Below, piece by piece: positions 1 through 64,000 of a stretch of 64,000 nucleotides of DNA. Position numbers and translations under genes: made by a program. This stretch comes from Camelus ferus (taxonomy: Eukaryota), in the NCBI RefSeq assembly GCF_009834535.1, contig NC_045696.1:42844001-42908000 (forward strand). The letters are read 5' to 3'. The stretch's first letter is position 1; every line of letters starts with the position of its first letter. Under the pieces are notes generated by a model. That model was not told the origin of the DNA, ran no database searches, and worked only from the letters and a program-made list of their open reading frames with translations.

Positions 1-180
1 TCCCACTGAGTACTTCTTTTTAGTGTAGACTTGCCTGCAACAGATTCTCTCAAGTTGTCTTAAAATTTCTTTATTCAACCTTTATTTTTGAAGACTGTCT
101 TGTCTGTGTATAGAATTACAGGCTTGGTTAATTTTTTTTCTCTTCACTTCAAAGATTCATTCCATTGCTATCTTTTCTTT
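1..180 (-). mobile_element. Old LINE-1 fragment (L1M/L1ME type, ORF1 3' region), antisense
   Basis: Resembles recalled L1M antisense text (caacagattctctc...tttattcaacctttatttttgaaga...tatagaatt...aaagattcattccattg); heavily diverged. Confidence 0.6.
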
Positions 181-1814
181 CAAGAATTCTGCAGTCTGAA
201 TTTTTCCTTTTACGTTCATGAACCTTGTTAGAGTTCTCACAGGACCATAGAGAGTCAATTGTTATTAATACCTCTGCTTTCTTCATTTCTTTAACAAAAT
301 TTTAATTTCTCACTTCATTCTGTGACTTAATATTCTTAAGAAGCATTTACTACAGAAGGTGGCTGAGGAAATTCTAATATTTCTCATTTTATGTTTCCAA
401 AAAATAATTAACCAAGTAGGTTTTCTCATGTTTGACCTCAAGCCAATTATTGACTTCTCCATCCCTCACACATCCATTATACAGAGGTAAGGGTGATCTT
501 AATCAAGGATGTGTGTATTTTCTTGTTTCCTGGTGCTCACTCTGTTAGCCTTTACTTCTGTGTCTACATAACTGCTCAGTTTCACTTGGGGTGTGTGCCC
601 TCAGGGTCATTAGTAGAGATAAGATTGTATGTAGTTAGTTCCTTTATTAACAAACCAAGGAATAACCTTTCCTTACCTTCATTTTACTTAACTCCAAGAG
701 AGGCATGCAAACTTCAGTTTTCTGCTAGGAATATAGCAAAAGCTCCTGGCCTCCAGTTAAGAACTTATTTTATGAATGAAGTGAAGTCTGTACCATGTTT
801 TAGAATGGTCTTTACTAACTCTTCTTCTAATTTGCATGTCTTAGAATTATTTACACTAGGATTGACATATGGGTAGTGTCCTTTAGGACTAATGACAGAT
901 GAAGTAGGTATTTTTTCTCTTACCTACTTTAATATTGGGCTACCACCAAGACTTTGGTAGGAACTCCATTAATTTTCTTACAAAAATGTAATCTCTTTCC
1001 CATTATTAACATGAGGGTGAGAAGTTCTCTTTTCTTTCTATGTACTCTTTTTCTGAGTTTTTTTTTTTTTTTCTTTTTTTTCTTTTTTAACCAGCCATGG
1101 TCCCAATGTGAGATCATAAATGGATCTGGCAGTACGGTATTCATGCTCTCTGGTCCTCTCAGGGGCAGCATAAGAAAAGGCATACAAGTTGGTAGAGTCC
1201 TTGAATAATCACAGTTGTATCTACCATACTCTGGGTTGGTGGCACACTGGAGGAGGCTTTAATTTGATTATCATAAAATTGACTTAGCTGCTCTCCTTAC
1301 CATTTCCAGTGTTTCAGTGCTGCATTTTGTATTACTGTGGGAAAGGGAAGGGACAATTTCTCCTGTTGCATTTATCTCAGACTGGTTTTTACTGAACCTA
1401 AGAAGATACTGCATTCAGATTATTAATAGATAGAATGCCAAAGACTTCACGTAACAGTGGGTCAGCACTCAAAACTAAAATTCTCAGTTGAGTAATATCA
1501 AAGTTGAGCAAGATTTTCTCCAAGTCCTCTAAAAAAGCATTGGGATGACCATGTGAGCCAGATCTTATTACAAGTTCATGCCAAAAGCTCTTTTATCAAA
1601 GACTCCTTCCTCCTTGCTTACTGGTTTCACTATTTCCAAAGCTGCTATGAGTAACTGTTTTTTCCTAGTTTCTCTCGGCTTTCCTCACTATTATATATTT
1701 TAGTTATTGATTGGTTTCCTGTTGGATGGTACAAAATATTTGATACATCAAAACATGGATAGGTCAGCAACCATTTGCACATCAAAATTTAATAAGTTCC
1801 GAGAGAGAAAAAGA

Positions 1815-2075
1815 AAGATGGGTGGGTGGAAAGGGACGTGGTTTCATAGATGGATGGATTGAAGGGTGAGTGGCTGGATGAATGGATAAGTAGGTAAAAA
1901 GACTGATAGATGGGTGGATGGATGGATGGATGGATGGATAGATAGGTAGGTGGGTGGATAGGGACATGGGTTCATAGATGGATGGATTGAAGGGTGGGTG
2001 GTTGGACGAATGGATAGGTAGGTAAAAAGATAGATGGGTGGGTGAGGAGGTAGAGAGAGAGAAAGAAAGAAAAAA
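1815..2075. repeat. Degenerate (GGAT/GGGT)n purine-rich simple repeat containing an internal duplication with 128-bp period
   Basis: GGATGGAT runs; the 82-bp segment 1821-1902 recurs at 1949-2030. Confidence 0.9.
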
Positions 2076-2814
2076 ATTAGTTCCTTCTTTATCATAGTTT
2101 GTTGGGACAAAGTGTTTCTATTTTATTTTATTATTTTATTCAGTCAAGGATCTTTATGTTGATTCCACTCCAATCAAACCAATCTGCTTGTTACAGGACC
2201 TCTGATTCAGTGTCAGTGCAGCCTAAGTATGTAGTTAATGGAAAGACTCACAAGACACATTATGTTCCTACCATTGGTTTAATATGTTTTTTGCATTTGA
2301 TTTCCTTTTGATTTTTTTCAGAAGACTTTATTTTTTAGAGCAGTTTTAGGTTCACAGCAAAATTGAGCAAAGGATAGCTTTCTGTATATCCCTTTCTCCA
2401 CACATAAACTGCTTCCTCCATTATCAGCCCCGTTCACCAGAGTGGTACATGAGTTTCAATTGATGAACTGACATTGACACATTGTTATTACTGAGGGTTC
2501 ACAGTTTATATTTGAGTACAGTCTTAATGTTGTACACTCCATGGCTTTGGAATAATGTGTAATATGTATCTCCATTACCGTGTTATACGGAATAGTTTCA
2601 CTGAAAGCCCTTTGTTTCACCTGTTACTGCCCCCTCCCTTCCCTAACCCTTGGCAACCTGTGATATTTTTACCTTTTCCATAGTTTTGTGTTTTCCAGAA
2701 AGTCAAATAGTTGGAATCGTTTTGGCATGTAGCCTTTTCATATTGGCTTCTTTCATTTATTGATACACATTTACGTTTCCTCTATGTCTTTTTATAACTT
2801 GATTGTTTCTACCT

Positions 2815-2932
2815 TTCTTGCTTTCTTCCTTCCTTCCTTCTCTCTTCTCTTTCTTTCCTTTCCTTCTTTCCTCCTTTCCTTCCTTTCCGTTCCTTCCTTT
2901 CCGTTCCTTCCTTTCCGTTCCTTCCTTTCCTT
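2815..2932. repeat. Polypyrimidine (CTTT/TTCC)n microsatellite ending in three copies of the 14-mer TTTCCGTTCCTTCC
   Basis: Read directly; 14-mer x3 at 2884-2925. Confidence 0.95.
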
Positions 2933-3158
2933 TATAAAAATACCAAAAGCATGACACCACAGTTATGCCGCGGCATGGGCTGATTAGTCACTAATCCATC
3001 GAGATGTCTTATTTAAGAGGAAAGTGTGGGCGATTTTAGGTGAGATGGTCCTGAAGTAAGAACCAGATGCCTGATAAAGTTCCGGTTTAGAAACCCCCAC
3101 AATGGATGGGCCCGGAGCGAGAAGAGGGACCCCTGCTGTGCGGGTTGATAGTTTCACG
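2933..3158 (-). other. NUMT: nuclear copy of the mitochondrial control region (D-loop central conserved domain, about boxes F to B), camelid/artiodactyl-like
   Basis: Reverse complement reads CGTGAAACTATCAACCCGC..CCCTCTTCTCGCTCCGGGCCCAT..GGCATCTGGTTCTTACTTCAGGACCATCTCACCTAAAATCGCCCAC..CTTAAATAAGACATCTCGATGG..GACTAATCAGCCCATGCCGCGGCATAACTGTGGTGTCATGC.TTTGGTATTTTTATA, the collinear conserved blocks of the mammalian mtDNA control region; 9 CpGs in 226 bp. Confidence 0.95.
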
Positions 3159-3593
3159 TCTTCCTTCCTTCCTTCCTTCCTTTCCTTCCTTTCCTTCCTT
3201 TCCTTCCTTTCCTTCCTTCCTTCCTTCCTCCTTCCTTCCTTCCTTCCTTCCTTCCTTCCTTCCTTCCTTCCCTTCCTTCCTTCCTCGTCTTCCTTCCTCG
3301 TCTTCCTTCCTCGTCCTTCCTTCCTTCCTTCCTTCCTCGTCTTCCTTCCTTCCTTCCTCGTCTTCCTTCCCCGTCTTCCTTCCCCGTCTTCCTTCCTCGT
3401 CTTCCTTCCTTCCTTCCTTCCTCGTCTTCCTTCCTTCCTTCCTCGTCTTCCTTCCTTCCTTCCTCGTCTTCCTTCCTTCCTTCCTCGTCTTCCTTCCTCG
3501 TCTTCCTTCCTCGTCTTCCTTCCTTCCTTCCTCGTCTTCCTCGTCTTCCTCGTCTTCCTCGTCTTCCTCGTCTTCCTCGTCTTTCTCATCTTC
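3159..3593. repeat. (TTCC)n microsatellite grading into CTCGTCTTC(CTTC)n and ending in a 9-mer (CTCGTCTTC) array
   Basis: Read directly; 5 perfect plus 2 degenerate 9-mers at 3531-3593. Confidence 0.95.
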
Positions 3594-6500
3594 CCATTGA
3601 ATAATATTCCATTGGATGTACCACAGCCATTCAGTTTCTGTTCACTTGCTCACTGACGTCTTGGTTGCTTCCCAATTGTGGCAATGATAAATAAAGCTGC
3701 TGCTATAAATATCCATGTGAGAGTTTTTCTGTAGGTAAAAATTTTCAACTCCTTTGGGTAAATAGTAAGGTGTGAAATCGATGTATCAAATGGTAATTGT
3801 ATGTTTAGTTGCCAAACTGTCTTCCAAAGTGGCTATACCATTCTGTATTCCCATCAGTAATAAATGAGAGGTCATGTTGTTCTATATCCTCACCAGGATT
3901 TGATGTCAGTGTTTTGGGTTTTGGCCATTCTAAGAGGTGTGCAGTGGTACTTCATTGTGGGTTTAACTTCCCTGAAGACACACGATGTGGGATGTCTTTT
4001 TCTGTGTTTATTTTTGACATCTGCGTATCTTGTCTGAGGTTTCTGTTCAGCTCTTTTGCCCATTTTTAAATTGGGTTGTTTCCTTTCTTATTGTTTAAGA
4101 GTTTCTTGTATATTTTGGGTAATAGTCTTTTATCAGATAGGACTTTTTACAAATATTTTCTTTTTGTGGCTTGTCTTTTAATCCTCTTGACAGTGTCTTT
4201 TGCAGAGCACAAGACTTTCATCTGAAGAAAGCCTGTTCTCTCATGGATCGTGCCACGTATCTAGAAAGTCATTTCTATGCCTAAGGTCCTCCAGATTTTA
4301 TTCTGTGTGAGTTTCTTCTAGGAGTTTTATAGTTTTGCATTTACAGTTAGGTCTTTGACCCATTTTGAGGTACTCTCTGTGATTTCCTTTGATTTTTGAA
4401 TTTGACTTGCTAGGCTGTAAGAGATGATGTTTAAGCGAGAGTGAGTAACATCAGGCCTATGAAGCTAATACCTCCTATTCCACACTTACTTTTAAAGTCT
4501 GCTCTAAGCGCCTGAATTTTATCCTGCCTTTGACTCTGCACTTTATATATTGGGGGAGGGGTCTCAGGCCATAGGGTACTTGGGACATCATGGCATACAG
4601 TTAACATTTCTCATTTATCTTAAGCCACGCCATTTCAGAGTTGCAAGAAAGTTGCATATTCCCACTTGCCAGGGAACAATTCAGATCTTGTGTTGGATCT
4701 TTCTCTGAGAACCTCATGTAGTTCTTGAAGCTCTTTTAAAAAGAGTAATGCTGATATTACTTGTCTTCAAATTTAGAGGCTTCAGGTTCTGCAGGTGTCT
4801 CATCTCAGCTATGTATTTTTCTAATAGACTTTAAAATAGGTATTTTCTTCACTTTTCCAGAAATATATTTTGTAATAACTTGTCTAGGTCCTTCAAGAAT
4901 GAATGCAGTTACTTAAAAAATTTCAAACCCAAACTTTGTTCAGTGTAACCAATATGACAGCTAATAAATACTTATTTTGAAAAATCCCATTTTAAACTAC
5001 TTACTTGGCTAAAACAAGTGTTTCTGTCCTCCCCCCACCACTGCCAAACCACGTAAATAAATAGTGTACTAGTGGAGGTGCGATTTGGCATCAAGTGTTT
5101 TACTTCCTCCTGCCAGCCTTGCATTCACTTGTCAACATTCAGTCAGTCCCCCAGGAGACGCTGTGCCCAGCTCCCTGTGACTGGGGAGGGTAACCGTAGG
5201 GGAGACAGGGGAAGAACGTGCATAGGAGGGAACAGAAGACATCTGCCCTGGGGACTGGTGTGGTCAACTTAAAAAGTATTTGTAGTACATGTGGAAATAA
5301 CCCTGGAACGTGTTCTGAATCAAAACACTTCTCATTAAAATTCCAGTGTTCTTTGGTAAAAAAGAAGAAAACAGTCATAGTTTATATTTTCACCTGGTGA
5401 AATCATAGCAAACATTTTAAATAGAGTTTAATATTTACTTCTCAAAATAATGCTCTCTTTAGGTCTAATTTTGTAGGTGTTTGTAAACATAACTTAGGAA
5501 CTTAAGTTCAAGGCTTAAAGAGCCAGAGGAGATGTGAAGGTGTTACTGATCTCAAATCTAACTGATCGCTAAGCTCATACTCTTTTTACTATTACCTGTT
5601 ACATAGGAAAAAGCCAAGTCACTCAAGACAAAAACTGTCTTTTAATCTACGTTTATACGGAAGTAAAAACATACCATTCAGTCTGTTACTAATGGCAATA
5701 TGAGCTAGAAAGGATTTATTGCAAATGAGAGTGTCTATTCAATGTACATATGAAGGCATTTAAAATCATGGCCAAATCACCAGGGTTACATTCAAACAAG
5801 TATATTAGACTTAGACAGGAAGTCTTAATTTTCAAATAGTAAAGTCAAACATACCAAGTCATTTTACCAAAAATCTTAGCAAATATGTGTGATTACTCAA
5901 TTAGCATACATCATAGATAACGTTAATCATAAGTGTACTATTTTTGAACAATAAGTTAAATATAAAAGCTACAAATCACTAAAAATGTGCTTTAAGGATA
6001 GAATATCTTTGAGACATATTTATACCAGAATATAATCGTTAGCTCAGTGGTTGGCTGAAGATTTACCTCTAGATTTTGAACTAAATTACAAGAATCACAA
6101 AAATAGAATTTGTCTCTCAATCCCAAAATATTTCAAAGAACTTTACTAAATAAAACTCTCCAACTAGGATATAGAATCCATAAGGGCAGAATTAAAACTT
6201 GGTGACTTTCTTTTCTTTCCCATAGCATATCCAAATTTATTTAATTTTTAAATAAATGATTTTTGAATTTAACTTACGCTATTTTGGGTCTTTTTATTCC
6301 AATATACCTAGTTGACTAATTTGATAAATCCATTCATACAAAAGTCAATTCTAATGGTTTTCAGTAGGATTGAAATCTTGATTATAATAACCATTGATGA
6401 TATAATAACCTTTGATAATTCACCTCAAATACTGCTTCAACAGATACTATTTGCAAGGAAAACGTTTTGCACAATGCAAATTCTTCTTGCTCTTTAATAA

Positions 6501-9405
6501 AAGTTTCAAGGTTTTAGGAAAAGTAAGTTAGATAACCCTCTCTGGAGATGAGAGCATATGTAATTTGTCTCATTAAGGAAACCAATGCAAAAAAATCAAA
6601 TGGCTAAACTGTAGCAAGATATGACTTTGGAATGAGATCATTATTTTAAATATTCATTTATTTTACTTATTTCTGCTCTGTTTTACAAAAAAAAAAAAAA
6701 AAAAAAGAAAGAAAATGTGACATAGAAGAATGGGTCTGGATATTCCAAATGGACAAACGTTTACGGCTATTTTGCCCTTTGGCTGTCAAATGGCTTCATG
6801 ATAGACTTTGCTTTTCAACCAATTTTGCTATATGTAGACACAGTCTATGAATCTCCTTTAGGAATAGAATCTGCATGGATTTTAAATTGAAGGCTATTGC
6901 TTTTGAGAAGAGAAAAACATTTTAAACAGTAAATAAGTAATACAAAGCATCACAGAGAGAAATCACCTCTGATGTGGTTTCTATATGTAAGATGTTGATC
7001 TTTATGCTGAAGCAGAAACAAAAACCATGCACCAGGCTATTTCTAAGAAGTCATAAAACTTGGGGAAAAAAACTGATTTATTTATTCTTTTGACTTCTTG
7101 ATTGGCAAGTTGGTTTTCTGTTCTTCTTTTTAAAGTTGTAAAAGGCAAACAATAGAAAGTAATCCAGGTATTAAAATAGGTATTATTTTAAATGAACTAG
7201 AATTATATTTAAAAGACTTACCTTCATTAGAAATGTTCAAAACACATTTGTGTTTCTGTAAATGCGGTGAATACTTGTGTAACCTGATAGACGATATGTA
7301 CTTTGTGTTTTAATGACTATAATTTGAATGGAGTCTCAGAAATATGATTCTCTTTGAAAGAACAGCAGAGAAGGAAAGGAAATACTCCAATAAATGGCAC
7401 TCCACCATTGGCAACTTGCATCCAATTGCATAGGCTTTTGGAAGCTTACTTCCATTTGTTTATTACATAAGCTTGTTAAAGCAAATGAAAAAAAAATGCT
7501 TCATTGGCCTAACTTAAATTGTGTGTAAATTTTCAATAGCACCAGTTGCTGCTACAGAAAGGAGACCATACCGGAAAGTTGACCCATGTGAAAATAAAAT
7601 ATTCATGTCTATGTTCATGGAAATATACAAGCCACCCAAGGCTAAAATAGCAGTTACATAACTTTCCCCCTTAATTCTCCTTATGAATGGATTTAGACTT
7701 TGAATTACCTTTATAAAGCATCTCAAATTCATTGCTTTATTTAACTCATTTGCACAGATTTTATAAACCTGTTACTGAAGAAATAGAGAAGCCAATAAAA
7801 ACAGAAATGTTATTGAGTATAAATGTCAAATTCTTAGAGGCTTCTAAATGTATTTTGCTGTTGAATCCAAGCTGTCTTCTGTTTTCAGATTGTACTCCTT
7901 CATTATATTATTGGCTGCTTATTACTATTCCTCATGTGGCCATATTGAATTTTGCTTCATTTAGGGTGGAATTTGTTTTTTATATTCCTGTTCTCACATA
8001 TCAGTAATAACATACCTTGTAGAAAGTTCCCAATCAAGGTATATTATGGAGAGGTAGATTTCAACATAAATGAACATATTAAATTTTATTTTAGCTTTCA
8101 GTTTGAAAACAAAAACTGTTCCTTATAACATAGATCCAGTGAAAAGGGGTGACAAATTATATGATGATAATTTAATATGAAGTATAAGTCAACAGCAAAT
8201 CAAAACAACGCTAGACATTTTAAAGGATAGTAAGAGAAATTTAGCAGGGCAGTGTTTCTGGCACATAGAAAATACAGTGTCAATGTGCTCTTAGATGTAT
8301 CAAGACATCTCTAATCTATATTGATCGTTGATGAATGATGAAGTCTTGATGTTCCCAGGCAGTAACTTACCTATTTCCGTCTCAATATATGTTTGACTCT
8401 TCATTTTCCTTTGCACAAGGAACTTTCAGTGTATCCACTTGAGTGACAGCCACTTGAGTAATTTCTTATGGAGTCAAATAACTGGAAGTTGATTGTCTAT
8501 CTCCATTTATTTCCATTTGGTAACAAGATCCATAATTTACACCTGTTGAGCAAACCCTGTAACATGTGCCCATTTTGTACTTTGTATCATCAACATTATA
8601 GCAATAATGTTTTGTACATTTTCTGCTGGATCTCTTGGGCTGCCTCAGTTAAAAAACAAAAAGGCCGTTATCAGCAGAGCAATATTGGTGCATTAGCAAT
8701 GATGAAGTGAAGACTTGCTGAAAGATAGCTTATATGAGCATAGCTTGCAGAACAGCTCCTCAGAGTGGTATTATAAAAGATGAAAACTTGGTCAGTTTCT
8801 CCTAGAAATGTTTTAATACTAAAAAAATTGAAATGTGTCTGCTATTTCTTGAAAAGTAGTCACAGGTACAGGGCATGAAAGAACATAATTCAAGAACCTA
8901 AACATTAGTTATGTTTCCCTAACCCCAACTTCATGACTTGATAGTAATCTAGTTTTAAATTTCAAGGAAAATAAGTATTTTATGAAATTTGAATCTTTCA
9001 AAGAGGTAAATTCATATTAATACTATGATTCAGTAGATGAAAAATTGCACAAATGAGGGAGAGCTTTATAAACTGCCAAATACCATAAAATCAGTGATTT
9101 ATAATTTACAAAGATTTTCTGCCTTATCATTGCTTTATTTAAAGTAATATTACTCAGCTTTATTCCCTGTACAGTGAGGAATTTTCTGTACCTTCTCCTT
9201 ATAGTATATTTGTCACCTGTCTTTGCACTCAAACTATTAGACTGGGCATAATTTTTGACTTTCCTCTGCTTCCTTAATCCTCAAATTAACTCAGCAAATA
9301 AACATTTTATTTTCCCTTTAAATTATTTCTTAAATTTTCTCTCCTCTTTATCTTCCATGACTTAACAAATCCTTTTCAACATATAGCTACAGTATTTTAG
9401 TTAAC

Positions 9406-10415
9406 TTTTTAAAAAATTGAGTGTAACTGACATAACATACTAATTTTAGGTGTACAACGTAGTGATTTGATATTTGTATATATTGTGACATGATCAGCAT
9501 AGTTTACATCTGTCATCATACACAGTTAGAAATAATTTTTTTTCCTGTGATGAGGACTTTTAAGATCACAGGGAACTATATTCAATATCTTGTAATAACT
9601 TTTAATGGAAAAAAAAGCCAAATATATGTATATATATGCATGACTGGGACATTGTGCTGTGCACCAGAAGCTGACACATTGTAATTGGCTGTACTATTAA
9701 AAAAAAAAAAAACTATTCTCAAAGCAGCTTTTAAGTATGAAGTACAATGTTATTAAATATAGTCAGCATGCTATACATTACTTCTCCAGAACTTACTTAT
9801 TCTGTAAGTGGTAATTTGTAGCCTTTGACCAACTTCACCCATTTCTCCCATTCCTACTCCTTAAGCAGCCTCTGGCCACCACCAATCTGTTTTCCTCATC
9901 TACAGGCTTGGTTTTTTGCTTTCAGTTTTTTGTCTTGAAATTCCACATGTGAGATCATATGGTACTTGTCTTTATCTGACTTACTTTATTCAGCATAATG
10001 CCCTCAAATTTCATCCACGTTGCTGCAAATGGCAAGATTTTATTCCTTTTTGTGGCTGAATAATTTTACATTGTGTGTATATACACCAAATCTTTTGTTT
10101 TTTTCCTTTATCCATTGATGACCACTTAGATTGTTTCCATGTCTTGTTTGTTGAAAATAATGCTGCAGTGAACAAGGGGCTGCATATATCCTTCTGACTT
10201 AGTATTTTTGTTTTCTTCCGATAAATACCCAGAAGTGGGAATTTCTGGATTATATGGTAGCTCTATTTGTACTTTTTTGAGGACCCTCCATACTGATTTC
10301 CATAGTGGTTACACCAGTTTACATTCCTGCACAAAGTTTCCTTTTCTACACATCTTTGCCAGCGCTTATTACTTCCTGCCTTTTGAGAATGACCATTCTA
10401 ATAGGTGTGGTGATC
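9406..10415 (-). mobile_element. L1MA9-like LINE-1 3' end, antisense, interrupted by a younger L1 tail
   Basis: aattgagtgtaactgacataac...ggtgtacaac...gaggacttttaagatc / ctattctc...cagcataatgccctc...aataccca gaagtggga. Confidence 0.85.
9567..9712 (+). mobile_element. Short young L1 3' terminus with poly(A), camelid/artiodactyl-type, nested in the opposite orientation
   Basis: cacagggaactatattcaatatcttgtaataac...atgcatgactgggacattgtgctgtgcaccagaa..gacacattgtaa, followed by A14. Confidence 0.8.
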
Positions 10416-10526
10416 TTGTATCTTGTATACTTGTATCTACAGTATTAATTACCTTTCTAATTGCTCTTCTCACTTGAATCTTGCCTCCATCAATGAACAA
10501 AATATGCCCTTTTGAATGATCTGATT

Positions 10527-10685
10527 CAGCGTTTTTCAAAATTACATGTTCATAGAAATGACCTGGTGATCTTGTTAAAATGCAGATTGGGATTCAGTAG
10601 GTGTGGAATGGAGCTGAAACTTCTGCATTCACAAGCTCACATGTGATGCTGGTAACGTTGGGCAGATCACACTGAGAAGCATGAA
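10527..10685. mobile_element. MER5A-like hAT-Charlie MITE
   Basis: cacc/gacctggtgatcttgttaaaatgcagatt..gattcagtagg...ctgcatt..acaagctc...gtgatgctg. Confidence 0.75.
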
Positions 10686-10689
10686 TCTT

Positions 10690-11225
10690 AGTAAAACCTT
10701 GGTTGTTCATTGCCCTTTCACTAAATTTGTCATGACAACCCATCTCTATTGGAATGGTGTCAACCTACTTTAGCACAGAATACAATGTTATTCAGGATCT
10801 TCATCATATTTCTTGACATTTGCAACCACTTCTTTTAAGCTGCCCTTTTTGTCTGCTGTAAGTTTTAACATGTAATCCACCAAGATCAAACTTGGGGCTT
10901 TGTCCCCAAAATGAAATTGAGTCATCCTACATGACTATGACTTACACTCATGTCCCTGCCTAGAACTTCTTCATTGTTGGTTTCTCTGGTTCTTCAGGGC
11001 TTACTTTGTTACCTCTTCCAGAAAGCCTTTATTGACAACCTAGGCTTGGTTTGACTACTCTTAAACATACTCCTTTATCACTCTGGGTTGATGATTCTGA
11101 CAGCACTTCAGATTGTTCCGAAATGACTGACGAGTATTTATTCCATCGGCCATGATATTTTCATCTTTGTGTCCCACAAGCTTTATCATGCTACCTATAC
11201 ATAATAAGAGCTAATAAATATTTTC
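10690..11225 (+). mobile_element. LINE-2 3' fragment
   Basis: gttacctcttccagaaagcct...; terminal aataaatattt typical of the L2 tail. Confidence 0.5.
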
Positions 11226-11374
11226 CTAACTCACCTGAAGTTATGTGAGATCACTTCTGAAATCTGTCCAAATTACACAGCTAAATTATTTACCTGGAAC
11301 AAATAGGACATTTTAAAGTTTTTAAAAATATTATTGCCATTTTCTTATTTTTATGGTTTTAGTAATGTCTCTTT

Positions 11375-12100
11375 AATGCTGATATTGGCTCTTTGCGAGG
11401 GTTTTTTTTGTTTTTTGTTTTTTTGTTTTTTATCGTCTTTGCTGAGAGTATCAGTTTTGTTAGTATAACTTCTGGCTATGTAGATCACCTTTATTTGTTT
11501 TCTGTTTTCTTATTACTTCTTTCTTTCCTCCTTCGTTCTTTGACTTTCTTCATCCTTTTCTTGTTATTCTTCTATCTTAGAGTCCTGCTTAGAGGATTAA
11601 TTTTTCAGCCTTATTATTTTCTAATGTGTTTATATCTATAAATTTTTCTCTAAGCCAGTTTATAGCTGGACCTTGCAAAATCTAATTGCTATTATTTAAT
11701 TCAAAATATTTTATAACTCCCATTCTGATTTCTTGACCTCAGGTTATTTAGAATTGTACTGCTTAATTTCAAAATATAAGCATATCTTCTCATTAACATT
11801 TTATTACTGATTTCTAGCTTAATTGCTTTATGGTCAAAGAACATAATTTGTATAATTTTAATCCTTTTTAGAGACTTACTGTATGGCACTAAAAAGGACC
11901 AACTTTGATAAATGTTTAATGTGAAGCTGAGTAACATGTATTATGCTATTTCTGTCTGCACGTTCTGTAATTATCAGTTGACTCAATTTTGTTAATCATT
12001 ATGTTCAAATATTATGCATCTTTTTTTCCTTTGTATCCTATCAGTAGTGACAGTGTTGCTAAAATATCTCATTTACTTGGGGAGTTGTCTATTTCTTAGA
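11375..12100 (-). mobile_element. Old L1 ORF2 endonuclease-region remnant, antisense
   Basis: ORF 11701-11937(-) contains KRIKIIQIMFFDHKAIKLEISNK...LKLSSTILNN, matching L1 EN (FSDHNxIKLEIN...WKLNNxLLNN). Confidence 0.8.
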
Positions 12101-13204
12101 TCTAGGTCACCTCTCCTGCCTTGTCTCTTCTTTTAAATCTTTGACATAAAACTTTCTTGCAATGAGTTCATTTTTAAAGAAATTTTGTCTACTTTTCTAC
12201 TTTTAAAAATTTACCTAGCTTACAAATTTGTATAATACAATCTACTCAGCCATTGTCAGAGGTCCTGGGTGGCTTTTAAAATCACAGATTATCTTTAGTT
12301 TCTAATACAGCAGGGTCAATTCAAATTTATTCTTATCAATCAAATTTGATATTTCTGGTTAGAAATCTATTTTTATATTTTCACATTTTCCCCTTAGAGT
12401 TGCTTCTAATATTTTATCTTCTAACTGTATATTAAGATTCACATGATGTATCTGATTATTTCATTTTGGAAAGAGTATGCTTTGTTCTTAATAAATAAAA
12501 ATAAAAATAATGGAAAATTTAAAATCCAAGTTTAACTTAGAGTGAGTCCTGGTGGGTTAGAAACTGAGTACAAATGAAAGAACCTTAAGATATTTTGACG
12601 ACTCTATTCTAATGAAATAACTATAGCATAAATACAAGGTATACAATTTCTGTGCACTAATTTTGAGAAGATTTGTATCTTTATGTGATTGAATTTCCAT
12701 TCAGGAATGCTATACATTTCTTTGATTGATGATTCTTTTGAGTATCTTACAGTAGACTTTTCTATAATTCATTGCTGGCTTTTCAAACACAAATTTGTAA
12801 ATTTCTTGGTCAGGTTTCCTGGGAAGTTAATACATGTTGCTAACATTAGTTATTTCTGACTGTTCCCCCACCATTATATGTTCCAAAGGGTTAAGATCAC
12901 TATGTAGAAAAAAAACCATGTTTTTAGACCACCCTGTTGCCTTAGCGATTTTGTACAAGATTTTTTTTTTCCTTTTTCCCCTTATGGAACAAACTTTCCA
13001 AACCTACTTACTCATCTGAAAATCTCTTATTCACCATTCAGTTTTTGGCTTACCATTGCTTTTCATTAAGAATTCTTTCCTGATTTTTTGAGGTTTGGGC
13101 AAGGGCCCATTCTTCTACTCTACTTGACTTATGATTTGTAACTCACTGTATTGTAATTACTTAAGATTAGTAGTTTTATATATAAAATAATTGGAAAGGA
13201 CATT

Positions 13205-13320
13205 TTTTTCTCCTAAAATAAAGAGGCCCGTGATTCAGTAGTTCTGAGATGTGGCTCATGCTTGTGTATTTGGCAGGAGCCTCCTCAGGTGATTCCAGAG
13301 CATCCCCGGCAGATGACTGC
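13205..13320. mobile_element. MER5-like hAT fragment
   Basis: tgattcagtagttctgagatgtggctc...ctcaggtgattc. Confidence 0.45.
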
Positions 13321-13654
13321 TGCTGTGGAGAAGCTCCTTGTAGAAGAGAGTCTGACAGCCTGACTGTTTCATCGTTAAGTAACAGAGTATTTGGCACACA
13401 AGCACCCAGTACTCACTTACCTGATGGAGAATAAACCAAGTATTGATTTCTTAACATGTATTTTATAGTCAGCCACCTTAATGCTCTTCTTAAGGCAGTC
13501 AGCATGGTCAGTGTTAAATACTCTTCCTATTTCTCTTTATTATGGAGTTACATTGACTAAGAACTCCAGAACAAAGTTAAATTACGTTAGTATAAGGCTT
13601 CATTTTTGTGTGGTTTCTTACATGAAAGTGGATTAAAAATGTTTTAATTTCATA

Positions 13655-16600
13655 TTTTTTCTAGTTTTATTGAGATGTAACATTGTTAGTATACAATGTG
13701 ATGATCTGATATATGTACATATTGCAAAATGGCTGTCACAGTAAGAAGAGTTAACATATCCATCACCTTATACAGTTACCAGTTTTATGTGTGTGAGAAC
13801 TTTTAAGATTTGCTACTCTTAGCATCTTTGAAGTATGACACAGTATTGTTAACTATGGCCACCATGCTGTGCATTACATTTCCCAGAACTTACATATCTT
13901 ATAACGGGAAATTTGTACCCTTTGACCAGCCACCTTCATGTATTTCCCCCACCTCCCAGCCCCTTGTAACCACCAATCTACTCTCTTTCTGTGAGTTCAG
14001 TTCCTTTTTTGTTTTTGTTTTTTTTCAGATTCCACATATAAGTGATACTATATTGTATTTGTCTTTCTCTGTTGACTAGTTTCACATAGCATAATGTACT
14101 CAAGGTTCATACATATTGGCACAAATGACAGGGTTTTTCTTTCTCATGGCTGAATAACATTTCATTATATAATCTAATTTTCTTTATCCATTCATTGATG
14201 GACACAAGTTGTTTTCATGTCTTGGCTGTTGTAAACAATTAGTGAACATGGGGGGTGGGAAGGTATCTCTTTGAGACTGTGCTTTTTGACAGTAGCCACT
14301 CTAACAGGTGTAAGGTTATAGCTCATTATGGTTCGTATTACCATTTCCCTGATAATTAGTCAGGTTGAGCACCTTTCATTTGCATGTTGAAAAGTTGAAT
14401 ATCTTTGAAAATGACTATTCAGGTCCTTTGTCCATTTTTAAATTGAATTATTAGGTGTTTTACACTCAAGTTATGTAAGTTTGAGTACTTTGAGTGTTGA
14501 CCCAGACAAAGAGATTGCAAATATTTTCTCTGATTCCATACATTGCCTTCTCATTTTGTTCATCTTTTTTTTTTACCGAAACTTCTTAGTTCGATGTAGT
14601 CACACTTGCTCTTGTTGCTTGTGCTTTTGGTGTCATGCATGAAAAATCATTGCTAAGGCAAATGTCAGAGTTGTTCCCTATGTGTAAGTTTAGCTTCCCC
14701 TGCCCCTCCCCCCTTTTTTCTGGTTATTATTTACTAGAAATAATTGTTTCTACCCCTTCATGTGCAACCTATGTGTGTACTTAAAGGTAAAGTGAGTTTT
14801 TTGTAGGCAGTATATTGGATCTTGTTTTTTATCCATTCATCTATTCTGTGTCTTTTTACTGGACAATTTAGTCCACTTTAAAGTATTTATAGATAAGGAT
14901 TTACTATTGAAATTTTATTTTCCTGACTGTTCTGTAGATTGTTTCTTGCTTCTTTTCCTACTTTGTCTTTTTTGTGATAACTTTTTGACGTACAGTTTGA
15001 CTCCTTTACCATAATATTTTATTTATCTACTATAGGTTTTTTCTTTGGGGTTACCATGAGCATTGCATAAAATGTCTTAGAGTTAAAATATCCTTTTTTA
15101 AGTTGATAAAAACCTGACATTGATAGCATATAGGAATTTATACTTTTCCCTCTCCTCAGATTTTAGGTTATTGATGTTACAAGCTACACCTTTTGTATTG
15201 TGCATCCCAAACCAAGTTATTAGACTTGTTTTTAATACACTCTTATTTTTTAAACCATAGTTGTGATTTACATACCACCATTACAATATTAGAGAATCTG
15301 ATTTAGAGTATTTATCTTTACTAATGAGTATATTTATTAGTTTCCTTTGGTGTCGTGTTTACCTGATTCTGCGTGATCCTTGTAGGCTTGCACTGGCATC
15401 TGTGCATTTAAGTAAGCAGTCTTCTCTTCCAGACTTGACAGGTTTGTTTCTGCAGGAAGAGACCATCACCAGTCAGACCAGCTTAGGGTACTGGATGGCT
15501 CGGCTGGTAGCACCTACAGGCAGGCAAGGCGTGTGGCTGGGGTTTCTGGGTGGGCAACACCACTACCTGTGTTTGAACTGGGAGAGGGTACTGCTGATTG
15601 GGTTCTACAGCTGGATGAGCTTACTAGCAGAGCTCTGAGTTTGAGTTCAAGTGAGGCCACAGGATGGGCTCCCAGTTGGGTGGGGCTGCTAGCTGTCCTC
15701 TGTGATCGGTGGGGTGACTAGCTGGGCTCTGCTCTCACCCCTGATGGGGCAGAGTTCCAGACTGTGTTTCCTAGTAAAATGGTGCTACTGGCTGGACTCT
15801 GTGACTGGACAGGGCTACAGGCTGGGCTCTGTGATCACTCCTGGATGGGCGGAGCCTCCAGCTGTGCTCTCCAACTGGCTGTGCTACTGACTGGACTCCT
15901 TGTTCAAGCAGGGCTTTGTCCTTGGTCAGAGCCTCAGGTTGTGCCCTGCAATCTGGTGGAGCCACAAGCTGTGCCCTAAGTTGGGCAGGGATGGAAGCTG
16001 GGTTTCCCAATCCCTATGTTTGGGTGAGGTCACTGGCCTGACTCTCTTTTGGGTGGGGTCTCCAACTTCATCCTGCTTGGATGGGGCTAAAGACTGTGCC
16101 CAGTGGTGGGCAGGGTCACTGGCTGGGCTGCTGTCTGGGCAGGCCTCGCTGTGTTCAGTAATCAAGCAGGGCCTTAGGCTGGGCTCAGAGGCTGCCTAGG
16201 CTCACTGTTCAGACTTCCTGGTTCTATGAGGTTGGAGGCTATGCTCAGTGGTTGGGTTGACTCACTGCCTGACTGTCAGCTAGTCTCTCTGGCCAGATGG
16301 GGCAACTGGATCAGTTCTGCAGATACCCAGAGCTGCTGGCTGGAATCCTAATTGGGCGCTGTAAGCAAGAATGCAGTCCACCAAGATCTGAGCACTAGTT
16401 GATATAAGGCCCTCCCTTCTTCTCGGTGTCTGATTCCCAGCGGTTGAGCCCTGCAGATTGCCCCAGAGAGACCCCGTGAGAAAAGACCCCAGTGGGCATC
16501 CTAGAAAGCGTCCCACAACACTGAGGGAGCCGGATGTCCATCTTGAGCTCTTTTTCACCTAGAGAAAACCCTCTTGTTCCAGTGCTGTGCTGGCCTGGGA

Positions 16601-16800
16601 GATGGGTGATGTGGTCAAAATGAAATTGCTCCCCTTTCCCATTTAATGCTGACCTTCTCTATCCAGGGGGCGCTTCGGCCTGACTCTGTTTCTGGGATTG
16701 TCACAACGGTCGTGTCTATGGATAGTTGCTAGTTGGTCTGTTGATGAGGAAGACCAAAGTGGGGGATAACATCTAAGCCGTCATTGTGATGAACGCCTCC
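13655..16800 (-). mobile_element. L1MA8/9-like LINE-1 with both termini and large internal deletions: 3' UTR/ORF2 end (13655-14690), ORF2 start and inter-ORF region (14700-15330), GC-rich 5' UTR (15330-16800)
   Basis: 3' end ttttattgagatgtaac..gtatacaatgtgatg; ORF2 start antisense gtgagttttttgtaggcag..ttggatcttg; 5' UTR with repeated ggctgggctc-like units ending in gccgtcattg (degenerate antisense CAAGATGGC). Older L1ME-like text flanks both sides (~13540-13650, 16800-16960). The pieces could be more than one insertion. Confidence 0.7.
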
Positions 16801-17049
16801 TTCTCTTGTTTCTTACTTGATTGCAGTGCAGTGTTTGATCACTAAGTGTCACATGACATTGACTATTATTTGGAGATTTATATTCTTAATTATTTTAATT
16901 GTATTTCTAGTCATTTACTAAGAATGTTTTTAAAAATCAAGATTGGATGTTGTGTTTCACCAGGTAAGTTCTGTACACTCTGTACATCTATGTACATAGG
17001 TAAATCCTTTCTCATTTTCATGTATTATGGTAATGTGTATCGAAAAAAT

Positions 17050-17565
17050 CCCCACACTGCCTGGAAGGAAAGGGCTAGTATCTGGTTCTGTGGCTCTTCT
17101 GTAGGTTCATGAATACCTGATGCTTTAGCTCCTGGTCAGATTATTTTTGTATCATTGACTCAAGGAATCTATAACAAACCATGGCTCCAATATAAATCAA
17201 AATCAATCAAGAACTATGTGCCAGACCAACAGCCTATACCTCATCGCTCATCCTGTTTACTGAATAACTAGTAACCAGTATTGATGAGATATAATACGAG
17301 TTAGTCATTTCTTTTGAGGGACTCCGTGACTAGTAATGTCTAAAGGGACTGTGGAACTTACGGCTTTCCTGCACTTGGATGAGCATGTGATCCCCTGTGA
17401 AATAATTCTGGGCTACAGTTGTACCTGAGAATCACAGGACCTGTACTTTGCTTTTGCTGTACATGCTACGTTGTTACCTGTCTCAGTCTTAATTCAAGCT
17501 AGGTAAATTTGTTGTTACATGAAGTTTCCTATGTGTTATGAGTTGTACTGTCAATTTGAATCCAA
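17050..17565. mobile_element. Possible old ERVL/ERV1-type LTR remnant
   Basis: LTR-like composition and U5-like text (gtaaatttgttgttacatgaagtttcctatgtgttatgagttgtactgtcaatttgaatcc); family not recognised. Confidence 0.3.
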
Positions 17566-18194
17566 GGTTACCACTGTTGATAGAACAGAGTGAACTAACA
17601 GAAACATCTTCATGTCCTAGAATAGACCTACTTGGACATGGTGTATTACTCTTACACTACCAGTTTTATCTCATTTCACTTAGAAATTGTACAGTGGTAT
17701 TCCAAAAATCTCTATATTTATTCCTTTTCTGTCACATTGCAGTTCAGGCATTTCACTAGCTTAAATTCATTTTTTCCAATCTTAGATTTATAATTTCTAT
17801 TTTTTCTATTTTTATCAATTTTTCTACCTACATTAATTTCTCACATTATGATTTAGATGACACTTTATGCTTCCTAAAGTGAAATCTAAAGTGAAATAGT
17901 CTTTTCCTCAGGGCCTCAAGTGATGCACTCGTGCGTGTGTGCACACACATGTACACATACTTTTGATTCTAAAATGAAACTTGAAGTATATCACATACTC
18001 ACAATTGCAGGCCGTGATGGTTAGCCTCATCACACATGGCGAAAACTAAAGGCAGATTTACTTGTGTGGTGTTAATGAGCCTTCCGGTTTTGTACTGATG
18101 TCTGCCTGGGTCATACATACCCTAGTAAAAAAGTCTCAATACTGTCTCTAGGTCTGGAGTGTTGGACTTTTGTTAGTGCTGTAAATAATCAGGG

Positions 18195-18620
18195 AAGTGG
18201 ACAAAATATATAAAGCAACTCTTTTCATATATTGGATAACTAGCAGGGCCAGACTGATCAATAAAAAAAGAATAAACAAATGAAGTTTGTGCAACAACAG
18301 CTCCTGCTTTCTGCTTATGGAAGATAAATAAAAATAAATTTCTACACATGAGAAATACTGTAACTGAAATAAAATTTTTTTCTACATGGGATAGACATCA
18401 GATACACATCTGCAGAAGGAAAGATCAGTGAATCTGAGCACACAGCAATAGAGACTATCCAAATTGAAGCACAGAATAAAAAAGACAGAAGAGACAGACT
18501 CCGTGACCGCTGGAAAGACACCACACAGTGTGAGTGCCCTGTAACAGACGCCGTACTGTATAGGAACTAGGCAAATAGAAGGCTATGGAAAGACATACTG
18601 AAGACATAGGGAGGATGAGT
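18195..18620 (+). mobile_element. Old L1 5'/ORF1 (coiled-coil region) fragment
   Basis: gcagaaggaaagatcagtgaatctgag..cagcaatagagactatccaaattgaagcacaga, typical L1M ORF1. Confidence 0.7.
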
Positions 18621-19242
18621 GAGGTGCATATATACCATAAATACATTTTTTTGGTAAAAATTTGCCAAGTTGCTTTATTTTCATGGTGTAAATAGTACTG
18701 TGAGGAGGAGGACTGAATGAGGAAAAAGTTCTACAAATGAGGGGAATTGGTATAGAATATTTTAATACTATAATTTGATAAGGAAAATGGGTAAAGAAAC
18801 AATTGAAGTGTGCATTAATATTCACCCCACTCCTTGAGTTCCAGAGGAAATGTAGTTAATACAGAGCTAGGAGCTCAGTGATCCAGTGTCATAGGGAATT
18901 TAATCATCACTTGTAATAGTTCAGAGATGATACTTAGGGAAAAGGTAATTGGAAAAGAATTCTTCAGTCTAAGGAACACGTTAAAAATCTTATGTTTCCC
19001 CCCGTTTCTCCAGCTGCTTAGATCTGACGTAACTGTTGCACTTTCGCTAAGTTCAGAGGAATTTGTTCTGAGAAAGAAAGGAACGTGCTTCTATAAGGAA
19101 GCATAATACCTACTGTGCAGTATCTCCAGTTACACATTTTTAATATTTCCCATAACTTCTTTGTTTTTTGAATCCTAAATAGCCTAAGAAGTTTGCTCGA
19201 ACACAATGTTTTCTCACCAGCATCTATTTTAAAATTAATAAT

Positions 19243-20363
19243 CAAAGGCATATCCAGGTTTTGTGGTGCCTGAAGCTTATACAGTTGGGGGGAATTGCGG
19301 GGAGGGTCCTCTTCAGGAGAGGGATACAAAATTATGAATAAAATTAAATAGAGATATTGATATTTATTTAGAGTCAGATTAACAGGAAATTACAATTTTG
19401 AAAAAGCTGATAACATCATCATAAAATCCAAAAACAAAACAGGTTATTTTTTCTAGTTCTGTAATGTGTATGGTAGTTTATCTAACTTTTTGCCTCATAC
19501 TATTTGCCTCTTTTTCCCAACAAATAGTTTATCATATAATCTATAGAAAAAAGGAGTAAGGAAATTTGGCCTTTCCTCTAGTATATAAGTTTGTCTTTTA
19601 TAGCATTAATGATAGTTACTCTGTAAAATATGCTGCTTTACACAGATGTTCTTGATGTTTGTAGGACTGCTAGAGGTTTGTGACCCCACATGCAGGGATT
19701 TTCACTCAAATTTGCGCTACGTATATCTAACACGAAGCATGGCACATTTATAATTCACACACTGTTATTGAGTATATTTCTTATTGGAGTGAATTTCTCT
19801 TTTCTCAGTGTAAACTGAGTCTCCTAGTGAAAAAGTTATACACAGCTGAAAACTCGAATTTCCTAGGATCTAGTTTGTTCCCGCGCATTGCAAAACTTCC
19901 ATTCACTTTCCAGTACTTCTGAGCATGCTTCCATAGGACAAATTCTTACCTTTTACCTTTGACTTTAGTGTCTAGTTGCTGGGTGAAGCAGTATGGTGGA
20001 CTATAGGCGCATTCTTGATATTATTACATAAGTACAGCTGGCAAAAAGTTAGCCATATGTGGAAGTGATTGCAAACAACGTATAAGCATTTCATTGTGCC
20101 CGAAGTCCTTGCATTTTTTTCAAATTGGCTTTCCCTTCATTGGATCATATCACCTCAAAGCCACCAACAGGAAGGAGAGCGTGATGGAGAAGTCAAAGTG
20201 GAAAAGACAGTGATTTCAATTGATTATAGTTAAATGTCTTACTTTTGCACATGTTACAAAAACATGACCCCAGAAATAGAATGCTTGTGCCCAGCTTAGA
20301 GCTTTGAAAGTGAGGCGGCTCTGAAGCTTACGCTTCATTAGCTTTCTGTAATATCTGTCCCTG
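19243..20363 (+). mobile_element. Zaphod/MER115-like hAT-Tip100 DNA transposon deletion derivative with both ends
   Basis: Left end caaaggcatatccaggttttgtggtgcctgaagcttatacagttgggggg; right end ctgaagcttacgcttcattagctttctgtaatatctgtccctg; degenerate TIRs CAAAGGCATAT versus revcomp CAGGGACAGAT. Confidence 0.75.
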
Positions 20364-22529
20364 TTACCCACTCTCAAAATACACAAATAAGCAACATCAT
20401 AATATACGAATTTAAAAATTTGAGTGAGGAAGGGATTCTAGTCATAGTGTGTTCACAGTTGATGGCATTGTGGGATATACAGTTGGTTCATAGTAAACTC
20501 CATCCAGCTAGAATCTCATTTCCTACAGAATAACTCTTGTTAATTTTTCTTATAAGGTTCCTCTTAGAAAACAGAATTGGAGCATTTTATTATTATGCAT
20601 ACAGTTATCTCCCTACCTCAATTACTGAGTTTTTCTCTTTTTTCCCCCAAAATTGACATTGACTAAAACGACTGGTTAGTACTATCAAAAAAAAAAAAAA
20701 AAAGTTAGGCTTTACTTTGTAAACACACTTTTTTTTTCTTTCCACGTCAGAAGGATAATAGATTAATTGACTGAATTTGGGTCATCTTCTGTTCACCCCA
20801 GGATATATAATATACAGCAAAGACAACCAATAATTACCTCTAAAATTGCTATTACACGTTTTGATTGGAGGGCAGCTCGCAGATGTGACACGTTTCCCCA
20901 GGTAGCAACAACACAAATTGTCTGATGAAGGGACCTGAAAAGTCAGCTTGTCCACTAGCTTGGCCCAAGGTTTAAATTTTTTTCTGATCAGAGTTACTCG
21001 TATTTTTTTGGGGGGGGGGGGATAAACAAAGTTTATTCTAGGAAAAAGCAACTCATTGAGAGAGAAAATCATTTTCAAATATACATATATGTCCTTTTCA
21101 TTGTTCCTAAGAACAAGGTTAGAGCTTTAGCTTTTTAAAATTAAATAGTTAGCAAAGGAATAAAGACATACTTTTATTTTTAAATGTCAAATTCTCTATC
21201 ATAAAATATTCCCTTGTTTTATCAACAATGCTGGTTTGAGATTTTAGGTTGTATATTTTCTTAAACATTGTGGAATGTTGCTATCATCTACTTTATTCCC
21301 ATTTCTCATTAACATTTTAAATGTATATTTGTCTCCTGAACATGTACACTCTTGATTAATTTTGAACCCCAAACTCCTAGTTTACTGTTTTCCTTGAGAA
21401 ATGACCAAGTATGAGTCAACTTAATCATGATTTCCAGTGGAACTCAGCCTCTGTGAAGTAAGTCTCAGGATGGTTCAGGGCTATAGCCTGAAGAAAGCAT
21501 TTGGCATTTAGTGTTTGATGAAGTTTGTGGAGGCACAATTTGCTAGCCCAGGATGCTTTAGGAGGCATTGAAATTCATTAACTAGACCACACCATTTGGA
21601 AGGAATATTCCTCCTTTATTTTGCTTCAGTGTTGGATTGTGAAAAGTACTTTGGCTTTTGCCAGAAGTGACAGTTGATACCCTTTCCTGTCAATTAATAT
21701 AGGGGCCAGGTGTCTGACATGGTGGATCTGCTTTGATAACCACAGAAGAATAATGCTGATTTGCTAATGAGACTAAATAGCAGGAAGACCCACATTACAA
21801 TGGAGATGCTTTTATTTCATTACAACAAAATGTCCTAAAAGAAAATCCTGTCCATGGTAGTAATTCAATAAATTGATTGGATATTTATTCTATGAATAAG
21901 GGATCCTTTGAAAAAGAAGTTATAGACAATAATAAGGCCTACCTCCAGAAATATTTCACTAGTCCTTCTAGGCAGGTAGAATAAAATTTTCAAGTTTCAG
22001 CTCCAACTACATGTAGTAAAATTTTAGTTACTTGTTGCAAGAACTCCTAAATATGCCACTTGTCTGGAAAAGACCCATTGGTGTTGATCTGGGCTCTCAA
22101 AAGCTCTGGCAGTATGAACTGCTTTGGACAAATTATGTCGCTTCTCTGTTGGTTATTCAGTTCTGGTTTTTATCTAGACTCAGCAGTGACATTTTACAAA
22201 GACAGACATACATACGAACACATGTTAGCAGTAGAAGACTTTTTAAGAATCTCTCTGGGAGCCTCAATATATTAACAGAAAGCCACAGGTATCTGTTTAA
22301 TAGAAAATTTTGAAACTTTGATTTAAATTCTTCAATATTATAAGAATACTGGAGAAGATCCAAAGTAAACAAAAACTTAAAATTGGAGGCTACAGATGAC
22401 AAAGGCTCATAGCAGATTAGAAGATTTCTGGTTTATTCTCTTTCGTGATATCAGTATTATCCTGGTTTATATAAGCAGTAATTTGTAACTTACACCAAAT
22501 ATTTTTGTTTCTTACTTTGCATCATGGCT

Positions 22530-22650
22530 CACTATATGTAAGCTCTACCAAAACAGATACCTCCTCTGTTGCTTAATTTGTATTCTTGACACCTACAATA
22601 GGTGCTGGGAATACAGATACTTGGTGTGTTAATTTGTTGAATATATTAAT
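22530..22650 (+). mobile_element. L2 3' end
   Basis: atgtaagctc...acacctacaataggtgctgg...atttgttgaat. Confidence 0.55.
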
Positions 22651-22699
22651 GTCAAAACAATAATAATAATAATAACAACAACAATAATTATAATGGTCA

Positions 22700-22920
22700 T
22701 AACAATTACTATTTTTTGAGCATCTGTTTTTCAGAATGAACTACAGGTGAATTACAGTTGTTAACTCATTCAATACTCATAAAAACAAAGATAGGTACAG
22801 TAGTACATCCAAAAGATGAGTTAGGTTTCCCAAAGTTCAGAACCAATTTGGATCAGAACTGAAATTAAACTCTGTGCACTGTGACTCCATAGAAAATACT
22901 CTTAACTATTACTACTGCAT
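22700..22920 (-). mobile_element. MIR SINE, preceded by an (AAT/AAC)n tract
   Basis: ttttgagcatctg...aactcattcaatactcataa...tgactccatag..actcttaactatt. Confidence 0.6.
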
Positions 22921-22984
22921 TAAATCACTCAAAATGAAGTAAATTTAAAATAATTAGAATAGAATTAAAGTGAGCTGTATTTTA

Positions 22985-23120
22985 ATTAAAATTAGACAGT
23001 TTCTTCACCACACTAGTCACATTTTGAGATCTCAATAGTTACACATAACTAGTGGACACTGCATTTGACAATGCAGATATAGTACATTTCCATCGTCAAA
23101 GTTCTATTCAGCAGTGTTGA
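22985..23120. mobile_element. MER3-like hAT-Charlie fragment
   Basis: cacactagtcacatttt..tctcaatagttacac..ctagtgg..ttgacaatgcagatatag.acatttccatc..aaagttctatt. Confidence 0.75.
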
Positions 23121-23125
23121 CTATA

Positions 23126-23412
23126 GCAGGTATTGGAAACCTTTTTCTGTAAAAAGCCACATAGCCGTTCTTTCAGGCCAAACTTGTCTCTTGCAACTAC
23201 TTAACACTGCCGTTACAACGTAGCACACCCATCGATAATACTTAAAGTATGAGTCTGACTCTGTTCTGATGACATTTTATTTATAGACAATGGAATTTGA
23301 GTTTTAGATAATTACACATTTTATGAAATACTGTTCTTCAACCATTAAAAGTATAAAAACTATTCTTAGGTCAGATGATAACAGGCAGTGGGCTACAGCT
23401 TACTGATTCCTG
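23126..23412. mobile_element. MER58B-like hAT-Charlie element
   Basis: caggtattggaaacctttttctgtaaaaagcca...gcaactacttaacactgccgtt...caaccattaaaagtataaaaactattcttag...acaggcagtgggc..tgattcctg. Confidence 0.8.
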
Positions 23413-24174
23413 TTTCAGAATTTCACTAGTATTTTAATTCTAAAATGCTGTGATTTTTATGGTAACAAATTTCAACAAAATTATTTTCTATTTTTTATGG
23501 TATGTTAATAAGGACTACTTTTAAGACTTACTCTCTCATGTTTTTAACATAATTTGAGTATTTCAGTATTAAAGGGAAGTATAGCTAATTTTCTAAAGAT
23601 TTACCTCTCAAACTAGTATTCCTTAAGGCTAAAATCCATTTATGATGTTTGTTGTATTCTCAGAACTAGACAAATTTGCTGGCTGTTAGTGGAAACCTGG
23701 CTCCTAGTTCTTGAATTAATGAGTAAATGAGATTAAAAAATTGAAAGTATTTTCACAAGTTGTTGCTTATTGTACCGATAATATTTCACACACTATGATA
23801 CTTACACAAGGGTTGTACAATATAAAGCATGATCATTATAAACACTTCTACAAAATGATACAGTGAAATGTGAAAAAGAAAATAGGGTTAAGATCGTCTT
23901 TGGGGTTATATCGGCTGATAGTATTATTGAAATATGTAAGGTTTTCCAATTTGTCCTTTCTAAGAATAAACTGAAGAATGGCCTGCCATTTTTATTTACA
24001 TAGAAGTATTTTTCAAGCCATTTAACAAGCCTCGTATTTACCAGGTGTAGTGCACCGCTGTAACTTTGCTTCTACGTCTTAGAGAGCAGAAGACCTGTTT
24101 GTGATCATTCTCTGAAAATTCAGGGTTTAACATTTTATCAGTAATCTAAAAGAAAAATATGATCGGTACATTTA

Positions 24175-24299
24175 GACAAGTGGGTTTCAATGTGATGCCC
24201 AGACCTACACCACCGGTCTGTGAGGTGGTGTCGGGACATCCAAGTTACTTCTAAGTTACCAGGAGATTCTAACATGCAGCAAGAGTTGGGAATCACTGA
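24175..24299. mobile_element. MER5-like hAT MITE
   Basis: gtgggtttcaatgtgatgcccagacc...ccaggagattctaacatgcagcaagagttgggaatcactg. Confidence 0.6.
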
Positions 24300-27200
24300 T
24301 TTGACAAAACATCAAGGGCAGTTTCCTTAATTTTGTTACTAAAATTGGAGCCTGAGCTGACACAGAACACATTGACACCCAAGGAACTGCACGGAACAGG
24401 AGTAGAAAGAGACTAGAGGGCTAAGCATTCTGATGGTGTGGTGATCGTGAAAGATCCCCATTCACATAGTTAGGTCAGTAACACAGTGAAGTGCAGTAGG
24501 GACTAATTAGAAGGAGCTGCAACCTGGCAGAAGCATGAATATAGTTACAAGCTAAATTTTGGACAGAGCTGCACAAAGAACTCTAAGCATACAAGTCTAG
24601 ATTTTAGGTCATGGGGCTGTGTCCCTTGAAGTGATTTAAAATAATGGCCATTTAATAATTATAAATTGAGTAATTTGTCTAATATACTAAAATAATTTGA
24701 CAGACACCATACATCATATCCTATAAAAGAATTTAGGACATAGATAAAATAAGAACATAGTAATATAAGGCAGCATAAGATTAAAAAAAAAGTCAGATTA
24801 TCTCGTATTAAAGATATTCAGGATACAAAAATGGTAAGATTAATGTGATTTTTAAATACAATAATTAAACGTGATATAAACAGTATTATGGACTCTTCTG
24901 AGAAGAATAAAGCATTATAGATGATTTATAGATGTATTGGAAAGCTGAAGTAAGTTTTCTTAGGAAATAAAAATAGCAAGGGACTTATTAGGATTAATTA
25001 TCCTGAAAATGATAGGAAATCCTTGACAGGGAAATAATTATCAGTGTTAGGATAAAATATGAACCAGATTTTCACTTTAAAGTATATGAAAATGTCTAAT
25101 TTATCTCTGATTAAGAACATTTAGCAGCTTTTTTTCCCCTTAAAAGATGAAAAATTAATATTGATTTTTTTGTCAGGATATTTTTTCAAAGTCATATAAC
25201 TAGTATTTTGATGAGTGATTTTAATTTTACCAAGATCAATTAAGGACACTTAGTTATAGTAAAAATAGTTACTTCATGACACAAGTATATGGAATAATTT
25301 TGTACTGTGGCTAGATACCATGCACGTTAAGGTGACAGTACTTAGTAAATTAATGGGAAAAGATTTGTAATGAGACAATTTGTAAATAATTCCTTTTTAA
25401 GACTCATTTTTGTGGGTATATTATATTGGATCTCATATGGACATTATGACTTTATCTGTAACAAGATTTTATGGAATGACAGAAAAGTGAATTATGGTGA
25501 AGTAATAAAATCTCTGATAACCGAAGTTTGAATTTCCTGGTCTGCTGAGCTTTAAGTTTGAAGGTTTTAATGTGTGACCTATTTTTTACAGGCATAAAAC
25601 TCTTGGAATGTAAAACACACAAAGTTACCTCAATATAAAACTAATAATGTGACTAAAAGTCATCAAGGAATAAATTCTGATGAAGGTTTGAGTTCTTTCT
25701 TGACAATACTTTCTTACCCAAACATTTTGGGAATGTGTCATTCAAGGATCAGTTGTTTTTAGATCTCAGTATTTTCTGCAGTGCACAAGTGGTCCTCCTA
25801 TTATGAATTTGATGTATGTAGACATAGTCCATTATTTGCTTTTAAATCTTATTATGTGTCATTAATGTAGCATTGTTTTTAGAAGTCAAAGGGAAAATAA
25901 TACAGCATTGTCAAAAAAAAAAAAAGGCTATAGTGATTGAGACTGTCTGGAAAGTAGTGATCTGTCAGTATTCTTTGCAACATAATAGTATAGCTTAATA
26001 GATATAAATGAACATAGTCACATCTGAGCAATAGAAACCTGTCTATTGATACAAGTTAATAGCAAATAGGCAAAAATCAACCTAGAAAACAGAACCTGTG
26101 GAGAAGAGAAATGGAGAAATGCTATTTCTAAAATGCGTAGTTGGTCATATAATAGGCCAGCTTTATTTAGAAGAAAGGATGACTTTGTTTACTTACTGTT
26201 AGGTCTTGTATGGTTTTATAGTTCCTGAGATTTTGGCCAAGCTATGGTCTAGAACTTAGGTAAGCATACCTGCTAGTGAATCAAGCTGGCTGCTGCAGTG
26301 AATTTTCTTAGGGGATAATGGTAACCTGATATGCTAAATATCTTTTTGATTAGATAAGTGTATATAGATCATGAATCTTGTGGGTTTGATTCGCTACAAT
26401 GTTAACACCTCTTTAATAATGCATATAGAGAACGTTTGGTTTTATTAGAATTTAAAGACTAGATAAAACATAATCTTGGTGGATCTCCAAATATTTGAGT
26501 ATATTTCTTATTCTCTTGTTCCTTCTCATGATCTTTAAAAATTCCGTGTCTCAGAACAGTTGCCACAGTGCTTCCTTTATATTTTAGATTGATGTGTTTG
26601 AGGTCAGAGAACTTCTCAATAGTGATGGGAACCTGGGTTTTCACTGCAGCCATACCCAAATTTGATGATACAGTTTCATATAAAAATTATGGCAAATGTT
26701 GTGAAATCCCATGGTATTGATTGCAAGTTAATTGGATCGTGTCTATAACTTAGTGGATCACTTTCATGCCAAAAGATCTAGTGCCCCTGTGATTTACTGT
26801 CACTTGGGAAAAATGTGCTACTAAAGAGGTGTAGAATTTCTACAAAAGGTGCATTTCAATTCTACTGTTCAGTTTTATGACCAAGGTATAAATTACCACT
26901 TGTCCTTACTCATCTTCCTAACCTGATTTAATACCGTGGGTCACTCTAAATCTTCTGTGCCCAACAAATTGCTTCCCTATGATTCTGTGAACCACCCTGC
27001 CTCTGTGTTTGGGTTCATCTTGCTTCTTCTGTTTGGAATTTGTACCTGCTCCCTCCCATGTTCCCTCTTTTCATTGTACTTAAATGTTTCCGATTCTATT
27101 TTCAGGGCCACCTTTTTGTTCCAAATTCCCTGAAGGCTTTCTTTACTATTTCACCTTAGTGTTTTCTCCCTTCTCTGAAAACGTCCATTTATTTTTTTCA

Positions 27201-27494
27201 CTTTGTCTGGATCTTGGTTTAGGCTATGGTTAACTGTTCTGCAGTTTTTCATATACGTATGTCCTGTTATTTTCTAATGACTCTAAACATCAAGAGGATG
27301 TGTGCCTCAGCAGTATCATGGTTCAGTCTCCCTTGAGATACCAAGAAAAAATTTCCACAGTCTTTTAGCATTAGTGTTTGTCCTGGTGCTGATGTTGTTC
27401 GCCTTGGAAGAGTTGGGGGTCACAGCATTTTATTGTAGTCAGTTTATTTGACCTGCTTCAAATCACCACTCCTAGATTCCCCTACAACAGCTAA

Positions 27495-27610
27495 TTATTC
27501 AACAAATACTTGAGTGTTTAGTGACTGTAGAGCAGAGTTCTCTGCTCTGGCAAGAATTTCATAAATAAAAAAGACTGAGGTATTTGTCCCCATGGAACTT
27601 GCATCCTAAG
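27495..27610 (-). mobile_element. L2 3' end, antisense
   Basis: attcaacaaatacttgagtgttta...gtccccatggaacttgcatccta. Confidence 0.55.
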
Positions 27611-27815
27611 TTCAGAAAATTGACTCAGTGTTGCAACAGTAGAAACTGCTTAGACTTCACTCTTAATATGTGCAGAATGAATTATGAACTCTCATATTCT
27701 CCAGCTGAATCAAGTACTCAGTGCTCATCCCCACACAGGCTCTTAAAAGCAGTGGCTTAATTTTGAAAGTAGAGTGGGTCAGCATATTGAGAGTTGGTAT
27801 ATATTGATTTGCAGC

Positions 27816-28230
27816 CTCTTCAGGGATCTTCCCAGGTATAATCTGAAGCTGCCCACTCTCCCTATGCAGAAGGCAAGGGGAGACTAAAGAAAGAGGCAGA
27901 CCACTTCAGATTGGTAGGTAGCAAGTTTAATGAGCAAGGGAACTTACATGTCTTGGGTGGCTGCAAAAGAAATAGATTTCTGCACCCACCCACCAAATCT
28001 TAAAACTCTTTTTTATAGAGGTTTTAACTGGGTTCAGTCACATATACCATCCAGATGGTCTCAACACCACATTTCCATCTCGAGGCTGTATTTGGGGGTC
28101 AGCTTCTGGGAATGCAGCATGCAAGTGGAACACACATTCCAAGTACAGGAGATGGGGTAGATGGGGTGAGGAGCCTCCAGTTGTCCAGAACCACACCATG
28201 GGTCAGTGTCTGAATGACCTCCCTGAAGAG
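27816..28230 (-). mobile_element. Solo ERV-type LTR (~415 bp), antisense
   Basis: 11-bp terminal inverted repeat CTCTTCAGGGA / TCCCTGAAGAG; antisense TATA (ttttata, ~28011-28017) and antisense ATTAAA (tttaat, ~27926) in LTR order; higher GC than the flanks. Confidence 0.6.
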
Positions 28231-28283
28231 TGTAGTAGACTAGTCAAGAGCACAGGGCCTAGACCATCATCTCCTAGATTGAG
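28231..28283 (+). mobile_element. MIR 5' part (remainder at 33430-33662)
   Basis: tgtagtagactagtcaagagcacagggcctaga. Confidence 0.5.
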
Positions 28284-28297
28284 AAAGTGGTTCTGGG

Positions 28298-30829
28298 TCC
28301 TTTCAAACTATTGTAAAAAAAAAAAAAAAATTGCAGTGGCAGGAACAGTTCTGAACTCATTCTATGGGGCCAGCATCACCCTGATACAAAAATCAGACAA
28401 AGATATTACAAGAAAAGAAAATTACAGGCCAATATCACTGATGAACATAGATGCAAAAATGCTCAACAAAATAATAGCAAACTGAATTAAAAAATACATT
28501 AAAAGGACCATATACCATGTTCAAGTGAGATTTATCCCAGAGATACAAGGACTTTTTAATATCTTCAAATCAAGCGATGTGATACACCACATTAACAAAC
28601 TGAAGAATAAAAATCATATGATCATCTCAATAGACTCAGAAAAAAGCTTTTGATAAAAATTCACCATCCATTTTTGATATAAACTATCCAGAAAGTGGGC
28701 CTAAAGGAAACATATCTCAACAGAATTAAGGCCATATATGACAGACCCACAGCTAACTTCATGCTCAGTGGTGTAAAGCTGAAAGCACTTCCTCTAAGGT
28801 AAGGATGCCCGATCTTGCCGCTTTTATTCAACATAGTATTGGAGGTCCTAGCTGCAGCAATCAGAAGAAAAGGAAATGAAAGGAATCCAAATTGCAAAAG
28901 AAGAACTAAAACTGTCACTGTTTGCAGATGACATGCTACTATACATGGAAAATCCTAAAGATGCCACCAGAAAACTACTAGAGCTCAGAAATGAATTCAA
29001 TAAAGTTGCAGGGTACAAAATTAATATACAGAAATTTGTTGTGTTTCTATGCAATAACAATGAACTGTCAGAAATTAAGAAAACATTTCCATTTGCCATC
29101 ACATCAAAAAGAATAAAATGCCTGGGAATAAACCTACCTAAGGAGGTAAAAGATTGGTACTCAGAAAACTGTAAGACATTGATGAAAGAAATTGAAGACA
29201 TAAACAGATGGATATGCTGTGTTCTTGTATTGAAAGATATATTATTAAAATGACCATATTACCCAAGGCAATCTACAGATTTATTGCAATTCCTGTCAAA
29301 ATACCAATGGCATTGTTTCCCAGAACTACAACAAGAATTTTAAAATTTGTGTGGAAATACGAAAGATCCTGCATAGCCAAAAGAATCTTGAAAAAAAAAA
29401 AAGAACATGGCTGGAGGAATCACACTGTCTGATCACAAAAGTAGATACAAAGATCAGTGAAACAGAATAGAGAGCCCCAAAATAAATCCATAATTTACAG
29501 TCAGTTAATCTAGAACAAAGAGGGCAAGAATACACAATGGAGGAAAGACAATCTCTTCAATAGTGGTGCTGGGAAAACTGGACAGTTACATGTAAAAGAA
29601 TGAAATTAAAAATTCCCTAACACCATATACAAAAATAAACTCAAAATGGATTAAATGTAAGGCTAGAAAATAAAAAACTCCTACAGGAAAACATAGGCAG
29701 AACATTCTTTGACACAAATTGAAGCAGTATTTCTATTTTTTATCCTTCCCCTAAAGTAAAGGAAATGAAAGTAAAAAATAAATAAACAAATGGGATCTAA
29801 TGAAACTTAAAAGTTTTGCATAGCAAAGGAAATTATTAACACAACAAAAAGAACCTACAGAATGGTAGAAAATAATTGCAAATGATATGACCAATAAGGG
29901 ATTAATTTCCAACATATATAAACAGCTCATACAACTCAACAACCAAAAACCAACCTTACTGAAAAACGGCAGAAGAACTGAATAGGTATCTTTTCCAAAG
30001 AAGACATAAAGGTGGGCAACAGGTACATTAAAAGATGCTCGACATCACTAATCAACAGGGACATGCATATTAACCACAATGAGATACTGCCTTACACCTG
30101 TCAAAAAGGCTGTCATCAAAAGGAACACAAATAACAAATGTTGGTGAGTATGTGGAGAAAAGGGAAACTTCATAAACTGTTGATGGGAATGTAAACTGGT
30201 AACAGCCACTGTGGAAAACAATATGGAATTAAAAAAAGAAAAACTATAAATAGAACTGCCATATGACCCAGCAGTTCTACTCCTGGATATAGATCTGGAA
30301 AAAATTGAAAATGTTGATTCAAAAAGATACATGCACCCCAATATTCCTAGCAGCATTATTTACAACTGCCAGGGTATGAAAGCAACCTAGGTGTTTATCA
30401 ACAGAAAAGTAGATAAAGAAGATGTGGTAAATTCAATGTGGTATATATACCTTGGACTACTACTCAGCCATCTGCAGCAACATGGATGGACTTGGAGGGC
30501 ATTATGCTAAGTGAAATAAGCCAGAGAGAAAGGCAAGTATTATATGATATCATTTACATCTGGAATCTGAAAAATACAGCAGAGTAGTAAATATAACAAA
30601 AAAGTTCACAGATACAGAGAACAAACCAGAGGGGAAGTGGAAGGGGACTAAGTGGTAAAAACTATTAGGTATAAAACAAGCTACAAGGACAGTGTGCAAC
30701 ATGGGGAATAAAGTCAATACTTTAACATAAATACAAGTGGATTTTAAACTTTAAAATTTGTGAGTTACTATGCTTTACCTTTGTAAATTAAATAATAATA
30801 TGTAGCAACTGTATTTCAAGTTAAAAAAA
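28298..30829 (+). mobile_element. 5'-truncated LINE-1 (ORF2 RT and C-terminal region, 3' UTR, poly A) with TSD; ORF2 broken by frameshifts and stops
   Basis: ORF fragments [22 protein letters not shown] and KLSLFADDMLLYMENPKDATRKLLEL (RT FADD motif); TSD aaagtgg(t/c)tctggg at 28284-28297 and 30830-30843. Confidence 0.95.
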
Positions 30830-31478
30830 AAAGTGGCTCTGGGGATTTCTGTTTTCAGCTCTGACATATGAAGACCTTGGAAGTCAGTGCTCTCCTCACA
30901 ACAAGAACAATTTGGGCTGCAAACCAGTGGTAGTGTAAAAAGTGTCACCAGTAAAACTAGAGAAACAGGTGTAAGCCTAGAGAGTCACAAGTAAGACCTG
31001 CTTATTTGGGACAGACCCCACTGGAGCCAGAAATTGATAGGAACACTTAAAGGTAATTTTGACACCTTGTTGGAGCTGAGCTGTGGATTAGCATGAGTGT
31101 GAGGAACTCCCGGGGACTGCGGTATTAAGAAGGCCCTGTGCTGTAATGAGTTTTTAGCCTCAGGAATCACGCCATGTCCACTACTACAAAAGTCCAGGAA
31201 AGATCTTTGTGCACCTGGTATGCAAAGGGAAAAATTAAGCATTGTGATACAGGAACAGAGGAAATCCTGCTCTTCAGGGTAAGAGACTCTATCAGAGGCT
31301 TATCTCACTTAGGAGGAGGTATCTGACTTACTCTGTATCTCTTTAGCCTCTGCTTTTATCTGAGGATGAGAAAGGACAAGCTAAAACTTTGTGACGCTCA
31401 GGACTCAGGAACACAGGACTGATAAGAAGCTGGGACTAATCGTAAGGTTATTAATCACATCTTCTCTGCCACAACTAC

Positions 31479-31617
31479 TGTATTAGTTTTCTAGGGATGC
31501 CATGACAAAATACCACGGGCTGGTGTCTTAGACATGAGAGATTTATTTCCTTAGAATTCTGGAGCTGGAAGTCCCAGATCAAGGTGTTAGCAGTTGTGGT
31601 TTCTCCTGAGGCCTCTC
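31479..31617 (-). mobile_element. MLT1 (ERVL-MaLR) LTR fragment
   Basis: tgtattagttttctaggg.tgcc..gacaaaataccac...ttctggagctggaagtcccagatcaaggtgttagcag. Confidence 0.85.
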
Positions 31618-32131
31618 AGGATATTTTTTTAATGCAATGTATATTTTCAAAACATTTAAATTAGAAATCAGTAACAGAAAAGTATTTGGAAAATCCTCAA
31701 ATATTTGGAGATTACTTAGCATGCTTTAAAATATCACATAGGTCAAAGAAATCTCAAGAAATTTAAAAATACTTTGAAGTAAATGAAAATAAGTGAAAAT
31801 AAAGCTTATCAAAATTTGTGGGTTGCAGCAAAAGTGGTGCTTAGAGGGAAATTTATAGCAGTAATATACATATATTTGGAAAAAACCCTAAAATCAATAG
31901 TCTAATAAGCTTCTGCATTAGCAAACTAGAGAAAAAAGAACACTTGAAGCCTCAAGAAAGATGAAGAAAATAAGTAAAATTAGAGTGTAAATCAATGAAT
32001 TTTAAAATAGGAAAACAGAAAATCAATGAAATAAAAATCCAGTTGTATGAAAAGATGAATAAAATTTGACAAAGCTCTGACCAAGCTAACCAAGGAAAAA
32101 GACACCAAATACCAGCATCATAAATGAAAGA

Positions 32132-32616
32132 TGATGATGTACTCACACGCACACACACTTACACACACACACGGCAATGGAATATTACTCGGCCATAAAA
32201 ATAATGAAATTTTGTCATTTGCAACAACATGGATAGACCTAGAGGGTATTATGCTTAGTGAAATGTCAGAGAAAGGTGATTATTGTATGTTTTTTACTTA
32301 TATGTGTAATTAAAAAAATAAAACAAAGGAATTAATATAACAAAACAGACTCAAATACAGAGAACAAACTAGTGGTTACCAAAATGGTAGGGGGGAGATG
32401 CAAGAAAGATGAAGGGGATTAAGAGGTACAAACTATTAGATATAAAATAAATTTCAATGATGTAACATACAGCACAGAGAATATAGTCAATATTTTATAA
32501 TAACTGTATGGAATATACTCTAAGAATATCAAATCACTATGTACTAGGTTGTACACCTGAAACTTGATAAAATATTATGAGTCAAATATACTTCACTAAC
32601 AATTTGAAGAAACAAA
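32132..32616 (+). mobile_element. L1MA-type 3' end nested in L1MC ORF2, with TSD
   Basis: caatggaatattactcggccataaaaaataatgaaattttgtcatttgcaacaacatggatagacctagagggtattatgct; TSD aaatgaaaga at 32122-32131 and 32617-32626. Confidence 0.85.
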
Positions 32617-33429
32617 AAATGAAAGAAGGGTAATAACTGGTCAGAATGGTATTAAAAGGATTAAAAAGGAATATTGTAAACAACTATATGCCTATACATT
32701 TGATAATCTAGATAAAATGGACCAATTCTTTGAAAGATACAGATAACCCAAACTCACATAAAGGTAAATAATCTGATAATTATCTAATAGATAAGCCCTG
32801 TATCAAAAAATTTGAATTAATAATCTTTCAAAAGAGAAGGCAACACGACCAGATTGGTGTCACTGGTGACTATTATCAAATACTTGAGGAATTATATCAA
32901 TTCTCCAAAATCTCGGTACCTTAGCCAGGTAATCAAAGTCTACGTCAGCATTGGTAAGTATATTGGTAGTATACATTATTGATGTGATGTAACAGAACTG
33001 GTACTTTATTCCTGTGGTCTTCTTCCAAAAGCCATAACCCCAGTCTAATCGTGATATAAAAAATTAGATCACAATAGAGGGAAATTGACCAGTATTCCTG
33101 GGAACTGTAAAGGATGTTAAAAGTAAGGAAAGTCTGAGAATCAGTCATAACCAAGGGGCTCTCTAGGAGAAATGGGACTAACTGTAATGTGATATTTGTG
33201 GTATCCTATATACGACCCTGGAATAGCAAAGGGACATTAGGCAAAAAAAAAAAAAAAAAAAAAGGAAATCTGAATAAAGTATGGACTTCAGTTAACAGTC
33301 ATGTTATGATTAGTAATATACCAAACTAATGTAAGATGTTAATATTAGGGGGCAATGGATGGGGGGATTCTCTGTGCTTTCTTTGTAATTTTTCTGTAAA
33401 TTTGAAACTGTTTGCCCCCAAATACTTTT

Positions 33430-33662
33430 AAAAACATCTCTGTCACTTATTCAGTGTCAGTGACAAATTACACAACTTCTCTGTACCTCAGAGCAGAGCA
33501 GTGCACTTAACATCTCTATACCCAGTCATCTGATCTGCAGCGTGGGAATAATACTATTCCCTATTTTAGAGGAATATGGTGAAATGGAAATAAATTGCTG
33601 CAGGTAGAGAATTTAGAAGAGTGTCTTGCGTGTAATAAGCACTCAGTAAATGTTAGCTGTGT
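33430..33662 (+). mobile_element. MIR core and 3' part
   Basis: ctctgtcactta..gtgacaaattacacaacttctctgtacctcag...taataagcactcagtaaatgttagct. Confidence 0.7.
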
Positions 33663-34319
33663 CTATGATGAATTTGTTACTTTCAGGAAATCTCACCCGG
33701 CACTACTTTCTCCAAAGATTAGTGAGAGCTCCTTCAGTGATCCGTCAGTTGCTAGAAGTCTAGAACTGTCAGAACTGGGAGCTACTATTCACTGATACAT
33801 GTTTCCCAAGAGTGCCACGGCAGGGTGCAGACCGAATTTCCGTAGGCTTATTTACCCCAAAGGATGCAATATTAGAAGTGGGCAGGATGAAACTCCAAAA
33901 CTCCTTTGTTTTTCTTTCTTTTAGCAGTGTCCTCTCCACATTAAATCTTTAACCTCTCTCTGAATGCTCCCTTTTTCTTACTCTGTTAGAAAAGTCTTTT
34001 GAAGATATCGCTTCCTTTACAGACCATAGCTCTAACAGATAATTAACATGTTATCGCACTGTTTATTTTTTAGCTTATTATGTTTACTTTTATATAATTT
34101 ATGTTTGTGTTTTTAATTATGTTTTAATTGACTTATATTTAACTCATTATTATGTTGATAGTTTATTCTCATCTCTCTATGCCTACCAGAATGTGAGATC
34201 TATGAGGTCTGGGATCTCTACTTAATTATGTCACTTTTGTGTTCAAAGCATCTTGACAAACAGTTCTTGGTTTCTTTGTAAATACCTATTAGATATTTGT
34301 GGTACATTTAATACATATG

Positions 34320-35005
34320 TAAGGTAATCATCTTCTACCATTATGTGGCTTATCTTTTGAGTTTGTTTTTATTGTATTTTGTTGAAATTTTAAAATATTT
34401 TTAAGGTTGTTAAATTTTATTTTATGGTTAGGACTTTGCCATCACAAAGCATCTCTCCATTATAAGTATCAAAAGCCTTATTCCCTAAAATTACCAATCT
34501 ATTCTCTGTATATATGAGTTCAGTTTTTTGTTTTTTAGAGTCCACATATGATTGTGGTCATACATATTTGTCTTTCTGTCTGACTTATTTTTCATTCTTA
34601 AATTTACATGGAAAATTTGAAAAATGGGACGATTTTCATATTTTTCTATATGGTTAGTCAGTTCTGCTGAAAATTTTGATTGAACCCTTTCCTACTGATT
34701 TTTGTGCTACAAAATCTTATACTGTATTTCTAGGTAAGCATTGGTCTAGTCTATTCATTTTCACTGTTTGTCTATCATTTGGCTAATGCCACATTGTTTT
34801 AATAACTAAAGTTGTATTTTCCTCTTTTGATTTTTCCAAAGTTATGTTGATTATTCTTGGATACTTGTTTTTTGATATGAATTTGAGAATTACTTTGTCA
34901 TTATCTATGAATAGCTCTTTTAGAATTTTCATCAGGATCACACTGAATTAATAGCTTACTTAGAGGAAAAATATCTTCACAATATTTAGTCTTCCTACCT
35001 TCATG
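34320..35005 (-). mobile_element. Old L1ME-type ORF2 remnant, antisense
   Basis: tatgaatttgagaattactttgtca...ggatcacactgaattaatagcttacttagagga..atcttcacaatatttagtcttcct. Confidence 0.6.
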
Positions 35006-35009
35006 TTCT

Positions 35010-36545
35010 TAAATTTTTAATTGAGATATAATTGACATTAGTTTCAGGTGTATAGCATAGTGATTCACTGTATATATTGTGACATGATCACAGTAAGTCT
35101 AGTTAATATCCATTACCACCCATAGTTACACTTTTTTCTTGTGATAAAAAATTTAAAGATCTACTTTCTTAGCAACTTTCAAATATACAATACAGTATTA
35201 ACTATAGTCTCCAAGCTGTACATTACATTCCTATGACATTACTTTATAGCTGGAAGCTTGTACTTTTTTGCCCCCCTTCCAACTATTTTGTCTACCCCCA
35301 CCCCTGCCTCTGGCAACTACCAATCTGTTCTCTGTATATATGAGATCAGTATTAGGTTTTTGTTTTTTAGAGTCCACATATAATTAAGATCATATGTATT
35401 TGTCCTTGTCTGACTTATTTCATTTAGCCTAATGCCCTCCAGGGCCATCCACATTGTTGCAAATAGCAAGATATCCTTCTTTTTGATAACTGAATACTAC
35501 TCCATTGCATATATATTCCACATTTTCTTTATCCGTTCATCCGTTAGTGGGTGCTTAGCTTGTTTCATGTTTTGGCTATTGTAAACAATGCTGCAATGAA
35601 CATGGACATGCATATATCTTTTCCAGTTAGTGTTTTCATTTTCTTCAGACAAATACCCAAAAGAGGAATTGGTAGATCAAATGATAGTTCTATTTTTAAA
35701 TTTTGAGGAAGCTCCATATTGTTTTCTGTATTGGTTTTACCTATTTACAATTTCACTAATAGTGTACAAGATCATGGTTCTTTATAACCTCACCAACACT
35801 TGTTATTTCTTGTCTTTTTGAGGATAGCCATTCTAACAGGTGTGAAGTGAAAGCTCATTGTGGTTTTTAATTACATTTCCCTGATGATTAGTGATGTTGA
35901 ATGTCTTTTTATGTACCCATTGGCTACCTGTATGTCTTTTTTGGGAAAAAAAAAAGTGTCCATTCAGTTTCTCTGCCATTTTTTACTTGGATTGTTTGCT
36001 TTTTGCCGTTAAGTTCTTTACGTATTTTGGATAATAGCCCTCGTTAGATAATTGGCGAATATTATTTCCTGTTTGGTAGGTTGTCTTTCCCTTTTGTTGG
36101 TTTCCTTTGCTGTGTAGAGGCTTTCTAGATTGATGTAGTTCCATTTACTTTATTTTGCTTTTGTTGCCTTTGGTATCAAATCTGAAAGAGTCATTGCAAA
36201 GACTGATGCTAAGGAACTTACTGCTTATGTTTTCTTCTAGGAGTTTTATGGTTTTAGGTCTTAGGTTCAAATCTTTTAGTCCATTTTGAGTTAGTTTTTG
36301 TGTATGGTGTAAGATAGTGGCCCAGATTCATCCTTTTACATGTGGTGGTCCTATTTTCTCAACATCATTTATTGAAGAGCATGTCTTTCCCTCATTGTAT
36401 ATTCTTGGCTCCTTTGTCATAAATCAATTGACCATATGTGTATGGTTTATTTCTGGGCCCTCTATTCAATTCCATTCACCTGTGTGTCTGTTTTTATGTT
36501 AGTACCATACTGTATTGATTACTATAGCTTTGTAGTATAGCTTGC
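35010..36545 (-). mobile_element. L1MA9-like LINE-1, 3' 1.5 kb, antisense
   Basis: aattgagatataattgacatt..gtttcaggtgtatagcatagtgattc...tagtaccatactgtattgattactatagctttgtagtatag. Confidence 0.9.
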
Positions 36546-36714
36546 AGCTATCTCCATATGTCATCTTTCTCCATATGACAGGTTTTCTTTTAGGTTGCCA
36601 ATACTTTTAATTTTACCCATGGATTTTTAAAATTATATTTTGATTACATTATAACTACTCATAGTATGTGTTGATCCTGTTAGTAGTATTTTCCTTAAAT
36701 CCCACTACATTTTT

Positions 36715-37330
36715 TAAAAGACTGTTTTTAGAACAGTTTCAGGTTTACAACAAAACTGAGAGAAAGGTAGAGATTTTCTGACTTCCTACCCCAATACATC
36801 CATCAGTTTGTAATGGTCTTTCTCATTACAAACATCAGTCACCAGAATGTTTTCTTTTTCACCAAGGATGAACTTAAACTGACACATCATAATCACCCAA
36901 AGTCCATACTTTACCTTAGGGTTCACTCTTGTTGTTGTACATTTTATGGGTTTGGACAAATACAAAATGAATTGTGTCCATCATGGTAGTATCAGAGTAT
37001 TTTCACTGCCCTCAAATTCTGTGTTCCACCTATTCATCTTCCACAGTCCCCGCCCTGCTAACCACTGATCTTCTATATCTATAGTTTTGCAATTTCCAGA
37101 ATATTTTATAGTTGGAATCATACAGTTTATAGTCTTTTTAGTTTTGTTTCTTTTACTTAGTAAGCATTTAAGGTTCCTCTATGTATATTCATGGTTTGAT
37201 CACTCATTTTTTAGAGTTGAATAACATTCCATTGTCTGGATTTACTACATTTTTTAGTCCATTCACTTAATGAAGGGCATCTTGGCTGTTTCCATGTTTG
37301 GACCATTCTAGTAGATGTATAGTGGTCTGT
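36715..37330 (-). mobile_element. L1MC-type 3' end, antisense
   Basis: agactgtttttagaacagtttcaggtttacaacaaaactgag...gacacatcataatcacccaaagtccat..ttagggttcactcttg; same family as 2317-4379. Confidence 0.85.
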
Positions 37331-40109
37331 TATTGTCTAGATCATTTTGGTTATGACAGCTACTTTCTTGAGAGTCTATATTTGTTTAATAACTTTAGTG
37401 ACTGTAGGACAAGGTTTTTGGGTCTTTGTTTTCTCTTGGGTTTATTTTGGCAATTCATTGCAGATTTCTGATTTAAAAAATTACTTACTCTGGCTTCAAG
37501 CATGAAGTAATAAAATGTAACAGACATATAGAAAATTAGAAAGCCAAGTCTATGCTCAAAGTCATTACTCTTCTTCAGGCATTATGAACAGAACACAAAT
37601 ACACTGATCAGTTCCAAAGCCAAAAACAGTTTGACAAGTCTCTGTCTATTCAGTTCTCATGTTTAATATAATAATGAAGATATTAATTCCAGTTTGTTGA
37701 CTTTCATCTGAGTCTTCAACTAACTGTTGGGGACTGGGTTTTAATTGTGATTTGGTTCCATATTAAGCTTGCTACTAGGTCTAGATATTTTGCTTTTAGT
37801 AAATAAAATAGGAATGAACAAAATTTCCAAGGTGAATTAACATTCATGACCACAGAGATATTATAAACCATCAATACTTTTTAAAGTAAAATAGCTAAAT
37901 AATGGGTATGGACAAAAGGCATTTTCATAGTCCTTCTTGGAAGTGAGATTTTCACATGGCATTTGAGATTAGGACATCATGCATACATGATAATTCAAGA
38001 GGACAGTGCTAATGATTTGGAAAGAGTCTATTTCTGTTATTGCTTCATTAAAGGCATGGTGCGATTGCCCAAATACTGCTTCATCATTTTCTCAGTGTTT
38101 CTTCCTGAGAGTTGCTCTCAGTGTATAAATCGTTAGTCAGATCAGAGAATAGTTGCAGCTGCTGTGTGTATTTAAATACTGCCAAGGCAGTAGATTACCA
38201 AATTGGACAGAAACCTGGTTTTTGTACCTCTCTGTATAGAGACAATAGACCATTTTCCAAGTTACTATGTTTCAAATTGTCTACTCAACACCTGTGAACA
38301 ACATAAAAGGAAGGAATAGAAGACACAGATATGTTTACTAAGATAATGGAAGCTAGAATTTTGTGATCCTCTCACGTTTTGGAGAGCCTCCTAAAAAATT
38401 TTTCTGCTATTAAACATTATATAGTCATTTTTATAGGAGAATCAGATAATTGAACATTAACAAATTTTCCTTTTCTGCCTTCTTGCTACCATTATTTATC
38501 ATTATTTTGTTATTTCTCCTTTGGGAGAGAGGATTATCGAGTTACAGAGGTGGTGAGAATATCCTATATTTGCAGTTCTTTTAGTTTTAGCATTTTAAAA
38601 AATTTTAGAACTCTGACTTCCATGAAAAGAAGATCAGTATTTGGCATTGTTCAAAATTATTCCTAAAAGGCAAGTGCCTGCTTTTTAAACCTTTTGTAAC
38701 TGATTTGTTGTCCATTAATTTGCCTTTACTTCTATGACATTAGCATTGTTAATCTTTTGCCCTTTAGAATAATAATTCTAACTTTTGTCTTCATGTCACT
38801 AAAATAAACTTTAACATTATTATTTAAAACTCCAAAAAAGTTTACTTTTTTTCTTAAAATGAAATATATGTGAAAATAATGCTTTACTATTTACTTTACT
38901 ATTTTATTATTTGGATAACCAAATAATGTAGAAGATGCTCTTCTTACAGATTTTATAATCGTGGTTCAAAACTAACAAACATACTTCGAAACTAAAAATA
39001 CCCTCCAAAGATTTGATGTACCATTCTCCCTTGGGATTCAGTAGTATAGAAGGCATGAAAGCAATTAATTTTAAAAATTTGTTCATCAAAATAAGTATCA
39101 CATTGGTACTTTGTATTCATTCCAGTTCTTTCCCTGTTTGTTTGTTCTCCCTGGACAAAGTCTGGCTTCTTCCATTTTTTCAGTCCTTTATTTGTAAAGA
39201 ATTAGTTTTTTGGTTGGCTTAGGAATGTATTAATTAGCCATACTCAATTCTTGCCAGACTTTTGCCTGATTTGTAAGTCCTCATTTTTTCCCCTATAAAT
39301 GGAGATTAAATAGTCTTCTGTGAAGTTTAGTTATTTAGGTGAAGCATATTGATATTTAGCATTGCCACTTTGAAAATAAAAAGTATAAGCCATTTACTTA
39401 CTGTCACTTGGAAAATTTGTGACTGATGGAGGAGAGAACCTACATGGCTCATTCCTACAAATGTTTTCAGAGAACTAATTTTCCAAAATTCATTGGCAAA
39501 ATGGTAAATCAAATAATTACATAGCAATTAAAATTACTTTCAAAATTCATAGTTCTAAAAGAAATTACTTTGTCTTAGCTAGTCCTTATGTTTTGATAAC
39601 TCTTAGACAAAGCACACTTTGTTGTTAGAACAAACCCAAGAACCCTTAATAACTTTCAGTGTTTCCTTATCTTAACACCAAGCATGAAAGGGAAAATTGA
39701 AACAAAGAAGATGAATGAAAGGAAAAAAGATGACAGTGGAGAAGGAATATTTTTCTTATGTACAAAATGAAGGGATAATGGCATTTGACAAAGACTGCCC
39801 ATCTCATACTTTTGAGGAATTAATGAGGATGATACTCAAAGGCGTAGAAATTGTGATTGGCCCTGTAATGTTGTTGTCCATCTACACAGAAGAGTTAGGC
39901 TTTTAGTATATTAAAATACTTGTCATATCACTGTAGGATCATCATCATGCTTTGTTATTATAAAATTCAGCATGACAGAACTCTGTAATTTATGGGGTCA
40001 AAAATAGATGGTATGGTTTAAAAGGAGCACAAAGGAACAAGATTTACGCTCCATGTCTTGGCATAGTCCAATGGCTGTTCCTTTAACTGTGTCTTCTGTA
40101 GTAAAATAG

Positions 40110-40295
40110 ACAGCATGTACTGAGAGTTGACTGTGTCCTGTGCTAATCTGCTACATGCATTATTTTATGTAGTCTCAGAACAACTTGCAGATGAGAAAAG
40201 GAAGATCAGAGAGAAGAGACCTGCCCAAATTCATGGAGTTGTTAAGAACTGGGGGGCTAGGATTTTTGATTTAGGCAATCTGATGGCAGATCCTT
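40110..40295 (-). mobile_element. MIR, antisense
   Basis: ctacatgcattatttt..gcagatgagaaaa..gacctgcccaa. Confidence 0.55.
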
Positions 40296-43269
40296 CATTC
40301 TGTATTTGCAGGACTGTGGGCAGGCTTAGAACTCCCTATGTTTATCAGCTGTCTTATTTATCATCTCTTCCACTGTACTTTTCAAACAGCACCAGCAGCT
40401 TCCATCAGAGCATACTCTTCAATTAATACCATAGGCGTTTTACTATGCAAATATCTGATTAAGAGGGGACAGGTACATGTTTCCTTTTTTTAAGCTAATG
40501 TTTAGGGAAATAAAAAGTCATATCTAGATAAATTTCTTGGGAAAAATAGTCCAATGAATAATGTCGTATCTATTGCCTTTTTATATTCAACTTTGTCCAA
40601 CTGAAGCAAAGCCCCCTAAATACCACTATCATTGTTTCTTCCTTAATATTATCAGTATTATATTAAATATATATATACACTGATTATTTTCAATTGACTA
40701 AAATTTCAAAACTGGGAGTAATGGTGTACAATTTTATTCTCAGTATAATGAGAAATATAGTCACTCTTTTTAAGAAGACCAACAATAGGATACAAGGGCT
40801 ACAGGTTTACATCCATTTCCAGTAATGTGATTAATAGCTATCTGCTCCAACATACTGAACTAGGCTCCTCACGAGCAAAGGGCTATGCGTCTCTGGTGCC
40901 TTGCACAGGTTATGGTTGGGACAAGCTCTCAATAAATGTATATAAAATTAGTGAAACATACTCATGAAAAAATATATTTTTTTAGTTAGGAAAACATGGC
41001 TTGTGTAAAACATAGTACTCTGGGAAGAATTGTATAGCAAATAATATAGTTATTTTGTATTCAATTACACCTAGTTACAAGTTATAAATACTATTTTCAG
41101 TGTGTTTAATTTATGTGTCTTTTTTTTTTTTTAAAGTCTTGGAAGGTCTATTTTGTTTAGAATAGACTTTCCTAAGGGATCTGGATATAGGTGCAAATAG
41201 AATAAAGACATTTATATACATAAATATATGTGTTTGTGTGTATGTATGTCTCAAGGCAAAGGGAAAAAATGATTCTTATTACTCCTCAGTTTTCTTAACT
41301 ATGGTAGGACACCCAGAGCATGTTTTTTGAAATACCTCAGAATGTTCAAGCAGTTTATTAATTTTCCATGTAAACATATATTCATGGTCCAAAATAGCAC
41401 TCCCTTCTCAGCCCTCATTGTCCAGTTCACCTACTTTTCATTTTGTATGACTGCCAATTACAGCACCACGTATGAGGGATAGATCAAAAATTAGGGAAGT
41501 GCCCAAATTCTGGATTAAATATTTTCCCCTCTATTTTGATCTGAGTAATTCTACAACATGAATGCTGTCACTATAAGTCACTTTAGAATATGGCCCCGTT
41601 GCTGCTTTGGATATATTCATAATATGTACAAGTGGCTGTTTGTTTTATATTCACAACCAATGCTGTCTGCTCTGTTCCTACAAGATGAGTCATTGTTTTA
41701 ATACTCCTACAAAGACTTAAGCATGCATTCAGGCATGCCCAATCGATTAGAAATCTCCCTTAGGATACCACAGAGGTTTTATTTTTTCATTTCTAATTTT
41801 TAAAACAACATGTTCTTGATGAAACGTTCCAGATCAACAAATAGCCTTAAAGACTGATAGCCTCTCAAATCCCCCAAAACACAACCAGTAGAGGATGACT
41901 GATCCATGAAATCCCAACTCTGTTTTGGAGAATAATTTCTTCAGAAGCCATGGAAAGAAGCACTGTTTAAAAAAGTATATATTTAGCACCTTTTGAGACC
42001 ATGAGGTTTCTGGAGGGTATATACTCTATATACTCCTCTCCCTCCTTCCTTTTTTTTTTTTTTTAATGTATTCTTTTTTTTTTTCCAACAAATATATTGG
42101 ACACTTCACAAATTTTGGGCCCCATACCACATTCTGGGAATGTGAGCATGAATAGGACATAGTTTCCATCCTTCAGGGTAATATCTATTTAATAAGATGA
42201 ACAACTAAGAAAATCCTCTGTAGCGTATTACCTTCTCACTGACAGATCTTTACCTGTATAAAACAATAGCAAAACACGTACTCAAAAGGCTTTACCAAAT
42301 GTACGTCATATATTAAAATGATTAGATTCTAGCAGACTTACATCCTCAAAAGAAAGGCAACCTCTAACCGTAATTGAAAGCTAGATGTTTTAATAACACA
42401 TACTTAATAACATGTTCACTGAGGAGACCTCTACTTTTTAGAAAACAGCACTAAACCCTGAAGATTTCTCTTCGCTGAACGAAAAGCTATAGGAATGAGA
42501 GGTTGTGGGATATAAGAATAATAGACACAGCAGAGAACTGAATAGGGAAGCAAGTTAAGTAGCCTGCCCCCAGGATCTCTTCTATAGTTTAAGGTTGTGG
42601 AGATTAAAGTGATTCTTGGATATCACTTTTTGTTCTTAGTGTCCTCTTCCAGTCCTTGTTTGTACACCACTTATGAATTCTTACACCTCTTCCTGTTATG
42701 TATATATCACGACTAATGGATCATTCTAAAATGCTGGATATAAGTTGTTTTGCTTCTGTGGAGTTTTTCTTTAGGAGACAGGAATTATTTCTAAAAGTGG
42801 TCCTTGATTTTGCATAATTTACTACTTAGTCTTCCATTTGAATTTCTAAAAAGAAACTAGCATTAAGATTAGAATTAGTTTAGTTATATGCCAGGATTTG
42901 TAAGGTGGGATAGGGAATTCCTTTTAATGTTGTATTAATCTGTTGTTAGGAAATAGCTTTTAAAATTATTTCCCTGATTTATATAAACGTAAAATGTGAA
43001 ATAATCCATATTCATAACAAAACTCATATTAAACCACAAATAGAATTTTAGCATAGGTGTTTGTATCCTTATGTTTCTTACATACTTCATATCATCCCAT
43101 ATACATACAGCATCAATCTTTTTAAAATTAGTGTGAGGTTTTTCTGTATCTCATTAAAACATTGATATTTAATGGCTGCATTACATTACTTGATATGGTT
43201 CATTTCTCAGTTCTTGGGTTTATAAAGTTGAATCCATATTTCAAATTATTAAATCTTTTTTTATTATGT

Positions 43270-44850
43270 CAAACTTTCCATACACTCTCCTCCCCCCTTG
43301 CTGTCACCTGATTGTTGCCACAATTAAGGAAGCCCTTCCACCTGTGCTCCAGGTCCCATCCTAACTCATCTTTGAAGGTTGTTAATCTTGAAATTTCTCT
43401 TTTGCACCATCAGTTCCTCCCCATCTATTGTATTATCTTCATCAACATAAAACATTTTTTAGGTTCTTTCATCTATTAAAACACTCTTGGTTCTTCTGAA
43501 ATATAACCACATTTTTCCTCCCTTTTATAGCATAGCTTCTCGAATGAGTTGTCTGTCAGTAGCTCTGTGAACTTTCTTACCTGCGTTTTCTCCTTCATCC
43601 AGTTCAGGCAGACTTCTGCTCTGAACTAACCCACTGAATCTGCTCTTACCCGAACACTAGTGACCACTCTATTGCCAAATATTAAATGACCCCATCTCAT
43701 TTCTCAGATTACCTCAATACTAGGCTCATTCTGCCCAGTTGGACCAACCCCATTTTCTGAAAATAAGTATTCTTGGTGTCTTGTATATTATCCTCTATTG
43801 GATTTTCTCTCCTGATTGCCCCTCCTCCATCTCCCTTGCTAGCTGCTTTTCTAGTTCTGTTTTAGGACTCAAATTTGTTACCATTTCCTTCTCTATTTAT
43901 AACTGCTTCTAGAAAATCTTTTCCACTGCCATGCCTTAAAATACCTAAATGCTAATTAACACTTCAGCCTTGATCTCTCATCTGAACTCCAAACTCATAG
44001 CCAGCTGCTATTTTACTTCTCCACTTAACTTTCAGATGTTTAGAAGATATTTAACATAGCCTAAATTAGGCTGTCAGTCCTCAATAATGTTACCACCGTC
44101 TACCAGTTGATTAAACCAGAAAACATACCAGGTACCACTGACTCCTCTCTTAATCTCCAGGGCCAATCTGCCAGGAAATCTGGTTATTGGAATTCATCGT
44201 GTTTCCATTATGGGCAGTTCTTTTGTCCCTACAACCACCTTAGTCTGTCTACAATCCTTCTCGTTGGTTATCTAGTTTGCCCCTTGGCTGCTTATAATTC
44301 ATTTATAAGAATTATCCTTATAAAACACTAATTACATTTTTTCACTTATGTACTTAACCCCTATTGTTTCCTGTTTGCATTTACTACAGGATCCCAATTG
44401 AGTACTCTGAGCTTGGATCCCAAATTAACCAGCTCCTGCATAGCCCTCTGACTTGGTTGATACAACTCTCCTTGCATTTACCATTTCTGGCTTTACTGTC
44501 ACTTTTATTCTTGCTGTTACTTTAATATGCCAAGTTTTATGTTTGTTGCCTACATTTGACATCTCTCCTCCTTTTCTATTGCTGGCTCCTAATTTTTATT
44601 TATTTCTCAACCTAATGTCACTTCTCCACTAAGACTTTCCTTATATACCTAATACAAAGCATCTTCTCAGTCTCTCTATCACATTATCTGCCTTTATTTT
44701 CATCATGGAAATGATACTTCCTCATTTATTCATTTACTGTTATTTTATGTATGAGAATGTAGACAATGTATCAGCAAGGGTCTTACTGTGTTTTTCTCTG
44801 CCTTATCCTCATGGCTAGAAAATATGTGAAATTCAGTGCATGTAATGAGA
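43270..44850 (+). mobile_element. Long LINE-2 remnant (ORF2/RT region to 3' end)
   Basis: ccacctgtgctccaggtcccatcc; ccactgaatctgctcttacc..cactagtgacc..attgccaaat; tctgaactccaaactcata; aatgtcacttctccactaagactttcc; atgagaatgtag. Confidence 0.75.
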
Positions 44851-44963
44851 TCTCTTGTACAAATACACCTTTTGTCTGCATTTCTGATATTATATCCTTA
44901 GGTAGCTCTAAATAGAGTAATTGAATTCTGGTCAATTGTTTTCTAGGGAGTTGGTACCTGTAT

Positions 44964-45157
44964 TAGGGTTGCCAGATTTAACAAACAATAACAAAAAAAT
45001 ACAAGAATACCAGTTGAATTGTAGGTAAAAAATAAATAAGATTTTAGTACAAGTATATGTTCCATGACATTTGGGACATATTTACACAAAAAAATACTCG
45101 TTGTTTATCTGAAATTCAAATTTGTTTGGGCATCTTGTATATTATCTAGCAATGCTA
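44964..45157. mobile_element. MER53-like hAT MITE
   Basis: TIRs tagggttgccagat / atctagcaatgcta; internal ttgggacatatttacac..tcgttgtttatctgaaattcaaattt. Confidence 0.85.
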
Positions 45158-46714
45158 TCTAGCTTTCCTTTAAATGCACTTCTGATAAAAGTGAATAAAA
45201 ATGATGATGTTGTGGTCCCTTTTTTACCATTTAAAAAATATATATGTGACTTACGCATACACCAACTCACACATACCTCCCACAGGACTACTAAAAATAA
45301 CAGAAAAATTTAAAAATGTAAATATGTACTTAGATTATAATCTGTTTCACAATCTATAACTTTTATTTTACTGAAAACCTGCTTGAAGCCCTAGTCATTC
45401 TGTACAAGACAGAGATGCTCAACGCAAGTCTTTCTTATATCCAGGCATGAATCTTGATCAGATCATAAACTTGTTTTGATCCCAGTGGACTTTAGGAAAT
45501 GTTCTTCTCCCCAGATAAGCAATAACATGGAGGAAACCTGATTCTGACTGGGGTTTGGGGGTGTCATATGCACAGGGAAAGATGAGCAGAGGCCGGGCAT
45601 CCGTGGAATCTAGAGAATGTTATGAAAATTGGAGTCTGGGATGTATTGGGTCACTGAGTATGTTCAAAAAAGCAACCTCTGGGATGGCTGTTTCTGATCT
45701 AGACCTTTCTCGGTATTCATTTAATACTTTGCAAGTATTTTTGGTCATGCTAAAGAAATCGAACCCTGTAAGTAGACATGGGATCATTTTTCTTTGTGAA
45801 GAAAAACTAGCAAAGAAATAATCAAGCTTAATATCAACGTAAACTTTCCTTTTACTGTTGTGTTTTTGTGTTATGGTGAATTCATGTAGGAAAGATTCTG
45901 ATAGTAAGTGTGAGAATGTTACCAAAAGGTATTTTTGAGCTGTTTTTCTTCATTAATCCACAGTAAAGCTCTAACATGTCAGGAACTTGAAAAGGAAATA
46001 TAAAAACCTAGGCACCACATTAAATGAAATGCCAGCATTGAAAAGTCTGAACTAGAAAAGGATTCTCATTAGGGGGTCTCTGCATTTTAAAAGCCTTAAA
46101 ATTAAAATTGCTGCAAGTCATTTTCATAAATAGCTGAAATTTTTGGTTTATACTAGATTAGAGACTGAATTAGATGCTGAGAATATCCTGTCTATTATCG
46201 TCAACCAGAGAGCTTTCACTGTTTCATTCAGCTTTTCCATAAAATGTAATATTTTCTGAGTTCTTACCATTATTTGTTGGCAGTGCCTTTCTATCTGTGA
46301 CCTAAGCCAGCAGGGTTTGTCATTTTCCCGAGTAGCAGTGGGAAAGGAAGGAAAGTACAAAGGGGCTGTCCTGGAATATCTGACTTCACCTGTTTATAAC
46401 CATTACCCTTCTATTCAGAATTAGTGAATAAGTAATTACATTTCAATTCCCTGTTTATTAGATAATGGTAGCAATGGTTAATAGGCTTTGAGAGTTCAGT
46501 CTAGTGTGTATTAAGTGTGTATTTTTGACACTTAAACTACTATCTGAAAATGTTAAGCTTTCTTTTCCACTTACCTCCAATTAACACTGTTTAATAGTAA
46601 CAACTTTCCAGAAAATCCACCATGAATTTGTCAACAGTAGCTAATTACCTGTGTGTAGCAGCCTGTTTCTCTTTTTCCTTATGCCTTTATGCCCTTAGAT
46701 GTCACAGTGTTCAG

Positions 46715-46945
46715 ATTCAGGGTATCAAGGAAAGAGCAAGGTCTCTCTTCTCAGAAGATCTGGACTTGAACTCTGTTACTAACCACATATTGGTAAATAA
46801 CTAAAACACTGTTGAATCTCAATTTCTGTTTAGAACATGGAGACTCGATTATTTAATCAAGAAGAAAATGAGTATCCTAAGAAAAACACTTAGCATATTA
46901 CACATAGTACTTGATATGTGTAATAGGAATTCAAAAAACATTACT
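46715..46945 (+). mobile_element. MIR
   Basis: ggaaagagca...agaagatctggacttgaactctgttactaacc...tctcaatttc..taataggaattcaaaaaacatt. Confidence 0.55.
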
Positions 46946-46974
46946 TTCTCTGTGCCCAAGGAAAAGTCCTAGAG

Positions 46975-47220
46975 CCATTATACTTAGTGCATATTATATG
47001 CCAGACAGCATCTAATTGCTTTATATATATTATTGTCTTTAATCTTCACAATTTTTTATACAGTAGTTTCTACTATTTTTGTCATTCCCATTTTGTAGAG
47101 GAAGAAAATGAAATATGAAGGCTCAGAGATGTGAGACACTCTCAGGTGTGTCTTATTCTACATTGGCTCCCTTATCTACCTGGTTATGTAATCTGTTAGC
47201 ATACAATCACTTGGCTATAT
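46975..47220 (-). mobile_element. MIR, antisense
   Basis: tatgccagacagcatctaattgcttta..tttaatcttcacaa..cccattttgtagaggaag..aaggctcagagatgtgag. Confidence 0.7.
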
Positions 47221-48639
47221 ATTGCACTAAATCATACTCTTTAAGCTTCCATCAACTATATTTAAATTCAAGGATTCAATGTGTCTTAATTGCCTAAGTA
47301 CAATGCCCTATTAGGCACTGTGGAAAAATATACATCTGACTGGGAGTCTCTGTCCTCAAGGATCTCAAGATTGGAAGCAAATTATATTAGTTCCAACCAC
47401 AAATCCATTGACTGAAGAATGAGGCTTACTGTATGATTACTAGAACAAAATGAAGAAAACCTTGTTGTATTCTCTTGGGCTACTAGAAATTAGACATTGT
47501 TAATAGAGATAAATTGCCAAGACATGCAACTGAGAACTTATACACATGCTAATGAAATCTGGTCATCAAGGCAATTTACTAAAGTTAAAGCAATTCAATT
47601 AGAAGAAACTGAATAATGGATATGAAATTGACTAAAAGAAGTAACTCTAAATTTATACACATAAAATTTATTTTCTTTCTGAAACTGCAGGAGGAAGTCA
47701 TAAAATGTAGACCTAAAATTATTGGCGTTTAGTCCCAATTATAATAAAAACTTGAAAACTAAAGCTAGTTTGATTCTGTCTCCAGGAAGTATTGGAATTT
47801 TTGAGATAAGAGATGTTCATTTAACACATGAATATCATATTCTCTGATTATAGGAGAAACTCCAGAGTGACAATTTAATAAAATGTAATTAGAAACTGAC
47901 AAACTAGTAAACTTTGTATAGCTCAAAACAAAGCTCATACAGGACAAGAAACGGGAAATTAATGCAGTTGTGTGCTGTAATCTCTGTGCTGTTCAGGGCC
48001 TGAGTACCAGCATTGGTTTCAGTATTAAAATAATGGAGCCGTTAAGACAGAGTCATTTAAAATGTTAAGCATATACATTCACACTATGGAATAGAATTTT
48101 ATTCTTTCCTAAACTGTAATAACTAGATTGTCAAGGAGGCATTTGGATTATTCATTTATTTCAAACAGCAAGGTAGCTGCATTAGATTGAATGTGAAACT
48201 ATCATTTTGGTTGTTGATTGGCCAGAATATTATTTACTTGACTTTGTATGTGAGTACAGATAATGATTTATCAACATTCTTAACACAAACTTTGGTTGTA
48301 AATAAGAGAAAGAATATGGTGGGTTATTAAATTCTAGCTGTTCAAAGATATTTCTTTGACCTGTCCTTTCCTACCTGCTACAATATTCAAGTCTCCACTG
48401 AATACTATAAACAGTTTCTGGCTAAATAGAAACATAATTGAATTTTAACTAACCAGTGTCAGAATATTATCCACAATACTAGTGTTTTTGGTCTCAATAT
48501 TATTTCCCAGGATGCTTAGTACTACTTTCAGTTTTTCTGTAATTACTCAAAACATTTTGTAAGCTAATTTTTGGAAATTACCATTGCAATTGAAATCATG
48601 TTTATGTGAATATTCAAAATTACAGTAAATATACTGTAA

Positions 48640-48872
48640 TATATATTTTAAATAGATAAAAAGTTATAGAACAAATGTCTAGGAAAAAATTTATTCCTAC
48701 ATATGAATGTATGTGTGTGCTGTGGAAAAGATTTTGGATGGATAAACAATAGCTGGTTATCTCAGGAGGATGAAATTAGAAAATGAGAGAAAGGTGTTTA
48801 AATTTCATTTAGTATTTCTTGAAATTATTTTAATTGTAAAGATGTACAACTTAACATAATTAAGAAAATAAA
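48640..48872 (+). mobile_element. L1ME-type 3' tail remnant
   Basis: ggaaaagattttggatggataaac..tggttatctcaggag. Confidence 0.45.
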
Positions 48873-49009
48873 TTAATGAAGCTGTATTTAAAGAAATGTA
48901 TAGAAAAGGAAAATACAAAGAAATGCCTTTCTTCCCACAGGGGAACAAACACAGCATGACTCCTTAGGACCTTCTCAAAGTGAGGAGTAATATGATAAGA
49001 TTGATGAAT

Positions 49010-49230
49010 TTAAACAAAAAAATGACGGTCAACACTTACTTAGAATAACATATTCCAAATATTATATTAAGATACATTTTCTTTGATTCTCACCACAATT
49101 CAATCTTGAGAAGTTGAGATTTATAGAGTTAAATAACTTGCCCAATAAAACAGAGCTACCGAATGGTAAAGTCAGAATATTCACTTTTTAAATCCAGGAC
49201 CTGTGTTTCTAATTACTGCATTATACCATC
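49010..49230 (-). mobile_element. MIR, antisense
   Basis: tagagttaaataacttgcccaa..acagagcta..aatggtaaagtcagaat. Confidence 0.6.
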
Positions 49231-51061
49231 CTGTTATATTTCCACAAAACCCGTATATTTCTTCCTAAAGTTCTCTTTTTATTTGTACCAGGGAGTCAAG
49301 TGAAAAACAATAAAAAATTATTCTTTAATTGAGATATCTTGCTGTCCTGTTGAAGTTATGACACTACTTCATTAAGAGGTAATAGATTTTATTACCAGTT
49401 TTTTGGAATTTCCAGGATGATTTTGCAAGTTAAAACTTAAAAAAAACTTTCTCTTTGTCTTCACCACACTCTGTTACATGAATCAATAGCATAAAAAAAA
49501 AAATCTCTAATTTACCCTCATTTGTGAGTATCCATATACACATATGCAGTATACCCTGTCTCCCATTGAATCAAATTTATTTTTAAATATTTGCTTCTTT
49601 GTTTCAAATATAAATTTGACTCAATATGTAAAAGAGAAGGTGTCTCTTAAGAAATTTATCTATTTGAACAGACGATTTTCTGAGATTATTGCTTCTTTTG
49701 GTTTACAGTCTTTCAATTCACTTGAATTTCTAGGGGAAAAGAGCAGTCATTTGTAAATGTCCAGTTGCTCTCTGAATATTTAAGATGTATGAAACTTTGA
49801 TTTACTAAAACTGGAGAATAATCACAATCCAGAAACATTCATGTTTACCCCTTGAATATAGTCATTACTGAATATTTGTGACAATTGGTACACTCTAAAC
49901 ATTTGCAGAATAGGAAAACCATAGAAAATTGAACAGCATCATATGTATTTCCAATGTTTACTCCTAATAACAGATAGTCTTTTAATAAAAACGGACCCAC
50001 CTCCTTACTATGAATCCCTAATAATCAATTTTGTTCTGGATTTTATTAATGGGTTATAACTTTTAACTTACTGTGAGTTTGGAAATGTTATCAATAAACT
50101 TTTCTACGTCACAACATGTCTTACTAGGAACAGTTACTGAAGGCTGTGTTGTAAGGTACGTTAGCTCGGAAGTGGTGAATAGGTTACATAAAAGGGAGTA
50201 GTATGCTGAATGCACTGAAATAAGTCATTGGATTTTGTCATTTTAAACAAGTCATTTTACCATGCAGAACATCGCAAACCATTTTCTTTTCTGGAATGTA
50301 TTTTGCATTGATTCTCTTATTCTTTTTGATACTATTGTTTTATTATCTTTTCTAATGTTAATACGTAGCAACATTTGTTTACATTTCAGACAAAATTTGT
50401 GTTGAGTTGAAGTATTATGTATTTATACTGGAAAATTATTTTTCTATAGCTTTTTATAAGTTTAAATAACAGAAGAGGAACAACAACAGTTTCTCTTTGT
50501 TTTGTTTCTATCAACTATCCTTGACTGTTGAAGACAATTTTTGGACATAGTGGAAAATAGGTAGTAAGTATTAGGACTATGCTTTGTTAAGAAACCATCA
50601 AGGCCTCCTTCATTTGGCCAGAGTTTTTCAGTCCAGCACAAACACATTGGGGAATTACCTTGACTTGGTGATATTTGGGTATGAGTGACAGACTCAGAAT
50701 GGAGAAAGCAACTAAATACACACCGAAGAATGTTTATTCTAGAATTAGAGAGGCCAAAGCAACAACTAGCCATAATAGTTTTTATGCACAATTTTTCAGA
50801 GATACAAAATCTGCTGTAATTTTGGTTTCTTAGTTTTGAAGTCTTAAGGCTAACTTGCTTCTTGGGATTTTTGGAGTCTGAGTTCTGTTTAGAGGGATTC
50901 TAAATAAGATACAGTTCAAATATTTTTCCCTTTTAATTTTCACATTTCAATACTAGAATTAATGCATCTCAACGTGAGAGATAAATTATACTATAATGGT
51001 AGTTTAGAAATAATCCTCAGTGATTACTAACACTTTCTTAGTGGAACCTGCCTCAGGTGAC

Positions 51062-51437
51062 ATTATAGATTGAATTGTGTGCTCCTAAAATTCTAACATC
51101 CAGTATGACTGCGTGTGGCATTAGGGCCTTTAGCAAGGTAAGTAAAGTTAAATTGAGGTCATAGGGATGGGGCCCCAATCTAAGAGAACTGATGTCTTTA
51201 TAAGACAGGAGGAGACGTTTGGGATACAGGCACACAGATGAAAGGCCATGTGAGGACACAGCAGGAAGGTGACCATCTCCAAGCTAAGGAGAGGGTCTCT
51301 GGAAAAAGAAAAAAACAAACCTGCTGACCCCTTGGTCTTGTATCTTCTCACTGCCATAAGGGCTAGAAGTCCATTTCTATTGTTTAAGCCACCTACCCGG
51401 TGTTGCTTTATTACGGTAGCCCTAGCAAACTAATAAA
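51062..51437 (+). mobile_element. MLT1B-like MaLR solo LTR
   Basis: gattgaattgtgt..tgaggtcatagggatggggcccc..ggccatgtgaggacacagcaggaagg..ttgtttaagccacc..gtagccctagcaaactaata. Confidence 0.9.
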
Positions 51438-51544
51438 GATACTTCGAATTGAACTTTAACCAAGGGATTGGTGCTTCTTATATTTGAATTTCAAATCAAG
51501 TCTGCTACAAAGGAAATAATACATATTTAATAATGGAAATACAT

Positions 51545-51959
51545 TGTTAAATGGCAGCTAGGGCTATCATTAACAAGTTACCAAAAAATAGATACCTTAA
51601 GCAATGGATGTTTATTGTTCCGGAGTTCTGGAGGCTAGAAGATTGAAATCAAGGTACTGGCACGGTTGGTTCCCCCTGAGGGCTGTGAGGTGAGCATCTA
51701 TCTGGTCCAGGCCTCTTGCCTTGGCTTATAGGTGGCTGACTTCATGTTCATATGACGTTTTTCCCGTATGCATGTTTATCTCCGAAATTTGCCCTGTTGA
51801 AAATGACATCAGTCATATTGTATTAGGGCCTACCTTGATTGGTTCATTTTAATTCTATTATCTCTGTAAAAACTCTGTTTCCAACTAAGGTCACAACTGA
51901 GATACTGAAGTTTCTAACTTCAGTATTTGACTTTTGGGAATACAGTTCAACCTAAAACA
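51545..51959 (-). mobile_element. MLT1B/C-like MaLR solo LTR, antisense
   Basis: gttctggaggctagaag..aaatcaaggt..ctgagggctgtgag..gacatcagtcatattgtattagggcc..tttccaactaaggtcaca..tacagttcaacctaaaaca. Confidence 0.9.
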
Positions 51960-52714
51960 GGAGCTTTAAGAATTTTGATTTAGAGAATGAACCCTCACAA
52001 TTTTGTTCTGCCTTTTGGGTCAGTGAAATAAGAAAGTGAATTATGATTTTACAAATATTTTCTTTTCAGAATCTAAATGGCAATCTTTGCAGAAATTATT
52101 TTAAAGAAAAATTTTCTAGACATGACTTTTGTTATTTTTGACTTAAACTCTGACTTGTATCTAACATTTATTTACAATGTATTTATAAAGTGCAACAGGA
52201 TTATAATAAAAGATATTTCTTGGGGAAGCAATAATCACAAAGTCGTTAGCCCTGATCATCCTTGAATTTAGTTAGTGCAGGAAAGAGGTCCAACTGTACA
52301 GCAACATGAACTATGAATCAGTCTGATTTATACATGTGTACTCTTTGTTGGCAGAGGGGACATTTTTTGATGGTTAATTTGTAAATGATTCTCACTAATG
52401 TCTTTATTATCTGTGAAGTATTTCTTAAAAATAGAGAATCAATGCCTGTTGACTATGCTAAATAGATACGTATCAGATGGATGGCAGTGCTTATGTATAA
52501 CCAGATTTTCATGTGAGTTGTGGGTATCCGTTATTATTATAAAAACTAGTATAGTGTATTAAAGAAAAACATTGTTGAGTGCACGTTGAGATTAAATCCA
52601 AAGAAGAATGATTTGAAATGGAAAAGTTTGGTCTAAAAGCAATTCATGTTGGTCTTTGGTATGTGAGACTAGAGAGGGTTTAATTTGAATTACAGCAGAG
52701 TAGTTGTGTGTTTG

Positions 52715-53325
52715 TGTATTTACTGAGGTATGATTTATATGCAATAAAATAGATAAATCATCAGTATTCAGCTTCAATAAGAATTTTAACATTTATACAG
52801 TATAATCACCACCCAAACATGTAGAACATTCTGTCACTGCAGAAAGCATGCCTGTGCATAGTTTCAGTCAGTTCTGAATCTTCAAAAGCAACTCATTGTT
52901 TAGATTCATATCATTATAGATGAGTTTTGCTTTTTCATAAATTTCATATAGATGGAATCTTACATTTTGTACTTTTTCTTGTCTTGGTTCTTAACAGAAT
53001 GTTTTGAGATTTATTCATGTAGTTTTCTATACCTGCAATTCATTCCTTTTTATTTCTGAGTAGTATCGTCTGAAGATTTCAAAATGTGTTTATCTAGTCT
53101 CCTTTAATGGAAATTTGAGCTGATTCCAGGTTTGGACTATAAAAAATAAGGCCTCTGTTAGTATCTTTTACAAATATTTTTGTGGACACATTCTCCCCTC
53201 CTCTTTTCTTGGCCAAGTATCTAGGAGTGGGGTTACTGGTCGTAGGGCGAGAAACTACTAACCAGTTATCCAAAGTCAAGCTACTTTACATTCTTACCAG
53301 AAACGTATAGGAGTTCCAGCATAGG
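52715..53325 (-). mobile_element. L1MB/L1ME-type 3' end, antisense
   Basis: tttactgaggtatgatttata..tagaacattctgtcactgcagaaag..aatttcatatagatggaatc..ttccaggtttggactat..atctaggagtggg. Confidence 0.8.
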
Positions 53326-55169
53326 TGTTTTGCTCATGTTTCCCTCTTTCTCTGAGAAATGGTTAGAATTTTTTGAATAATTCCCAAGGCTACAATTTCT
53401 ATAAGGCAATAAGAACACAAGCATCACTTCTCTCTAATTATACTAGAGTGTGACACAACTGAAGTCGGGTGTCAACTCAACCTTTCCTTCTGTGACATTC
53501 TCATCAGATCACATTGTTGTAAAATGGCTCATAACAACGGCTGCAGTCATTACCAGAGCGACCTGCAAGAATAGGGCGTAGAAATAGAAGAACTGGCAGA
53601 CTTTCAAAAGTGGGAGAGCTTGACAGTATTTGAGTGTATGTGTGAGTTGAAACCCAGAGAATGTGTGCCTAGTAGGGATAGGGCACAGCCAGGATTTCAG
53701 AAATTCTACCAGTGAAGTCTAAGTCAGATAAAATATTATTACTCCTTGCCAAATGGGCTAAGGGAAAATATTAATATCAGATTGAAGTTGGAATGGTGTC
53801 CAACAGATATAGAGACAGGTACAGGTGTTTTGCATATGGCCTGTAAACAACTGTAGGAAGAAACTTTTTTATAAAAAAAAAAAGACTCTACTTCTTAATT
53901 ACTTTATTTAATAACTAATTGCTAAATACTTACAGTGGCTGAGATTGAGAATGAACATCAGAAGTATCACTACAGTTGATCAGTGAGTCACGTAAGTTTT
54001 CTATTAGGTTGAAAGAAATTTTTTTGTGATCTTCTTTGGTTAACTGAATAGCATAGACTATTTATTAATTAAAATAAACAACCAAATCCTTCCTGTGTCT
54101 TCATCGCATATGTTAGGACTTTTGAAATTTCCAGTAATCTAGACAGAGTTACTCACTCCAAAATATTCATGGAGAAAATCTTTACAGAGTAAGTAAATTG
54201 TCATTGAAAAATTGCTACTTCAAAGATTTTCCATTTCTAGAGCAGTCATAAAATGTATACATCTTCATATTTATGATTTTTCCGAACGTTCATTTATAAA
54301 TTGGTTACTTGAGATTCCAAATACATTTTCATATAAATTAAATATCATGTGGTCATTAGGTCAGACTCCAAACTGTGTATCATACACTGAGGTATAATAA
54401 AATCACAGGATGCCTAGGTTGGGAAAGATGATTCTGTAATACTACAGGTCATATTGAGACCACAGGGGAAATAATTTCAAGCTCCGATTTAGATTCAAGA
54501 AATACATTAGCCAAATGCCCTAACAGTAGTAGATCAGATTTGCACAGATTTCTCGCACCCTATTCACTTTACTTTGGCTCCTGTGATGTCTCTGGCAGGG
54601 GAAATGATATTTAAGGTGCTTTCTGGGCTAAGTTATGAAAAATAAAGTTTGTACCAGCCACCTACTCTGCCAACCAAAATAACACCCTCTACTAAACTAA
54701 CTACATGAAACTTTAACAGTTCATAGAAAGTTCAGGAAAGTCCTTCATAGCCACGTGACATGGAATACAGAAGCTGTGTTGTTGGGACAAACACCCCGCT
54801 GACTTCAGGCAGCCGCAGTTTGGAAGCTGTTTATCTTGCTCTCACTTCCTTGGTAGTGGGTTTGGGAGTCTCGTCTAAGTTTCCTGAGGGAAAATAAATG
54901 GATTCCAGTCACTTATTTCCTACTTCTTTTACTCAGCTCAGGATTTAAAGTTCGTGAGAAGAAGTCCAACTGGCCAAGTTACCATCAACTCTTTCAAATT
55001 CACAGAGAGAAGTTTGGAGGGGAGGCTCCAGTCTCCAGACGATGGCAGTGGGGAGGTGTAGTTCTCAAAAGGAAATCATATTATTAGGGTGTGAATGGAT
55101 GCTGAGGGCCTCAAACAAATGAGAAAATTATGTAAAACTCTTCCAAACTCAAGATTCTTGATTTTTTTT

Positions 55170-55415
55170 CTGAAGCATCTCTTCTTGGCTTGTAGATGGC
55201 ATTTCCTTCCTCTGTCTTGACATGTTTTTTTCTCTGTGCATGTCTGTGTCCATAAAGATAGCAGTTGTATTGCCTTAGGGCCCAACTTAACAGCTTTATG
55301 TGCTGTTAATTCCCTTTTTAAAGGACCTGTCTTTCAACATAGTTACATTATGAGGTACTAGGTTTTGGGACCAGAGCATACATATTTTGCATGGGATACA
55401 ATTCAGCTTGTAACA
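55170..55415 (-). mobile_element. MLT1A/B-like LTR fragment, antisense
   Basis: ctcttcttggcttgtagatggc..ttagggccca..tttaaaggacctgtct..gaggtactagg..gatacaattcagcttgtaaca. Confidence 0.85.
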
Positions 55416-58399
55416 ATGATATTTAAAGACTCTCTGGAAATTCATTTATAGGAACTCTGAATTGGAGAACCCCTATGCACTAGGGAAAACATTCACTACA
55501 TTTTTCTAGATTCTTGGAATTACATTAAACTGCGGAAGAGATTATAATGAAGTGTTTGAAAAATATGCTTTCAATTTTTCACAATGAATGGAAATCCTAA
55601 TCAGAAACTTAATACTTTAATCAAGACTATTTTCTAAATATATATATAAACAAAGTTTTATGACTTAATTTTTCCTCCTAGCATAAGGGAGCTTTGTTGA
55701 CCAAACAGTATTAGATACAGATCAGACACTTGTTCAAACAAGAACACTGATTGATTCACTAAGGGATCTATTATACTTATTAGATTATTTTGTATTGTGA
55801 TTCTAGAAAGTACTATCCATTATTAGTATGCCCTGAAAATTCATTGAGAAATCACTTTATCAGTAACACCATAACTGCCTTACAAATGCACAATTAAAAT
55901 AGCTGTTTCTCTCTAGAGAACTTATTTTCTTAATTCTTATAAAATATATAGATCATCTCTACCTAAATCAGTCCTTGACTTGGCATTTGATGAACTTTTC
56001 ATTTGGTAATACCTTACTCCAAAATCTGTTTACTTATAAATGATGTGTTTGGTGATAATGATAATCTTCTTGGTAGGTGTGCAACTCCAGGGAATATGTG
56101 ATAGAAATCTGTGCTTAAAAATTTTTTGTTCAGTGCTTAGATAGCAGTCACCTTACGTGAAATCTCGGCACAGTATAAAAAGTCAGCAAGGAGCAGATCA
56201 AGATGATAAATTGTCTGTTTTGGCCATTTTCAAGATCCTCCAAGTGAAGGATTCTTTTCATAAATGCCAGCTATACTAAAATGCAAAGCATCAACCTGAT
56301 AAAATAGTGCATATGGCCATTCAATTAGATTATACTCTCCCTCTTGAAGGAGAACTGCAACTAATGGCCCTAATTGCCTCTGAGAGCTTGGGACATTTTT
56401 ATTTCCTCCCTACATGCTTTATATTTCATTTCAGCAACAAAAGCTTTCTGTGATAATGCCCTTACACTTTAATTAGAGATGTGAAGTCTGATTTTAGTGT
56501 TCAAACAGCCCACTAAAATGGAAATTGTAAATATTTTTGAAGAAGAAATACTAGCAGAATTGTGCTAACCTCTACCATTAAAATATATTGTGAATATAAC
56601 ATGTGCTAGGTTTAATTAATTTCCATTATCCATCAGAAAGGCTACATACCTGGCAAAAAATACTGAACAGATGTACAAATACTGGAAGAGACTCTCTTGC
56701 TGAAAAATTCCAAAGATGTCTTTCAGTATGTGCAGCCTCCTGCTAGAGGATATACCACTTCATAAAATGGTAGCAAACTTTTCACAGTAAGATGTGTTTT
56801 GGAGTGTCTCTTCAGCATGGAACCAGATTCCCTCTCCTAGAGGTTTAAATTGAGTCTACTTTTTATGGTATATGTAAACAATGACCCATGCTGTAGTGTT
56901 ATCGTATGGATTTAGGAAACAAACTATGTAAAGAAACACCAAAACCAAACAGCCATTCTGTGTGTCTTCACTGAAAAAAAATTTAAAATGATGTCTAAAT
57001 ATACATGTATATTTAGCATAGGTAACTTGTAGGGATGTGCGTTTTATTGATAGTATTTAAAATTTTCTGTTCCAGATGGTTACCATTTAGGCAGTACCTA
57101 CAATTCAGTGCTAGGTGTAAGTTAGAAGAAATGGTGACAGGCTGTCCCATTCTCACTGGAAATGTGCAGTCATTGATTCTGTGTAGAAAGTATAGGAAGT
57201 AGGGTGTCTCTTCTACCTCAGTTCTTCTTCCTGTATCCTCGTGGGGGATAAGTGGTAAAGTGAAGACAACCAGAGCATCTCTGTCACAAAAACTGTCCTC
57301 ATGCTTGTTCTGTTTGGCAAGATGCTGTGCAGTGAACTGCCCACATCGTGTTGCTCCGTCTCATGATAATCGAGGCTACCTGGCATGCTCAGAAACCATG
57401 ATGGCAACAGCATACCCACAAAGAGCAGGCGAGAGAAAGTGAGAGGGAGCTTTTTAAGAAGGAAATGCCATTCTTTAGCTTTTGTGATTAGCACCATTTC
57501 TCTCTGATTGTTCTAAGGAAGTCTGTTGACAGCCTGGAATTTTTCCCACAGCGCGTGGCCTAAGTTTCTAGAAGTAAGACACTCACCATCTTTCTTTTTG
57601 GTCCTGCTCTGTATCTCTGTTGTGCCTTTTACTGTCAAACAGCAGAAGGACTGCACAAAGGAGAAGATAGACGAGAGGAAAGGATTGATGATGAAAGGAA
57701 GGATTTGGGGGTTGAGATGAGGGTGGACACGAAGAGAAAGGAAAGAGACTGATGTGGGACTACTGAGGTGTAGAAGATAAATGGCCATAACTGTGCTCTC
57801 CTCCTACTTGAGTACACCATACATCACCAGTGTCTTGAACAATGCTAGGTCTTGAAAACAGCAGCAGCAAACCGTAACAGGTTCTGGAGATTTGGGAGCC
57901 TGGAAACCTACAGGAGTCCCCCTCGAATAACAGGCAAATTTCCTGTGCTCAGGTTAGTCTAATTTCCCTCCTTCCAATGTTGCATCATCTTTTAATTCCA
58001 GCCATGAGAAAGAAAAGCCAAATGGAATTCTCAAGAATCTTTAGTCCTTCAGCAGGATATCCCTCCTGGGGCCAGGCACTGGGATAGTTTGACAGCACTC
58101 TTGAGAAGATAGTCTAACTTGTCTCCCTGGCAGTGCAACTCTTTTTACCTGTAACTGAGTTTAGATGAATGTTTATAAAACTCTGCTTCTGACCTGTCAC
58201 CTCCTATGGATCATTGAAAAATGGATTTCTATTACAAGATAAAATATAAGCACTGAGTCTGAAATTCAGTACCCTACCTGCACAGTCTGTTCACCGACTG
58301 CCTTTGCAAACATCTCTCTAGCTATTTCATGTCCCACAGAAACGGTCCTCTCCGCCCTCCACCATCTCCTAGATCTGCCCACTGAGCCACACAAATGAT

Positions 58400-58730
58400 T
58401 TCCACACCTGAGTCTTTGCTTACAGCCTCCCTTCTCTCTTTCCTTTTCTCATTCACATCCCAACTACTCTTCTTAACATAATTTATGTCCCGTGTTCTCA
58501 GAGATGCTGTCTTCAGACTACATTGTCCAATAATCATTTCCAAGCTCCCACTGTACTTCTTCAGTGACCACTGATGTAGCACTTGTATATTGGTAATGAA
58601 CTTGCCATGGGCATCTTTTTCCTCTAAAATTTATAAATTTTGATAAATAAGATTAGAATCTTTTACCATTTATAGAATTTGGTGTAGTATGATATACATA
58701 GCATGTACTTATAAATTAAGTGAGTGAATA
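58400..58730 (+). mobile_element. L2 3' remnant
   Basis: ctcagagatgctgtc..tagcactt..catagcatgtacttataaatt..gtgaata. Confidence 0.4.
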
Positions 58731-61700
58731 CGGACTTCAAAGTTATTTTGGTTTGGATCCTGCAGATAATTATTTAAGGCAAAGTTTGATAACCAAGTAA
58801 CTGCAAATTAAGAGCATAGTAAGTATTAAAACCATACTAATTTATAGACATATACATGAGTTACTCTACAAAATAGAATAAGAATCACTTACAAAATTTT
58901 AAATGTAAAAATATAACTTGAACATTTCACTTTATTTGCTACTTAAATTAAAAGAAATTAATATCTTTTGTTGACTTATGATACTCTGTATTAATTCCCA
59001 ATTAATTAATTTCCAAAAAAAGAATAGGTTGACCTAGAGTTAGTGAACATGACTCCATGAATGCAATTGTATTCTTAATAAAAATAACAAAAGATATGCA
59101 ACTAGGCCATATTTATGAATTGATGAGGACTTAACTCTTCCAAGTTCTGAAAGTTCAGAATTAAACTACTACGGTAATTGGATTCTGTTCTTAATTCCAG
59201 CATCAGAAACTGTACATTGAAATGCCTTTCACAAATACAGTGATAGGAAAAATCATCTTTTCCTGTCTTATTATTAAGAGTTGATGTAAGAAAATACACA
59301 GTAATAAAAAGGGCTTTTGCTATCTACAGGAAAAATGCAGCTAGACCATTCTCCCCTTCCTAATAGAAACGTCAGAAAGCCTTTTCTTTCTCTTTCTCTT
59401 TCTTTTAATCACAAGTACAATCTGGAGCAGAAGCCAAGAATAAACTTAATCTTTTGGTGAGTTTCAGGCCTTTGGCAATTATACAGGTTGGCTCATCAAG
59501 CAGGCATTGATTGTTAGCATTAGTCAGGAGTATATAAACACTTATAAATATTGCATGCCAAAGAGAAGCTGCACTTAGATGGATGATTAATAGTCCTGTT
59601 GTTGGTAATCTGTTGTATCTCTTTTGCATGGAAAAAGCAATTAGAAACACATTTCCGACTATCCCAGACAGACCTTATATGCTTCATGGCGGAAAATTAA
59701 AATTTTAGACATTGCAAAGAACGTAATAAATGTACCTACTCTCACCACATGATAATGGTACCTGGGGGACCTGGACAAGCTCATAAGACCACATTTGACT
59801 TACCTTTCTTCCTTTTCATAATCTATTTTTGTAAAGCCATGAATTTATTTTGATGGTAGATTTGTGTGTGTGTGTGTTTGTGTTGTGAGCAAGGGAGGGG
59901 AAGAGAAGGAGAGAGAAAAAAATTGTTTCAGAAAAATAAGTATTAAAGCACAAATAAATGACAATGTTGACAACTGTACCATAATAAACCTGCAAGTCAG
60001 GAGTGTAAAACAACGTTCCAGAAATGAATTTTACTATCAAACTTCCAGAGTCTTATTATAACCTTTGAGTAAAATTGATTTTTTAAATATGAGAAAAACC
60101 CTTTATTGTATCCTTAGAGTTTTTCATTATATCCACTATAAATTAGATATTATAAATCAGGTAAGTCATTCTGGGCTAAAAACTGCCATATCAGGTTTCC
60201 GTCTGGGAGAGAATTATGACTTGTGTTATTATCATCACTTACACTGAGGAAACGCTTACATTTTAGGAAGACTTTTTAAAAATCAGTTTAGGGTGAGCAG
60301 AGAGTATTGAGCGAAGTTCATGTTACTAAGAATTCATTAAAAATCCTTCACAGGTATTTCCTTTTCTTCCCTTTAAATTGCTATGGATACCTGGATTCTT
60401 TTCTTTTTCTTTTTCCCAGCAGAGAAATTGGGTTTACAGATGCCCAAAGGTCTGAATTCAGTTCCTACAAATAACTGCATCTTTTCTCGATTGTTACTGT
60501 CATATGATCACTACACCTGAGTAATGAAAGAAACAATCGAAAGAGGATATTGTTTTAGAATTATTAGGTTGATGCTCATCTTCTGTATTTCAGAAACACA
60601 AGTTTCATACGTATAAATATATTTTTCAGATTCTAATATACATATAGTCAAATTCTAGACTGGCATAATGGTAGCATTTTCTATTAACAAGACCTTACTG
60701 ATATAATTAAAAACTGAAATGTATGCAGTATCTCTTTCCTTTGTATTCTTCTGGAATGTCTAACCCATAAAGCAAAACTTTGAATGGGATAAAGGTAAGT
60801 GTGGAGGATCCTGGTAATGAATATAGCACAGAGTGGATGATTGTTCCAATTTGCCTTTGATTTAACTTAACTTGGAAGTGTGCTTTTTGCGTATTGTGAT
60901 CACCGTTATCTGTCCTTAGGATCCTAGTACCCAGCTATTTCACGGTCTGTCTGTGCTAACAAAAGTGATTTTGGAGAAAGAGAAATGACAGTGACAAGAA
61001 AGGGAGACAGATGAGAGGGTATGCTTACAGGTAATGAAACAATGCCATTTTCAAAAGCACATCTAATACACACTTTCCCGTAGTTAAGATCTCTACTTAG
61101 CTGCGCTTACTGCAGTGTTCCCAGTTAGGAGTAAAATCCCCACATAGAATAAACTCCTAAAGTAACTAATTTTTTGTTACTCATATAGCAGAATTTTTCC
61201 TTAGTCTGTGAAATAAGAAAGAGAAATCCATTCAGTGTATTGACCAGTAGGAAGAGCTTATCAGATAAACCAAAGAATGCTTGCTTGAGTCTCTACAGAA
61301 CTGCTTTCTTATTAAATAGTTCTACCTTACCTTCATAAATGCTAGTCCTACAAATCGTGCTTTTGTGGTACAGCCTTTTTTTTGTTGTTGTCAGATTTTG
61401 AGATTTTTCTGGATGATCCATAGTCTTCCCCTAGTTCAAGTATTCTTAGCGAGGTCCAAGACCACATAATAAACTTTCTGGATTGACTCGACATACATGA
61501 TTTTTCAAGGCCAAGTAGATGGTCAATCTAATGCTTCACTAGGGCCAAAAAGCCCGACTCTAGCAGTTGTTAGTCCTCATCAGAAAACAGGTTGCTGAGA
61601 TTTCATTTGGAAAAAACACCTCTTCTCCTCTCCAGACAAAGGTTTGAGGGAGCCAGAGACATGGTTCAGGTACTGCGTCTGTGACAGCTTTGTGGCAGAG

Positions 61701-63254
61701 CAGTATTCCGTAACTGCCCATCTAGCTGGGAGAAAGCTTTATCAGACACATTTACTGTTCCTGTTGCAAGTGGTGTTCTGCAGTGTTGCCCTCCATGCCA
61801 ATTGTGTGGCTGTGTTTTGGGCCGTGTGGATAATGCACCACTGAAATTGTCATTGGTTATTTTGGCTTCAGGAAGAATCTAATTACATTGATTTTGTGGC
61901 AGTCTCATTGTTTGCTAAGAATTTGACTTAGGTTGAAAAAGTGAAAATGGCCTGTAAAATGGTTGATTTCATATATCTGTTTTTCATTACACAGGTACCT
62001 ATAAAAAGCCATTTATTTTCTAGAGAATTGTAGTGAAACAAAATATGGCCACAGTTTAATCACAGTTCTCAAATGTGCAGCGATACCCATGGCCTCCCTC
62101 TGCCTCAGCTCGTTTCTCCGCATGTTCTCCTTACATCATTTTTAAAACTGCTTTTCTTTTGGACTCTGGAGGACAGCAAAGCTTTGGGCAACTTCATCTC
62201 TGAGAATGATTCTACCCTTTGCAGCTTCTGATCCCTCCAGTGCTATTTTTCTGAATGGATTTGTTTTCGTTCAGCAATGTTTAGAGTACACAAACCAAAC
62301 TGCATGTGAAATACTGCCCACCTGCAAAAGCTCTCAAAGGGCACTGAATGAGGTAACCATGCCATGCAGGAATGATTGTTTCTGGGATAAGAGGATGGAA
62401 CTATACAAAGGCAACGCTCTCTAGGTAAACCTGAAATGAGTCATTTGACATATTTCAAGGGGCAAACAGAGCAGTTTAAATAAGACTTGTTTAGTATCAG
62501 AAAAGATAGAAACTGATAGAGCTATGTGTTTGTTTGCTTAGATTGGCTCCACGTTTGCCAACCCTAAAGATTAGCTTTTCTTATATATAATATCCTTCTT
62601 TTCTTAACTCCTTCCTTTTTTCTCCTGTCAAGAATTTCCAAGTGCAAATCTCTATTCCTAAGAACACATGAAAACCTCTCAAGTTCATTGTACTCTTTCC
62701 TTGAAATGCCTATTGACATTATCCAGATGCTTAATTATATTTACCTCATGATTTCACATTATTGGTTACCATAAATATTTTCTCTGTGAAATATGTCATA
62801 GGCAGAAAATTATTTGTATGTTTCATCAAAGAATAGGGAAAAAAAAATCAATGTCCATATTACCCAGCTTAAATATAATTGCTTCTGATTTTGAAGCCCC
62901 TATGTGAAATATCTGTTTATATATTTTCCAAGTTTGCCACAAAATTGTCTTCTTACTGTTTTCTGGAGTTAATTTTATATTCCAAATGGAATCCTTCCTC
63001 AGTTAATGTGTTCAAAATCATATCTAAGTTTGTGGCTAAAATACATATATAAATATTTATACAAAATAAAGGAAATTATTCTTTATGAACTTGGGATAAG
63101 AAAGGATTATTTTTAAACAAGATATAAAAACACAAACTGTAAGGAGAGAATGGGACGTTTGTACTACATTAAAATGAACATTAATTTTAATTAAAAAGTA
63201 AAGAGAATGTAAAAACCCAAAATCATACCACAAACAATTATGTTTGTGTAGATA

Positions 63255-64000
63255 TTTTTTCTCATCAATCTGAAGACAGTATTTCATTCTCTTCTGACTT
63301 CCTTTTTCGCTATTGAGAACTGTCTGATTGTGATTCTTTTGTATATATATCAACTGTTCTTTCTTTTGTTGCTTTTTAGACCTTCTCTTTTACTTATTTT
63401 GCTCTGCTATTTTACTATGGCATGTCTAGCTGCGGATTTTCTTTTTATTAATCCTGCTTGTGATTCTTTAAGTTTCCTGAATCTGAGGAAGGATATCTTA
63501 GAGAAAGTCTAGGGTATTATTTACTGTTATTCCATTGAATATGGCCTTTCTCCTAATCTTTCTATTCTCAACTCCTCAAAATAAGATTAGGCAGAATTGG
63601 GCTTACTTGCTTAATCCTCACTATTTATATTTTTTTAATTTGTCTTTCTGAATAATTTTCTGTAGAACTATGTCCCACTTCACTAATTCTTTCTGCAGCT
63701 ATGTCCAATGGCTTTTAACTTGAAGCATTAATTATTAAAATTTGAAATTTTAATATTAGTATCATTTCCATTTTAATACTAATATCATTGATTTTTTAGT
63801 ATATTTTCATTTTTAAAATTTTAACTTGTGCTGTTCTACAAACTTCTCAGAATATTTTGTTGATGTATTGTTCATGATAACGTCAATGTCCTTTGTTTCT
63901 TTACATGTAAATACAGTTTATATTTGATGATTTCATCATCTGCAGTTTAGGAATCTGACTCTTTAGTTTGACTTTTCTGCTGGGTTTATATGATTATATG
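63255..64000 (-). mobile_element. Old L1ME ORF1 region, antisense, running off the window end
   Basis: ttcattctcttctgacttcc..gctattgagaa..ttttactatggcatgtctag..ttattaatcctgcttg..ttcctgaatctgagg..cactaattctttctgcagctatgtccaat. Confidence 0.75.

Follow-up and report, generated by a model that had tools for sequence, protein, structure and literature searches.

A short control-region NUMT in a microsatellite within an L1 of Camelus ferus, probably older than its near-identity to mitochondrial DNA suggests

The flanks of nuclear copies of mitochondrial DNA (NUMTs) are rich in retrotransposons, and in primates the D-loop is under-represented as a source of such copies, as stated in the portions of Tsuji et al. 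(2012; PMC3467031) that deal with these points. According to the passage on polishing in Rhie et al. (2021; PMC8081667), polishing of a genome assembly from which the mitochondrial contig is missing draws mitochondrial reads onto NuMTs, which are converted by them; the available portion of PMC8082918 makes no mention of NUMT conversion. For camelids, the divergences given in the relevant part of PMC5577142 are 1.1 My between C. bactrianus and C. ferus, 5.3 My between the dromedary and the two-humped camels, and 15.8 My between Camelini and Lamini. Judged by titles and the starts of abstracts, the literature on Camelus NUMTs does not describe the locus presented here, which is no proof that it is unpublished.

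The window, that is, the whole 64-kb stretch of the C. ferus assembly that was analysed, contains an island of complex sequence (GC 0.48, C+T 0.43, nine CpGs) between two CT-rich repeats (Table 1). From the letters alone, an earlier note had read this island as a NUMT from the central part of the control region of camelid mtDNA, lying inside a CT-rich microsatellite that itself lies inside an L1. This reading holds in each of its parts, with the start of the island placed one base to the left, at 2932 in place of 2933. The five conserved blocks that the note listed are readable in order on the reverse complement, under what we take to be their usual names, and the expected single high-identity control-region match is returned by blastn against the mitochondrial contig of the same assembly (221 of 227 identities, no gaps, E 5e-108). 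With the entire mtDNA as query, this is the sole match in the 64-kb window. It is by homology to the mitochondrial genome of the species that the insert is recognised as a NUMT.

Table 1. Features of the locus. Differences between the insert and mtDNA are written as mitochondrial position, mitochondrial state > NUMT state, with the window position in brackets.
Feature	Window position	Strand	Comment
Old L1 fragment, ORF2 3′ end and tail (distal part)	2318..2811	minus	Related copy L015
Left arm of (TTCC)n-type pyrimidine-rich microsatellite	2812..2931	plus	Variant unit TTCCGTTCCTTCCT
NUMT	2932-3158	minus	227 nt from mtDNA 15696-15922, in the central conserved part of the control region
15914 C>T (2940)	2940		Ancestral state: T in 11/11 outgroups and three older camel NUMTs
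15906 A>T (2948)	2948		T unique to insert
NUMT core	2949..3129	minus	181 nt identical to modern mitochondrial contig; 7/9 CpGs
15724 A>G (3130)	3130		Ancestral state: G in three older camel NUMTs
15715 T>A (3139)	3139		A unique to insert
15704 C>T (3150)	3150		T unique to insert
15703 T>C (3151)	3151		Ancestral state: C in 9/11 outgroups and one older camel NUMT
Right arm, same microsatellite family, (CTTC)n	3159..3577	plus	Variant unit CGTCTTCCTTCCT
Old L1 fragment, ORF2 C-terminal part (proximal)	3578..4382	minus	Human ORF2p match and L015

The mitochondrial contig (C2043; 16,680 bp) is the last contig of the 2.087-Gb assembly. Its cytochrome b, read with the vertebrate mitochondrial code, is letter-identical to Camelus ferus records, therefore the contig is the mitochondrial genome of a wild Bactrian camel, although the sequence could be that of the public reference, taken from an animal other than the one sequenced. 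Rfam places two tRNAs, both above the gathering score, at mt 15300-15368 (plus strand) and 15368-15433 (minus strand), whereas ARAGORN found no tRNA in the mitochondrial locus. Since the tRNA matches end at mt 15433, the source segment lies within the control region, 263-489 nt into it when counted after tRNA-Pro, and the ACGTAC-type repeats begin beyond it, near mt 16090. The segment is 84-88% identical to each of 11 control regions recovered from metagenomes; because none of them is closer, these are regarded as other artiodactyls and not Camelus, and they served as outgroups only. Both the place of the segment, between tRNA-Pro and the repeat/CSB part, and its conservation are those of the central conserved domain. 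Searches of genome-contig and viral-contig collections for the D-loops of other Camelus gave no matches. Within the assembly, a 226-nt query has 17 matches, these being the insert itself, the mitochondrial contig, and 15 other nuclear places. The ACGTAC-type repeat at mt 16060-16364 (L016 6060-6364) also attracts many Rfam microRNA matches, all of which are below the gathering score and are artefacts of the repeat.

The NUMT splits a single array, with the same microsatellite family on both of its sides. Tandem Repeats Finder reports the left arm at 2812-2932 (period 4, CCTT) and 2826-2930 (period 14), with C+T of 0.97 and three CpGs, and the right arm at 3160-3532 (period 4) and 3157-3577 (periods 13 and 21), with C+T of 0.95 and 19 CpGs. 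Variant units containing CpG are present in both arms, TTCCG in the left (2826-2930) and CTCGT in the right (3157-3577); these units have multiplied within the arrays, so not every CpG close to the NUMT is an old single site.

The element around the array is identified as a LINE-1 by ORF2 protein homology and by high copy number. Its sense strand is the minus strand of the window, on which 60 amino acids (3650-3832) match residues 1152-1211 of human LINE-1 ORF2p (E 7.4e-9). Window 2327-2792 aligns with positions 2661-2165 of a related copy, L015 (67.8% over 503 nt), and window 3598-4382 aligns with its positions 2133-1309; an ORF of L015 matches residues 1129-1270 of human ORF2p (E 8.4e-32), and in another related copy, L014, the same strand leads upstream into an RVT_1 domain (E 1.4e-11). 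Pfam gave no relevant match for the short L1 pieces of the window itself; in the distal fragment, the minus-strand ORFs have what we take to be a resemblance to the C-terminus of L1 ORF2. The right flank has at least 5032 first-look candidates genome-wide, and the 40 that were scored consist of its own place and 39 others at 70-74% identity. About 250 nt past the 3′ end of the L1, window 1790-2060 is a G-rich tandem region of (GGAT/GGGT)n type, with GC skew of up to +0.87.

The two L1 flanks are separated by 31 nt in L015, compared with 805 nt in the window, and related L1 copies are pyrimidine-rich at the point that matches the array, therefore the (TTCC)n-type array is likely to have grown out of the L1 itself. 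At neither junction of the NUMT is any base shared with the continuing mtDNA, so there is no microhomology, and this fits blunt end joining as known from the origins of other NUMTs. A double-stranded control-region fragment of 227 nt would thus have been captured at a chromosome break inside the microsatellite of an old, 5′-truncated L1 that is antisense to the plus strand of the window, and both of its ends would have been joined without microhomology by end joining.

The insert differs from the mitochondrial contig by six substitutions and no indels (Table 1). For polarisation, their states were compared with those of 16 sequences, namely the 11 artiodactyl outgroups and five older NUMTs of the camel. 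The insert has the ancestral state at three of the six sites, and for at least three such coincidences among six random substitutions P is 0.008. These states indicate, on sequence comparison, that the insert predates three substitutions on the mitochondrial lineage of the C. ferus reference; it is likely to predate the common ancestor of the mitogenomes of living C. ferus. The source lineage would still have carried the three ancestral states, since replaced in the reference mitogenome, and the insert would then have gained three changes of its own. Table 1 of PMC7961272 lists two polymorphic control-region sites in 809 bp among 27 wild camels, and on the strength of that table the six differences are therefore not variation within the species.

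Two other ways of reading these differences were rejected. Nuclear decay after insertion was rejected as the source of all six, due to their non-uniform spread, the absence of any (0/6) at CpG (with a tenfold rate at CpG, P is 0.02), and the match of three to ancestral states. When the NUMT on C4 is used for polarisation, all six look derived on the NUMT branch; this was dropped, as the C4 NUMT is mosaic at those sites.

The differences proposed in the earlier note fare unevenly. It gave 'GGATTAGTGAC versus GGACTAATGAC' as a difference from the consensus, yet the host mtDNA has exactly GGATTAGTGAC. The other, GCTTTTGG versus GCATTTGG, is real (mt 15906 A>T), but its T is unique to the insert and is not ancestral. 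The suggestion that the differences record an ancestral haplotype is borne out at three of the six sites, none of which the note had named.

At the level of the assembly, the insert is nuclear on both sides, where a 122-Mb contig (C1) continues into microsatellite arms and L1 ORF2. For a 3.5-kb stretch, 0.74-0.83 of words are present in 20 runs (three organisms), a share that has no bearing on the insert in particular. Low-complexity sequence extends over 540 bp at the site and makes it hard to assemble, and the same assembly has a 7,072-bp stretch on C3 that is approximately 100% identical to mtDNA; both could suggest that the insert is a mitochondrial fragment that the assembler or a chimeric read placed within the microsatellite. 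However, the window has no N gaps, and the substitutions, three of them ancestral, distinguish the insert from the organelle DNA as represented by a contig that may come from a different animal. The near-invariance of wild-camel control regions in PMC7961272, as far as that source goes, likewise argues that the fragment is something other than the animal's own mtDNA. The earlier note had feared a mis-join of the animal's own mtDNA should identity be 100%, and neither the identity nor the ancestral states agree with this. A mis-join is extremely unlikely, and the insert is almost certainly a real NUMT.

What the assembled sequence says of the age of this NUMT is less straightforward. All six differences are within 29 nt of an end of the fragment (P 2.3e-4), and the identical run of 181 nt between them has P 3.5e-4 given six random sites, or 1.8e-3 if the adjacent pair is counted as one event. 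Constraint does not explain the identical core, because long-term variability is similar in both parts: a non-modern state is widespread at 13 of 58 sites in the ends and at 32 of 169 in the core. The insert keeps the non-modern state at three of these 13 end sites and at none of the 32 core sites (P 0.02). The assembled core may therefore differ from the true nuclear sequence, and the real divergence of the insert may be nearer to that of its end zones, where 6/58 sites differ within 29 nt, or 6/80 within 40 nt.

If the insert was assembled correctly, it is a NUMT of fairly recent origin from a haplotype slightly off the C. ferus reference line, in which chance or a hidden constraint on the core has produced the clustering at the ends. 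This is possible, although doubtful. It accords with the overall identity of 97.4% (221/227), with the retention of all nine CpGs, and with the equal division of the differences into three ancestral and three private, a balanced and natural-looking split between the branches. The blocks GGATTAGTGAC and CCGCGGC also fit, being derived and common to the insert and modern camel mtDNA; neither is found in any of the 11 other artiodactyl control regions or in those older camel NUMTs that extend over these columns. The clustering itself (P 2.3e-4 to 1.8e-3) and the restriction of ancestral states to the ends (3/13 versus 0/32) do not fit, and neither does the evidence from other NUMTs in the assembly.

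Short NUMTs drawn only from the best-scoring matches of the whole mtDNA were compared, the end zone being defined as within 40 nt of an end; the samples are small, with nine, four, and three loci. In the nine short NUMTs from beyond mt 7072, including the insert, 35/720 end sites (4.9%) differ from mtDNA, versus 4/1461 core sites (0.27%). In the four with at least 95% identity from below mt 7072, the values are 14/320 (4.4%) and 41/1183 (3.5%). The cores of these two groups thus differ 13-fold (P 5e-11), whereas their ends are equal (P 0.87). Three NUMTs at 90-91% identity from below mt 7072 have 23/240 differences in ends and 44/500 in cores, and one NUMT that straddles mt 7072, which was kept apart, has 7/80 and 3/235. 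A pattern of differences at the ends only is seen in four of the nine loci beyond mt 7072, namely the insert (6/6 differences) and three others, on C7 (8/9), at C4:11976983 (7/7), and on C15 (13/13). The remaining five are 98.8-100% identical to mtDNA, and four have clean ends.

In three coding NUMTs, 12 of the 19 differences in the end zones are at third codon positions (P 0.007), therefore these differences are evolutionary divergence and not random error. Their cores have no such differences.

Two larger control-region NUMTs that span the same mitochondrial segment as the insert are demonstrably mosaic, which again does not favour a simple recent origin. The C15 NUMT (C15:22595821-22596453; L004, L037, L049) has no differences over mt 15754-16068 and 17% divergence over mt 16354-16652. 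The C4 NUMT (C4:17501561-17515214; L003, L029, L034, L047, L069) is nearly full-length and has 14 perfect runs of 75-232 nt, where 0.016 would be expected, set with abrupt borders in a remainder that is about 23% diverged and in which differences occur at nearly every third base. In its mt 2587-4728 part, perfect runs extend to 528 and 485 nt. In seven other old NUMT loci examined, there is no perfect run of more than 28 nt.

Five short NUMTs have no more than one difference from the mitochondrial contig (C16:6115313-6115657, C2:34088054-34088344, C19:403400-403627, C34:14727997-14728217, and C25:4780836-4780918). They are 83-345 nt long with unique, non-repetitive flanks, and are either very recent insertions or copies that have been fully converted. 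The ends of those on C16, C2, C19, and C34 are clean (0/80 each).

The 7,072-bp copy on C3 (C3:44105426-44112498; L067, L068) corresponds to mt 1-7072 and has (TA)n flanks on both sides, inside the 3′ end of an L1. It crosses the origin of the linear mitochondrial record by 7 nt, therefore the record itself was not its source. Within 574 nt checked at its two ends there are three differences (mt 96 G>A, 7030 C>T, and one inserted A). The copy is a mega-NUMT of very recent origin, or else a NUMT that was fully converted in polishing. A role for it as a decoy that shields the NUMTs of mt 1-7072 is no more than a lead; the short NUMTs agree with such a role, but the C4 NUMT, which is mosaic in mt 2587-4728 too, does not.

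Single core differences are shared between independent NUMTs in two cases, mt 11181 A>G in C7:31705493-31705779 and C25:4780836-4780918, and mt 7030 C>T in C3:6851691-6852004 and C3:44112200-44112498. These sites may be derived in the reference mitogenome; alternatively, the sequenced animal's own mtDNA has these alleles, and they were copied into both loci.

A biological origin for the contrast between ends and cores would involve either mutation of the ends at capture, by error-prone fill-in of damaged or single-stranded ends during end joining, or renewal of old NUMTs in vivo by repair templated on fresh mtDNA fragments, in which a new core would come to lie between old ends. In the insert, no difference is more than 29 nt from an end, and the six include a tandem double change and both transversions. 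Non-synonymous changes are in excess in the end zones of the coding NUMTs (12/36, versus 1/27 in cores; P 0.004), and the perfect blocks in the C4 NUMT, at 75-232 nt, are similar in length to mammalian gene-conversion tracts. However, three of the six end differences of the insert are ancestral and so are not new errors (P 0.008), and the third-position enrichment in the ends of coding NUMTs (12/19) is unlike random repair errors. Likewise, four very young NUMTs have no changes in any of their eight end zones, there is no biological rationale for a split at mt coordinate 7072, and we know of no mechanism by which a nuclear copy that is 23% diverged would be converted on an mtDNA template. Such an origin is highly unlikely for the pattern seen here, and slightly less credible again is the more general proposition that old NUMTs are renewed in the living genome, by repair of breaks on fresh mtDNA, or mutated over some 30 nt in end joining. 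Were it true, the insert, at least three other short NUMTs, and the C4 and C15 mosaics would be biology and not artefact.

Natural divergence cannot yield the C15 and C4 mosaics, whereas the documented polishing artefact can. It is from these mosaics, together with that documentation, that the core of the insert is judged to be probably overwritten by modern mitochondrial sequence in assembly polishing, a judgement made from the assembled sequences. The consensus would have been polished with reads among which mtDNA reads were abundant, and these would have put modern mitochondrial sequence, with seven of the nine CpGs of the insert, in place of the true 181-nt core. The insert is then probably older than it looks, and the account as a whole, of a real NUMT that is older than apparent and has an overwritten core, is favoured on balance.

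There are points against overwriting that a recent insertion accommodates. Had a read-mapping polisher been at work, it should also have converted the differences that lie 17, 20, and 29 nt in from the ends, and by our estimate differences at 17-29 nt are not obviously safe from it. The four clean-ended short NUMTs, at 99.5-100% identity, mean that very recent NUMTs exist in this genome, and the insert could be another, with some other cause behind the differences at its ends. In addition, a perfect core is less surprising in the conserved central domain than in coding DNA.

All nine CpGs of the insert are also in mtDNA, so that 9/9 CpGs of the mitochondrial segment are retained, and the earlier note took retained CpGs to mean a recent transfer. 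This is not supported, as seven of the nine are in the 181-nt core that is identical to modern mtDNA. The core has possibly been overwritten by mitochondrial reads, and in that case its CpGs would say nothing about age. The end zones contain the other two, both retained.

The insert is an ordinary short NUMT without function. Of wider consequence is that in this assembly neither identity to mtDNA nor CpG retention can be used to date NUMTs, as the interiors of those from beyond mt 7072 are nearly all identical to the modern mitogenome irrespective of their ends. Camel NUMT catalogues and ages drawn from this assembly would be biased towards the young. For mitochondrial work, the insert is a minor nuisance; it would be co-amplified only if both primers were within mt 15696-15922, and at single-copy depth it would presumably add little to heteroplasmy calls. 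Should some Camelus species prove to lack it, its presence or absence would make a clean marker.

Compared with mammalian NUMTs that arose by end joining, the insert is alike in being short, non-coding mtDNA between nuclear flanks, with blunt junctions and no target-site duplication. Its retrotransposon-rich surroundings match the NUMT flanks described by Tsuji et al. (2012; PMC3467031), although the part of that study on flanking sequence stresses neighbouring A+T oligomers and the insert is in a GC-containing (TTCC)n array. Unlike in the primates reported there, the D-loop is not a rare source in the camel genome, given the 15 other nuclear matches. The camel NUMTs also resemble the over-polishing case of Rhie et al. 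(2021; PMC8081667), in that interiors are identical to the organelle while other parts are strongly diverged. In the example given in that source, however, a whole NuMT was converted by long reads, whereas conversion in the camel is suspected and patchy, and for the 227-nt insert it would need short reads.

Within the assembly, the closest relatives of the insert are the control-region NUMTs C34:14727997-14728217, C15:22595821-22596453, and C4:17501561-17515214, which derive from mitochondrial segments that overlap with its own. Like the insert, they are identical to modern mtDNA wherever the central domain is covered, yet they are independent insertions, with other mitochondrial end points and other nuclear flanks. 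Among these, the insert alone is in a microsatellite within an L1, and the 7-kb copy on C3 is in a (TA)n array within an L1.
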